Of a stretch of DNA of 64,000 bases, positions 1 to 64,000 are shown in pieces. The position numbers were made by a program, and so were the translations under genes. The notes beneath the pieces were generated by a model. That model was not told where the DNA came from. It did not search any database and saw nothing but the letters and a program-made list of their open reading frames with translations. Each line of letters begins with the position of its first letter. Position 1 is the first letter of the stretch. Origin of the DNA: Octopus vulgaris (taxonomy: Eukaryota); contig OX597832.1 of assembly GCA_951406725.2 (NCBI GenBank), positions 70,804,001 to 70,868,000 on the forward strand, in the 5' to 3' direction.

Positions 1-94
1 GATGGATAATTGATAGATTGACTGAGAGATAGTTTACAATATAAGCATGCATATGTATATTTATATATGCATGTATGTATGTGCATATATATGT

Positions 95-130
<36 letters not shown>

Positions 131-144
131 AACGTATGTGTATG

Positions 145-183
<39 letters not shown>

Positions 184-1024
184 ATAAGGTAGAGAGAGTG
201 GGGGAGAAAGAAGTGTAGAAATAATGAAAGAGACAACATCTAAAAAAGACATTGAAAAGGAGATGAAATATTTTAATATTTACAATGTTTTATAAATTAA
301 CATTTCGAATGTTGTGTAGGTGATGAGTTTACAGCTCTATTAAGTTGCATTAAATTTACAAGCTGTTATTCTCCTCCAAACTAAATAAACGATTAATACA
401 AACACTTAAGTGAAGTTTGAAGAGAAATTAATGATATCGTGTTAGAAAGAATAAAATAAACACCGACCAAATGTTGCTAATAATAACATTCAGCTTGAAT
501 TACATATGGCGTTCGGTGGGTTACATTTACTAGTCATCAACTTGTTTCATATGTTTCCAAACGACTTCATTAATGCATTATGCGTATATATATATATACA
601 TACATACAGAGAGAGACAGAGAGGGTATATGAGGTGTTTTCGTAAGGATGACTCAAACAAATAGGTATGAGTTCTGAGTTCTCAAATAGGTGTGCTGCCA
701 AACAGCGGTTTAAATTTTGATCGCGTGATTGTCTTGTTCAAAAACAGCTAGACGTAGCATTCCTTTTAGTCAGTAGGTATAAGATGAGGTGGTGAGGAAA
801 AACAAACAATTAATCAATGCATGACAAAGACATTTAATTTCATGTAATTCAATCTAAAATTCAGCTTATTCTCCAAAAGTCAATCGCATAGGAATGGCCA
901 TTGAAAAGGTATTTACACTGGCTGTGCACCAGCATGGCCACAGACTTTGGGTTGCAACACATAAGACATAACAGAAATAAAAGTCATATATATAGGTATA
1001 GAGCGTTTGAAGTGGTGTAAAGAC

Positions 1025-1072
<48 letters not shown>

Positions 1073-1399
1073 GAATTAAAAGATTGAACCTCCATAAAGT
1101 AATTCAATTAATACTGAAAGATATTATCTATACTATACTATAAATTTAAATACATTATTATTAAAATTGTATTAAAAATTTCTATACTAAATAATATCCA
1201 TTAAAAAAATTCACAATAAAACGACTTTATTATTAATATTTTGCTAAACATTTCTATACTTAATAATACACATTAAAAAAATAATGCACATTAAAAAAAT
1301 CCACATTAAAATGACAACGCACGTTTCGTGGCTATGTATACAAATCTACAATATCAAAATCCATACTCTCAAAAGTTAATATTCATTGATCCAACGATA

Positions 1400-1875
1400 G
1401 TCGGTGAGCTATTTTCCTCGAGCAATGGCCCCTTCTTGTATCGTATGAAGCAGGCTATTTTGCAAATCGGTAGAAGGCTTTAGGGTTTGTCTTTATATTT
1501 TTGACAGTTCTGGTTTCTTTCATTGCCCTCTCCTTTTCATGGGAGTGCTTGAGTTCCTTTCCGATCTCGGGTAATGTTTGTTTGAGACAGGATCGTTAGT
1601 TACCTTTTTGCAACCCAATTAGACGATTTGAGATTTTTTGCACGGCGTTGCATTAGAATCCTCCTATCCTTGGCAATTTCTTTGGCATTCTCTCTTTCGC
1701 AAACTTACTGCATATGTCATGCATGATCGTTATAAAGTGCTGTATCTTTAAGCCAATAGAGAGACTAGTAGACTAGTTTTGTTCCAAGATCTCTTTCTCA
1801 ATGCTTTTCCACTGAGCTTTACTTTATATCCTGCCATAGGTTGGTATATATAAAATTAGGTAGCGGAGGTTAAAT
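1400..1875 (-). mobile_element. Degenerate CR1/L2-type LINE ORF2 fragment (region between endonuclease and RT)
   Basis: Manual minus-strand translation gives EIGKELKHSHEKERAMKETRTVKNIKTNPKAFYRFAK*, matching the K.NPK.F motif of CR1-like ORF2; stops and frameshifts present. Confidence 0.65.
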
Positions 1876-1912
1876 CAATGTTCACACGACGTACTTGGCG
1901 ACACTACCAAAA

Positions 1913-1960
<48 letters not shown>

Positions 1961-2415
1961 ACTACCGACCACTACTCTATATAAGAGTTCGACTCGTCCA
2001 TTCTTCCAATCCTCCAGAGGTGTCGATGACTCGCACCACAACATTTTATGAAAGTTCAGGCTGGAGAGGGATTGGACACTTCTAGTAGCATACACGTTTG
2101 CAGTTTTCTGTTGGGTGGAGCACTATTTTTTGCATATTTGTACCTGTTTGTGAGATCAGGCAGAGACGCTGCTTGCTTCTGTTCATACAGTGATACACCT
2201 GAGAGAAGGCGGCCCTCATGCCATATGACATTAAAGAGGTTGAGGTCTCCACTTACTCCAATATATCAGATTCTAGAGTCATTTAGTCAGACTTTCAGTT
2301 AAGGTATTTGAGTTTCGAAATGCTAACTCAACGGACACTTATCCACCGATCTGTATAAGGACATACATATATGTGTGTGTGCGTTTGAATGTGTGTAGAT
2401 GTAAATATGTACTGT

Positions 2416-2586
<171 letters not shown>

Positions 2587-2720
2587 TTTACTTCACAGAA
2601 CAGTTTACCTCATTTTATCGCACGTTATCCTATGTTATTGTACATAGCCATTTCTGGCATTCCACGCGTAGTTGCGCCTAAATTCTTATAACTAATATAC
2701 ATGCATATATACATATATAT

Positions 2721-2786
<66 letters not shown>

Positions 2787-2814
2787 GGGGAGTATAAAAA
2801 GGTATCAGAGTATG

Positions 2815-3075
2815 AGCAGACCATCAGATGTTGTTATCGCCGATGACAATGCATTACGCGTTGCCTTAGCTTCTGAATGACGCCGATTCGCTGGCGAGGC
2901 GAGCAGGCCAGTATTCCTCTGATCAGAAGGCTGATCTGTCACGATGTTGCCTGTTAACAGCTGAGTGAACAGGACCAACACGAAGTGTTTTGCGCAAGAA
3001 CAACACACCACCTGGTCAGGAATCGAACCCAAAGCCTGGCGATCGTGACTACAATACGCTAACCACGAGCTTCTA
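2815..3075 (-). mobile_element. tRNA-derived SINE
   Basis: Minus strand has a B-box-like gggttcgattcc; the 3' part (catcagatgttg...gaatgacgcc) is shared with copies at 31229 and 33941. Confidence 0.6.
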
Positions 3076-3126
3076 AACTCACACACCCACACACACACAT
3101 ACATATATATGTAAGCGAACATTTTT

Positions 3127-3163
<37 letters not shown>

Positions 3164-3739
3164 TCTTGTATTTATGAGTGTGAGTATGCGCGCGCGTGTG
3201 TGTGTATGTAGTATATGTATACAGATATGTATTTATGCATGCATTTATATATGTTAATATCACTTGGTTCGTTAATGAATTTATTGAAAAGCAACAAAAC
3301 CATTTCCTAGCGGTGAGTCTCGCTACACTAAACAGAACGAAATTTACTGATATCAGTCGTTTGACTTGGGACGTGGGTTTTACATCTCACTCCACAACAA
3401 AACGGCTTATTCAACCAATTAAATAAACCGTTAAGAGCATGATATGAATTATATAACATTATATCATATTATATGATATTATATTAATATTAATAATATG
3501 GTAACCTTTCTGGCGTTTCAGCTGGAAACGTCATCAGTTTTCGCGGCTTAATTAAGTTTCCATGCCAAGGATGATATTCCGCATCTCATAAGATTCTTAA
3601 TATAAATTTGATCATTGAAACAATGGCTCATTGCCAAAAGTGGTGGAACTGCTCTAACTCTAAGAGAATAATCCTTCAAGAATCTTCTCTTTAGATTTTC
3701 CTTATACTTCAATTGGAGGAATTTGAGACGGAGATATAT

Positions 3740-3955
3740 TTGTTTCGAATTATGGCACTAGGTCAGCAAGTTCCGGGGGAGGAATAAGTTTCTAACATCG
3801 ACCTCAGTACTCAGCTGGTATGTATTTTATCGACCCCGAAAAAATGAAAAGCAAAGTCGACCTCGGCGGAATTTGAACTTAAAACGTAGCGACGTATGAT
3901 ATACCGCTAAACATTTCATCCAACGTACTAACGATTCTGCCAGCTCACCGACTTA
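3740..3955 (-). mobile_element. tRNA-derived SINE with Nin/Deu-like central domain
   Basis: ttttatcgaccccgaa...aaagtcgacctcggcggaatttgaac; related diverged copies near 5030-5165, 35455-35590 and 62590-62830. Confidence 0.6.
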
Positions 3956-5445
3956 CCATTGTTTACTATTGAGCTCAATCTGATCGTTTAGTGTTTCAGG
4001 AATTTTTCCAAATGAATCCTAATATAGAGAAGATGAGGTATTTAGGTCTTGTGGAGGGAGGGTTGTTTGTTTTAATGTTTTGAATGACCGGACCAAACAC
4101 GTCAAAATACACATTCTTCATATTCTGTATTTTGCAAGAAAATTCATTTGGGTTTCTGATATTTTCAGCAACAATTTATCTTCGCAGAGAAAAAAATCCC
4201 TTATTTTTACTGAAAGAAGTTCGCTTACTTAATAAGGATTTCAGTTTGTTTTTTTTATTTTTTTCGCATCTAATGTAACATACTTGACTCGCTGAATAAT
4301 ATTACGAAAGTGAATTGCTGCTAGAATTTTCCGTCAAAATAAAACCCACAAATGAATGTGGATAACATTTTTGAAAGCTGCTTAAAGTTTTAATTGTTCC
4401 CCGGATTTCGAGTCAGGGAGAAAAAAAGGGACGTAATTGTTTTTTACGGGTCTGCAATGTGAGCTGCGAAGTGATTAACACTTTCAACTCTGGTTAATCA
4501 TCGAGTATCGACGCAATAAAGCTCCAACGTATTCTTGCTGTCTTGGAGAACTACTTTTGAATATATTATTGAGATCTAAAGAAAGACTTAAATTCTTTGC
4601 AACATTCAGTTACATTAATTCCACATAAGATGACACTATGGCAAGAGAAAAACATAAAAGAAAACAAAAGGAAAACAATCCAAAGAAGAATTGGATTCAC
4701 ATAAAATTGGTTGGCATTCATGAGAGCCAACAAGCATGTCATGTTTCTTATCATAACCTTCATCACAAGCTCAAAATAATTTTTATGATTTAAGACTTTC
4801 ATTTTTCCACTCAAATATTTCGTTTTACCACTGGATGAAACCTCTACAATTGCTACCTTAATTTTGCTGGTTATCGATCTACGGCCCTTGAAACCCTTAT
4901 GGTTTATCTCTGCTACCAACACGGAGAAGCCCCAACATGATTTTTTAAATGCTGGTTGTGGAACCACCAGTCCATGCACCTAGGCAACATGGCGTTCGAT
5001 AGTCTAAAAATTTTGCCAACCTACCAGAATCGAGTGGTATTTTATTTATTGGAAGATTAAAAGGCAAGGTGACCTTGGCAGAAGTTGAACCCAGAGTGTA
5101 GAGAGCCGAGAGCAATGCTGCAAAGTATTCTATTTGATGCTGTGGCAACTGTGCAGATTCACCGCTATGTCTTTTCAGCTATCAGTTATTAATCTGGCGA
5201 CATCATGGCCTTTCTTTTGAAGAATTGTTTTTCGAAATATGCGATGAGAAGAAGAGAATGAAATACGCTGAGCTGGGGGTGCTATGCTGAAAAAAACTTG
5301 GTGGAAAATAAGATAGGGCCCCATTGAGAGGAGATACAGAGGCTTTGCAGACCAGTCCCTTTGCAAAGCTGACAAGCGGCCAGTTGGTAATGGTTACAGA
5401 AGCAATAGAGGTTGTTTCAAGGTGTCGGTCAATCAGGTTCTGTGA

Positions 5446-7347
5446 ATGCGGGAAGGGGTAAAATTATTTGGGTTAGGACTAACTGGACACAGATCCTTCA
5501 AGATCGACTGCAATGAAAAATATGCCTCCCCCGAAAATATTACAACGTTACAAGCGTTCTTGGGGCTCGCAAACTACTACCAAACATATATACATGAGCT
5601 AAGAACACCCCTAAACAACTTATTGAAAAAACACGTTATTGGTTGGACAGGTGCCAAAAAGCGTTGGAAGAAATTTAAAACGTTTTAACATCGGAACTGT
5701 GATTATCGCACTTTGACCCAAATTTTAAAATAATAGTAGCATTAGATGCTAGCGAAAGTGGTATAGGAGCGGTAATTTTACACAAGTATGAAAATAGTAG
5801 CCTAAACCCCATCGCTCAGTCTTCACGTTCATTGTTGGCGGCTGAAAAAAACTACAGTCAAATTGAGGCGTCATTAGCCATTATTTTCTCGGTGAAAAAT
5901 TTCACAAATTCATACACGGAGAGAAATTCAGTATGCAGACAGATCACCGCCCATTGTTGTCAATTTACTATTAGATAATACCCTTCATTTAACGGTCCAG
6001 CGAAGTTTATGTGTAATCTGGACCAAGGTATGTCAGTTTTGGACCAAGGCTGGATTCTTTTATAGGAGGTGCTTTTGCTGCCAGGGCAAACCTCTGAAGG
6101 CTTTCACCAATTTTTCAATATCCTGATCCATATTCGGCCAGTAAACATAGCTTCTCATCAATGCTTTCAGTCTCGCGATTCCTGGATGTTCCATGTGGAA
6201 TTCTTTTAACGTACAATTTTGCAAAGAAACAGGTATTATAACCCTCTGAGCATACATAAGTATGTTATCACATGTCGAATACCATTTCAAAGCTGTGTTA
6301 CGCTCAGCTACATGAGTTTTCGTATGTTTCTGACTTCACTATTTTTTTCATTTTTATTATGAACACATACTTCTCTGCTTTAATTTATATTTCCTCTAAA
6401 GTGACAGGTAGTTCATGTACTACATTGCAGAGTATATTTTTTTATTTCGATTTCAGCTTTTAATGCCGATGTTACTGTGACCTCTAATGATTCATTGTAT
6501 TTAAGCATCAATCTTGACAGCCCATCCGCATATCCCAGTTTTTTCGATGGTAGAAATTCCATCTTAAAGTCATAATTTAGCAGGATCGTCCCCCAGCGCT
6601 GCAATCGACAAATTACTACCGGGAAGAAAAGGAAAAAATGGAGAGAAACGCAAAAAATAAGATAAAATACTTCAAAATCAATGACAAGGTGTTTTTTAAA
6701 ATATACAGAAATGGAAAGGAAAGTTAGGAAGAATGTATAAGTAAAAGTTTAGGAAAAGTAATGTACATGGTAAAAGGTCATATGTGGGAAGACAAAAGAC
6801 ATTTAAACCAACTGACAAAAGGTTTACGGAAGAAAGAATAAGACATGAAGAACCAATGGAATTTCTTTATGACATTTTTGACTGGTACCTCAAGGAATAG
6901 TCGAACCAATGAGTGCATCGACTACGAAAAGAATATAAACAGAACTTTTGCGATATTTTAATTTCTTCCTGGGGAATTAAGTAAAAAAAATGGGGAGAGG
7001 TGGTAATAAATATGTAATAAATAAAAGAAAAATATTGACTTCTAAAGAAAGTCAAGCTCAAAAAGGGGAGATGTTGTGGTGAAATCCTGACACATGGTGG
7101 TATAGCAAGTTTACTGCCCTTATAGAGGCGCATGCATTACTGACAGTGTGAGATACATTGTGGTGTATGCATTTGCATTTGTGGAGGAGAGTCGTAGAAG
7201 TCATTAAGAAGAGATATAAGTTTGATACGTGTTTGTTACTAATTTAGATTTGTAGTGTTATAACACTGTTACGCTATAGTCTATATCCAAACTCAAAGAT
7301 ATAAGATTGCCCATCTTTTATACCAAGACAAAAGATATAAAATAACA
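5446..7347 (+). mobile_element. Degenerate Ty3/Gypsy LTR retrotransposon remnant (RT end, RNase H, inverted integrase part, PPT, 3' LTR)
   Basis: + strand LQAFLGLANYY, then DASESGIGAVILH and EKNYSQIE (RNase H); - strand LKEFHMEHPGIARLKALMRSYVYWPNMDQDIE (integrase zinc-binding region); PPT aaaaaggggaga at 7060-7071. Confidence 0.85.
7072..7347 (+). repeat. Putative 3' LTR (TGTT...AACA)
   Basis: Starts TGTTGT right after the polypurine tract and ends ATAACA; about 276 bp. Confidence 0.65.
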
Positions 7348-8019
7348 CTTTCAATCAGTTAGGATCAGAGCCACTGCCTGATACTCCATCAGGGCATTTA
7401 TTATTACTACTACTACTACTACAAATCAGTTATTAATTATAATGATAAATTATTGTCATAGTCAGCTCCTAACAATAACACGCAACTTAATGATTTCATT
7501 CTCACGCGCCTTATACTTGTATCAGTCTAATCACTCTATATACGCAGGCGCACCATGGCCGAATGATTAAGGTGATTACATCGCAACCAGAAAGTTCCGC
7601 GTTCGATGAGGCATCTTAAGAAAATATCATTTTCTATGTACTTCAATCGACCAATACTTTGTGACAGAGAAAACTGTAGAGAAGCCCGCCGGATTAATCT
7701 TCTAATTGAAAAATTACAACTTGTGATACTGATTCTGGCAGAGGATAACGTTAAGGGTGCTTGCGTCTGTGGAATACTCAACCACTTACACGTTAATTCA
7801 CGAGCAGATAATTCAGTTAATCAACAAATTAATCTTCATCGTCGAACGACTGAGATCCACCACCATATTATTTCAAAGGTCACTAAATAAAGAAAGCTGT
7901 TTTGAACATTGTGCGTATCGGCAAACTATCCGAGCGCGCACGTGCGTGTATGTGTACATTATGTATGCATATGCATGAATGTATGTATGCATGCATGTAT
8001 GTATAGATGTATTCATAGG

Positions 8020-8290
8020 TACTGGCATGGCCATGTACTTGAGGAGTTCGCTTCTCAATTCCATGGCTTCCCGGTTCAGTCCCATAGCACGGCAAAATGC
8101 GAAACTGAATCTTGACCCACCAATGATTATGAATGAATTTGGCTGACAGAAATTGTGGGTAATTCCGTCGTTGCCATAGTAACGAAGCTAAAGCATGCAG
8201 AGTGAAGCCGCTTGGCAAAAATTGACCTTGAACTCTGCTATCAAAAGCCATGGGAGACACTATCTGGTACTGCATCAGGGCCTTGGAAAG
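8020..8290 (+). mobile_element. Diverged tRNA-derived SINE
   Basis: Head ...ccatggcttcccggttcagtcccatagcacggc resembles the head of the SINE at 47733-48146. Confidence 0.45.
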
Positions 8291-8677
8291 GAAAATAAGG
8301 GTAGAAGTGAACGTTTTGTCTTCTAGCCAATTTGCTGAAAGATGGATGAAAGTGGCGAAAATGGAGAGAGCGAACGGGCCTGTCCTGAGCATGTGCCTGT
8401 GGGTGGACAAAAAGGAAAGGAAAAAAGGCATCTGCTCCGAAAGTCAGGGTATACATGGATTTTTTTCTGCGGGTTTTCCATGAGCAGTCTTCGAATGTCT
8501 TCTCCCTATTGAGGCTCACATATTGCTGAATTCTAAAATTTTGTTGGTCTTGTTTACACGAAAAACCCACGCAACAACACACACTCACACACATACACAA
8601 CACACACATTCTTTGCTTTTTCCATGCCATCCATGTTTTTCTTAATGTAAACCCTTGTGGTTAATAAAGAAATCATT

Positions 8678-8709
8678 AGCAGCAGCAGCACCAGCAGCAG
8701 CACCAGCAC

Positions 8710-8784
<75 letters not shown>

Positions 8785-8854
8785 CAGCGGCAGCAGCGGC
8801 AGTAGCGGCAGCAGCGGCAGCGGCAGCAGCAGCACAAGCAGCACAAGCAGCACA

Positions 8855-8889
<35 letters not shown>

Positions 8890-8910
8890 TAGTAGCAGCA
8901 GCAGCAGTAG
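8678..8910. repeat. Compound (AGC)n/(AGT)n triplet repeat
   Basis: Directly visible; source of the poly-S/A/V/L ORFs. Confidence 0.9.
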
Positions 8911-9608
8911 TAAATGATGATAATGATTTCTTCTAACAAACTTCGTTTCTTTGTCATCAGTACCATATTAAACATCGTTACCAATAACCATTATCATAAT
9001 GGTCGACTTAATCGGAGCCATTATTTCGAAAATGAGATATTGGTGTATTTTTTCGGTGCAACCTCAAAACAAGAATCGTCAAGAAACTCTACGATGAATT
9101 ATCTTTCATTTGAGTCACGAACTAATTAAAAGCATAACGAATTCTATGGCTGACATGCATGTTTCAACCGAGGATATACATACGTACGTATTAATATCAC
9201 TTATATATAGGTACATACATGCATACGTACGTACATACACACTCATACATCACAAAGACGTACATTGGTACAAATATATTTACACAGATCATTTACACAT
9301 AGATACATACATAGAAATGAACAGAGGCATACGCATAAACTCGAGTAAGTGTAACCATAGATGTGTACGTATGCTGCGTGCGTGTGTATGTATTTGTATA
9401 CATCTATGTCTATATGTATCTTGTGTACATATGCATATATGTATGTATATGTATATATACATACATAGATATATATATTTATACATATATATATATATAT
9501 ACGTATATACATATATATGTATATGCACACACACATATATATATACATACCAACTTTCTCACCCATATAAATATATATATGTGTGTGTGTGTGAATATAT
9601 GTTTATGT

Positions 9609-9665
<57 letters not shown>

Positions 9666-10597
9666 TATATGTGTATGTGTCTATATTTATATATGGGTGT
9701 GTGTGTATATGTACATTGATGTGGGTGTAGCTTCTGTTTATTAATGTGTGTATATTTCTACAACATATTTTCAGCTAGAAAGCATATATAACGTCTATGT
9801 ATTTATTATACACGTTTCAATATTTATTTCTTTATATCTATGTATGCATAACTAGACACACAGAATAAACACTCGAACACAAGGGCACACACACACACAC
9901 GCATATAAGGATGCAACACATCAATTGGTTTCTTATTTTATTCTTCATAACCTCCTTACCTTTTAGTCTTTTTCGTTCTCTTTCCCCCTCTTACTCTCTC
10001 ACTCTCTTTTTCTCTCTCCTCCCTCTGCTAATATACATGTACCATATAAATAGACATACTACAAAGACACGTGAGAGAAAGAAAGAGAGAGAATATGATA
10101 TAAGTAATATACAGAGGCACGCATGTATCTTTCTAATTATCTGCCATATTTAATGAAATATCGACTCTCTGCTTAATAGCAAGAATATTAGTTTGCATGC
10201 GATGATGCCTGTTGCATGCAAGCTGATACACAAATCTGTTCTTGATAGCGTTCCTGTTGTTTAGAACGCTTTTGCCGTTCTTGTTGTTGGTGGTGTTGTT
10301 GTTTTCGCTGTTGAGATTTTTCTGTTTTTTTTCTTTTTAGTCAACATTTTCACCAGCAACATTAAGAACGCAGAAACGCACAGATCTCACGTAAATGTAT
10401 TTGCTATATCGCGAGGGCGGCGGCTGACATGAAATGCCGTTGGAAAATTAGCATGAAATAAAGTTGATAGTATAGTGATAAATGCATCCGTATTTATTCG
10501 TATGTATATATAAATGAGTGTGTAAATATATACATAGATATATCTGTGTATATTCCATTTTTCGCACATACATACAAATATTCGTACATATGTCTGT

Positions 10598-10657
<60 letters not shown>

Positions 10658-11247
10658 TCTTATAAACATGCACATATGGATGTATAAGTTTGCATATTTG
10701 TATGTATATATCAACGAACATACAAACATATACATATATACATATATACACGCATATGTGTATGTCTGTATGCACATATATTTATATATAAATATATACA
10801 TACATATTTATGTGTGTGTGTATAAGCATCAAGTGTGTATGTACGTAGACATGTATAAATATGTGTGGGAATATGTATGTACATATATGTATGTATATGT
10901 GTGCGCGTGTGTATGTGTATACGCATACACACACACGTTTGGTGTGTATAGCGAAAGACATCAGTTATTAGGTCAGTCTATTGCTGGTCAGAATTTAGTT
11001 TTCGGTAGACTAGAGAAATATATTGAAAAAATATAGTGACAAAACACTAATTATACTAAATCTTATTCATCTCAGCCATCGAAGCGAGAGTTGTATGGGC
11101 TGCTGTTGCTGGTTTTCGTTACTGTGATACAAAGGGGATCTTTCAAACCTTGCGTATGATTGTCAGCCGGTAACTATCATATATGTATAGTTTTTTTATT
11201 AAACTTTATTATGTGGTTTTTCAAGGTGGTTTTTACGCTGGCCCCTA

Positions 11248-12410
11248 TTGCATATGCAGGTTCAAGGTGCAGCCATTGGTGTAGGTATAGCTGGAGATGT
11301 GGCTGGCCTCTTCATGACCTGGTGGGACAGAAAATTTAAACAAATGTTAGCAGAACAGTCCACAACTCTTCTATTCTACAGTAGATATGTAGATGACATA
11401 AACATAATAGTTAGGACCAACTCTAGTGACGGTAATGTAGAGACTGAGAAGAACATAATGGAGAGCATCCAGCAAATAGCTAACTCCATTCACCAAAGTA
11501 TCAAGGTAACTATAGATTATCCCACTAAGAACCCTAACAATAGACTCCCTGTACTTGATACTAAACTTTGGTTAGAGAATGTGAACAATAGAGTGCAGCT
11601 CCTCCACTCTTATTACAGGAAACCTGTAACTTCAAAATATGTTGTTCACAAAAACTCAGCTTTGTCACACAACATGAAAATTAACATACTAATAGCAGAC
11701 CTAGTTAGAATAATGAACAATGTGCCCCCACTATGCTACCCTATGAAATGAAGAAACATATACAGAACTTCATACACTGCATGCAGTTCTCTGGATATGA
11801 TCAGAAAGATAGGGTTCGTGTATACAGGGGGGCTAGAAAGAAATTAGATAACATTATACGTAATGATACCAGTGGCACCTGCCCTAGATATAGAAACAAA
11901 GAATGGAATAGAATACAAAGAACTTGTGACAAAGCAAACAGGACGAACACGTGGTATAAAACCGACAAATATCAAGGAGTGATGTTTGTAGAGGTCACAG
12001 CCCATGGAGAACTAGCCCGTAGATTTAGAAAAGCTCTGAAGGAGACCAAACTCAGCATAAAAATTGTTGAAAAATGCATGGTATGTAGAATTAGCCCTGG
12101 TATTAACTGTAGAACTCGAAACGTAGTTTACAGCATAAGATGCATAGAAGGTGCTTGTAGGGACATGAACATGATGTACAAAAGGGGAGACGTCTAGGAG
12201 CATTGTGGAACGGATAAATGAACATCTAAGACAATATGACGACAGAAAACAGTCCTCCATACTCTACTAACATGCCAAAGACCACCATGGAGGTAACTTG
12301 GGTCAACTTGACATCCGCATCTTATCCAAGCACCCAAAAGACCCAACACTCAGACAAATACGGGAGTACGTCCTTATAAATGAAACCGCCCCAATATTAA
12401 ATAGGAAATA
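11248..12410 (+). pseudogene. Penelope-like element RT + GIY-YIG endonuclease, 5'-truncated and frameshifted
   Basis: QVQGAAIG, YSRYVDDINII, LPVLDTKL, YYRKPVT, then CMVC...NCRTRNVVYSIRC...MYK and ERINEHLR across three frames. Confidence 0.85.
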
Positions 12411-13359
12411 TACACAATAAATACCATACCTCCATACCCACAGTTTACGCAGGTAGAATAGAATAGTTAGTGGACTGTCAGGTAGACAAATGTATGTATG
12501 TGGGTGTGAGTGTGTATGTATGCCTTTTTTTATATTTTTATTTTTTAATCATTATTATTTTTTATTTTTTATCTCTGTATGTAAGCATTTAGATATGTAA
12601 TTAAACAGATCTATATACAGATGGATAGACTATATGACTATATGAACAGACACATATGGAGACACGGATCCACACATATAAAGATACACATCCATACATA
12701 CAAACATGGTACATAGTTACATAACACACACACACACAGACATGCACACACAAGGAGACAGAGGTGCATACATATACAAACACATGCTCACATACACATA
12801 CATAGAAAATACACAAACACGGACAGGCAAGCACATAAATATGCAGGATACGTACATACAGATGCACACACATACATATATATGCATACACACACATGTA
12901 TACATACATACACATGCAAATACACACACACACATACATACGTACATGAATGCATGTATAGGCACGCACACATACTGACCCACTGACCCACACGCATGCG
13001 CACAAACAAACAAAAGGGAACGCAGTGTAAATAACGGACAGAGTCAAAACTATTGAACATTTTAGAAAATAAAAATAAGAAATAAGTGGAAATTTTACCG
13101 GTGAGTGTGTTAAATAATAAGGTACTAAAAGAGAATGACTCTCCCCAGACACAACAGAATATGCTTCAACACACGAACTCATATAAAGAATCTTGCAAAC
13201 CAAATCCAAAAACGAAATATATATATATATATATATTGTCTGGTTTACAAAGCCACATCAGACGCCATGATGGATCTAAGGTGTAGGTACAAGAGGTGGT
13301 CAGACTGTATAAGGAGTCGACAACATCAAATACATACATACATACATACATAATACATA

Positions 13360-13443
<84 letters not shown>

Positions 13444-13464
13444 AATACACTATATACATACATA

Positions 13465-13945
13465 CATAGGAGGTGTATTCCACAAGTTTAGAGACGTTTT
13501 AGAAGAGGCAGTTATAACTGTCTGAGATTAATATATGTCTAATAAACCAACCTACCAACTTTTGTAACTCCATATTAACAGAGACAGCGGCAACATCACT
13601 TTGAATCCACCTTGCTAAACTCTGCTGGTCACAGCTGACTATTTTACAGAGAGGTGTCTGGTCGCGAAGACAATTTCGAAGCTGGTTATGCATTACATGT
13701 TTTTGTGTCAAAACGCCGAAAAACGTTTAAGAAAATTATGAAAGACTCCCCACTGATCTTGGATTAACTTTTATGAACCAAGTCTCCGTTTTTCGCTGCC
13801 CCAAGAGGTTTAATAACTGTACAGAAAAGATGAGAGACGATGAGAGATATAGGAGGGAGCAAGAGGTCAGAGCCACAGAACTGGTTGAGATAAAGCGTAA
13901 TTTTCTAGATGAAGATCGTCGTGGGTCTATAAAGACAATATGCAA
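13465..13945 (+). mobile_element. Mariner transposon 5' remnant
   Basis: VFRCPKRFNNCTEKMRDDERYRREQEVRATELVEIKRNFLDEDRRGSIKTI resembles the mariner HTH/DDERSGRP region; TIR-like gaggtgtattccacaagtttagagac at the start. Confidence 0.65.
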
Positions 13946-13948
13946 ACT

Positions 13949-13981
<33 letters not shown>

Positions 13982-14860
13982 GTATGCATGTTTTTATGGA
14001 TGGATTTATGTACGTGTGTGCGTGTGTGTGTGTGTATGGTATTTTGCATTTTTTCCGTTGATATTCGTGCAAACTTGATAAGTATCCGCACCAAATTCAC
14101 ACAATCTATCAAAAAGCTCCCACGAAATTCAAATCATTATCAAAGTCTTCTTTTCCATCAATTTTGATTGTTTTTTCCTCCTATTTTTTTTATTATTGAT
14201 TCTCCGTTTGCTTCTCTTTCGCTCAAATCTAATGTTTTAATCTTCAACATTTTAATTTTGTGTATCATACAATCATTCCTTGCAACAAATATTCCGTTTT
14301 AATGTTGCACCAACACAACATATGCGACAACAACAAGAAGAGCCACAACAACAAGTACAATACTTTGGCTGCCTGTCATCAACCATCAAGACAGAATCGC
14401 TTCCCTCGCTGCTGCATTCTTTCCATCTTTTGTTGTTTTCGTTGTTGTTTTTATTTTGGTAATGCTAATCACTGAATTCTTTATTCCGTTTCAGTAATTC
14501 TTGATTTCTGTGGAATGGTGAAATTAGTTTGGTTTGCATATGGATATTTATTTGCATACGTTTATGTATAACATGTCTGTTAGTCTATGGAGGCAACTCT
14601 GTACACACACACACGCACACAGACACATACGTACATAACTGCATACATACATATATACATACATAACTGCATACATATACACATAATTGTGTATGTGTTT
14701 GTGTATGTATGTCTATGTATATACGTGTGTGCGTTTTTATGTGTACGTATGTATGTTTATATGTATGTACACATGTTTACATATATGTATAAATATATAT
14801 ATATATATCATATATATATACGTATATTTATACATTTGTGCATAAGTGTGTACGTCTGTT

Positions 14861-14892
<32 letters not shown>

Positions 14893-14925
14893 CATAGAGA
14901 CATATAGACACACATATACGCATAA

Positions 14926-14987
<62 letters not shown>

Positions 14988-15283
14988 CACGCATATACGC
15001 ACAAAGAGACGGAAAGACACACACACACAGATGTATGTCCATGTATATATATGCGTCATTATGCACGCGTGTGTGTGTGTGTCAGTGTGTTTGATGTGTG
15101 CGTGCGCGGTTCTGTCTCTACATCTGCCAATTTGTATGAATTCTATTTACGTGTTTATATATTAGTATCTTTGTGGTGTATACATACATAGGTATATATA
15201 TGTATGTGCATATCTATATATATATATAGAGAGAGAGAGGGGGGGAAAAAGAAAGAATCAGACAGACAGACCGACAGACCGAC

Positions 15284-15316
<33 letters not shown>

Positions 15317-15375
15317 TGCAAAGAGAGAGCGAGAGACTGAGATAGGTATTTTATGCGTGTGCGTGTGTGTCTATA

Positions 15376-15425
<50 letters not shown>

Positions 15426-15471
15426 CACATATATATAGAGAGAGAGAGAGACGCACACACACATAGATAGA

Positions 15472-15502
<31 letters not shown>

Positions 15503-15517
15503 GCATATGTTTATGTA

Positions 15518-15576
<59 letters not shown>

Positions 15577-15804
15577 CTATTCGGTGCAAGTACCTGTTCT
15601 TTTGCATCTCCGTATGTATGAATATATTTGTTCATATTTTTGTCTCTGCATTTAACAAAGTGTGTGCATGTGTATAGTGGATGCGGAGGATGGTTTTGGA
15701 GATGGTTCAAAGTGTATGCATGCGTATTCCTATGAATGCGAGATTTTTGTGAGACTGAGAATATGTGCGCAAACTTGTATGTATGTTTTAAGTATGTGTG
15801 AATG

Positions 15805-15818
15805 TGTGTGTATATATA

Positions 15819-15895
<77 letters not shown>

Positions 15896-16496
15896 TCTTG
15901 CAAGTATGTATGTATGTATGTATGTATGTATGTATGTATGTATGCATGTATGAATATGCTCGTAAATTCGTATGTATGTGCTTTTCTATACCGCTTAAAA
16001 TTTCTAATGTGTATTGAATGTACATATGCACACTTCTCTGTGTTTATGGATATATACATGCTTGCATCAATCTGATGATGTATATGTAAATACTATGCAT
16101 GTATTTATGCACACATGCCGTACGTATGGTTTGTGTATGGGCTTATATATGTATGCTTGTATGCATGCATGTGTGTATGTATAGATGGATGGATAGATGC
16201 TTGTAAGCATCTATCCATCCATCTATACATACACACATGCATGCATACAAGCATACATATATAAGCCCATACACAAACCATACGTACGGCATGTGTGCAT
16301 AAATACATGCATAGTAATTTACATATACATCATCAGATTGATGCAAGCATGTATATATCCATAAACACAGAGAAGTGTGCATATGTACATTCAATACACA
16401 TTAGAAATTTTAAGCGGTATAGAAAAGCACATACATACGAATTTACGAGCATATTCATACATGCATACATACATACATACATACATACTTGCAAGA

Positions 16497-16555
<59 letters not shown>

Positions 16556-16568
16556 TATATATACACAC
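15805..16568. repeat. Near-perfect inverted repeat (arms about 365-400 bp, centre 16203/16204)
   Basis: ...gatggatagatgctt|gt|aagcatctatccatc...; mirrored ORFs in the track. Confidence 0.9.
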
Positions 16569-17699
16569 AGTATATCTCTAGGTGTATACTTCGTGTGTAT
16601 CTGAACGTCCGCCACAGGAATTGTAAACGAATATGTTTCCCTAGCTTTAAGATTGTTTGTTTAAGCAAAATTTTTCTAGGATAATTTGAAAGCAATAAGT
16701 AAACATATTGTGTTATTTTCTGAAAATTGGTTTGAACAAGACGAATGTCTTACAAGTAGTCATTTATTTATTCCTTTGTTTTATTTATTTTGTAATTTAT
16801 TTTTGTATTTTAACCTTTATTTTGAAAACTAAATGCAACAGACAGGAGGATGAAATATATCCGACATGTGACTATGTATGTATGATGTATGTGTGAGTGT
16901 GTATGTGTGTGTGTATAATATATATACCGAGAACATCATCATGGTTATCATGATGGTTTGTCTAGTTTCATAGAATAACATAGAATCCTCGCCAAACTGC
17001 TTTCTCTGCCTCTGTCTTTCCTGTTTGAATGCCTGTATGTATTTATCTCTTTGTGCCTCTTGAAGCAATTGGCAATATATGGAATAAATGGCGGCATTCT
17101 TTACCGTCACGGACGTTATGGATGTTCAAATTTTGCCTAGTTCAATAAATAATAAAGTACCAGTTGAAAACTGAAGTCGAGTTTAGTGACGAGAAGTGAG
17201 TAGATGGCTAAGGCATAATGGTTTTTCAAGGCAAGCGCTGAATGGAAGACTAGAGGAGATAAAATAAATTACACCAGAGGATCATCTTAGAGTAATCGGT
17301 TAAAATGAACGGAGGCTGACAGACATGCCGTGGATCCAAGTGCAAAGAAAAGCAACGGATGTTTACTGTAGAGGAGAAACCTGTTTCACTGAACGGCTAT
17401 CATGATGACGACTACGACAATGGTGGTGGTCGTCGCCGTTGTAGGAGTGGTGGTCATCGTGGTGAAGTGGTGGTGGTTGTGGTGATTATGTTGATTGTTA
17501 TGGTTTGTGATTGTGATGATATATTGATGTGTGTTGTATGAGGTGGCCGTTTAGCGAGACACTGAATAACGTGAGGTTTTGCATTATGAGGTTGTTAAGC
17601 GGAACACTAAGCTGGTTTGGTGCTGTGATAATATTTAGGATAAAGTGAGGCACTGTACAATCCTGTATATTTTGTTATGTCTCGTTATATTGTGATTGT

Positions 17700-19050
17700 A
17701 TTGTATTTTATGGAACATTGTGGTGTTGTTATATATAAATATTATAGAGAAGTGTTTATTGACAAACAATGTTAATCTGTAACAGATTAATCTTGCCCAA
17801 AATGAAACATGGGAAACGGTACGAAATGAAGAAAGAGCAAACACCTCAAAGCAAGAGACACAACAATCAATTTAGCCTAAGCAGTATAGAAAGCCTGAGC
17901 AGTATTTGTAACACAAAATGTATTTTCTGCTTCCCGTGACGCGAGAAAATAACCAAAACCGCCGCAGAGTTGCAGAAGTGCTGTTGTACAGGCTGAAGTT
18001 ATGGCCGTAAAGATCAGTTATTGATCAACAAAGCCATAACTGAGGACATTTAGGTAGAAAAAGAATATAATAAATTGATTGCAAGAAATCTTTTGACAGT
18101 GGCTCCCTCTGGTGAATTGCAGAAACATTAGCCAAGAGGAAGATAACACCAATAACAAGCAAGTTACGTCATGCATGCCACAAATAAATGAAACACAAAT
18201 TTATAGATGCAAAGCAAAAGAAAAATGGTTATAGATAGATAAACGATTTGTATTAGATGAGAGATGTTCTCACGAGACTGCTTTTTCGCCGCTCCTTTTC
18301 TGTCTGGTGCTAACGTATTTAAAAGACACAATACGGATATGGATCGAGATCACAATCGACCATCTCTGATGAATGGAATGGCTTGGAGCTCTACTGCAGA
18401 TGACAAATAATTGGAACCATTGATATATATGCTGCACAGATTGAGTGAGAAAACTGGCATGGAAATCGGTTTGGACGAATTTGCGCCAAGGCAATCTTGA
18501 AGACAGGCCAATTAATAGAAGAGAAAACAGTAATATTAAGTTAGATAAAGAAACCGAGATAAGATCACTGGAATAAATACTTGTTTAGTGTAGAAACACA
18601 AGTCTTACATGGAGAAATGAAAGAAAATTATAAACATTCTTATATACTGAAGTAAATTTTAAAATCAATGGAATAGGTAGGAAAAAAATTAGTTATTCCA
18701 GTTATAAGCTACTACTACAATATTGTCAGCATGAAGTTCTATGAATATGAGAATAGTGGAAGATAAACGAGGAATCTATTGACACTAAAAGCTTATTTTT
18801 ACCATGAACACTTAATAGAAATGGTCTTAAGAGAAAATTATTAAGAAATATTTAATATCTGACATTAACAACTCCAGTAAAATATAAGAAGTAACTAATA
18901 TAATAACTACAATTTATTAATACCACCCAAAAATATTTTCCACTTTCAGAATAATTAGTAAAAAATAGAGAAAGAACAGAATTTCAACGAAAAACTTGAG
19001 GGGAAACTAAATATTAGAGCATGGCGTTATGTAAAGGTATGAGGAGAGGA
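17700..19050 (+). mobile_element. Highly decayed R4/Dong-like non-LTR RT fragment
   Basis: Fragments DCFFA/SPLLFCLVL, IDHL, TGMEIGLDE and HGV/RY echo the GDSLSPLLFCLAL...HLLYMDD...MEFGLDKC motifs; many indels; boundaries approximate. Confidence 0.5.
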
Positions 19051-19124
19051 ATGTACACAAAGATGTACACAAAGCTAGATACACTGTCTATCTATTTATC
19101 TATCTACCTATATACATATGTACA

Positions 19125-19170
<46 letters not shown>

Positions 19171-19281
19171 GGTGGGTGTGTCTATGTATGTATATATATA
19201 TGTGTGTATGTATATATGTATATATATGTATGTATACAGAAAAGCAAAAGACGAAGAAGACAGGTATATAAACAATATATA

Positions 19282-19317
<36 letters not shown>

Positions 19318-19318
<1 letters not shown>

Positions 19319-20858
19319 CGTAGGGCTCACCACTTCACCCTACGTGGATACCCCCTCACCACTATCCACACCGCCCTTGCCAGAGCACGGTCCGTGGACC
19401 GTGTAACTGCTCTCTCTCCCCGAACCCGCCCTGTAGTCTCCCGCCTCCCTTTTCCCCTCACTTACCACCCCACGACCCTACCTCTCCAACGCACCATTCT
19501 TCGAGCTTTCCGTCATCTCCAGTCCGACCCGTCCACTTCACACCTCTTCCCTAACCGACCCCTCCCCTCTTTCAAACGAGCCCACAACTTTCGAGACCTT
19601 TTGGTCTATAGCTCCTTCCCTGACCCTACCTCCCAACCCGGCTCGTTCCCCTGCTCCCGCCCACGTTGCCGCACTTGCCCTTACCTCTCCAACACCACCC
19701 TCCTCACTAGCACCCATCATCGACCCTATCCCATCATCCACTCCTTCACCTGCACCTCCAGCAATATTATCTATTGCGTCTCTTGCTCTCTCTGCCATTC
19801 CTTGTACATCGGACAAACGGGACGCCGCTTGGCTGACCGGTTCGCGGAACACCTTCGTGACATCCACCTTGCGAACGACACACCGGTCTCACGCCATTTC
19901 CGCTCCACGGTCACTCCTTGCAACACCTATCTGTGTTCAGTTTGTCCCAACACAGAGGCCATCCGGATTCCCGTTTGCGCCGTGAACAGGAATTAATCTT
20001 CTCTCTTCGCTCTTATACGCCATTTGGTCTCAACTCTCCCCCCCTCCTCATCTAACCCTTCTCCCTCCCCTCCTCACCTACCTTTCCCCCCCGACCCCTA
20101 CTTCTTCAGTCCTTCATCCTTTCATCCCTACTCCCCTTCCCTTCTTCCCTCTTTCTCCCTCCTTCCCTCACTCCCCTTCTCTCTCCCCCTCTCCCTCTTT
20201 CCTCCTTCCTCCTCCCCTCCTCCTCCCCTCCCCCTCTACTCCTCTCTCCACACTACACCACACGACTTTACACATCACATCATATATGATGTGCCATTTA
20301 ATACATACACCAACTAATACATACTAATACGTACTAATACATACTAATACATACACCAACCCTATACATACACACGTCCAGACCTCTCATACGCACTTAT
20401 ACTCTCTCATACACACACCCTTATACATACTAATACGTACTAATACATACTAATACATACTAATACATACACCAGCCCTATACATACACACGTCCAGACC
20501 TCTCATACGCACTAATACTCTCTCATACACACACACACACCCTTATGTTGGAGCCGGTCATTCAACCCTATTATCAACCCTATTATCTCCCCTTATTTCG
20601 TTCTCGCGTCTCATGTTTGATCTTTGACCTCTGGCCGAAATCAGATCGCCATGTTGATTCGTTAGTTACTGCACTCATTTTTTTCTCTCCTTCTTTCTGT
20701 GTTTTTTTTTCTCTCTGTGTATCTTTCTGTTGAAGGGCGTAGGCTCGAAACGTTAAAGACTTGTTTTATTTATATTTCCTGAGCGCCATACTAATACAAT
20801 TGTTTGTTTGTTTTCCACCTGCCTTCGTCTTTTGTCTATTTTCATAAAGCTTCCCGTT
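19318..20858 (+). mobile_element. Penelope-like element 3' part (family A): Cys linker, GIY-YIG, C-rich 3' UTR, hammerhead-like motif, (TA)n
   Basis: ORF 19394-19996: PLTYHP, CSRPRCRTCPYL, FTCTSSNIIYCVSCSLCHSLYIGQTGRRLADRFAEHLRDI. Confidence 0.9.
20722..20759 (+). ncRNA. Minimal type-I hammerhead-like motif (core CUGUUGA plus extra A)
   Basis: TCTTT-CTGTTGA-A-GGGC gtag GCTC-GAAA-CG-TT-AAAGA. Confidence 0.5.
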
Positions 20859-20876
20859 ATATATATATATATATGT

Positions 20877-21461
20877 ATAAGGATGAAAAGGAACACACGA
20901 GTTGATATATATGAAAAAACAAGTCAAGATTGAAAATGGTAAAATAATTTTATAAAGAACATTTCAGTACCGGTTTCAGTCATTTTGAGACCTTTTCAAC
21001 TGTAACGATTAAATAATTAAATTTAGAAAAATTAAAAGAAACATTTTTTTTAAAGAATATTTGTATAGTGTTCAAATATAAGTGGCATTTTCCTTGTTTC
21101 TGCCTTTCTCTGTCTCTCTTGTTTACACTTGTGGGTTCGAGGTCATTGTGAAGTCTTGGTAGGGAAGAAGAAGAAGAAGAAGAAGAAGAAGAAGAAGAAG
21201 AAGAAGAAGAAGAAGAAGAAGAAGAAGAAGAAGAAGAAGAAGAAGAAGAAGAAGAAGGGGGGGAGTGCCTTGATTGTCGTATTTTGAGTGGTCAGTGGCG
21301 GCTAGCAGCTGCTGTTCAATTCATGAGAATATTTCTATTGAAAGGTTTGTTTATAGAATTTGCGTAGGTGTTATACTAAAAAGCATTAGTGATAAAGTTA
21401 GGAAGTAGAAGGAGGAGAAGAAGAGGAGGAGGAAAAAGACGAAGAAGAAGAAGAAGAAGAA

Positions 21462-21508
<47 letters not shown>

Positions 21509-22350
21509 CGATGATGATGAGGATAATGATGATGATGATGATGAGGATAATGATGATGATGATGAACAAGAAGAAGAAGAAGCAAAAGAAGAAGAAGAAG
21601 AAGAAGAAGAAGAAGAAGAAGAAGAAGAAGAAGAAGAAGAAGAAGAAAGAGAATGGAGAATATGAATGAGTGGAAGTAGTGAGGTGTTGTATGACTTAAA
21701 GTTGGCACGTTATGGGTTATAGCTGTGATTGAGGCTGATTTTTAATGGATTCTTAGGAATGTAATATTTGCGTGTGTATTTGTGTTATTCTAAAGCCGAG
21801 GTGGATATATCGTTTTGCGTAGATCCGTTCAGAAGAGGTCTGTATTTTGTAAGAAAGAGAGTTTCTTTACTTATTCGTTGGCTCGAGGTTGTATCGTCCC
21901 TGAATTGGTAGAGGGGGAAAATCCTGAAGCTTGGTGTTTTGTTGTTGGCGCAAATATCTATGTGTTGGCTGAATGCTATTTTTCTGTTTTGGGGAATTTT
22001 TATCTGGTATCTGTGCAGGGCCATTCTTTTACGCAAACTATTTTTTGTTTGGCCTATGTATTGCTCTTGACACCCAGAGTAGGTTAGTGTGTATATCAGG
22101 TTCTCCGAAGCACATGTGAAGTTGCTTTCCACCGTGAACCGTTGTCCCTGTTTGAAGGAGAACTCTGATCCCTCAATTAGATAATCGCATATCCCGCAAT
22201 TGGGTCTTCCACATCTTTTTTGCTGTCGGCTTCTGTGTTGATGAGCGTATTCGGGCTTGTGTTAGGAGATTTTCATAGATTTAGGCTGTCTCTTGCTTTT
22301 TATGATCGTGTGTGTTTGGAGGATTATCTTCATTCTGTGGTCTTTTTTTA
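20877..22350 (-). mobile_element. Penelope-like element 3' part (family B): GIY-YIG plus 3' UTR with hammerhead
   Basis: IIKSKRQPKS, CGRPNCGICDYL, FTCASENLIYTLTYSGCQEQYIGQTKNSLRKRMALHR; UTR interrupted by (GAA)n/(GAT)n. Confidence 0.85.
20960..21007 (-). ncRNA. Type-I hammerhead motif with U3-A8 core
   Basis: CGTTACAG-TTGAAAA-GGTC tcaaaat GACT-GAAA-CCGG-TA-CTGAAATG. Confidence 0.7.
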
Positions 22351-22826
22351 GCAGTGGCATCCCACACCCCAACCTCGCATCCCCACACCCCAACACCACA
22401 AAACCACACCACCACAGCATCCCGCACACTAGCACTAGCCACTTCCCAGCATCCACACAGCCACACATTACAGACGCACAAACGCACGCACACATCAACA
22501 CGTCAAAGTCACCAGCCCCTATCTACACGCACACACTCTTATATACATACTCACGCGCATCTTCGTTTTGGGATCACTAATAATTTATTATCTCCCCTTC
22601 TTACTAGCTCTCCAGTCTAACTACCTCTGTCCAGCCAGCCGCCATGATTGACTGCTAGCCCCTAAAGCTTTTTTTCTCTCCCTGTTTATTTTCTGCGTTC
22701 CTCTCTGTTGAAGAGCGTAGGCTCGAAACGTAAAAGACTTTCTCACCTTCCCGAGCGTTAAACTAATACAGCTGTTTATTGTTTATATACCTGTCTTCGT
22801 CTTTTGTTTTCCTGTAAATTCCAACT
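22350..22826 (+). mobile_element. Second 3' tail of PLE family A, with hammerhead-like motif at 22697-22738
   Basis: ctgttgaagagcgtaggctcgaaacgtaaaagac...cctgtcttcgtcttttg matches 20727-20835; ends at (TA)n. Confidence 0.75.
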
Positions 22827-22857
22827 ATATTATATATATATAGAGAGAGAGAAGAGA

Positions 22858-22922
<65 letters not shown>

Positions 22923-22939
22923 CAGAGACAGAGAGAGAC

Positions 22940-22970
<31 letters not shown>

Positions 22971-22984
22971 CAGAGAGACAGAGA

Positions 22985-24003
22985 GACAAGAGACACAAAG
23001 ACACATACACTCACACCATATATACGCACACACACGCCACACAGATACAGCCAACAGACATCGACACACATACGAACAAACACATACACACAAACGCACA
23101 CGCAACACACTAACAAACATTAACCACACACATACACACACACAAACACATGTATACATATATATACACACACAAATACACACACACTCACACCATTCTG
23201 ACCTCATACAGACACACATATACACAGGCAGCACCATGCCAAATGCCCATCACACACATACATACACACACACAAACACACACACACACACACACACACA
23301 CAACACCAAGACAATCACACAAACGGTTGACAAACGGGCACACATATACACACACCATCCTACCAGATTTTACAAACACACAGACACATCTATTCACACC
23401 ACATATGTTTATACACACACACAAAGACACACACACTCAAACCATCCTGACTTCTAAAGCCAAACCCCCAAATCATTGATGCTTGAAGGAGAGACAAAAA
23501 GGAGAAATTCTTTTCAGTTCCACATTACTCCTCTTTCCCCCCACCCAAACACACCTACAGTGTCCCTTGAAATAGATAATATTATTTTACGTTAACATGG
23601 TGGACAGGTCAGTTTTAGCTTCCCTACTATTATAATGTAAACCTTTTTGAACTCATAATATTCTGTGTGTGTATACTAATATTCCACTGAACTTTTTAAT
23701 AATTCCTTCTGGAAATTATCGTTAACATTTTTCTTGAGATTGATTATTTATGTTGTAATCTTTTGTGCCCAATATTTTAAGGAACTTGTTAAACTTTTTT
23801 ATGTCCTTAACATGTCCTTGTTACCAAAGACTGTATATATGCAATGTAGCATTTTGTAACAACCAATAATTAACGCAACCAAACTTCTACATGTTACTTT
23901 TGACAATCTTTTTCCAAAGAGTGAAATCGGTAAAGTAAATAAACATCTTTTAAAATTGCTTTTCAAACCTTCTTCCGTATATATTTCCACTCGTGCGGTA
24001 CCC
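22985..24003 (+). mobile_element. PLE 3' UTR/pseudo-LTR (family C): CA-rich repeats plus unique tail with hammerhead
   Basis: Inverted homolog of 37387-39470; ends at (TA)n; terminal atatat..actcgtg motif shared with family B. Confidence 0.7.
23894..23938 (+). ncRNA. Type-I hammerhead motif with U3-A8 core
   Basis: TTACTT-TTGACAA-TCTTTT tcca AAGAGT-GAAA-TCGG-TA-AAGTAA. Confidence 0.65.
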
Positions 24004-25093
24004 TACAACTCCACTTTATGATAGATATATATATATATATATATATATATTGTTTAATGAATGCAGTATATCTATTTTGGGGGGCTACTAATAGTTTCAT
24101 ACGATGAAAACTACAGAGACAATATTTTATAACACTTTGGTGCCCTCATGTAATCTTCAGACTCTGTGTGTGTGTGTGTGTGTTTGTGTGTTTGTGTGTG
24201 TTTGTGTGTATGTATGTATGTATTTTGTTTAGGGCTGGAAGTAAATTCTTTAAAAAAGTAGGACATCGAAGATCCACCTGAAATTGTCGAAGCCACAAAG
24301 TGAAGCAGAAAATGCAACAACAGAGAATTTGCAAAAGGATTCTTCTAAAAGCTAAGAATGGCTGCTGACTGTCAGAAAAGGAATGGTTCAACGTGTAATC
24401 TTGCCGAAAACTGCAAGGTGCAATTTTGAACACCCGCTCGTGGTAATACTGCTGAGATTGTTATTGTTTTTCTTACTAATCATTCTGGTTGTTGTTTAAT
24501 AACTTCCGTCAGAGGAGAAAGAACTACTCTCATCCTCTTTCTCATTTCCACTATGCCGGATTGTAAGAAGCAAATTCCTCGCTCGCCTCTAATAAAATAA
24601 CAATGTCGTGATGTCCCAAGCTGCAGATTCAGAGAAAGAAAAAAATCGTATTCTACCTGCACCCCGTTCATGGTTAATATATTTATCGACACCGAAATGG
24701 AAAAGTTGATCGCTAAGGAATTTGAACACAGAGAGCTGGAACTTAGAACAAATACAGCAAGTAATACTACGCGACTCTCCAGATATTCTACGAATACATT
24801 CATTGCATGAAAGTAGAATTTTATCAATGAGAATTTAGAGATGGGCCCAGCTTAATGAATAATTTTCATTAAAAATATTGAATTATATCAATACTTATGT
24901 ATAAACAATGTGTGTACATGCTTGAACAGGTGCGTGTGTATGTCCATATGAATTCATATATACGCCAGTGTATGTAAACATGTCTATGTATATGTGTGTA
25001 TATGTGTGTATGTATGTTTATACATACATGCATACATATATATATATATAAACATTGACATATGTATGTCTCTGCATATATATATATATGTAT

Positions 25094-25127
<34 letters not shown>

Positions 25128-25223
25128 ATAAAACGGTAAGATAACAAAAGAAAGAAAGAGACCTCAATATTATGTAAATAGAGGAAATTTATCTATACAA
25201 TATGTTACATTACTCGGTAGTCA

Positions 25224-25286
25224 AGATAAAACTCTGAGTTTCAGATGCCGAAGTGGAAATCCACAACACCATCTCTTCGGTTATCT
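25224..25286 (-). ncRNA. Hammerhead-like motif (core CCGAAGA) in the Naiad 3' UTR
   Basis: Mirror copy of 27803-27865. Confidence 0.6.
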
Positions 25287-25480
25287 GGCTATTTGAAAAC
25301 GTTATGAAAAAATACCGTTAAAAATGAAGGGAAATTACTCTGTTATAACTCTGCTTTGCCTGCGTACTTATACATCGCTCGCATTTTTCGTCATAAAAAT
25401 TATATAAAAATACATAAAAATATATAAAAATATATAAAAATATATAAAATCTTCTTGGGACATAACACAGAAAGCATGTT

Positions 25481-26905
25481 CTATCCGTTTTCTTTAGGGG
25501 AACAAAAACGTAACAGAAATTTAGTCACATGTGGGCATGATCCGAAAAGCTCTGTCCTTGTATTTAGACATGTGGTAGGGTCTAAGCTGCTTTTCCAGAT
25601 AAGCCATCTCTCCATGTCGCATAAACCGCACCTTCCGCTGCCGTTAGTATAGGGCTTACATCTGGCCAAAATCTTCCATTGTATGTTATAATCGACACCT
25701 TTATCTCTTAAAGACCAAATATGATTGGATAATTGTGTCGCTTTTCTTTTGTTCCAGTGCCTAAAGCCCAAAGTGTGGTTATTGAACCTGGCCTTGAAAT
25801 TACCCTCTGTCAGGCCCACGTATTTCTTCGTCGAAACGGTGTCTTTAGTGGTTATAGAGTTTACAGTAGCTTCATATATGATGGTCTTGGACATGCAAGC
25901 TCCATTTAGCGGGCACAATTCTTTATTCCTGCATGAACAGCTGTTTTCTTCTTGTGTTTTTTGTATGTTATGATTGATTATGTTTTTAAAATTGGTAGTT
26001 GAACTAAAACTAATTTTTAAATTGTGTCTATTGAAGAGTTTCCTATAAGCATGGTTAACTGGAAAATGTCTATATATCAGTGCTAGGAAATATTTACCTA
26101 TATTGAAGGCCACCTCGGGTGAGTAAGTAAACCAGATGACCTTCCTATTTCTATTATTCCTTTTCCTTATTGTTGGGCTGGTGATAGGTGTATATTTTAT
26201 TTTTTCGCTAAAACCACTATCTTTTAAAGCTTTATTATAAACTGGGGCAACGCTATTGAAGATGTCCTCATTAGATGAGAGGCTAGAAATCCTCTTACTA
26301 ATATTTTTAACTAAATTTTTGAATACTATAGGGGGATGGCATGAACCTACATTAATATAACTTAGTCTATCATTGGGCTTCCTATAAGGCTTATAAATAT
26401 TATTATTAAGATCTAAGGAAACGTCTAAGAAATTGACAACCGTCAGGTTAGTGTCTATAGTTATACTAAGTCCGAAGTGTTTCATTAACTGGATAATATC
26501 CTTCCTAAAACGATCTTGTGCTGGTCCATTTGTATTAGCTGTTAAGGCGAGGGCATCATCTTTGTAGATGGCGAAATGTACGTTAGGGAATGTCTTACTG
26601 AAGGTATCTAGGAGAAAGAGTCCAATTAGATCACAGATGCCTGCCCCATCATATGAACCCATGCTCACATCGAAAGCGCCCTCCGTGTCGGTGTTTTTTA
26701 CCCACTTTGCATTCTCGCTGAAAAGTAATGTCTTTCTAGCATGGAAGATTATATCCTTATCATTGGTACTAATTTCTATGAAGTCACTAGCGAAGATTAG
26801 GGCTTTATCTAGCAGTTCTTTAGAGATAGAGGCATAAAAATCAACAATATCGAATTGTGTAAACCTCGCTTTTTTCTTATTCTTAATAGCTTTAAACCAG
26901 TCTAG
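25481..26905 (-). CDS. PLE reverse transcriptase + GIY-YIG endonuclease (open but N-terminally truncated)
   Basis: FDIVDFYASI, FDVSMGSYDGAGICDLIG, IYKDDAL, NFLDV, YKPYRKPN, CSCRNKELCPLNGAC, IIYEA...YVGLTEGNFKARFNNH, CGLC. Confidence 0.9.
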   Translation of the reverse strand, partial: LDWFKAIKNKKKARFTQFDIVDFYASISKELLDKALIFASDFIEISTNDKDIIFHARKTLLFSENAKWVKNTDTEGAFDVSMGSYDGAGICDLIGLFLLDTFSKTFPNVHFAIYKDDALALTANTNGPAQDRFRKDIIQLMKHFGLSITIDTNLTVVNFLDVSLDLNNNIYKPYRKPNDRLSYINVGSCHPPIVFKNLVKNISKRISSLSSNEDIFNSVAPVYNKALKDSGFSEKIKYTPITSPTIRKRNNRNRKVIWFTYSPEVAFNIGKYFLALIYRHFPVNHAYRKLFNRHNLKISFSSTTNFKNIINHNIQKTQEENSCSCRNKELCPLNGACMSKTIIYEATVNSITTKDTVSTKKYVGLTEGNFKARFNNHTLGFRHWNKRKATQLSNHIWSLRDKGVDYNIQWKILARCKPYTNGSGRCGLCDMERWLIWKSSLDPTTCLNTRTELFGSCPHVTKFLLRFCSPKENG

Positions 26906-27802
26906 CCCAACAATAAGGAAAAGGAATAATAGAAATAGGAAGGTCATCTGGTTTACGCCCCCTTACTCACCCGAGGTGGCCTTCAATATAGGTAAATATT
27001 TCCTAGCACTGATAGATAGACATTTTCCAGTTAACCATGCTTATAGGAAACTCTTCAATAGACACAATTTAAAAATTAGTTTTAGTTCAACTACCAATTT
27101 TAAAAACATAATCAATCATAACATACAAAAAACACAAGAAGAAAACAGCTGTTCATGCAGGAATAAAGAATTGTGCCCGCTAAATGGAGCTTGCATGTCC
27201 AAGACCATCATATATGAAGCTACCGTAAACTCTATAACCACTAAAGACACCGTTTCGACGAAGAAATACGTGGGCCTGACAGAGGGTAATTTCAAGGCCA
27301 GGTTCAATAACCACACTTTGAGCTTTAGGCACTGGAACAAAAGAAAAGCGACACAATTATCCAATCATATTTGGTCTTTAAGAGATAAAGGTGTCGATTA
27401 TAACATACAATGGAAGATTTTGGCCAGATGTAAGCCCTATACTAACGGCAGCGGAAGGTGCGGTTTATGCGACATGGAGAGATGGCTTATCTGGAAAAGC
27501 AGCTTAGACCCTACCACATGTCTAAATACAAGGACAGAGCTTTTCGGATCATGCCCACATGTGACTAAATTTCTGTTACGTTTTTGGTCCCCTAAAGAAA
27601 ACGGATAGAACATGCTTTCTGTGTTATGTCCCAAGAAGATTTTATATATTTTTATATATTTTTATATATTTTTATGTATTTTTATATAATTTTTATGACG
27701 AAAAATGCGAGCGATGTATAAGTACGCAGGCAAAGCAGAGTTATAACAGAGTAATTTCCCTTCATTTTTAACGGTATTTTTTCATAACGTTTTCAAATAG
27801 CC

Positions 27803-27865
27803 AGATAACCGAAGAGATGGTGTTGTGGATTTCCACTTCGGCATCTGAAACTCAGAGTTTTATCT
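27803..27865 (+). ncRNA. Hammerhead-like motif (core CCGAAGA) in the inverted pseudo-LTR
   Basis: AGATAA-CCGAAGA-GATG...CATC-T-GAAA-CTCaGAG-TT-TTATCT. Confidence 0.6.
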
Positions 27866-27894
27866 TGACTACCGAGTAATGTAACATATTGTAT

Positions 27895-28012
<118 letters not shown>

Positions 28013-28488
28013 GTACATACATATATTCATATATGTATATTTCCATACAAATATGTGCATATACATATACGCACGCACTCTCCCGCGTGCGTGTGTGTGT
28101 GTTATCACTAGGCAAGCGTAGGCCTACCTAATTTTCCAAAACCCAAAAACAAAGCAACTTAAATCTACTTTTATTCATTAAATGTAGAAAAGGTAATGAA
28201 GGCCATAGAGTACAAATGCCAAGTTGAACCTCGTATCCTCCACTTTGCCTTTCGCCCTCATTAATTTACAGTTAAAATATTTCACATTAAAGAAACCAAT
28301 TACCAAATTGATTTATGAAACATGAACGGAATTATAGAAATATATAACAGAAATAGAGTTTGCAATTATTATGCATTTTTCCTATACACATATACGTGTC
28401 TGTGTGTCTCCGTATAGTATCTGTCTCTGTGTACATATACATACATCAATACATGTATATACATGTATACACACACACACACACACAC

Positions 28489-28585
<97 letters not shown>

Positions 28586-28586
<1 letters not shown>

Positions 28587-28980
28587 TAGCAGTATCGCCC
28601 GGCGTTGCTCGGGTTTGTAAGGGAAATAATTATATAAGCATTTTTAGAGATGTAAAGTATAATAGCCATCTCAATATGGCTAACCACAAAGGGGGAGGGG
28701 TGTTACTGTAGCTTTTTACGTTCTTAGATTTAATAATAAATTTTAGAGAGATACTTCCCTTATATATGTCAAAAATGGATTAAAAATGGGAAAAATTGAT
28801 GGTAAATTTTTTTTTAAATCGTAGACTCATCGTAGACGCGCGCTAATACCCAGACGGTCTCGATATGAATCACGACTATAAGATACCCGGTTTTGGTTAA
28901 ACTGCACCGCAAAATGTGGGAGTAGTTAGGAATCTAAATCGTAGGAGACAGACACACAACCTCACTTTTATATATAAAGA
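28586..28980 (-). mobile_element. Non-autonomous Helitron
   Basis: Minus strand begins 5'-TCTTTATATATAAAAG and ends with hairpin CCCGAGCAACGCCGGG followed by CTAG; inserted between A and T, no TSD. Confidence 0.8.
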
Positions 28981-29146
28981 TTTCCTCTATTTACATAATA
29001 TTGAGGTCTCTTTCTTTCTTTTGTTATCTTACTGTTTTTACCAATATACATATATATATATATATATATAAATATATATATAGTTACAGAGATGTACTTG
29101 CATAGCAAGTGACTTGATCTGAGATCGTGTGCTGGAACGAAAACAG

Positions 29147-29405
29147 TTGCAACGTTGAAGGTGTTTATAAGCCATTTAAGAAACACACAAAAACCGTTAG
29201 ATTCACTTCAACATTTAAATTTAATTTGTCAAAATATTTTCGTCGCTTTGAGACCGCGACCTGTTAGCACGATATTTTTGTCAGTGAACAGGTCGCGGTC
29301 TCAAAGCGACGAAAATATTTTGGCAAATTAAATTTAAATGTTGAAGTGAATGTAACGGTTTTTGTGTGTTTCTTAAATGGCTTACAAACACCTTCCACGC
29401 TGCAA
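29147..29405. repeat. Inverted repeat (119-bp arms, 21-bp spacer) carrying a hammerhead-like motif
   Basis: Arms 29147-29265 and 29287-29405 with a few mismatches; (TA)n nearby on both sides. Confidence 0.9.
29277..29327 (+). ncRNA. Type-I hammerhead motif with G3-C8 core
   Basis: TTTGTCA-GTGAACA-G-GTCGC ggtctcaaa GCGAC-GAAA-ATAT-TT-TGGCAAA. Confidence 0.6.
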
Positions 29406-29469
29406 TATATATATACACACATATATATATATGTATGTATGTATGTATGTGTGTATATGTGTATGCATG

Positions 29470-29705
29470 TATGTGTGTGTGTGTGCGTGTCTGTGCTTGT
29501 GATTGTCCTCCACCACTGCTTGACAACGAATGTTGATTTGTTTACATCCCTGTCACCTAGTGGTTTGACAAAGGAAACAGATAGAATAAGTACAATGCTT
29601 ACAAAAATAAAAGTGGAGTTGATTCATTAAACTACAATTCTTCAAGGCATTGCCCCAGCATGGCCACAGACCAATGGCTGGAAAAAGCAGAAGAATAAAA
29701 GAATA
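29470..29705 (+). mobile_element. 3' half of the SINE family seen at 32849 and 47733
   Basis: tgtttacatccc...gatagaataagtac...gccccagcatggccacag tail. Confidence 0.65.
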
Positions 29706-29770
29706 CATTCTCTGCTTTGGTATTATGTTCAAGGCATGAGAAAGCTTGAGTTTACATGAGAAGGCCTAAC

Positions 29771-30034
29771 AGACCTGGTAGAAACAGCAGCCAAATCTCC
29801 CTCAAATCACACCTTACTGTCTTATGTATGTATATATATATGAGCCAATGAGGGGGACCTCTACATGGTAGCTAGACCTGGTAGATATAGCAGCCAAATT
29901 TCCCCCAAATCACACCTTACTGTCTTATCTGTGTATATATGTATGTATGAGCCTATGAGGGAGACCCCTACATGGCAGCTAGACATGGTAGAAATAGCAG
30001 CCAAATCTCCCACAAATCACACCTTACTGTCTTA
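29771..30034. repeat. Three tandem copies of a unit of about 105 bp
   Basis: agacctggtagaaacagcagccaaatctccctcaaatcacaccttactgtctta recurs at about 29771, 29874 and 29980. Confidence 0.8.
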
Positions 30035-30139
30035 TCTTTCTGCTACTTGGATATAGGTCTTATATTCGTCGTAAAAAACTTTACTGTCACACACTCACGC
30101 ACACGCACACACACACACACACACACACGCACCCTCACA

Positions 30140-30170
<31 letters not shown>

Positions 30171-30683
30171 TCACACACACGCACGTTAGCTTACAATTTT
30201 ATTATTTATATATTTGCGTGTCTATGTGTGGAAATAGGAAGTGGGAGGCAGAGTGAAAGAATCACTCACTACAGTAAGTGAATTACTTTCATTTTATTCG
30301 TTGCCCACTGTGTGTGTGCGTTTGCGTGTGGTGTAAACCAGACTAAGAAAAGCATTTGACACACACACCAGAATGTGAGATTTCTGTAATTTTTGCTTAA
30401 TTGGAGTTTAAATTTTAAAAACTGGACCTGGCATGACGCGATGCATTCTACTCTTAAAAATGCTAGGTAAATTGTAATTGAAGAAATCCTATATTGTAGA
30501 TTTCTATAACTCCCAAAGGGAGGCAGATAAAATCTGCCTTTTATAATAAGATATATACATATATATATATATATATAATAATAGAAATAATATAAGGGAA
30601 TAAATCCAAACTTACAGGGAAAAATTAGATTTAGGATTAAATCCAATAGTATAAACATATTATATTATATTATATTATCTCTA

Positions 30684-30728
<45 letters not shown>

Positions 30729-31228
30729 CACCTCCTTCTAGAAGGAATATGGAAAAATATTTCATAACTAAGCTCTCCCCCAAATTGAATGGCTGAAAAT
30801 ATCTCTATAATAAGCTGTACCAAATTTGTTAAGTAAAGTGTATTAAACACACACACGCACACACAGTTCTACACATATGTTTTGGTTTTTGAAAATACAA
30901 TATTGAACAAAGGATATTCTAATATTTGAATGAAACCATTTCACTTTAATTTGTGGAACCAGTTGCTCATATATGATAAAACTTAATATTTATTTAACTG
31001 TCGATCAGTGAGATATTAGACTAAATCAACTGAAGATCAGAAAACAGACCCAGTAGTTGTCAGTTTGTATTCTGTCATTTGTAACTTCAACACAAGAAAG
31101 TCTCTTTTTCAAGTATGGACTTTATGAAATTTTACTCATCATACATTGAAGGACAAATCTTTCAATTTACAATTTAACATAGAGGAGCATTTAGTATATA
31201 TATATATACATACATACATATATATATG

Positions 31229-31627
<399 letters not shown>

Positions 31628-32261
31628 GTATAAATATCAACACAATTATTTCTTCTTCCTTTTTTCTTCCTCTTCTCCTTTCTTCCCTTCTCCAAACTCA
31701 GAAACACCCCCACACATCACCTCCACAAAACAATAATAAAAAGAATTCTTCTTCTCTAAACCCCAAAACCATTTGACCATCCCTCATTAAACACACACAC
31801 TCTCTCACAATGATAAAAAGGAAATATAATTTATGGTCTACCTCCCCGCCACCACACTCAACACTATGGAATGGTCAAAACTGAAATTCTTTTTCCCCAA
31901 GATCTTAGAACCCCCCTTGGAGTAAGCATCCTGTCCAGCAGAGCAAAACAATTTTTTCTTCTTCCCTCTCCCTTCAGTACTTCTTCCAAATACAAAAACA
32001 CACACACATGCTCTCTCTCTCTCTCTCTCTCTCACTTTCTGCTCATCCATCACCCTCTTGTACTGTCTTATATTCCTCCCCACCACTACAAACTCAATAA
32101 CACTATGAAATGGTCAAAACTTTTCACACAGGAACTTAGTTCGATTTGAAAACCCCACTAGAATGGGAGAAAGCGCTAATACATGATATAAGTTAAATGA
32201 TGTATAAAAACATGTAATATACAAAGAAATATCTGTAAATATAAAACCATCTCAAGAGATT

Positions 32262-32748
32262 AAAACTATATTCCCTGGAGCGTAGGCGGGAAAGATATGC
32301 CATAATATACATCTGGAAGATCCTGGAGGGACGTCTCCTAAACTTTGGCATTGAGAGTTACGCAAATGCCAGAACTGGGCGCCACTGCGTGGTGCCTAGG
32401 ACTCCAAACTTGCCATCAAGATGTAGGACAAGATTCTGTGATAGCCTGGGCTTCCGAGGCCCACAGCTCTTCAATATCCTCCCGAAGAACCTGAGAGACC
32501 TGCATGGGGTGGATGCAGATGTCTTTAAAATGAAACTGGATCTCTTCCTGTCAGGTGTCCCAGATGAACCAACTTCACGGCAGGAGGTGCAGATGAAGGC
32601 AGCTGCATCGAACTCTCTCATGCACCAAATGGCAGTTGCTAAAAAGCTTTCGTGAAGTAAAACCAAGTAGCAACACCAAATGGCGGTGCCCCAGCATGGC
32701 CACAGCTCATAAGCTGAAACTAGAATCAATCAATCAATCAATCAATCA
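32262..32748 (+). mobile_element. CR1-like LINE 3' end with (AATC)n tail
   Basis: YSLERRRERYAIIYIWKILEG...FRGPQLFNILPKNLRDLHGVDADVFKMKLDLFLSGVPDEP. Confidence 0.85.
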
Positions 32749-32815
32749 TCTGAATTTCTGAGTACCTCATTTCTTCTAATATAAAATACCTGTACATCAT
32801 CTCCAAACCTTCCAA

Positions 32816-32848
<33 letters not shown>

Positions 32849-32850
<2 letters not shown>

Positions 32851-33222
32851 TCTTTACTCTTTTACTCTTTTACTTGTTTCAGTCATTTGACTGCGGCCAT
32901 GCTGGAGCACCGCCTTTAGTCGAGCAAATCGACCCCGGGACTTATTCTTTGTAAGCCCAGTACTTATTCTATCGGTCTCTTTTGCCGAACCGCTAAGTGA
33001 TGGGGACGTAAACACACCAGCATCGGTTTTCAAGCAATAATAGGGGGACAAACACAGACACACAAACATATACACACACACTTATATATATATATATATA
33101 CATATATACGACAGGCTTCTTTCAGTTTCCGTCTACCAAATCCACTCACAAGGCATTGGGACTGAACCTGAAACCATGTGGCTGGTTAGCAAGCTACTTA
33201 CCACACAGCCACTCCAGCGCCT
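32849..33222 (-). mobile_element. tRNA-derived SINE with CR1-like 3' tail (internal deletion)
   Basis: Near-identical to 47733-48146. Confidence 0.85.
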
Positions 33223-33344
33223 ATATGTATATATATATATACTATTAAAGGGGATGTAGCCTTTTTCTCTACAGAAAAAAAAACTCCATCAGGAATTGTT
33301 GCAGTATATTAAAAGAACCTTTACGATTAAACATTATAAATATC

Positions 33345-33908
33345 TTATAAGCAAGGGCTAAAGAAAGTTTTTCTAAAGCCAATATACTGAAATCCACGTT
33401 TAATCTACTTGCGGCAGAAAGTTGAACTGAAATTCGGGCAACTATACCTTTGGAACATTTAAATTTCGTTATCTCAATATTGAATCAATTTCGGAATTAA
33501 CACCATAAGGGTTCGTTCGTCTTCAGTTAAGCTTACGAGAGAATATAAGTGAGATACTCACACGTGCCTACAATATGTAGCGGCGGCAAGTCAACATGTT
33601 GTTCTGAGACTTAACCTAAGAACTTTTATTTTTGGATATAACGGGGTTACTCAGATGTGCTTGTGTTATTCGCTTACGCTGTTTTCCAGAGGCACATGTG
33701 AGAGTCTCACTTACATTCTCTCGTAAGCTTAACTGAAGACGAACGAACCCTTATGATGTTAATTCCGAAATTGATTCAATATTGAGATAACGAAATTTAA
33801 ATGTTCCAAAGGTATAGTTGCCCGAATTTCAGTTCAACTTTCTGTAGCAAGTAGATTAAACGTGGATTTTAGTATATTGACTTTAGAAGTACTTTCTTTA
33901 GCCCTTGC

Positions 33909-33914
<6 letters not shown>
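33345..33914. repeat. Inverted repeat (225-bp arms, 120-bp spacer) with a hammerhead-like motif in each arm
   Basis: Arms 33345-33569 and 33690-33914; (TA)n at 33225-33240 and 33915-33940. Confidence 0.9.
33728..33786 (+). ncRNA. Type-I hammerhead-like motif (mirror copy at 33473-33531, minus strand)
   Basis: CTTAA-CTGAAGA-cGAA...TTCc-GAAA-TTGAtTCAA-TA-TTGAG. Confidence 0.55.
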
Positions 33915-33940
<26 letters not shown>

Positions 33941-33944
<4 letters not shown>

Positions 33945-34052
33945 CCTGCTCGCTTAGCCAGCGGCATGGCGTCATTCGAAGGCTAAAACAATGCGAACGC
34001 ATTGTGACCAGCGATGTGTAACAACATCTGATGGCCTGGTCGGTCACGTGAT

Positions 34053-34058
<6 letters not shown>
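33941..34058 (+). mobile_element. SINE 3' fragment
   Basis: Reverse complement of about 31229-31330. Confidence 0.7.
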
Positions 34059-34123
<65 letters not shown>

Positions 34124-34263
34124 GATAGATAGATAGATAGATAGATACATTTATGTATATATATACACACACATATATATATACACATATATATAATATA
34201 TATATATATATATAATATATATATATAAATATATGTATATATATGTATATATATGTATATATG

Positions 34264-34296
<33 letters not shown>

Positions 34297-34358
34297 CTTG
34301 TGCTGTCTTTCGTGTTTCGTAAAGTAACATATTACAATTTCCACTTGCTGATTTTGAT

Positions 34359-34392
<34 letters not shown>

Positions 34393-36131
34393 CGTATGTG
34401 TGTGTGTGTGTGTTTACGTGTGTGGTATTGAGAAAGGACAATGTCTTGGATTTCAATCCCATAAGAGGACGCGTTATCTTGTTGTTACACTGTTATTACT
34501 GCACCTGCGCCAAAGATGTAAGTGTGCGTCTGTATTTGCATCTTTCTATCTCTGTGTCTGTGCGCATGCATGATGTATGTGTGCCTGTCTATTGTACTTG
34601 CGAGTGTGTATATTTGTTTGTGTGCTTACGACGAGAAATTCGTGAGAGAGAGAAGAAGAAGACAGTGTGTGAATGTTCGCAGATATATAATAACATGCTA
34701 CACGACACGGTGTATAAGATACAATAATGTCAATGCAACCGACTTCCAGAATATTAAAAATACAAAACAATCCATTAAATTTTGGGCATCTTTCTTTTTT
34801 CTATTTATATTTCATTTATTTATTTTCTCTGCGTATATCTTAGGAAAATTTCACAGAGAAAGTGCGAAAATGTGACCAGCATTGTAGTAAAGGAGTCTGG
34901 GGATTTTGTGTCACGGAATCCTGTAATTGGATTACGACGATTGGATTACGAAGATCAGTTATAGATGTGACCATTATTTACATTGATGACGCCATCTGCC
35001 ATGCATGAACAATTATCGTTTGATGGATTCTATCTCTGGGGATAGGTGTCGACACCTCAATAGCTTTCACCAGTTTTCATAGTTATGCTAGGACGAAGCT
35101 AATGGCGTTCAAGCACATTCAAAGTTCGTCTTCGAAATGTTTTGAGGGGATTTAATTCACACTGATGGCTGGCTACAATTTTACATGGACGTTTTTCTGC
35201 TGCAGGAAATATTCAATGAGCTCTAGGTGTTTGCTTTCTTTTGTTATCCTACAAAAAGCATAATTTTAAACGGAGAGCAATCAAAAGCAGAACGAGTGGT
35301 TCCTAAAAGCTGGTCAGTGTGACACTGACTTGATAACTTTGGCCCGACACATTGGTCTAATCCAATCTTACCCCAAACCATAGCGTTTGAACCATACTAT
35401 AGGTTTTCCTCAGTCGCAAATGTATTATTAAAACACTTTCTTTGTGTTTAAAGCAGCGAGTAAGCAGAGTTGTTTAACTGTTGGATAGAATGTTTTGTGG
35501 TATTTATTCCGATTCTCTGAGCTCTAAGTTCAAATCTCGCCGAGGTTAACTATGTCTTTCATACTTTCGGTTCGATTTGAAAAAAAGTAAATCATGCCAA
35601 TCGAGAGCGATGGACTGATGGAAATGGTAGAGCACCGAATGAGATGGCTTGTCGTATCTGTCTTGTCTCTGAGTTGAAATCTTAACCCGTGACCGAGAAA
35701 CATTGTCACTCTGACAGAAATAGCCACCAACAGATAATTTCATCAATTTGAAACACAAACCGGAAAAAAATTTGGGGGGTTTTACCGAAAGGCCACCTCC
35801 ACCTAGGATTCGCACTGTTCTAACCGATCCCTCAACCCTTTTAACTCTGGTGTGATGCTAATGAAACCACGAAGCAACTTCATTGCAGCTTCTGTTATTT
35901 TATTCTTCCCCCTGTCCACTTAATTCCCGCTTCATGTTCGATGTCATTTAATTCGTCTGCTCCGAGGAGAGCGGTTTATTTCAAATTGATGTAATGCTTT
36001 CATTGATCGAGTAAATAGAGCTGCTTGAAACGGCCATATTCGAGTAAATAGAGCCGCTTGAAACGGCCGTATTTCACCGATATCTGGGCATTCTTGTTAC
36101 TTATTTGCTGTTTGTACATACATATATATAT

Positions 36132-36360
36132 ACGAGAAAAAAGCAACAAGAATGGATTAGTTTTTTAGTACAATTGTTTCATACAAAGACAGGCTTTATT
36201 AAAAGCTGCAAATATTGCAGCAAATACAAGTGTCCCGTACTCATCAGCTAAAGTACGGACACTTGTATTTGCTGCAATATTTGCAGCTTTTAATAAAGCC
36301 TGTCTTTGTATGAAACAATTGTACTAAAAAACTAATCCATTCTTGTTGCTTTTTTCTCGT
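36132..36360. repeat. Near-perfect palindrome (arms about 108 bp) centred on a hammerhead core
   Basis: acgagaaaaaagc...gtac tcatcagctaaa gtac...gcttttttctcgt. Confidence 0.92.
36164..36252 (-). ncRNA. Type-I hammerhead ribozyme with canonical CUGAUGA core
   Basis: TTTAG-CTGATGA-GTAC...long stem II...GTAT-GAAA-CAATTG-TA-CTAAA. Confidence 0.75.
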
Positions 36361-36474
36361 TTATAATCATCCCACATTATTGTATGGTTAATACCATATA
36401 GTTTTCTGGTGCATCTAAGTTAAGTACCGCATTCAAGTGAATTCATTAGAACTGACTTGAATCTTAATTGCTTT

Positions 36475-36518
<44 letters not shown>

Positions 36519-36699
36519 ATGTATGTATGTATGTATGTATGTGTGTGTGTGTATGTATGTATGTATGTATGTATTTATCTATCTATCTATATATATATAT
36601 ATAGATAGATAGATAGATACATACATACATACACACACACACATACATACATACATACACACACACATACATACATACATATATATATATACATATATA

Positions 36700-36735
<36 letters not shown>

Positions 36736-37278
36736 TGTATGTATGTGTGTGTATGTATGTATGTATGTATGTATGTATCTATCTATCTATATATATATAT
36801 ATATAGATAGATAGATAGATAGATACATACATACATACATACATACATACACACACACATACATACATACATACATACATGCACACACACACACATACAT
36901 ACATACATACATACATACATACATACATACATACATACATACATACATACATACATACATACATACATACATACATACATACATACATGCATACATGCGT
37001 ACATACAGTCCCCACACATTAGTGTGGTGTGTTTGCAACGAATAATTGTGCAAAGGAATAGTTAAAATTGTTTCAAAGCCGAAACGATGCAGATTTGAAA
37101 TAAGAAGAGAAAAACCGAAGGAACACGAAACCATTTAACACTCAATCTTTCCTTTCTCATGAAATCCAGCAAATACATTTGAAGCTTTGTTTTGACAGCT
37201 TTAGTTTTGCTTCCACTTTTTAATTTCAAATTTTCATTTCACAGGCTTTCAAACTGTCTTAGCAATATATATGCATGC

Positions 37279-39470
<2,192 letters not shown>

Positions 39471-39471
39471 T

Positions 39472-39780
39472 TTGTTCTATGGGCTTCCAAAAATACACAA
39501 GAGTCAAATTATCACAGAAGCTTGCAAAAAGTCCACTTCAATCTGCATCACTATACCACATCCCACTGATCTCAGACTGAGACCAATAGTAGCAGGCCCA
39601 AGCTGTGAAACACACAGACCTAGCAACTTTATCGATATCATCCTAAAACCAATACTGAAACACATTCCAAGTATTGTAAGAGATGACCTGAACCTATTAA
39701 ATCATCTCCCCAAACATACCGATAAAGACACTTTAATCGTCTCCTTTGATGTAGTAAACCTTTACACTACGATCCCACAT
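39472..39780 (+). pseudogene. PLE reverse transcriptase N-terminal fragment
   Basis: FYGLPKIHKS...LRPIVAGP...FIDIILKP...IVSFDVVNLYTTIPH. Confidence 0.85.
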
Positions 39781-40644
39781 ATGTTTGCGTGTGTGTAAAC
39801 ATAGGCAGGCATATACATATATATACTCTAAAACATATATATGTATACATATATGTATCTGTGTATGTATGTGCATGTGTGCATGTGTGTGTGTATGTGT
39901 GTATGTGTGTGTGTGTGCGCGCATCTGTATTTGTTTAATGATAGTTTGAATCAGCTCCCTATTACTTATACTCGAACTAAGTATGCTGAGCGCTACTTTC
40001 TTTTGATTCTTCACTCATATATGTGTGTGTATGTGTGAATGTATAAGCGCACACACACACATATATGTATATACATGCATAAGCATAAAGATGTACGTGT
40101 GTATGTATATCTGTATATATATATATATATATATTACCTGTATCTATTTTCCATACTAAAGCCAGGCTATTAACCAAGAGGAATCCCAGCAGCTTCCTTC
40201 AACGGTTTGACTTCCATAATATTAATGACAGTGAAATGGTATTTTTTCTTTAGAATCATTCGTCGGTGTTGCTGTGTGAAGGTGTGAATGAGCAGGTAAT
40301 ATATTTTCTATCCAAACACCAATTCATGATGGACGTTAACCGGAAGTAGTGACATTTAATGAACGTTAATAGCGATTAAGTTGTTGCCGTCGTCGTTATT
40401 TGTTTCGTTGTTGTGTTGTTTTGTCGCTTTTATTTCTCATGCATTTTTATTATTCGTTTACTTCTGTTATTGTTGTTTGTGTTGTTGTTGTTGTTGTCAT
40501 TGTTATTATTGTTGTTGTTGTGGATGATGATGATGATGATGTTTCCTGTTGTTGCTGTAGTTAATGATTTTTTTTTGGTTGCCATTGTGATTATTGTTAT
40601 TATCCTTGTTCATATTATTTTTCTTGTCGTTGTTACTGCCGCTA

Positions 40645-40704
<60 letters not shown>

Positions 40705-42138
40705 TTATTGTTGTTATCAGTTGTCAGTATTAATGTTATCCTCCATGCTTTTGTCGATATTATTGATAATAATCATGAGGGCGATATTATTCTTGTTGAT
40801 GTTATTCTCTTTGCTGTCATCGGCGTCGTCGTCGTTGTTGCTGTTGATGTTGTTGTTATCGCCGGTGTCTTCAGAATTATTGCTGTTTTTGTTGTATTTT
40901 TTGATGATGATGATGTTCCTCTTATTATTATTATTATTGTCGTTGTCGATGTTGTTGACTTCTTCAAAACTTCTGCAGATCAATCGATCAATCAATCAGT
41001 CAATCGATAGGAATCAAATAAGTTCTTATTAACAATATAAAACAATATATTGAAAACATTTCACCTCCGCAAACATCGTCAAACCCAAAATATCGATTTC
41101 GAAACCTAATAAAATTATCTTTCCAGTTTTTTCTACAAATTTCTTTATTTTTCTTTATTTGTTTATTTTTACTTAATTTCGTCCTTTTTAAAAAAATCTA
41201 ACTTCCTTTTAAATATTTTCTTGTACTTTTGCTAAATTTTTGTCAAACTCATTTTTTAAAAACCATTTCTGTTTTGTTTCCTTCTTGTTTGGTTATCTTA
41301 AATCGCTCATTCTATTTTCTTATTGTTGGCTTTTATGTTAGTTTCATAGAATTATAATTTATTTTTGTTCTTGTTGTTGTTTGATTGGTTAATGTAGTTG
41401 TTTTTGTTGCTGTTATTCGTGTTGTTGGATTCTTTGGGTTGATTCATAATTCCTTTGATTAAAGAAAACAAAATAATATAACTTCCTGACTAAAAGTCAT
41501 ATTAAAATAAATCGGGGTGTCATTAATCAAGAATAATTTTGGTACACAGATATTTTAATACAAATGTGCGCGCACATGAATGCGTGTGTATGAAAGTGCG
41601 CCCACATCTGCCCGCATATACTTACTTCTGCATGTGTTGATGCTTAAGGTGCGAGTGTGTGTTTCTATATTTGTCTATTTCATCAGTCAATATAGGTTTG
41701 TTATGAATAGACTTGGCCGAAGAGAATCAAGTGCTTTTGGCGTTAAGTTCGAAAGCATTATACCAGGTTAACTGGCCTTTTTTCTTGCAATTTTGAAAAG
41801 GTAAACGCAGTCCTTATTCACTTAGTTTTTCCAACCATGCGTGAGAAAATCTAGTGTTAATTTTTGTGGCTTCGGAGTATTTTTGACTATTATTTTTAGC
41901 AGAGCTGGTGCTTCATAGCGCCCAAACCCTGGTTTACCAATTACGTTACAGTTGAACATCAAACGTAATAATATTCAACACTTTTTGTAAAAGGCAATAA
42001 ACCAATATATTCATTGGATTTTATTATTCCTTAATGAAGTTTTTAACCGTTAATTGAATATTTATATGTGTTTTATAAATATTTATATATGTGTGTGTGT
42101 ATGTATATATGTATTATGTATGTATATATGTTTGTATG

Positions 42139-42169
<31 letters not shown>

Positions 42170-42192
42170 ATATGCATGTATATATATATATG

Positions 42193-42267
<75 letters not shown>

Positions 42268-42341
42268 AATTTATATAAAAGAAGAAAAGGAAAATGGAGA
42301 TTGAGAAGATAATAACTGTTTATTATAAACAGCAAATTAAT

Positions 42342-42429
42342 CCTCTTTACTTACAGCTGTTTCACTTAATACACAGTAAATATTAAGTAAATATTAAATT
42401 CATGACCTGATCATAAGATCTTCAGAGGG
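42342..42429 (-). ncRNA. Hammerhead-like motif with expanded domain II
   Basis: CCT-CTGAAGA-TCTTA...TAAGT-GAAA-CAGCTG-TA-AG; stem I is weak. Confidence 0.45.
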
Positions 42430-42666
42430 CAAAAAATATACCTTTGGATGTTTTATATGTGTTTATGGATTCATTATAGAAGACTGAATCATTAACTTCC
42501 CGATCTCCATATTCTTTCTCTTCTTTTATATGAATATAAACTATATGTTTTATATATATATACCTTATTATTTTAAGGAACTGAATTTTCCCAAAATACT
42601 AGGTATTGAACCCGTTTTTCCTTGGATGTAAGCATCCCTTCATGAAGTTAACACAACCTCTGATCG

Positions 42667-42738
<72 letters not shown>

Positions 42739-43135
42739 ATATGCATATACACACATACATAAAACGTTATACATGTATAAAAACGTACATACATGTATAC
42801 ATATATACATGTACACGTGCATGAACACATGCCATGTAGATAGATAGAGAGAGACAGAGAAAGAGAGATAGATAGAGGGAGTGAGGAAGGGACGAGAGAG
42901 AAAATGATGGAGGGAGTTATGGAAAGAAAGAGATAAAGAAGTGATAAGAAAATTACCAAAGAATCTAAAAAGTGACAGCAGGAAAATAAAATAGTTTTAA
43001 AGAAAATGAATGTCAAACATGAATGGAAGAATGCATGTGTGTAGAAATATATAAATGTGGGTGGGGGTGTACGCGCCCGTGTGTGAGCGTGTGTGTATTT
43101 CTATAAGTCTAAATGCGTGTATACATATATATATA

Positions 43136-43166
<31 letters not shown>

Positions 43167-44172
43167 ATGTATGTATGTATGTATGTATGTATGTATGTAT
43201 GTATGAATGAATATATATATGTAAATATGTTTATATACATTTATATGTAAATATACATACATTCACACTCATAGATATATACATATGAATACACAAAACA
43301 ATTGAATTCTTATCTCGTTTTATATCTGCATATAAAAGTGTGTGGGGGGGAGTTTACGTGAGTGCACCTTTGTGCGTGTGTGGGTGTGTATACGTGTATG
43401 CATGTGCATATGTGCATGCGTATATGTAAACAATGAAAAATAACCGAACTCAAACAATAGAGCAGCTATCCACTTAGCTCTCAGCAAACAGAAACTGACA
43501 AACCCATCTCATTCTTTCCTGCATCTAAACATTATCTGTCGTCGTCGTCATCCCATCGCCCCAACCTTACTTCCACCATTACGCCTGCCTGATATGACAG
43601 TTCCGATATAAGCAAGGGTACGCTTATTGTGTTTCTTAATATATCGCTGAGGTTATTGTTAGCTAAAAGAATATATACACTCGGTACAGTTTCTATTCAT
43701 TTAACTTAATTCGTTTTATCCTAAGGTAGCTAATGGTGAAGAAGAATCAGTCAAAGTTGGCCGTCGTTATATGTAGGAAGACTGTATGTGTAGAAAGGAA
43801 TGTAGGCATGTGCGCGTGCGTGTGGCTAGATGTAGGGCGATGCTAGGTATGTAGGTGTATGCTTTGTGTGTATCAATGAGTGTCTATTATGTTTGCGTGT
43901 ATTAATACACACACACACATACATATATATATACATATATACACATATATATATATATGTACATACATATGTATACATATATATATATATATACATACAT
44001 ATATATATATATATACATATATATGTAGATTTGTGTATGTATATATACATACGTACATGCGCGCATACGTCCGCGTGTGTGTAAATTTATTGGCTGTTTC
44101 CAGAATGAAATCAATACACATACATCACATATTAAGTATTGAGTAACCATACATATATATATATATACATAT

Positions 44173-44245
<73 letters not shown>

Positions 44246-45187
44246 CATATATACACATATATATATATATGTACATATATATATATATATATATACATAT
44301 ATATACACACACACACACAGCACATTCATAACACATACAACACATACAATACATACACACGCACACGAAATAGACACGCGTGCCCGCACGCACATGCACA
44401 CGTCTATAAATGGCCATTGAAATAAATTAGCCTGCGTACATACATACGTACATGCATACATGTCTATACATAAATAGATACATAGCGACATCGGTGAATC
44501 TTGTTGGATAAAAGAAATCTACAAACCAGTTTAAGAAAAACTAGGATGATATCGGCACAACCATTCCCCTCACCCACAAAAACAACAGCAGAATCCATTC
44601 TTTACACAATAAAGTATAATATGCACAATGTCACCACCACCATCATCATCATCATCATCATCATCATCACCACCACCACCATCATCATCACCACCACCAT
44701 CATCCTCATCACCACCACTACCATTATCATCATAATCATCATCATCATTATCATCCACAGCCTTATTATCATCACCTTCCATGCACCATCATTCATCAAT
44801 CAACAACAACGACAACAACACTGACAAAAGGATATTTGCTATTGTTCTAAGATGTTATATATATATTCTGTTCGTATTAACATTCTGTGCGAATATGTTA
44901 TGAAACAGCCCTCGAGGAACCAATGTAAACTAAGAATATAGAGTCTCTTCGATAATAGCTTCTTCTTTTTTTATTTGCTTGTTTATTTATTTATTGAGTT
45001 CGGAACTATTGTCTGTTAAAGTCGTTCCCGTCGTAGAATTTGTGGTGAGGACCGCATGAATTTATTGAATTACTGAATATCAGAAAAAGAACAGCGGTGT
45101 AGCAGATTAAGGCAATAGCTGAATGACGGTTTGCTTGTTTCATACATTTATGTTTGTTTTACATTTTTTTATCACCCTCTCTCAACA

Positions 45188-45231
<44 letters not shown>

Positions 45232-45500
45232 TCTCTCTCACTTTCTAATTCTTCAGTGCAGAGTGCAGTGGCAGAAACGGTGCATCGCGTCTGATAAAAT
45301 GCCTTGTGGTGTTTACGTATTTTTCATTGCATCTTGCGTTCGATTCTCTCACCCTCCTTCTATCTCCTTCTCTATCCCTCTCTTTCCCTCTTCTTCTCTC
45401 TCACTCCCTCTCTTTCTCCTTTTTCTTTCCCCTTTGTCTACTCCTTTCTATCTCCGTGTTTCTCCCTTTCTCTTCTCTATGTACATACACACAGGTACAC

Positions 45501-45546
<46 letters not shown>

Positions 45547-45551
45547 GCACT

Positions 45552-45607
<56 letters not shown>

Positions 45608-45844
45608 TACACACACATAAATGCGCATACACAAATACGGACATCCACACAAATGTACATAGACACACGTATTTGATTGCTTGCAAATGAAATCGGTTCA
45701 TACATACACACACACATTAGTGTATTTTTCGCATATGTATCGTTTGCGCTCTCTTTTTCTCTCACCCTTTTCTTCTCTCTGTCTTTCTCTATTTCCCTCT
45801 CTCCTCTCCTCTCCTCTCTCACTTTCTGTCTACTTTTCTGCCTC

Positions 45845-45902
<58 letters not shown>

Positions 45903-46799
45903 TGTGTTTCTCTTATGATGGAACCTAATCAAAGCAGTTGAAAAACGTGGCATAGTTTCAGTATTAGAATTAACTATTACTTAGGTCTCTTGCCGAGTTC
46001 AACTCCGGATAAATTCTGATGTTTCACCCCTCTCTAGTCTCTCCTGACAGTAATATAGGTACCTGACTAATACTAGGGTACCAGATTTGTGCAACCATAA
46101 GAAGCTTTTAATTTACTTGATGGAATGAAAGATTCAGCTTTTAGTGTTTTGCAGAATGCTAGAATATAGAAATAGATGAACTAAATAATTTAGCTTCAGT
46201 TGTGGACAGTGCTTAGTTCAAACGGCGCCGTAGTCGGACTTACATTTCAGGTGACGATAATATAATGTACCAGTCATTCACTAGGGTTAATTCAAGCTGC
46301 CAAATCCTTTCTATAGAACTGATACGGTTTGTCTTCTTCTACAATTGTTTTACAATAGAAGACAGAGGTCTTTCAATTACATCAATCTCATTGGAAGAGA
46401 CACAAGAGAAGACGCTGAGGACATACAAAGAATAATAAAGGAAGGGATTCCATGTGAGGCATTGTGAAACACTTCTAGCAGACTAGAAGATCAGCCCGGA
46501 AAATGGCGGCTATGTCCAGATCGATTGTTTAAAGTCAACGATAAATTATATCTTTTATCTTTTATTTGTTTTAGTCAGTAGATTGAGACCATGCTGGAGC
46601 ACCGCCTTCAGAGATTTGCAGTAGAATGAATTGATCCCTCCCCCCAGTATTATTTGCTAAAACCTGGTTCTTATTCTAACGATCCCTTTTGCTAAACTAC
46701 TAAGTTTGCAGAGCGTAAACATACCAACGCGCGCGCGCGCGCGCGTGTGTGTGTGCGTGTGTGTGTGTGCGTGCGTGTGTGCGTGCGTGTGTGCGTGGC

Positions 46800-47670
46800 T
46801 TGCTAGCTATGCAGACGATACCAAAGTTTCTCTGAGGATACAGGACCCTGGTGACATTGTGCATCTTCAGGTGGTCTGAAGAAAACATGTAGGTTAATGG
46901 TGGAAAATTCCAAACCCTGCACAACCAACACAGGAATCAAAATCAGTTCGTGACCTGGGCATTGACATGAGTAATGATGCATCTTTCCAAGTTGAAAATA
47001 AAATGCAGACGTTTGGCTGGGTGGATCCTTCGAACTTTCAAAACAAGAGAAAAGGAAACCATAATGGTCATCTGGAGGACTTTCGGTCTCATCCACCTGG
47101 ATTACTGCTCGCACATGTGGTCACCAAACAATGCAAAATTACCGACGGAATTCGAGGTGATCCAGCGAAGCTACACGAGGAGGATCGACACAATGCGACA
47201 TATCCGCAAGTGGGAGAGACTGAAAGAGTTCAAAGTCTATTCCCCGGAGCGAAGCGGAGAAAGACATGCAGTAATATACATCTGGAAAATTCTAGAAAAC
47301 CTTGTGCCAAACTTTAGCATTACCAATTATATAAACAGCAGGACGGGGTGCCACTGCATAGTACCAAAAAGCCCAACATCACCATCAGGATATAGAACCA
47401 GATACTGCAACAGCTTGGACTTCAAAGGCCCACAGCTCATCAAAATCTTTCCACAAAGCCTTAGAGAACTGCACGGCGTGGATGTAGGCTTTTTCAGAAC
47501 AAATCTGGATCCCCTTCTGTAAAGAGTTCTGGATGAACCAATCTCAAGGCAAGAAACACAGATGTTAAACTCACTTGTCTACCAAATGTTATACATCAGA
47601 GGAGGTTTAGTGAAAATGTAGCAAAGTAAATGGCGGTGCGCTACCATGGCCGCAGTCCTTGGACTGAAAC
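46800..47670 (+). mobile_element. CR1-like LINE 3' fragment (RT end to 3' UTR), decayed
   Basis: YADDTK at about 46807, RDLGI, LAGWILRTF, HLDYCSHMWSP, FKGPQLIKIFP; same family as 32262. Confidence 0.85.
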
Positions 47671-47700
47671 TTCAAGGAAAATATGAATATACATATACAA

Positions 47701-47732
<32 letters not shown>

Positions 47733-47735
<3 letters not shown>

Positions 47736-47943
47736 CTCTTTACTCTTTTACTTGTTTCAGTCATTTGACTGCGGCCATGCTGGAGCACCACCTTTAGTCG
47801 AGCAAATCGACCCCGGGACTTATTCTTTGTAAGCCCAGTACTTATTCTATCGGTCTCTTTTGCCGAACCGCTAAGTGACGGGGACGTAAACACACCAGCA
47901 TCGGTTGTCAAGCAATGCTAGGGGGACAAACACAGACACACAA

Positions 47944-47979
<36 letters not shown>

Positions 47980-48146
47980 ATATATACGACGGGCTTCTTT
48001 TCAGTTTCCGTCTACCAAATCCACTCACAAGGCATTGGTCGGCCCGGGGCTATAGCAGAAGACACTCGCCCAAGATGCCACGCAGTGGGACTGAACCCGG
48101 AACCATGTGGTTGGTTAGCAAGCTACTTACCACACAGTCACTCCTG
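47733..48146 (-). mobile_element. Full-length tRNA-derived SINE with CR1-like tail
   Basis: Head caggagtgactgtgtggtaagtagcttgc...ggttcagtcccactgc (A/B boxes); internal microsatellite; tail ctgaaacaagtaaaagagta. Confidence 0.85.
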
Positions 48147-48584
48147 TATATATATTTATGTATATGTATATATATCTCTATATATAAGACTGAAATGCGT
48201 TTTTACCGTTTGGCTCGCTTTCAATGCCACTACATCCCGTCCGATTCGCTCCAAAATTTACAGGGACATGTGGAATGAGGTGACGATGCCCGTAGGCTAC
48301 CTTAGAAATCCCTATCTTAAAAGGTGTGGTTGCTAGGGGCCATCTTCCTCACTCACGCTATTTCCTCCATTACCCTCTCACTCCCCTTCAATTATAACGT
48401 TGACAATGTCCACTCCCGTTATTTAATGTATTCCCCTCAACTCCCTTTCACTTTGCCTTTATAAGGTCGTCAGACGGCGTTCTTTGATGTATCTGTCGGC
48501 ATTCATAGGGAGAATTATCATCGCTACAAACAAAACACAATCATGAGAACAAATATTATGAATCAGATATTCCTTGCGTTCATT

Positions 48585-48617
<33 letters not shown>

Positions 48618-48910
48618 TCGATATATAAATATGTATATATAATGTATATATACAAAGTGTATATATCTGTATTTATGTATATTAAACTTTTTAATACTTT
48701 TGATAGTTATATATATTTTTAAACAAATTATAAATATAATTTAATAATTTTTATTTTAAATTTAAATAATTTAAATTTTTCAATTTTATATATTTTCTAT
48801 ATTATATTTTTCATTTTATGTTTTTGTTTTTGTTTTTTTTTTTGCCTATTAGTGGCTTTATCACTAATTTAATTTATACATATATATATATAATTTGTAT
48901 ATATAATGCG

Positions 48911-48962
<52 letters not shown>

Positions 48963-49490
48963 ATCGTTTAACGTCCGTTTTCCGCGCTAGCACGGGTTGG
49001 ACGGTTTGACCGGGGTCTGGGAAGCCAGGGGCTGCACCAGGCTCCAGTCTGATCTGGCAGTGTTTCTACGGGTGGATGCCCTTCCTAACGCCAACCACTC
49101 CGCGAGTGTAGCGGGTGCTTTTTACGTGCCACCTGCACAGGTACCAGGGGGGGGTCTGGCATCGGCCACGATCGGTTGGTGCTTTTAACGTGCCACCGGC
49201 ACGGAAGCCAGCCAAGGCGGCGCTGGCATCGGTCACGTTCGGATGGTGATTTTTATGTGCCACCGGCACAGGTATCACTACTACTATTTCCATTGATATT
49301 TATTTCGATGTTCATGTTCATGTACTTGACTCAACAGGCCTCCTCAAGCACAGCGGGGTGTTCTGGAATCCAAGGTACTTTGAATAGGCAGGGGCTATGC
49401 GGAACTGGTGCAGGAAGCAGCCCGGGTCTTTGCAGTCACAGCATATCTCTAGAGATCTCGGTCCTTCGCCATTGCCTCAGTGAGGCCCCA
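48963..49490 (-). mobile_element. RTE-type LINE/SINE 3' fragment
   Basis: atcgtttaacgtccgttttcc...ggatgcccttcctaacgccaacc; further copies at 51363-51670, 52328-52640 and 52900-53130. Confidence 0.65.
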
Positions 49491-49539
49491 GTGCATTATG
49501 TGGTCGGTCGGTTCAGCTGAAAATATGCACACCTATGAA

Positions 49540-50600
49540 CCCTTTCGTTACTATATTTCTGACCAAAATACACCCCTTATGTGTTTCAATTAATTTCTAA
49601 CATAATCATAAATTTAGTCTGGTTTCATTAAATAACTATAACCTTTTTATTTTATCAATATATTAATGTGATTTTTGGAAGATAATTTAATGAAATGTTC
49701 TCAACCAATTCTATACTATAATTTTTGTCACAAAGTGACACTAATTGAAGGTAGATACAGGTAAATTCAACAAAATATAAAATTATTAAAATTTTGTTCA
49801 AACATCGCTATAGAGAATGGGTTATTAGCTAATATTCAATTGGGTATACAACAAAATTTTACGATAGATTTTGTTATTCTGGGTAACTTTCTGATACCCA
49901 TAATAATATTTATGGCAAAATAGTCTTAATTTCATTTAAGGTTGTGGGAAACCACTAACTATCCTTTCTTTCGTTTTGTTTACATTTAGCGTAACGGTTC
50001 GTTTCTGCCGTAATGATTTCAAATAGGCTAATTCGAAAAAGTAAAAAGAAATAGTCTAAGGCTTTATTTACTCTTCAGGGAAAGTCTGTGGCTTGGTCTA
50101 GTTTCTTCAGAAAAAATCACCGAAAGAAACAGTTTTTAAATTTTCACTCCATTCAGGTGCCAATTCATTTTCTTTATCTCTGTCGGAGCTCTCGGATTCA
50201 CTGTTTTCACTTTCGGAAAATGAAACATCAGATTCATTATCAAATACCACATGCCAAGGTCTTCAGTAGAAAATCCTTCGAATTCTGACTCGCTGCTTGA
50301 TATAATGAAATTCGTATCCATTTTTTGTCAGAATTACAAATTTTGAAAACACAATAGGAACAAATTTCGGAAAAAAATCTCCCAAAATTCACGGAATTAA
50401 AATTACACTTCGATTTTTGTACAAAACTCTAGTTGAACTGGTTACGAAGTATAATACGTGTTTTCACGAATGTACTAAAGAGATTTGCTCTGATATTCTC
50501 ATTTAAATATGAATAAGTAAATACGGGCGGGTTTGGGCGGTTTGGTCACATTAGCCAAAATTTTTATCGGGCGGCTTTGGCCGGTTTGGTAACGAAAGGT
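49540..50600. mobile_element. Non-autonomous piggyBac-like DNA transposon
   Basis: TIRs ccctttcgttac / gtaacgaaaggt; flanks tgaa and ttaa (TTAA TSD with one mismatch); acidic SSSESEFEGF remnant on the minus strand. Confidence 0.65.
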
Positions 50601-51738
50601 TTAAAAGTGCTGGCAAGTTTGCATGACAACAATTATTTTCCTCAAATGAAAGGCGTGACCTCTAGGACAAAATTCCTCATCTTATAAAATGTGGCCACAG
50701 TAGACCCGAATGAAATCGGGTTATATTAACCAAAAGGTGAAAAGGGGTATAAATGGGACTGGAAGGGGATTAAAATTTAAAGGAGCGAGTGTTTAGGAAT
50801 TCTCTGTTACATCAAGCTAAAAAATTTGCGCCAGCCTTTTAATATTCAATGTGTTGCCGTCCATGATGAAGAGGTTTTGAATGCTTGACATGGTGAGTCT
50901 ACTGTCGTGAGAAAGAATTACTTCAAAACTTGGTGTTTACGAATTTTATTTTACATCAAGTTGAAAATTTTACGCCAGCCGTTAAACTGTCAATACGTTG
51001 CTGTCCGTCGTTAAGAAATGCCAGTCATGGTGACTCTACTATCCTCACATTCTATCCCTTCAAACTTTGCTTTCCAATATTTTATTATTTTTATTCAGCT
51101 CGCAAGTTCGTCTGTCCCTTTTAAATGTTAGCGTTTTGCTGTCTGCCTTCAAGCAGACCTTTCCGTTGCCACTGCCTGATATTTATGATTGATCTTTCTA
51201 ACTATTTTATTTCTCAACTTACTCAAGATCTTCTGTTGTTTATAAATGGGAGAGAGATAGATAAAGATAGAGAGTAAGAGAAAGCGAGGGAGAGTCCGAG
51301 AGAATAGAAAAGTAAGAGAGTGGGAAAGTGAGAGAGAAAGGAGAGAGAAACAAAGAGGGAGAATCATCATCATCATCGTTTAACGTCCGTTTTCCGTGCT
51401 AGCACGGGTTGGACAGTTTGACCGGGGTCTGGGAAGCCAGGAGACTGCACCAGGCTCCAGTCTGATCTGGCAGTGTTTCTACAGGTGGATCCCCTTCCTA
51501 ACGCCAACCACTCTGTGAGTGTAGTGGGTGCTTTTTCGTGCCGCCGGCACAGGTGCCAAGGGGGCTCGCAGTGGCAACGATCGTTTGGTGCTTTTTACGT
51601 GTCACTGGCACAGAAGCCAGTCAAGGCGGCGCTGCAATTGGCCACGTTCGGATGGTGCTTTTAACGTGCTGAAAGGAAGCAACAGAAAGTAACAACCACA
51701 CTTTTACCCGCGCGTAGAGCGGGTCACCTTCAGCTAGT

Positions 51739-52707
51739 ATATATATAAAACTGAAATGCGTTTCCACCGCTTGGATCGCTTTCAAGGCCACTACACCCCG
51801 TACGATTGACTCCAAAATTTACAGGGACATGTAAAATGAGGTGACGATGCCCGTGGGCTACCTTAGAAATCCCTATCTTAAAAGGTGTCGTTGTTAGGGC
51901 CAAAATCCCACTTTGACAAGTCCACTCCCGTTCTTTAATGTATCTGTCTTCAACTCACTCTCGCTATTTCCTCTCTTCCCAGCACTTTTTCACTCACTCT
52001 ATTTCCTACATTCCCATTACTTTCACTTTGTCAAACGGCCTTCTTTTATGTATCTGTCTGCATTCATAGAGAGAATTACCATCGCCACAACCAACACACA
52101 ATCATGACAACAAATATTATGAATCTCGCCATCGCATTCTATTGTCTGTCTGTCAACGCGCCGATCGAGCAAATACTCAACTTACTCAAGATCTTTTGTT
52201 GTTTATAAATGGGAGAGAGATAGATAAAGATAGAGAGTAAGAGAAAGCGAGGGAGAGTCCGAGAGAAAGGAAGAGTAAGAGAGTGGGGAAAATGAGAGAG
52301 AAAGGAGAGAGAAACAAAGAGGGAGAATCATCATCATCATCATCATCGTTTAACGTCCGTTTTCCGTGCTAGCACGGGTTGGACAGTTTGACCGGGGTCT
52401 GGGAAGCCAGGAGGCTGCACCAGGCTCCAGTCTGATCTGGCAGTGTTTCTACAGGTGGATCCCCTTCCTAACGCCAACCACTCTGTGAGCGTAGTGGGTG
52501 CTTTTTTCGTGCCGCCGGCACAGGTGCCAGGGGGGCTGGCAGCGGCGATGATCGGCTGGTGCTTTTCGCGTGCCACCGGCACAGAAGCCAGTCAAGGCGG
52601 CGCTGCAATCGGCCACGTTCGGATGGTGCTTTTTACGTGCTGAAAGGAAGCAACAGAAAGTAACAACCACGCTCTTACACGCGCGTAGAGCGGGTCACCT
52701 TCAGCTA

Positions 52708-52708
<1 letters not shown>
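51739..52708 (+). mobile_element. Helitron copy 2, head-to-tail with copy 1
   Basis: Starts atatatataaaactgaaatgcg immediately after CTAG; ends cgcgcgtagagcgggtcaccttcagCTAG. Confidence 0.75.
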
Positions 52709-52754
<46 letters not shown>

Positions 52755-52755
52755 C

Positions 52756-52848
<93 letters not shown>

Positions 52849-53139
52849 ATATATGTATGTATGTATGTATATACATACATATATGTATATATATATATAT
52901 ATTGGCTCCTGTGCAGGTGGCACGTAAAAAAACACCATTTGAGCGAGGCCGTTGCCAGTACCGCCTGACTGGGCCTTATACCGGTGGCACGTAAAAGCAC
53001 CCACTACACTCTCCAGCTGTAGAAACTCTGCCAGATCAGATTGGTGCCTGGTGCATTCATCTGGCTCGCTAATCCTCAGTCAAATTGTCCAACCCATGCT
53101 AGCGTGGAAAGTGGATGTTAAACGATGATGATATATATA

Positions 53140-53186
<47 letters not shown>

Positions 53187-53725
53187 GTTTCATATATATA
53201 AACATATTTTGTCTTCGCTGTCTGCGCTTAATCTCTTCTATTTATGGTACCAATAAATGCGGCCGTGTTCTTTCATTACAGCTAATTTTCTATTTAAGAT
53301 TGCCAATAAGTGTGGGACTCAGATATCGAAACTGTAATGATCCTGAGAGGACAGCTGATGAGAGGAATATTTCTATCTATTTGTTATTATTTTGTTTGAG
53401 TCTTCTTCAATTAGGCCTACATTTATATATGTGTATATGTGTGTGCTCGTGTGTCTCTATGCAAGTGTGTTTGAATGCGAGTATATTATGGACATTGTGA
53501 GCATATTTATATGCATAGAAGTATGAACTAGAGAGATAAATGTTCTTATTCACACACACTCACTCACACACATACAACCATACACACACAAACACACACA
53601 CGTACATTTATATATTTCATATATATACATATACATACCTTTATACGTACATACATATGTTATATTATATATATCACAAGCACAGAGACAAAGACACACA
53701 CACTTACATACATATATACACATAA

Positions 53726-53774
<49 letters not shown>

Positions 53775-54240
53775 TAAATAAAATAAAACATATGCATATA
53801 TATAAACATATATGTACGTACCTACCTCTACATGTACATATACACGCATATATGAGTACAGGACACCAAAAGGACGTCGAACACAATGAGTAACGAAAAG
53901 ATAGACACAAACCAAAGGAACTTGACATTTTTTTTTTTAAACAACAAAAAATAGAGTACAGGAAAATTAACACAAAGAAAAATCCCTTCTTCAGTCGCTA
54001 TGGTTTCATCTACTCTACGTCTCGAAGGATAAAAGCGAGACGTATCTTCGACAAGAAACTTTCCTTCCTGCGAAAAGCAAATCAATTAAAATTCTGAGAT
54101 CTTTTCGCAGAGGGGTAAAAAATGGTAACAAAAAAGGACAGTAACCACAGTACAAATTATAAACAGTAAAAGACAGGACATGGAAAAACAAGATAAGAAG
54201 GGCTGCTAACGCCGAACGAAAAAAAGTATTGCGAACGCGG

Positions 54241-54320
<80 letters not shown>

Positions 54321-55132
54321 TATGTTTGTATGTATGTATGTATGTATGCATGCATGCATGTATGTATGTATGTATGTATGTATGTATGTATGTATGTATG
54401 TATGTATGTATAAAACGGGCTTTTCTCTGGTTCCGTCCACGAAATCCACTGAGAAGCCTTTGGTCGGCTCCAGACTATAGATGAAACGTGTAGCGATGTA
54501 GCGAAGTGCCACAGACCATGGAACGATGTGGTTAGGAAGGTACCTTCTTACCAATCAGCCAATGGTAGGCGTCCTTGTGTGGTGTATTTAAGATATATTT
54601 ACATATGTGTGCGCATGTGTTTATATGTGCAAAATGTATATAGATATACGTATACATTTGCTCACACATGCATATACACTTTTTAGCAGACGTAAAAGAA
54701 AAGAAAAAAATTAAGAACCAAATAAAGGGAGAAAAGAACGTAAAAGGAAAGAAAGAATGAAAGAGAGAAAGAACTGGAACTAAGGAAATGAAAAACAAAA
54801 ACTTTAAAAAAGTAAGGATTGTTGAGGGATGTTTGTGTTTTTGTCTGCCAAAAGTAATCAGAGGCAAAATTCTGATTAAACACTCAACTCGTTAGACGCT
54901 GTCTTCCTACAGGCCATAAACCATTAATCTGCCCACACACACACACACTAATCAACGAGAAGGTGGAACTTGAGCGAATCGACAGTTTTAGCACTTCCAG
55001 CGCCGTTTCGTTGTCATTAAATTCATTGTTGCAGGCAAAATTGTTTTGCTGCGCTTACGTACATATTTGTTAATGTAAAGAGAGGTGCATATGGCCACAC
55101 CATGTATTCATTTATGTATGTAAAAATCTCGA

Positions 55133-55176
<44 letters not shown>

Positions 55177-55823
55177 TGTATGTATATCTCTGTATGTATA
55201 TCTCTGTATTTAAGTACGTATGACTGGATGAAAAGATGAATGAAGGAATTACATGAAGGAATTACATATATACAATTATATATATACACACACAAACACA
55301 CACAACACACACACACGCACGCTCACAAACACATGCACATATTTATATATTATTCACACATACATATGTATATGTAAATGGATTTAATGTTGCATAGGAA
55401 GCTGGCCATATTAACTTGTGTATGTATGTATGTATGTATGTATGTATGTATGCATGTATGTATGTGTGTATGTATGTATGTATGTGTGTATGTATGTATT
55501 ATGTATGTATGTATGTATGTATGTATGTATGTATGTATGTATGTAGGTATGTATGTATGTATGTATGTATGCATGGATGGTTGTGTGTGTATGTGTATGC
55601 ATATAGGCATGTATGTATATATGGTGTATACATGTATGTATACATAGATTATCCACAAGTAATTTCTGTACGTCACACATAATCAAATTTTTGTCTTTCC
55701 ATCTTTATATACAATGCTATTTATTTCTGCGTATGTATGCGCGTATGCGTACCTATATTTCTGCGTATTTGTTTGTATGTGCGTGTGTGTGTATATGCGC
55801 TCGTGTGCATACGTTTGTGCGTA

Positions 55824-55881
<58 letters not shown>

Positions 55882-57516
55882 ATGGTGTCTGAGTCTGCCA
55901 GCACGTGCCTGTGTGTGTGTAAGTATTGTGTGCTTGAGTGTGTGTGTGCAATTAGTTTGTGCAATGCAACATACGTTTCCAGAGGTGGGATGGTCGTGGC
56001 CGTCATTTCTTTCATCCTGGAACTATTCGATCAGGGTTGACCCGTAGGTAAACAACAGCAACAAAAACAATTATATCATTCAATCGACCAGGCATTGATG
56101 AGGTAGGCGTTACATTGAGATCGATATTGCGTCCTGTTATTTTGCGAGAAGTACTCTTTTTTTAGCTTGATCTAAATAATTTCCCTTGACAGAAATAGCA
56201 GCAGAATCCCTTTCAGATATTGAACAGGAAGAAGTACACTTGATATGGTATAGTCCGAGAAATATAAAACAATCATCGGTGTGGTCATTGTTGGAAGGTC
56301 TTTTAACAAAAATGTCTTTATAATGGTCAGTCAAATAAAGCAAAGCAGAAACATTTTTAAGGGAGAAATAATAGGAATGCTAGAAATAGCAGCGAAATGC
56401 CCCTCAAAATTATATCCCAACGTTTTTGTATCCATTTTTTAAAGTATAAAAATAGGCATTGCTTAATGGGATCCGTGCTGCATGGAAAGAAAAGAGACGG
56501 GATGTTCATGGCTGGGACGCCTTTTGTCCAAGATTGACTCGGCCAGGTGAAACTACAGCAATAAAAACAATAAAAAGAAACATCTTTCCAGCAAACAGGG
56601 ATATTTCTGAAAAGTGACTTGACCAACGAGAATTAGTAGCGAAGTTAATCCTCAATCTATAGCCTTAGATCCGAAGCAAAATGACAAGATGGTCACAGTT
56701 GGAATATCACTAAACACTGATCACCTCGATCAGGTCTCATCTGGGACTAAACAGCAACAATAACAAACTGAATACGACATCTTTCGACTTTAAAAAATGG
56801 CATCTACGAGGAGGCTCAGCTTGCAAGGAATCTCAGATCACTTTCCACTTTGTTACAGACAAAATATATGTCTGCAGATAATGTAGATGTAGAGAGATTC
56901 ATGCCGTACAAAAGAAAATAATTAAATGAATAAGACAGAGGGATCATGGTTACAATACCTTTGAAGAGAAAAGAATTTGTTGGAGCAGAATTTAGATTTA
57001 GAAATACAACAACAATAACAAACACCAATGAAGAATTAAAATGGCGCCTGAGATACTCCGAACAATAAGCGAACAGATCTTTAGATGCAATCTAGTACAA
57101 CGTTCACCTCACAATCCTCCGTGATTCTCTTCGTTATAATTTCTTTTTAATGGCAACTGTACTTAAATCAAGTTGAAAATACAAAACTCAAATACAAAAA
57201 TTACAATTTATCATTTAACACAAACCAATATTTATCTCATTTCATGTTTATTTTGTCGTTTATTCTCTTTCTATCTCCTTCCCTGTCTTTCCTATATACA
57301 TACAAGATGTATGTATATATATATATGTGTGTGTGTATGTGTGTGTAACTAACTTTCAAAATAAAGAACTCGAGACAGAGATAGACTGAGACGTCGAGAT
57401 TATTCATAACATTGGATTATTGGAATTGATCTTAATGGAATGCATCATGTGTGTGTGCATATATATATATGTTTTTATGTATATATATATATGTGTGTGT
57501 TTGTGTGTTATGCATT

Positions 57517-57585
<69 letters not shown>

Positions 57586-57710
57586 GTGTTTGTATATCAA
57601 TATATATGTGAATGTGTATGCGTGTAACCCTTTCTCAAATCTCTAACTCCATAACTCTTTCTCTCCAACACCCATTTCTCTCTTTCATGCTCAGAACTCC
57701 CTCTATCCCG

Positions 57711-57754
<44 letters not shown>

Positions 57755-58939
57755 CCTCTTTCTCTCTCTCTCTCCTCTTCTTCTATATCCCTTTCCTTAC
57801 TTCTTATCTTTCTTATACACCGGGTTAGTGTAATTATTCTCCATCTTACAACGCACACCAACCATTTCTCATGCGACAACTCGAAAATAGCAGCAACCAG
57901 TGGTATTTAATAATAGAGAAGTAGGAGTACAGTTGGTGAGGTGGCAGGAGACTAATAGAGGGGGTGGCGAGTTACGCGAGGAAATAGATATTAAATACCT
58001 ATCGCAGTAAATAAAACACTCCATTAATTTCCTTTTAGGAATCTTATTTTAAACACGGAAACGCGTGTCTCTCAAGACGAACTCTTTCAACTTTGGAAAT
58101 TACAAATATTTCTTTCATTTTTATAACAATTTGAAAATCATGAAACGCTTTTGGGCGTTTCAAATGTGCACACGTTAGGAAAGGTTTTAAAACAGGCAAT
58201 AACCACGGAATATATCATCTGGAACTGTGGAGAGGAAGCATTATCTTTCCTATTCGCTATAATAGACAGTAGAAATGTAATTATTTAAGACTTAAAGATT
58301 TCATTGGAGAGATATTATAGTTTAATATGTGATATTCTATTGTCATGAAAACTGATTCCAATCGGGGTGGAAGCTGACGATCAGTTCAGTTATCTCAAAA
58401 TATCATCTAATATCGATTTTTTTCCAGGTCTTACGTCTTCGTTTCGTATCTTCTTCGCTGATTTACATGTAAATAAGTGGTGTGAAAGGGTTGCTGGTGG
58501 ATAGGTTACACATGCGCACCCACACACACACAACACGACACAATACACACACACGCACACAAACGTGCATACGCACATACACGCCCAAGTGCGCAAGTCT
58601 GCACCTATGATGTATATATATATATATATATACATACATACATACATACATCTCAGAACACTCCCCAAATTGCATGCATAAGAATTATGCAAACTACAAG
58701 AACTATAGACCTACCCGGCAACCAGATTGATGACACCCCACCCACAAACCCCCCCCCCAATTCCACCGTTCCCCTAGCACCCCCGATTACCTTTTCTCCT
58801 AAGACCTTTCACATATTGTATGTGCACGCTTGTATATGTGTATCGTATATATGTATAGAAATGTATGGGTATAGTAGGAATATACGCATGTAATATGTGT
58901 GTGTGTGTGTGTATGTATGTAAAAAAAAATATATATATA

Positions 58940-58978
<39 letters not shown>

Positions 58979-59257
58979 ATATATGTATATATGTGTGTAT
59001 GCATATATATGTGTATATGTATGTGTGTAGGTATGTGTATGTATATATAAAATATTATATATAATTAGGGCTTAGTAAAATAAATTACTTTGCCACATAC
59101 TGAACTTTCTAGAAATAGCAGCCAAAAAAGTTTTTTAGCCTTTTCCACTACTTAAACAAAAATTTTCTCTCAGACAATGTTTACTCAAAAAAATAATGGT
59201 CCTTTTACATACTTTGGTGAAATTGATTAATAACTAATTAACTTTACCCTCAATTGT

Positions 59258-59258
<1 letters not shown>

Positions 59259-59323
<65 letters not shown>

Positions 59324-59630
59324 ATATATAAATATATATGTGTGTATGTGTATGTGTGTGTGTGTGTATATATATATATATGTGTGTGTATGTGTATATT
59401 TGTGTATATATATATATATATATGTATATGTATGTGTATATGTATGTATATATATATATATAAGTGTACGCGAGTATGTCGATGTATATGTAGGTATGTA
59501 GAGTTATGTGTATGTGCATGTATGTGTGTGTATATACAGATTGTAGATGGGTATATATGTGTGTGTATATATACAGATTGTAGACGGGTATATATGTGTG
59601 TGTATATATACATATGTATATGTATATATA

Positions 59631-59675
<45 letters not shown>

Positions 59676-59838
59676 GTGGGTATGTAGAGTTATACGTATG
59701 TGCATGTGTATATGTATGTATATATATATGTATGTGTATGTGTATGTATGTATATATATGTGTGTGTGTGTATGTGGGTATATGTATGTATATATGTATA
59801 TATGTGTGTATGTGTAGGTGTGGGTATATATATATGTG

Positions 59839-59877
<39 letters not shown>

Positions 59878-59890
59878 GTATATATGTGTA

Positions 59891-59930
<40 letters not shown>

Positions 59931-59968
59931 AATATGTGTGTGTATGTGTACATATGTGTATGTGTGTG

Positions 59969-60041
<73 letters not shown>

Positions 60042-60107
60042 AAGTGTGTGAATATATGTATATGTAAGTGTGTGTGTGTGTATGAGTATGTATGTATGTT
60101 TGCACAC

Positions 60108-60151
<44 letters not shown>

Positions 60152-60312
60152 GTGTGTATGTATATGTATGTGTGTGTGTGTATATATGTATGTGTGTGTG
60201 TATGTGTGTATATGTATATGTATGTGTATGTATGTATGTGTATATATATATATATGTGTATATGTGTATATATATATATATATGTGTATGTGTATGTGTG
60301 TGTATGTATATG

Positions 60313-60373
<61 letters not shown>

Positions 60374-60522
60374 GTATATATGCGTGTATGTATATGTATG
60401 TATGTATATATGTGTGTGTATGTGTATGTGTATATGCACATATACGTGTACGCTCGTGTGTTTATGTATATGTAGGTACGTAGAGTTATGTATGTGTGTA
60501 TGTATATGTACATATGTGTAAG

Positions 60523-60561
<39 letters not shown>

Positions 60562-60913
60562 AAGTTTATATGTATGTATCCGTCTGTATAATAGGTAACT
60601 GCACGTATATATACTTAATATTTATTATTTATTTTTTGAGTATGCATGTATGAATAACTGCACGTATATATATTTTATTATTTATTTTTTGAGTATGCAT
60701 GTAAGTATGAACATAAGGAGGCGCGTGTGTGTGTGTATGTGTAAGCATAGATATATGTATACTTTTACGCATGTGTGTACTTATGTGTATATATGGATGC
60801 GCGTGTGTGTGTGTGTGTATGGGTACGCATGTATATGTTTATGTGCGTGTATGTGTATATGTGTATGTATGTGTGTGTGTATATATGTATATGTATGTAT
60901 ATGTATGTATGTG

Positions 60914-60952
<39 letters not shown>

Positions 60953-61520
60953 ATGTATATGTGTATGTGTATGTATTTGTATGTGTATGCATGCGCGTAT
61001 ATGTATGTATATGTATACTGTGGGTGTGTGTATGTGTATATATATATGTATGTACGGGTGTATGTATGTATGTATATATGCGTATATATATATATATATA
61101 TATGTGTATATATATATATATATATGTATGTATTTGTATGTAGGTGTATATGTATGTGTGTATATATATTTATTGGTGTATATGTATAAACTAGTCTTCT
61201 AAGAGTGTAGACATGAATCTGTAGGTACGCATACGTATGTGTATATACGTGAATGTATGTAGATGTGTGTATGTATGAATATAACGCGTGCGTGCGTGTA
61301 TGTGTATGAGTGTACGAATGAGTGAGTGTGCGTGCGTGAGTGTATATATACATGTGTGTGTGTATATGTACGTGCATGTATGTGTGTATATATATATATA
61401 TATATATGTAGATGTGTGTATGTATATGTATGTGTATATATATATGTGTGTGTGTGTATGTGCATGTGTGTATGTATATGTGTGTGTGTGTGTGTGTATA
61501 TATGTATACATATGTGTATA
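59259..61520. repeat. Degenerate (TA)/(TG)/(TATG) microsatellite field of about 2.2 kb
   Basis: Directly visible; source of the long YIYI/HTHT ORFs. Confidence 0.9.
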
Positions 61521-61872
61521 GGTATAAGTGAGAATCTCCTTATTTACCTAAAACTCTATTCTTCTATATATTTTTTTATTCTTTTATTTATTCTTTTATC
61601 TAATTTACCACTGACTCCTTGACCACTCCCCTAAGTATGATATTTTTGCGCTATGCCTACCCCCCAAAAAGTCCCCCACCACCACCCCCTTTAAACCTGC
61701 CTAAATGTATAAATGCCAATACAATTCTTGTTAACTAGCTTCCTGAAGATTTCTCTTGAATGAAACAGTTCTAGTCCTGTAGAAGCTCCTTCTATATAAT
61801 AAATTAATTTTACTCTGCTATGTATTGAGTACCTTATTTACTGTGGTTAACCCCGAATCAACCCGGGACCTA
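61520..61872 (+). mobile_element. Solo PLE-like 3' tail
   Basis: Hammerhead followed by AATAAA, gagtaccttattt and (TA)n; same layout as the other PLE tails. Confidence 0.55.
61737..61787 (+). ncRNA. Type-I hammerhead ribozyme
   Basis: AGCTTC-CTGAAGA-TTTC tctt GAAT-GAAA-CAG ttctagtc CTG-TA-GAAGCT; 6-bp stem I, GUA cleavage triplet. Confidence 0.8.
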
Positions 61873-61878
61873 CATATA

Positions 61879-61933
<55 letters not shown>

Positions 61934-63386
61934 ACATATACATATATACACATATATACATGTATGTGTATGTCTGTATGCATGTGTGTATGCATAAATG
62001 CATGCATGTGATATATATATATATATATATATATATAGACGAAATTACATACGCATGTATATGTCTATGAATATATGCATTTATGCATGTATCTCTGTGC
62101 GCGCGTGCGTGCGTCTCTATATGTGTCTAAGCAAAGTGACTGTTGCTCAATCTCTTGTCAATGGAGGAAACACGATTCCTTGAGTTAATCCGCTCTTCTT
62201 ATAAACAAAGAACAACCTATATACAACTATAAATGACATATTGTGAATACGTGGCCTTAATCAAGCGCCTACAAGTGTGATCTTCGTAATTTTGATACTC
62301 TGGAGCATGAAGTCTTGAAGGATTGGCTTTTGATAGCGATTTCTTACTTGACACAAACTCATAATCATTATATTCTCTTCATTTCATTTTTTAATTATTT
62401 TCTTTAACAAATATTTAATATTACAATCGTTCCACTTTAATGAAAAGGATTTACCGAAAGAACGAGTGATTTCTGACGGTTTTCTGGTCAGAATGATTTT
62501 CTGTATTTGTTTTTTATTTCGAAGCTCTACAAAATCATCGAAAATTTCACCTACGAACTGAGACGGGTGCAATAATGAAAATGGACCTTTGAAACCATTG
62601 TTAAGAGAAAAGTCAATGGTGGTATTGGATAGAAAATCTTGCGGAATTCGTTCCGACTCACCGCACGTCGAGTTCAAAATCCCGCCGAGATCAAATTTAC
62701 CCTGTCACTCTTTGGCGGTCGGTGACAAAAATGTAACAATCCAAGGTAGCGGTGGATTAGCAGAATTGTTAGGGTGCTTGATGGAGTACTTTGCGGTATC
62801 TGATCTGATCGTATGCATTCTGAGTTCAAACTGTGTCTTGCACAAAAAAATCAAATACGGTGACATTTCTGTGAAGGAGTTACGACCAACAAAAAATTTC
62901 AGCTGTTTGACAAAAGAAAAACAATGGACCCTAGTTTAAATATTTGTAAAAATAAACACCGGCTTCTCAAAATTAAGAATAAGGATCAAGGCTCTAAAAA
63001 TATGTATTCAAATATTGTGGATAAATGTTGGAATATTAGTTAGACTTCATTAGTTGGAAAATGTCTGGGTCTATTTTTACAGATCCTCAATCAACGTCTT
63101 TATAAAATTAGTGATGTATTCTTCAAGTTGTGCCAGTTTAAGCATCTAACGCATTTCAATTCACTCTCACCTCATGTCTCCATAATGTTTATTATCATCT
63201 TCGCATTGCTGTGTCGACAATTAGAACAGTCATTTTCGCTATCATAGAAAATTAGCCAGATTTTTTATGGGTTTCCTGGGGGCAGGTCTCCATATTGAGG
63301 TTCCATACTACTTTGGTAATATCATTTACTAAGACAAGTAGAGAAGTTCATAGGAGAGGCATTCTTCTTATTCTTATTATTAATTC

Positions 63387-63473
<87 letters not shown>

Positions 63474-63681
63474 GCAGTAGTAGTAGTAGTAGCAGCAACG
63501 GCAGTAATAGCAGCTATTGTAGTTGTTATTGTGGTGATGGTAACGGGGATATATTTTGAAATAGATTTTGAAAGTTACAAATAATTTCATTTTTTCCTGA
63601 AATATATGTCAAAGATTTGTGTGCGTGCCAAGTGACATGTATGTATATAAATATGCAAATATACATGCATATATATATGTA

Positions 63682-63712
<31 letters not shown>

Positions 63713-64000
63713 CTATGTGTGTGCGCGTGCCTGTGCGTGTGTGTGTCTATGTGTGTGCGCGTGTGTGTGTGTACATATATATACATACATACGTATAGGC
63801 ATGCGATTGCTTCCTCTAACAGCCAACATATTATGACACCCGTATGCATCATTAATTTCCTAAGCGGGTTTCTCCTTTCCTAACTATCTTCCTTCAGCCG
63901 CATTCCTTCCAGGCTTCTATTGCACTCATTTTCTCCACCAACCACCTTTTTATCTTTCACTCTCCTCTTTTACTTTTTTTTCCTATCATTCTTTCCTGAC

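What the first reader, a model, noticed from the sequence alone, without database searches (positions are those of the whole stretch)
29277..29327. G3-C8 swapped hammerhead core with an extra nucleotide after A9
Seen: 7-bp stem I (TTTGTCA/TGGCAAA; the other arm has the perfect TGACAAA), core GUGAACA, an extra G, a 5-bp GC-rich stem II, GAAA, a palindromic AAAAUAUUUU stem III region and a UUU triplet. A reciprocal swap of the 3-8 pair needs two transversions and is unlikely to come from neutral decay.
Basis: partly seen in the sequence, partly recalled or inferred. Interest (0 to 1): 0.75.

Follow-up and report, generated by a model that had tools for sequence, protein, structure and literature searches.

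The report
Swapped-core hammerhead of Penelope-like retroelement
This is a passenger copy of a hammerhead-shaped RNA motif from the end repeat of a very common jumping-gene family, in which two paired core letters have traded places throughout the family; the family motif likely still cuts weakly, but cutting is untested and this copy is probably inactive.

Summary
Observation confirmed. The motif is a minimal type I hammerhead in the pseudo-LTR of a Penelope-like retroelement. G3-C8 is a family trait, not decay: 7,050 pattern matches in the genome (control 4), 95 of the first 100 unbiased matches, and it sits about 1 kb behind RT+GIY-YIG frames. It persists from an old lineage (copies 24% diverged) to a young one (1%), while N7, loop II and stem III length changed and one stem I pair changed on both sides. 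Sister families keep C3-G8. The extra nucleotide and palindromic stem III are ordinary for these elements; natural U3-A8 is published and lab C3G/G8C mutants are partly active. I found no natural G3-C8 in print (8 searches; four key papers not held). Against function: a young sister family with about 3,000 matches carries A9C, and copy 5' ends do not gather at the cut site. The window copy rides in a 2-kb carrier repeat and is buried in a 119-bp hairpin. This scan already reported the same family on other DNA of this genome. New variant of a known kind; cleavage untested.

The parts
29277..29283 (+). Stem I, 5' strand
   Evidence: pairs with 29321-29327
29284..29290 (+). Core positions 3-9 with G3 (29284) and C8 (29289)
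   Evidence: family state in 95 of first 100 matches
29291..29291 (+). Extra nucleotide between A9 and G10.1
   Evidence: also in C3-G8 sister families; conserved trait in PMC4209133
29292..29310 (+). Stem II (5 bp, G10.1-C11.1) with 9-nt loop
   Evidence: loop differs between subfamilies, stem does not
29311..29320 (+). G12-A13-A14, self-complementary 6-nt stem III segment, U17; predicted cut between 29320 and 29321
   Evidence: cut site inferred from hammerhead numbering, not observed
29321..29327 (+). Stem I, 3' strand; G at 29323 marks the passenger lineage (free copies have A)
29266..29405 (+). 5'-truncated pseudo-LTR copy (sense arm) of a Penelope-like element
   Evidence: homologous to the repeat about 1 kb behind RT+GIY-YIG frames
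29084..29265 (-). Inverted pseudo-LTR copy, cut off inside the core (starts at A6), with the longer 3' tail
28585..30560 (.). About 2-kb carrier repeat in (TA)n that holds the inverted pair as a passenger (ends approximate; Helitron-like by recalled terminal motifs, not tested)
   Evidence: flanks shared by 28-30 of 30 loci from about 28600 to 30500

Best explanation
The motif is a minimal type I hammerhead in the pseudo-LTR of a Penelope-like retroelement family whose 3-8 core pair is G-C in place of C-G; the family motif likely still folds as a hammerhead and would cut weakly after U17, probably only as a dimer or with help from the element's protein, while this copy is probably inactive. 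Shown: the anatomy, the family-wide G3-C8 state, its place about 1 kb behind the RT+GIY-YIG frame and ahead of the next frame in a tandem, and C3-G8 in sister families. Inferred: the swap arose once in a master lineage, the fold has been kept by selection since, two motifs pair their palindromic stem III segments to complete the core, and cutting is slow enough that uncut RNA remains the template for new copies. This copy came as an inverted, 5'-truncated pseudo-LTR pair that was then multiplied inside a 2-kb carrier repeat; a transcript through both arms would fold into one long hairpin.
For: 7,050 matches to a G3-C8 pattern, control 4; 488 with another base at 8, control 31. Motif found in 24 of 29 loci picked by protein alone (L062-L090) and in 20 of 20 longer loci (partly overlapping these), always G3-C8. 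L092 holds a 1,025-codon open frame with a GIY-YIG hit above Pfam's cut-off. Old, middle and young lineages (34, 30, 39 distinct copies; 24%, 5.6%, 1.1% from their own majority) share core, stem II and five stem I pairs; changes fall on N7, loop II, a 2-nt insertion that keeps the stem III palindrome, and one stem I pair changed on both sides. Constrained positions not fixed by my pattern: 0 of 17 changed against 13 of 71 and 14 of 70 in flanks (p 0.048, 0.036); middle versus young 0 of 41 against 6 of 75 (p 0.068). Lab data: C3G/G8C partly restores cutting in a Penelope hammerhead, which cuts only with protein (PMC11167929); it is the one rescuing swap in a full double-mutant scan (PMC9901934).
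Against: No cleavage data. A young sister family (55% protein identity, intact tandem frames) has C at the invariant position 9 in 96 of the first 100 of 3,167 matches and in 14 of 14 motifs beside long frames, so amplification here does not need a textbook core. Only 2 of 123 copies begin at the predicted cut, 22 begin about 20 nt upstream of G3 (biased set). The flanks are conserved too (82% old to young), the p-values are marginal and not independent, and I chose the 17 positions after seeing the alignment. The hammerhead dimer is not the minimum-energy dimer (-25.4 against -30.6 kcal/mol) and the 6-bp stem III duplex is worth only -0.2. The old lineage was found by a pattern that fixes 18 positions, and none of its 34 loci gave a protein hit. 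Insertion in vitro does not need the hammerhead.
Confidence: 0.6

Rival explanations
1. The motif is a catalytically dead hammerhead relic. The swap drifted in through an inactive intermediate, and the sequence is held by another job of the pseudo-LTR (promoter, splice acceptor, binding by the element's protein) or simply by slow turnover of master copies.
For: A9C sister family with about 3,000 matches; no gathering of 5' ends at the cut; high conservation of the whole pseudo-LTR; hammerhead mutants insert normally in vitro and no RNA-seq ends were found at the cut in the anole element (PMC11167929); U17 and an AU-only stem III.
Against: The new pair is exactly the one that rescues activity in the lab. 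Changes between lineages fall on tolerant positions, with one two-sided stem change and a palindrome-keeping insertion. No mismatched 3-8 subfamily stands out: base 8 in the first 100 non-C matches is about 51 T, 29 G, 20 A by hand count, as decay would give.
Confidence: 0.33
2. The family motif is a fully active ribozyme whose cutting processes the element's RNA for every round of transposition.
For: Conservation pattern; presence in the youngest copies with intact frames.
Against: Copies run through the 3' hammerhead into the frame, so their templates were uncut there; 2 of 123 start at the cut; lab swaps restore activity only partly; minimal Penelope hammerheads are slow even as dimers.
Confidence: 0.06
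3. Chance look-alike, or decay peculiar to this copy.
For: Weak folding z-score; no Rfam hammerhead match.
Against: Thousands of copies, the expected place in a Penelope-like element, and canonical sister motifs of the same layout.
Confidence: 0.01

Closest known systems
Minimal type I hammerheads of metazoan Penelope-like elements (Cervera and de la Pena 2014, PMC4209133; read parts 1-2 of 4, supplement file 2 parts 1-2 of 3)
   Same: Place in the pseudo-LTR; extra nucleotide between 9 and 10.1; G10.1-C11.1; palindromic short stem III; many 5'-truncated and opposite-strand copies.
   Different: G3-C8. The 56-row alignment shows C3-G8, two U3-A8 and one U3-G8, no G3-C8. The extra base is G (published consensus H); stem I is 6-7 bp.
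Natural U3-A8 core variants (PMC3088659, section 8 and passages; PMC4209133)
   Same: Natural two-sided change of the 3-8 pair.
   Different: U-A needs two transitions and can pass through U.G; G-C needs two transversions through a mismatch.
Engineered C3G/G8C hammerheads (PMC11167929 parts 1-2 of 4; PMC9901934, PMC8495972, PMC3884650 passages)
   Same: Same swap; partly active, including in a Penelope element of anole.
   Different: Here natural, in thousands of copies and across lineages of very different age.
Neptune/Nematis-type Penelope-like elements (PMC8557442, passages)
   Same: RT, linker C-x3-C-x2-C, C-terminal GIY-YIG, (TA)n targets, inverted 5'-truncated partner copies, optional 3' tail.
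   Different: Clade not placed by a tree here; non-canonical core.

Membership tests
Hammerhead ribozyme (type I) | Three helices around the core, ends in stem I | tested here: met
   Stems I (7 bp) and II (5 bp) fold; stem III only between two copies
Hammerhead ribozyme (type I) | U4 G5 A6, A9, G12 A13 A14, A15.1-U16.1, H17 | tested here: met
   kept in all three lineage majorities (several of these were fixed by the pattern for the old lineage)
Hammerhead ribozyme (type I) | C3-G8 identity of the textbook consensus | tested here: not met
   G3-C8 in 95 of first 100 matches, C3-G8 in 0
Hammerhead ribozyme (type I) | Watson-Crick pair between positions 3 and 8 | tested here: met
   G-C is complementary; pairing itself inferred
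Hammerhead ribozyme (type I) | Self-cleavage after N17 | not testable with these tools
   No raw RNA reads offered; genomic 5' ends do not mark the site
Rfam hammerhead families | Match to a covariance model | tested here: not met
   None among 15 matches at E up to 10
Penelope minimal hammerhead | Lies in the pseudo-LTR behind an RT+GIY-YIG frame | tested here: met
   tandem unit of 4,261 nt in L094
Penelope minimal hammerhead | Extra base 9/10.1, G10.1-C11.1, palindromic stem III | tested here: met
Penelope minimal hammerhead | Acts as a dimer | tested here: inconclusive
   Dimer topology possible but not the minimum-energy form
Neptune/Nematis clade | Linker zinc-finger motif ahead of a C-terminal GIY-YIG | tested here: met
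   Seen in the L092 translation; motif definition
Neptune/Nematis clade | Position in an RT tree with named members | not tested
   No named reference proteins fetched; no tree built
Helitron-like carrier repeat | Terminal motifs, no target duplication, link to a Rep/helicase partner | not tested
   Only the extent was mapped; the label is recalled

The most novel reading that the evidence does not exclude
Penelope hammerheads in this animal are tuned down rather than kept optimal: a lineage crossed an inactive 3-8 mismatch, regained a weaker G3-C8 ribozyme and kept it through several waves of amplification, while a sister lineage went to A9C. That would be the first natural G3-C8 hammerhead and a natural series (C3-G8, G3-C8, A9C) showing that slow cutting is what these elements select, because uncut RNA is their template.
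Probability: 0.2. Interest if true: 0.65.

Novelty: new variant of a known kind. Interest (0 to 1): 0.45.

Why it matters
What hammerheads do for Penelope-like elements is open: they may process the RNA, be optional, or be parasites (PMC8557442, PMC11167929). One genome here offers young families with C3-G8, G3-C8 and A9C cores, some beside open reading frames of over 1,000 codons, so rate can be set against amplification success directly. A natural G3-C8 core would also extend the known covariation of the 3-8 pair, and descriptors that fix CUGAnGA miss thousands of such motifs. The surprise is moderate, since the swap is known to work partly in the lab and U3-A8 is known in nature.

Tried and rejected
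Rfam: the whole-window scan was swamped by microsatellite matches; the local scan gave hairpin look-alikes only. The first 40 scored genomic hits, all 100% identical, are not independent: the 30 fetched share their flanks and descend from one passenger insertion, so I did not use them as evidence of selection. A G3.G8 intermediate subfamily, suggested by 4 of 20 loci, was not borne out. A looser G3-C8 pattern with A/C/T as extra base gave 636 matches against 362 in the control: decayed family copies and noise, no clear new family in the first 100. No C3-G8 or U3-A8 family with this stem III: 38 matches in all, mostly double mutants and fold-back artefacts. Sequencing runs: no RNA holder listed, contigs only. 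The contig lays show the family under further coded labels (B, C, D), but cannot show ends or expression; no loose end at the cut among the 24 rows shown, 375 not shown. Literature: 8 searches found no natural G3-C8. Not held: Przybilski and Hammann 2007, Lunse et al. on Penelope hammerhead variants, a 2012 hammerhead review, Nelson and Uhlenbeck 2008; any of them may report one. The text search of the PMC3088659 supplements found nothing, but structure figures may not be held as text. bioRxiv 10.64898/2026.07.22.740005 was only term-searched; its supplements were not seen.

Full report
What is there. The 51 nt hold a type I hammerhead layout with G3 and C8, one extra G, a 5-bp stem II, a 6-nt self-complementary stem III segment and U17. 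It is the single hit of my descriptor in the window. It is the sense arm of a 119-nt inverted repeat; the other arm stops inside the core. The region as a whole folds as one hairpin of -191 kcal/mol, against about -12 for the hammerhead fold of the motif, so a transcript through both arms would bury it.

Two layers of repetition. The 40 scored hits of a DNA search are 100% identical to the window, and the 30 fetched share their flanks from about 28600 to 30500. The inverted pair is therefore one old insertion carried by a 2-kb repeat; its G in stem I makes up 19% and 16% of contig depth in two runs. Free copies with other flanks have the perfect stem I: 538 exact matches. With positions 3, 7 and 8 free there are 1,149 matches; of the first 100, 95 are G3-C8 and none C3-G8. 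A wider pattern gives 7,050 G3-C8 matches and 488 with another base at 8.

The parent element. One free copy lies 1 kb behind a GIY-YIG frame end. Searching with that protein, without regard to the motif, returned loci of which 24 of 29 carry the G3-C8 motif on the coding strand about 1 kb behind the stop; 20 of 20 longer loci do too. L092 has a 1,025-codon open frame with RT motifs, a linker C-x3-C-x2-C and a GIY-YIG hit; L094 shows the tandem unit motif-frame-motif of 4,261 nt. This is the build of Neptune/Nematis-type Penelope-like elements, with (TA)n targets and inverted 5'-truncated partners (PMC8557442). A named octopus protein, 58% identical to L092, matches the genome at 98-100%, so the host is probably an octopus (inference).

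History of the swap. Three G3-C8 lineages were compared: old (34 copies, 24% from their majority; 14 from pattern loci and 20 picked by eye from the first 100 of 127 matches), middle (30, 5.6%, the window's type) and young (39, 1.1%). Core, stem II and five stem I pairs are the same in all three. What changed is N7, loop II, the length of stem III (by 2 nt, palindrome kept) and the sixth stem I pair on both sides. Base 8, left free, is C in 30 of 34 old copies. Counts: 0 of 17 free constrained positions changed, against 13 of 71 and 14 of 70 flank positions (p 0.048, 0.036); middle against young 0 of 41 versus 6 of 75 (p 0.068). This is modest evidence of selection on the fold: the old lineage was found through its core, the 17 positions were chosen after the fact, and no old locus showed a protein hit. 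Sister families have C3-G8 with the same extra G and a like stem II: 1,730 matches, control 5, some behind related frames of about 40% identity. As C3-G8 is the general state, G3-C8 is taken as derived (inference; no tree).

Against an essential cut. The family of the named protein is young, has tandem frames of about 1,310 codons, and carries C at position 9 in 14 of 14 motifs and in 96 of the first 100 of 3,167 matches. That A9 is needed for fast cutting is recalled, not read here. Copies joined to a frame run through the 3' hammerhead, so their templates were uncut. Among 123 copies not at the centre of a pattern locus, 2 begin at the predicted cut, 22 about 20 nt upstream of G3 and 58 run on upstream (the set is biased by how loci were found). 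This fits the anole element, where uncut RNA is the main substrate and hammerhead mutants insert normally.

How it most likely works. Shown: structure, place, family state, sister states. Inferred: in tandem transcripts two motifs pair their stem III segments, perhaps helped by the element's protein, G3 pairs with C8 and places the 2'-OH of nucleotide 8, and slow cutting follows after U17. The basis is lab work: C3G/G8C partly restores a Penelope hammerhead and is the one rescuing swap of a full pairwise scan; base 8 acts through its 2'-OH. Predicted energies do not favour the dimer. I put this at 0.6, a dead relic at 0.33.

Comparison and novelty. It works like, and by place and build belongs with, the minimal Penelope hammerheads; it fails the textbook C3-G8 identity, and cleavage is untested. 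The extra nucleotide is not new. The published 56-row alignment has no G3-C8, natural U3-A8 is described, and 8 searches found no natural G3-C8, with four relevant papers not held. Earlier notes of this scan report the same family on other pieces of this genome; they are unchecked AI notes and not independent support. The old lineage, the A9C contrast and the passenger status of this copy were tested here. Verdict: new variant of a known kind, interest 0.45.

Noticed in passing
L252-L257, L263; genome-wide: A young Penelope-like family with intact tandem frames of about 1,310 codons carries C at hammerhead core position 9 in 96 of the first 100 of 3,167 matches; older copies have A9. Its stem III segment is not palindromic.
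   Followed up: partly
L092:2480-2505 (minus strand): Just upstream of stem I lies a branch-point-like ACTAAC, a pyrimidine run and an AG; short copies begin at this point. It could be a splice acceptor (as beside the Drosophila Penelope hammerhead) or the transcription start.
   Followed up: partly
window 28585-30560: A 2-kb composite repeat in (TA)n with a 5' hairpin, an inner end-like motif near 28980 and a 3' hairpin; Helitron-like by recalled motifs; hundreds of near-identical copies (877 candidates).
   Followed up: partly
L262:3052-3102: One copy with this family's loop but a C3-G8 core, next to an inverted G3-C8 partner: double back-mutation or a chimera with a canonical family.
   Followed up: no
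L145 (minus strand, near 337) and L097 (minus strand, index 3128): Incidental minimal hammerheads of other families: one with U3-A8, one with C3-G8.
   Followed up: no
window 11248-12408: Decayed Penelope-like frame, 42-57% identical to L092; no intact hammerhead seen in its 3' repeat near 13030-13200.
   Followed up: partly
window 25481-27608: Inverted pair of RT/GIY-YIG-like frame fragments of another Penelope-like family; further RT or endonuclease-like fragments at 19319-19996, about 39550-39798 and 46971-47522 (judged by eye).
   Followed up: no
window 29640-30040: Three roughly 115-nt direct repeats inside the carrier repeat.
   Followed up: no
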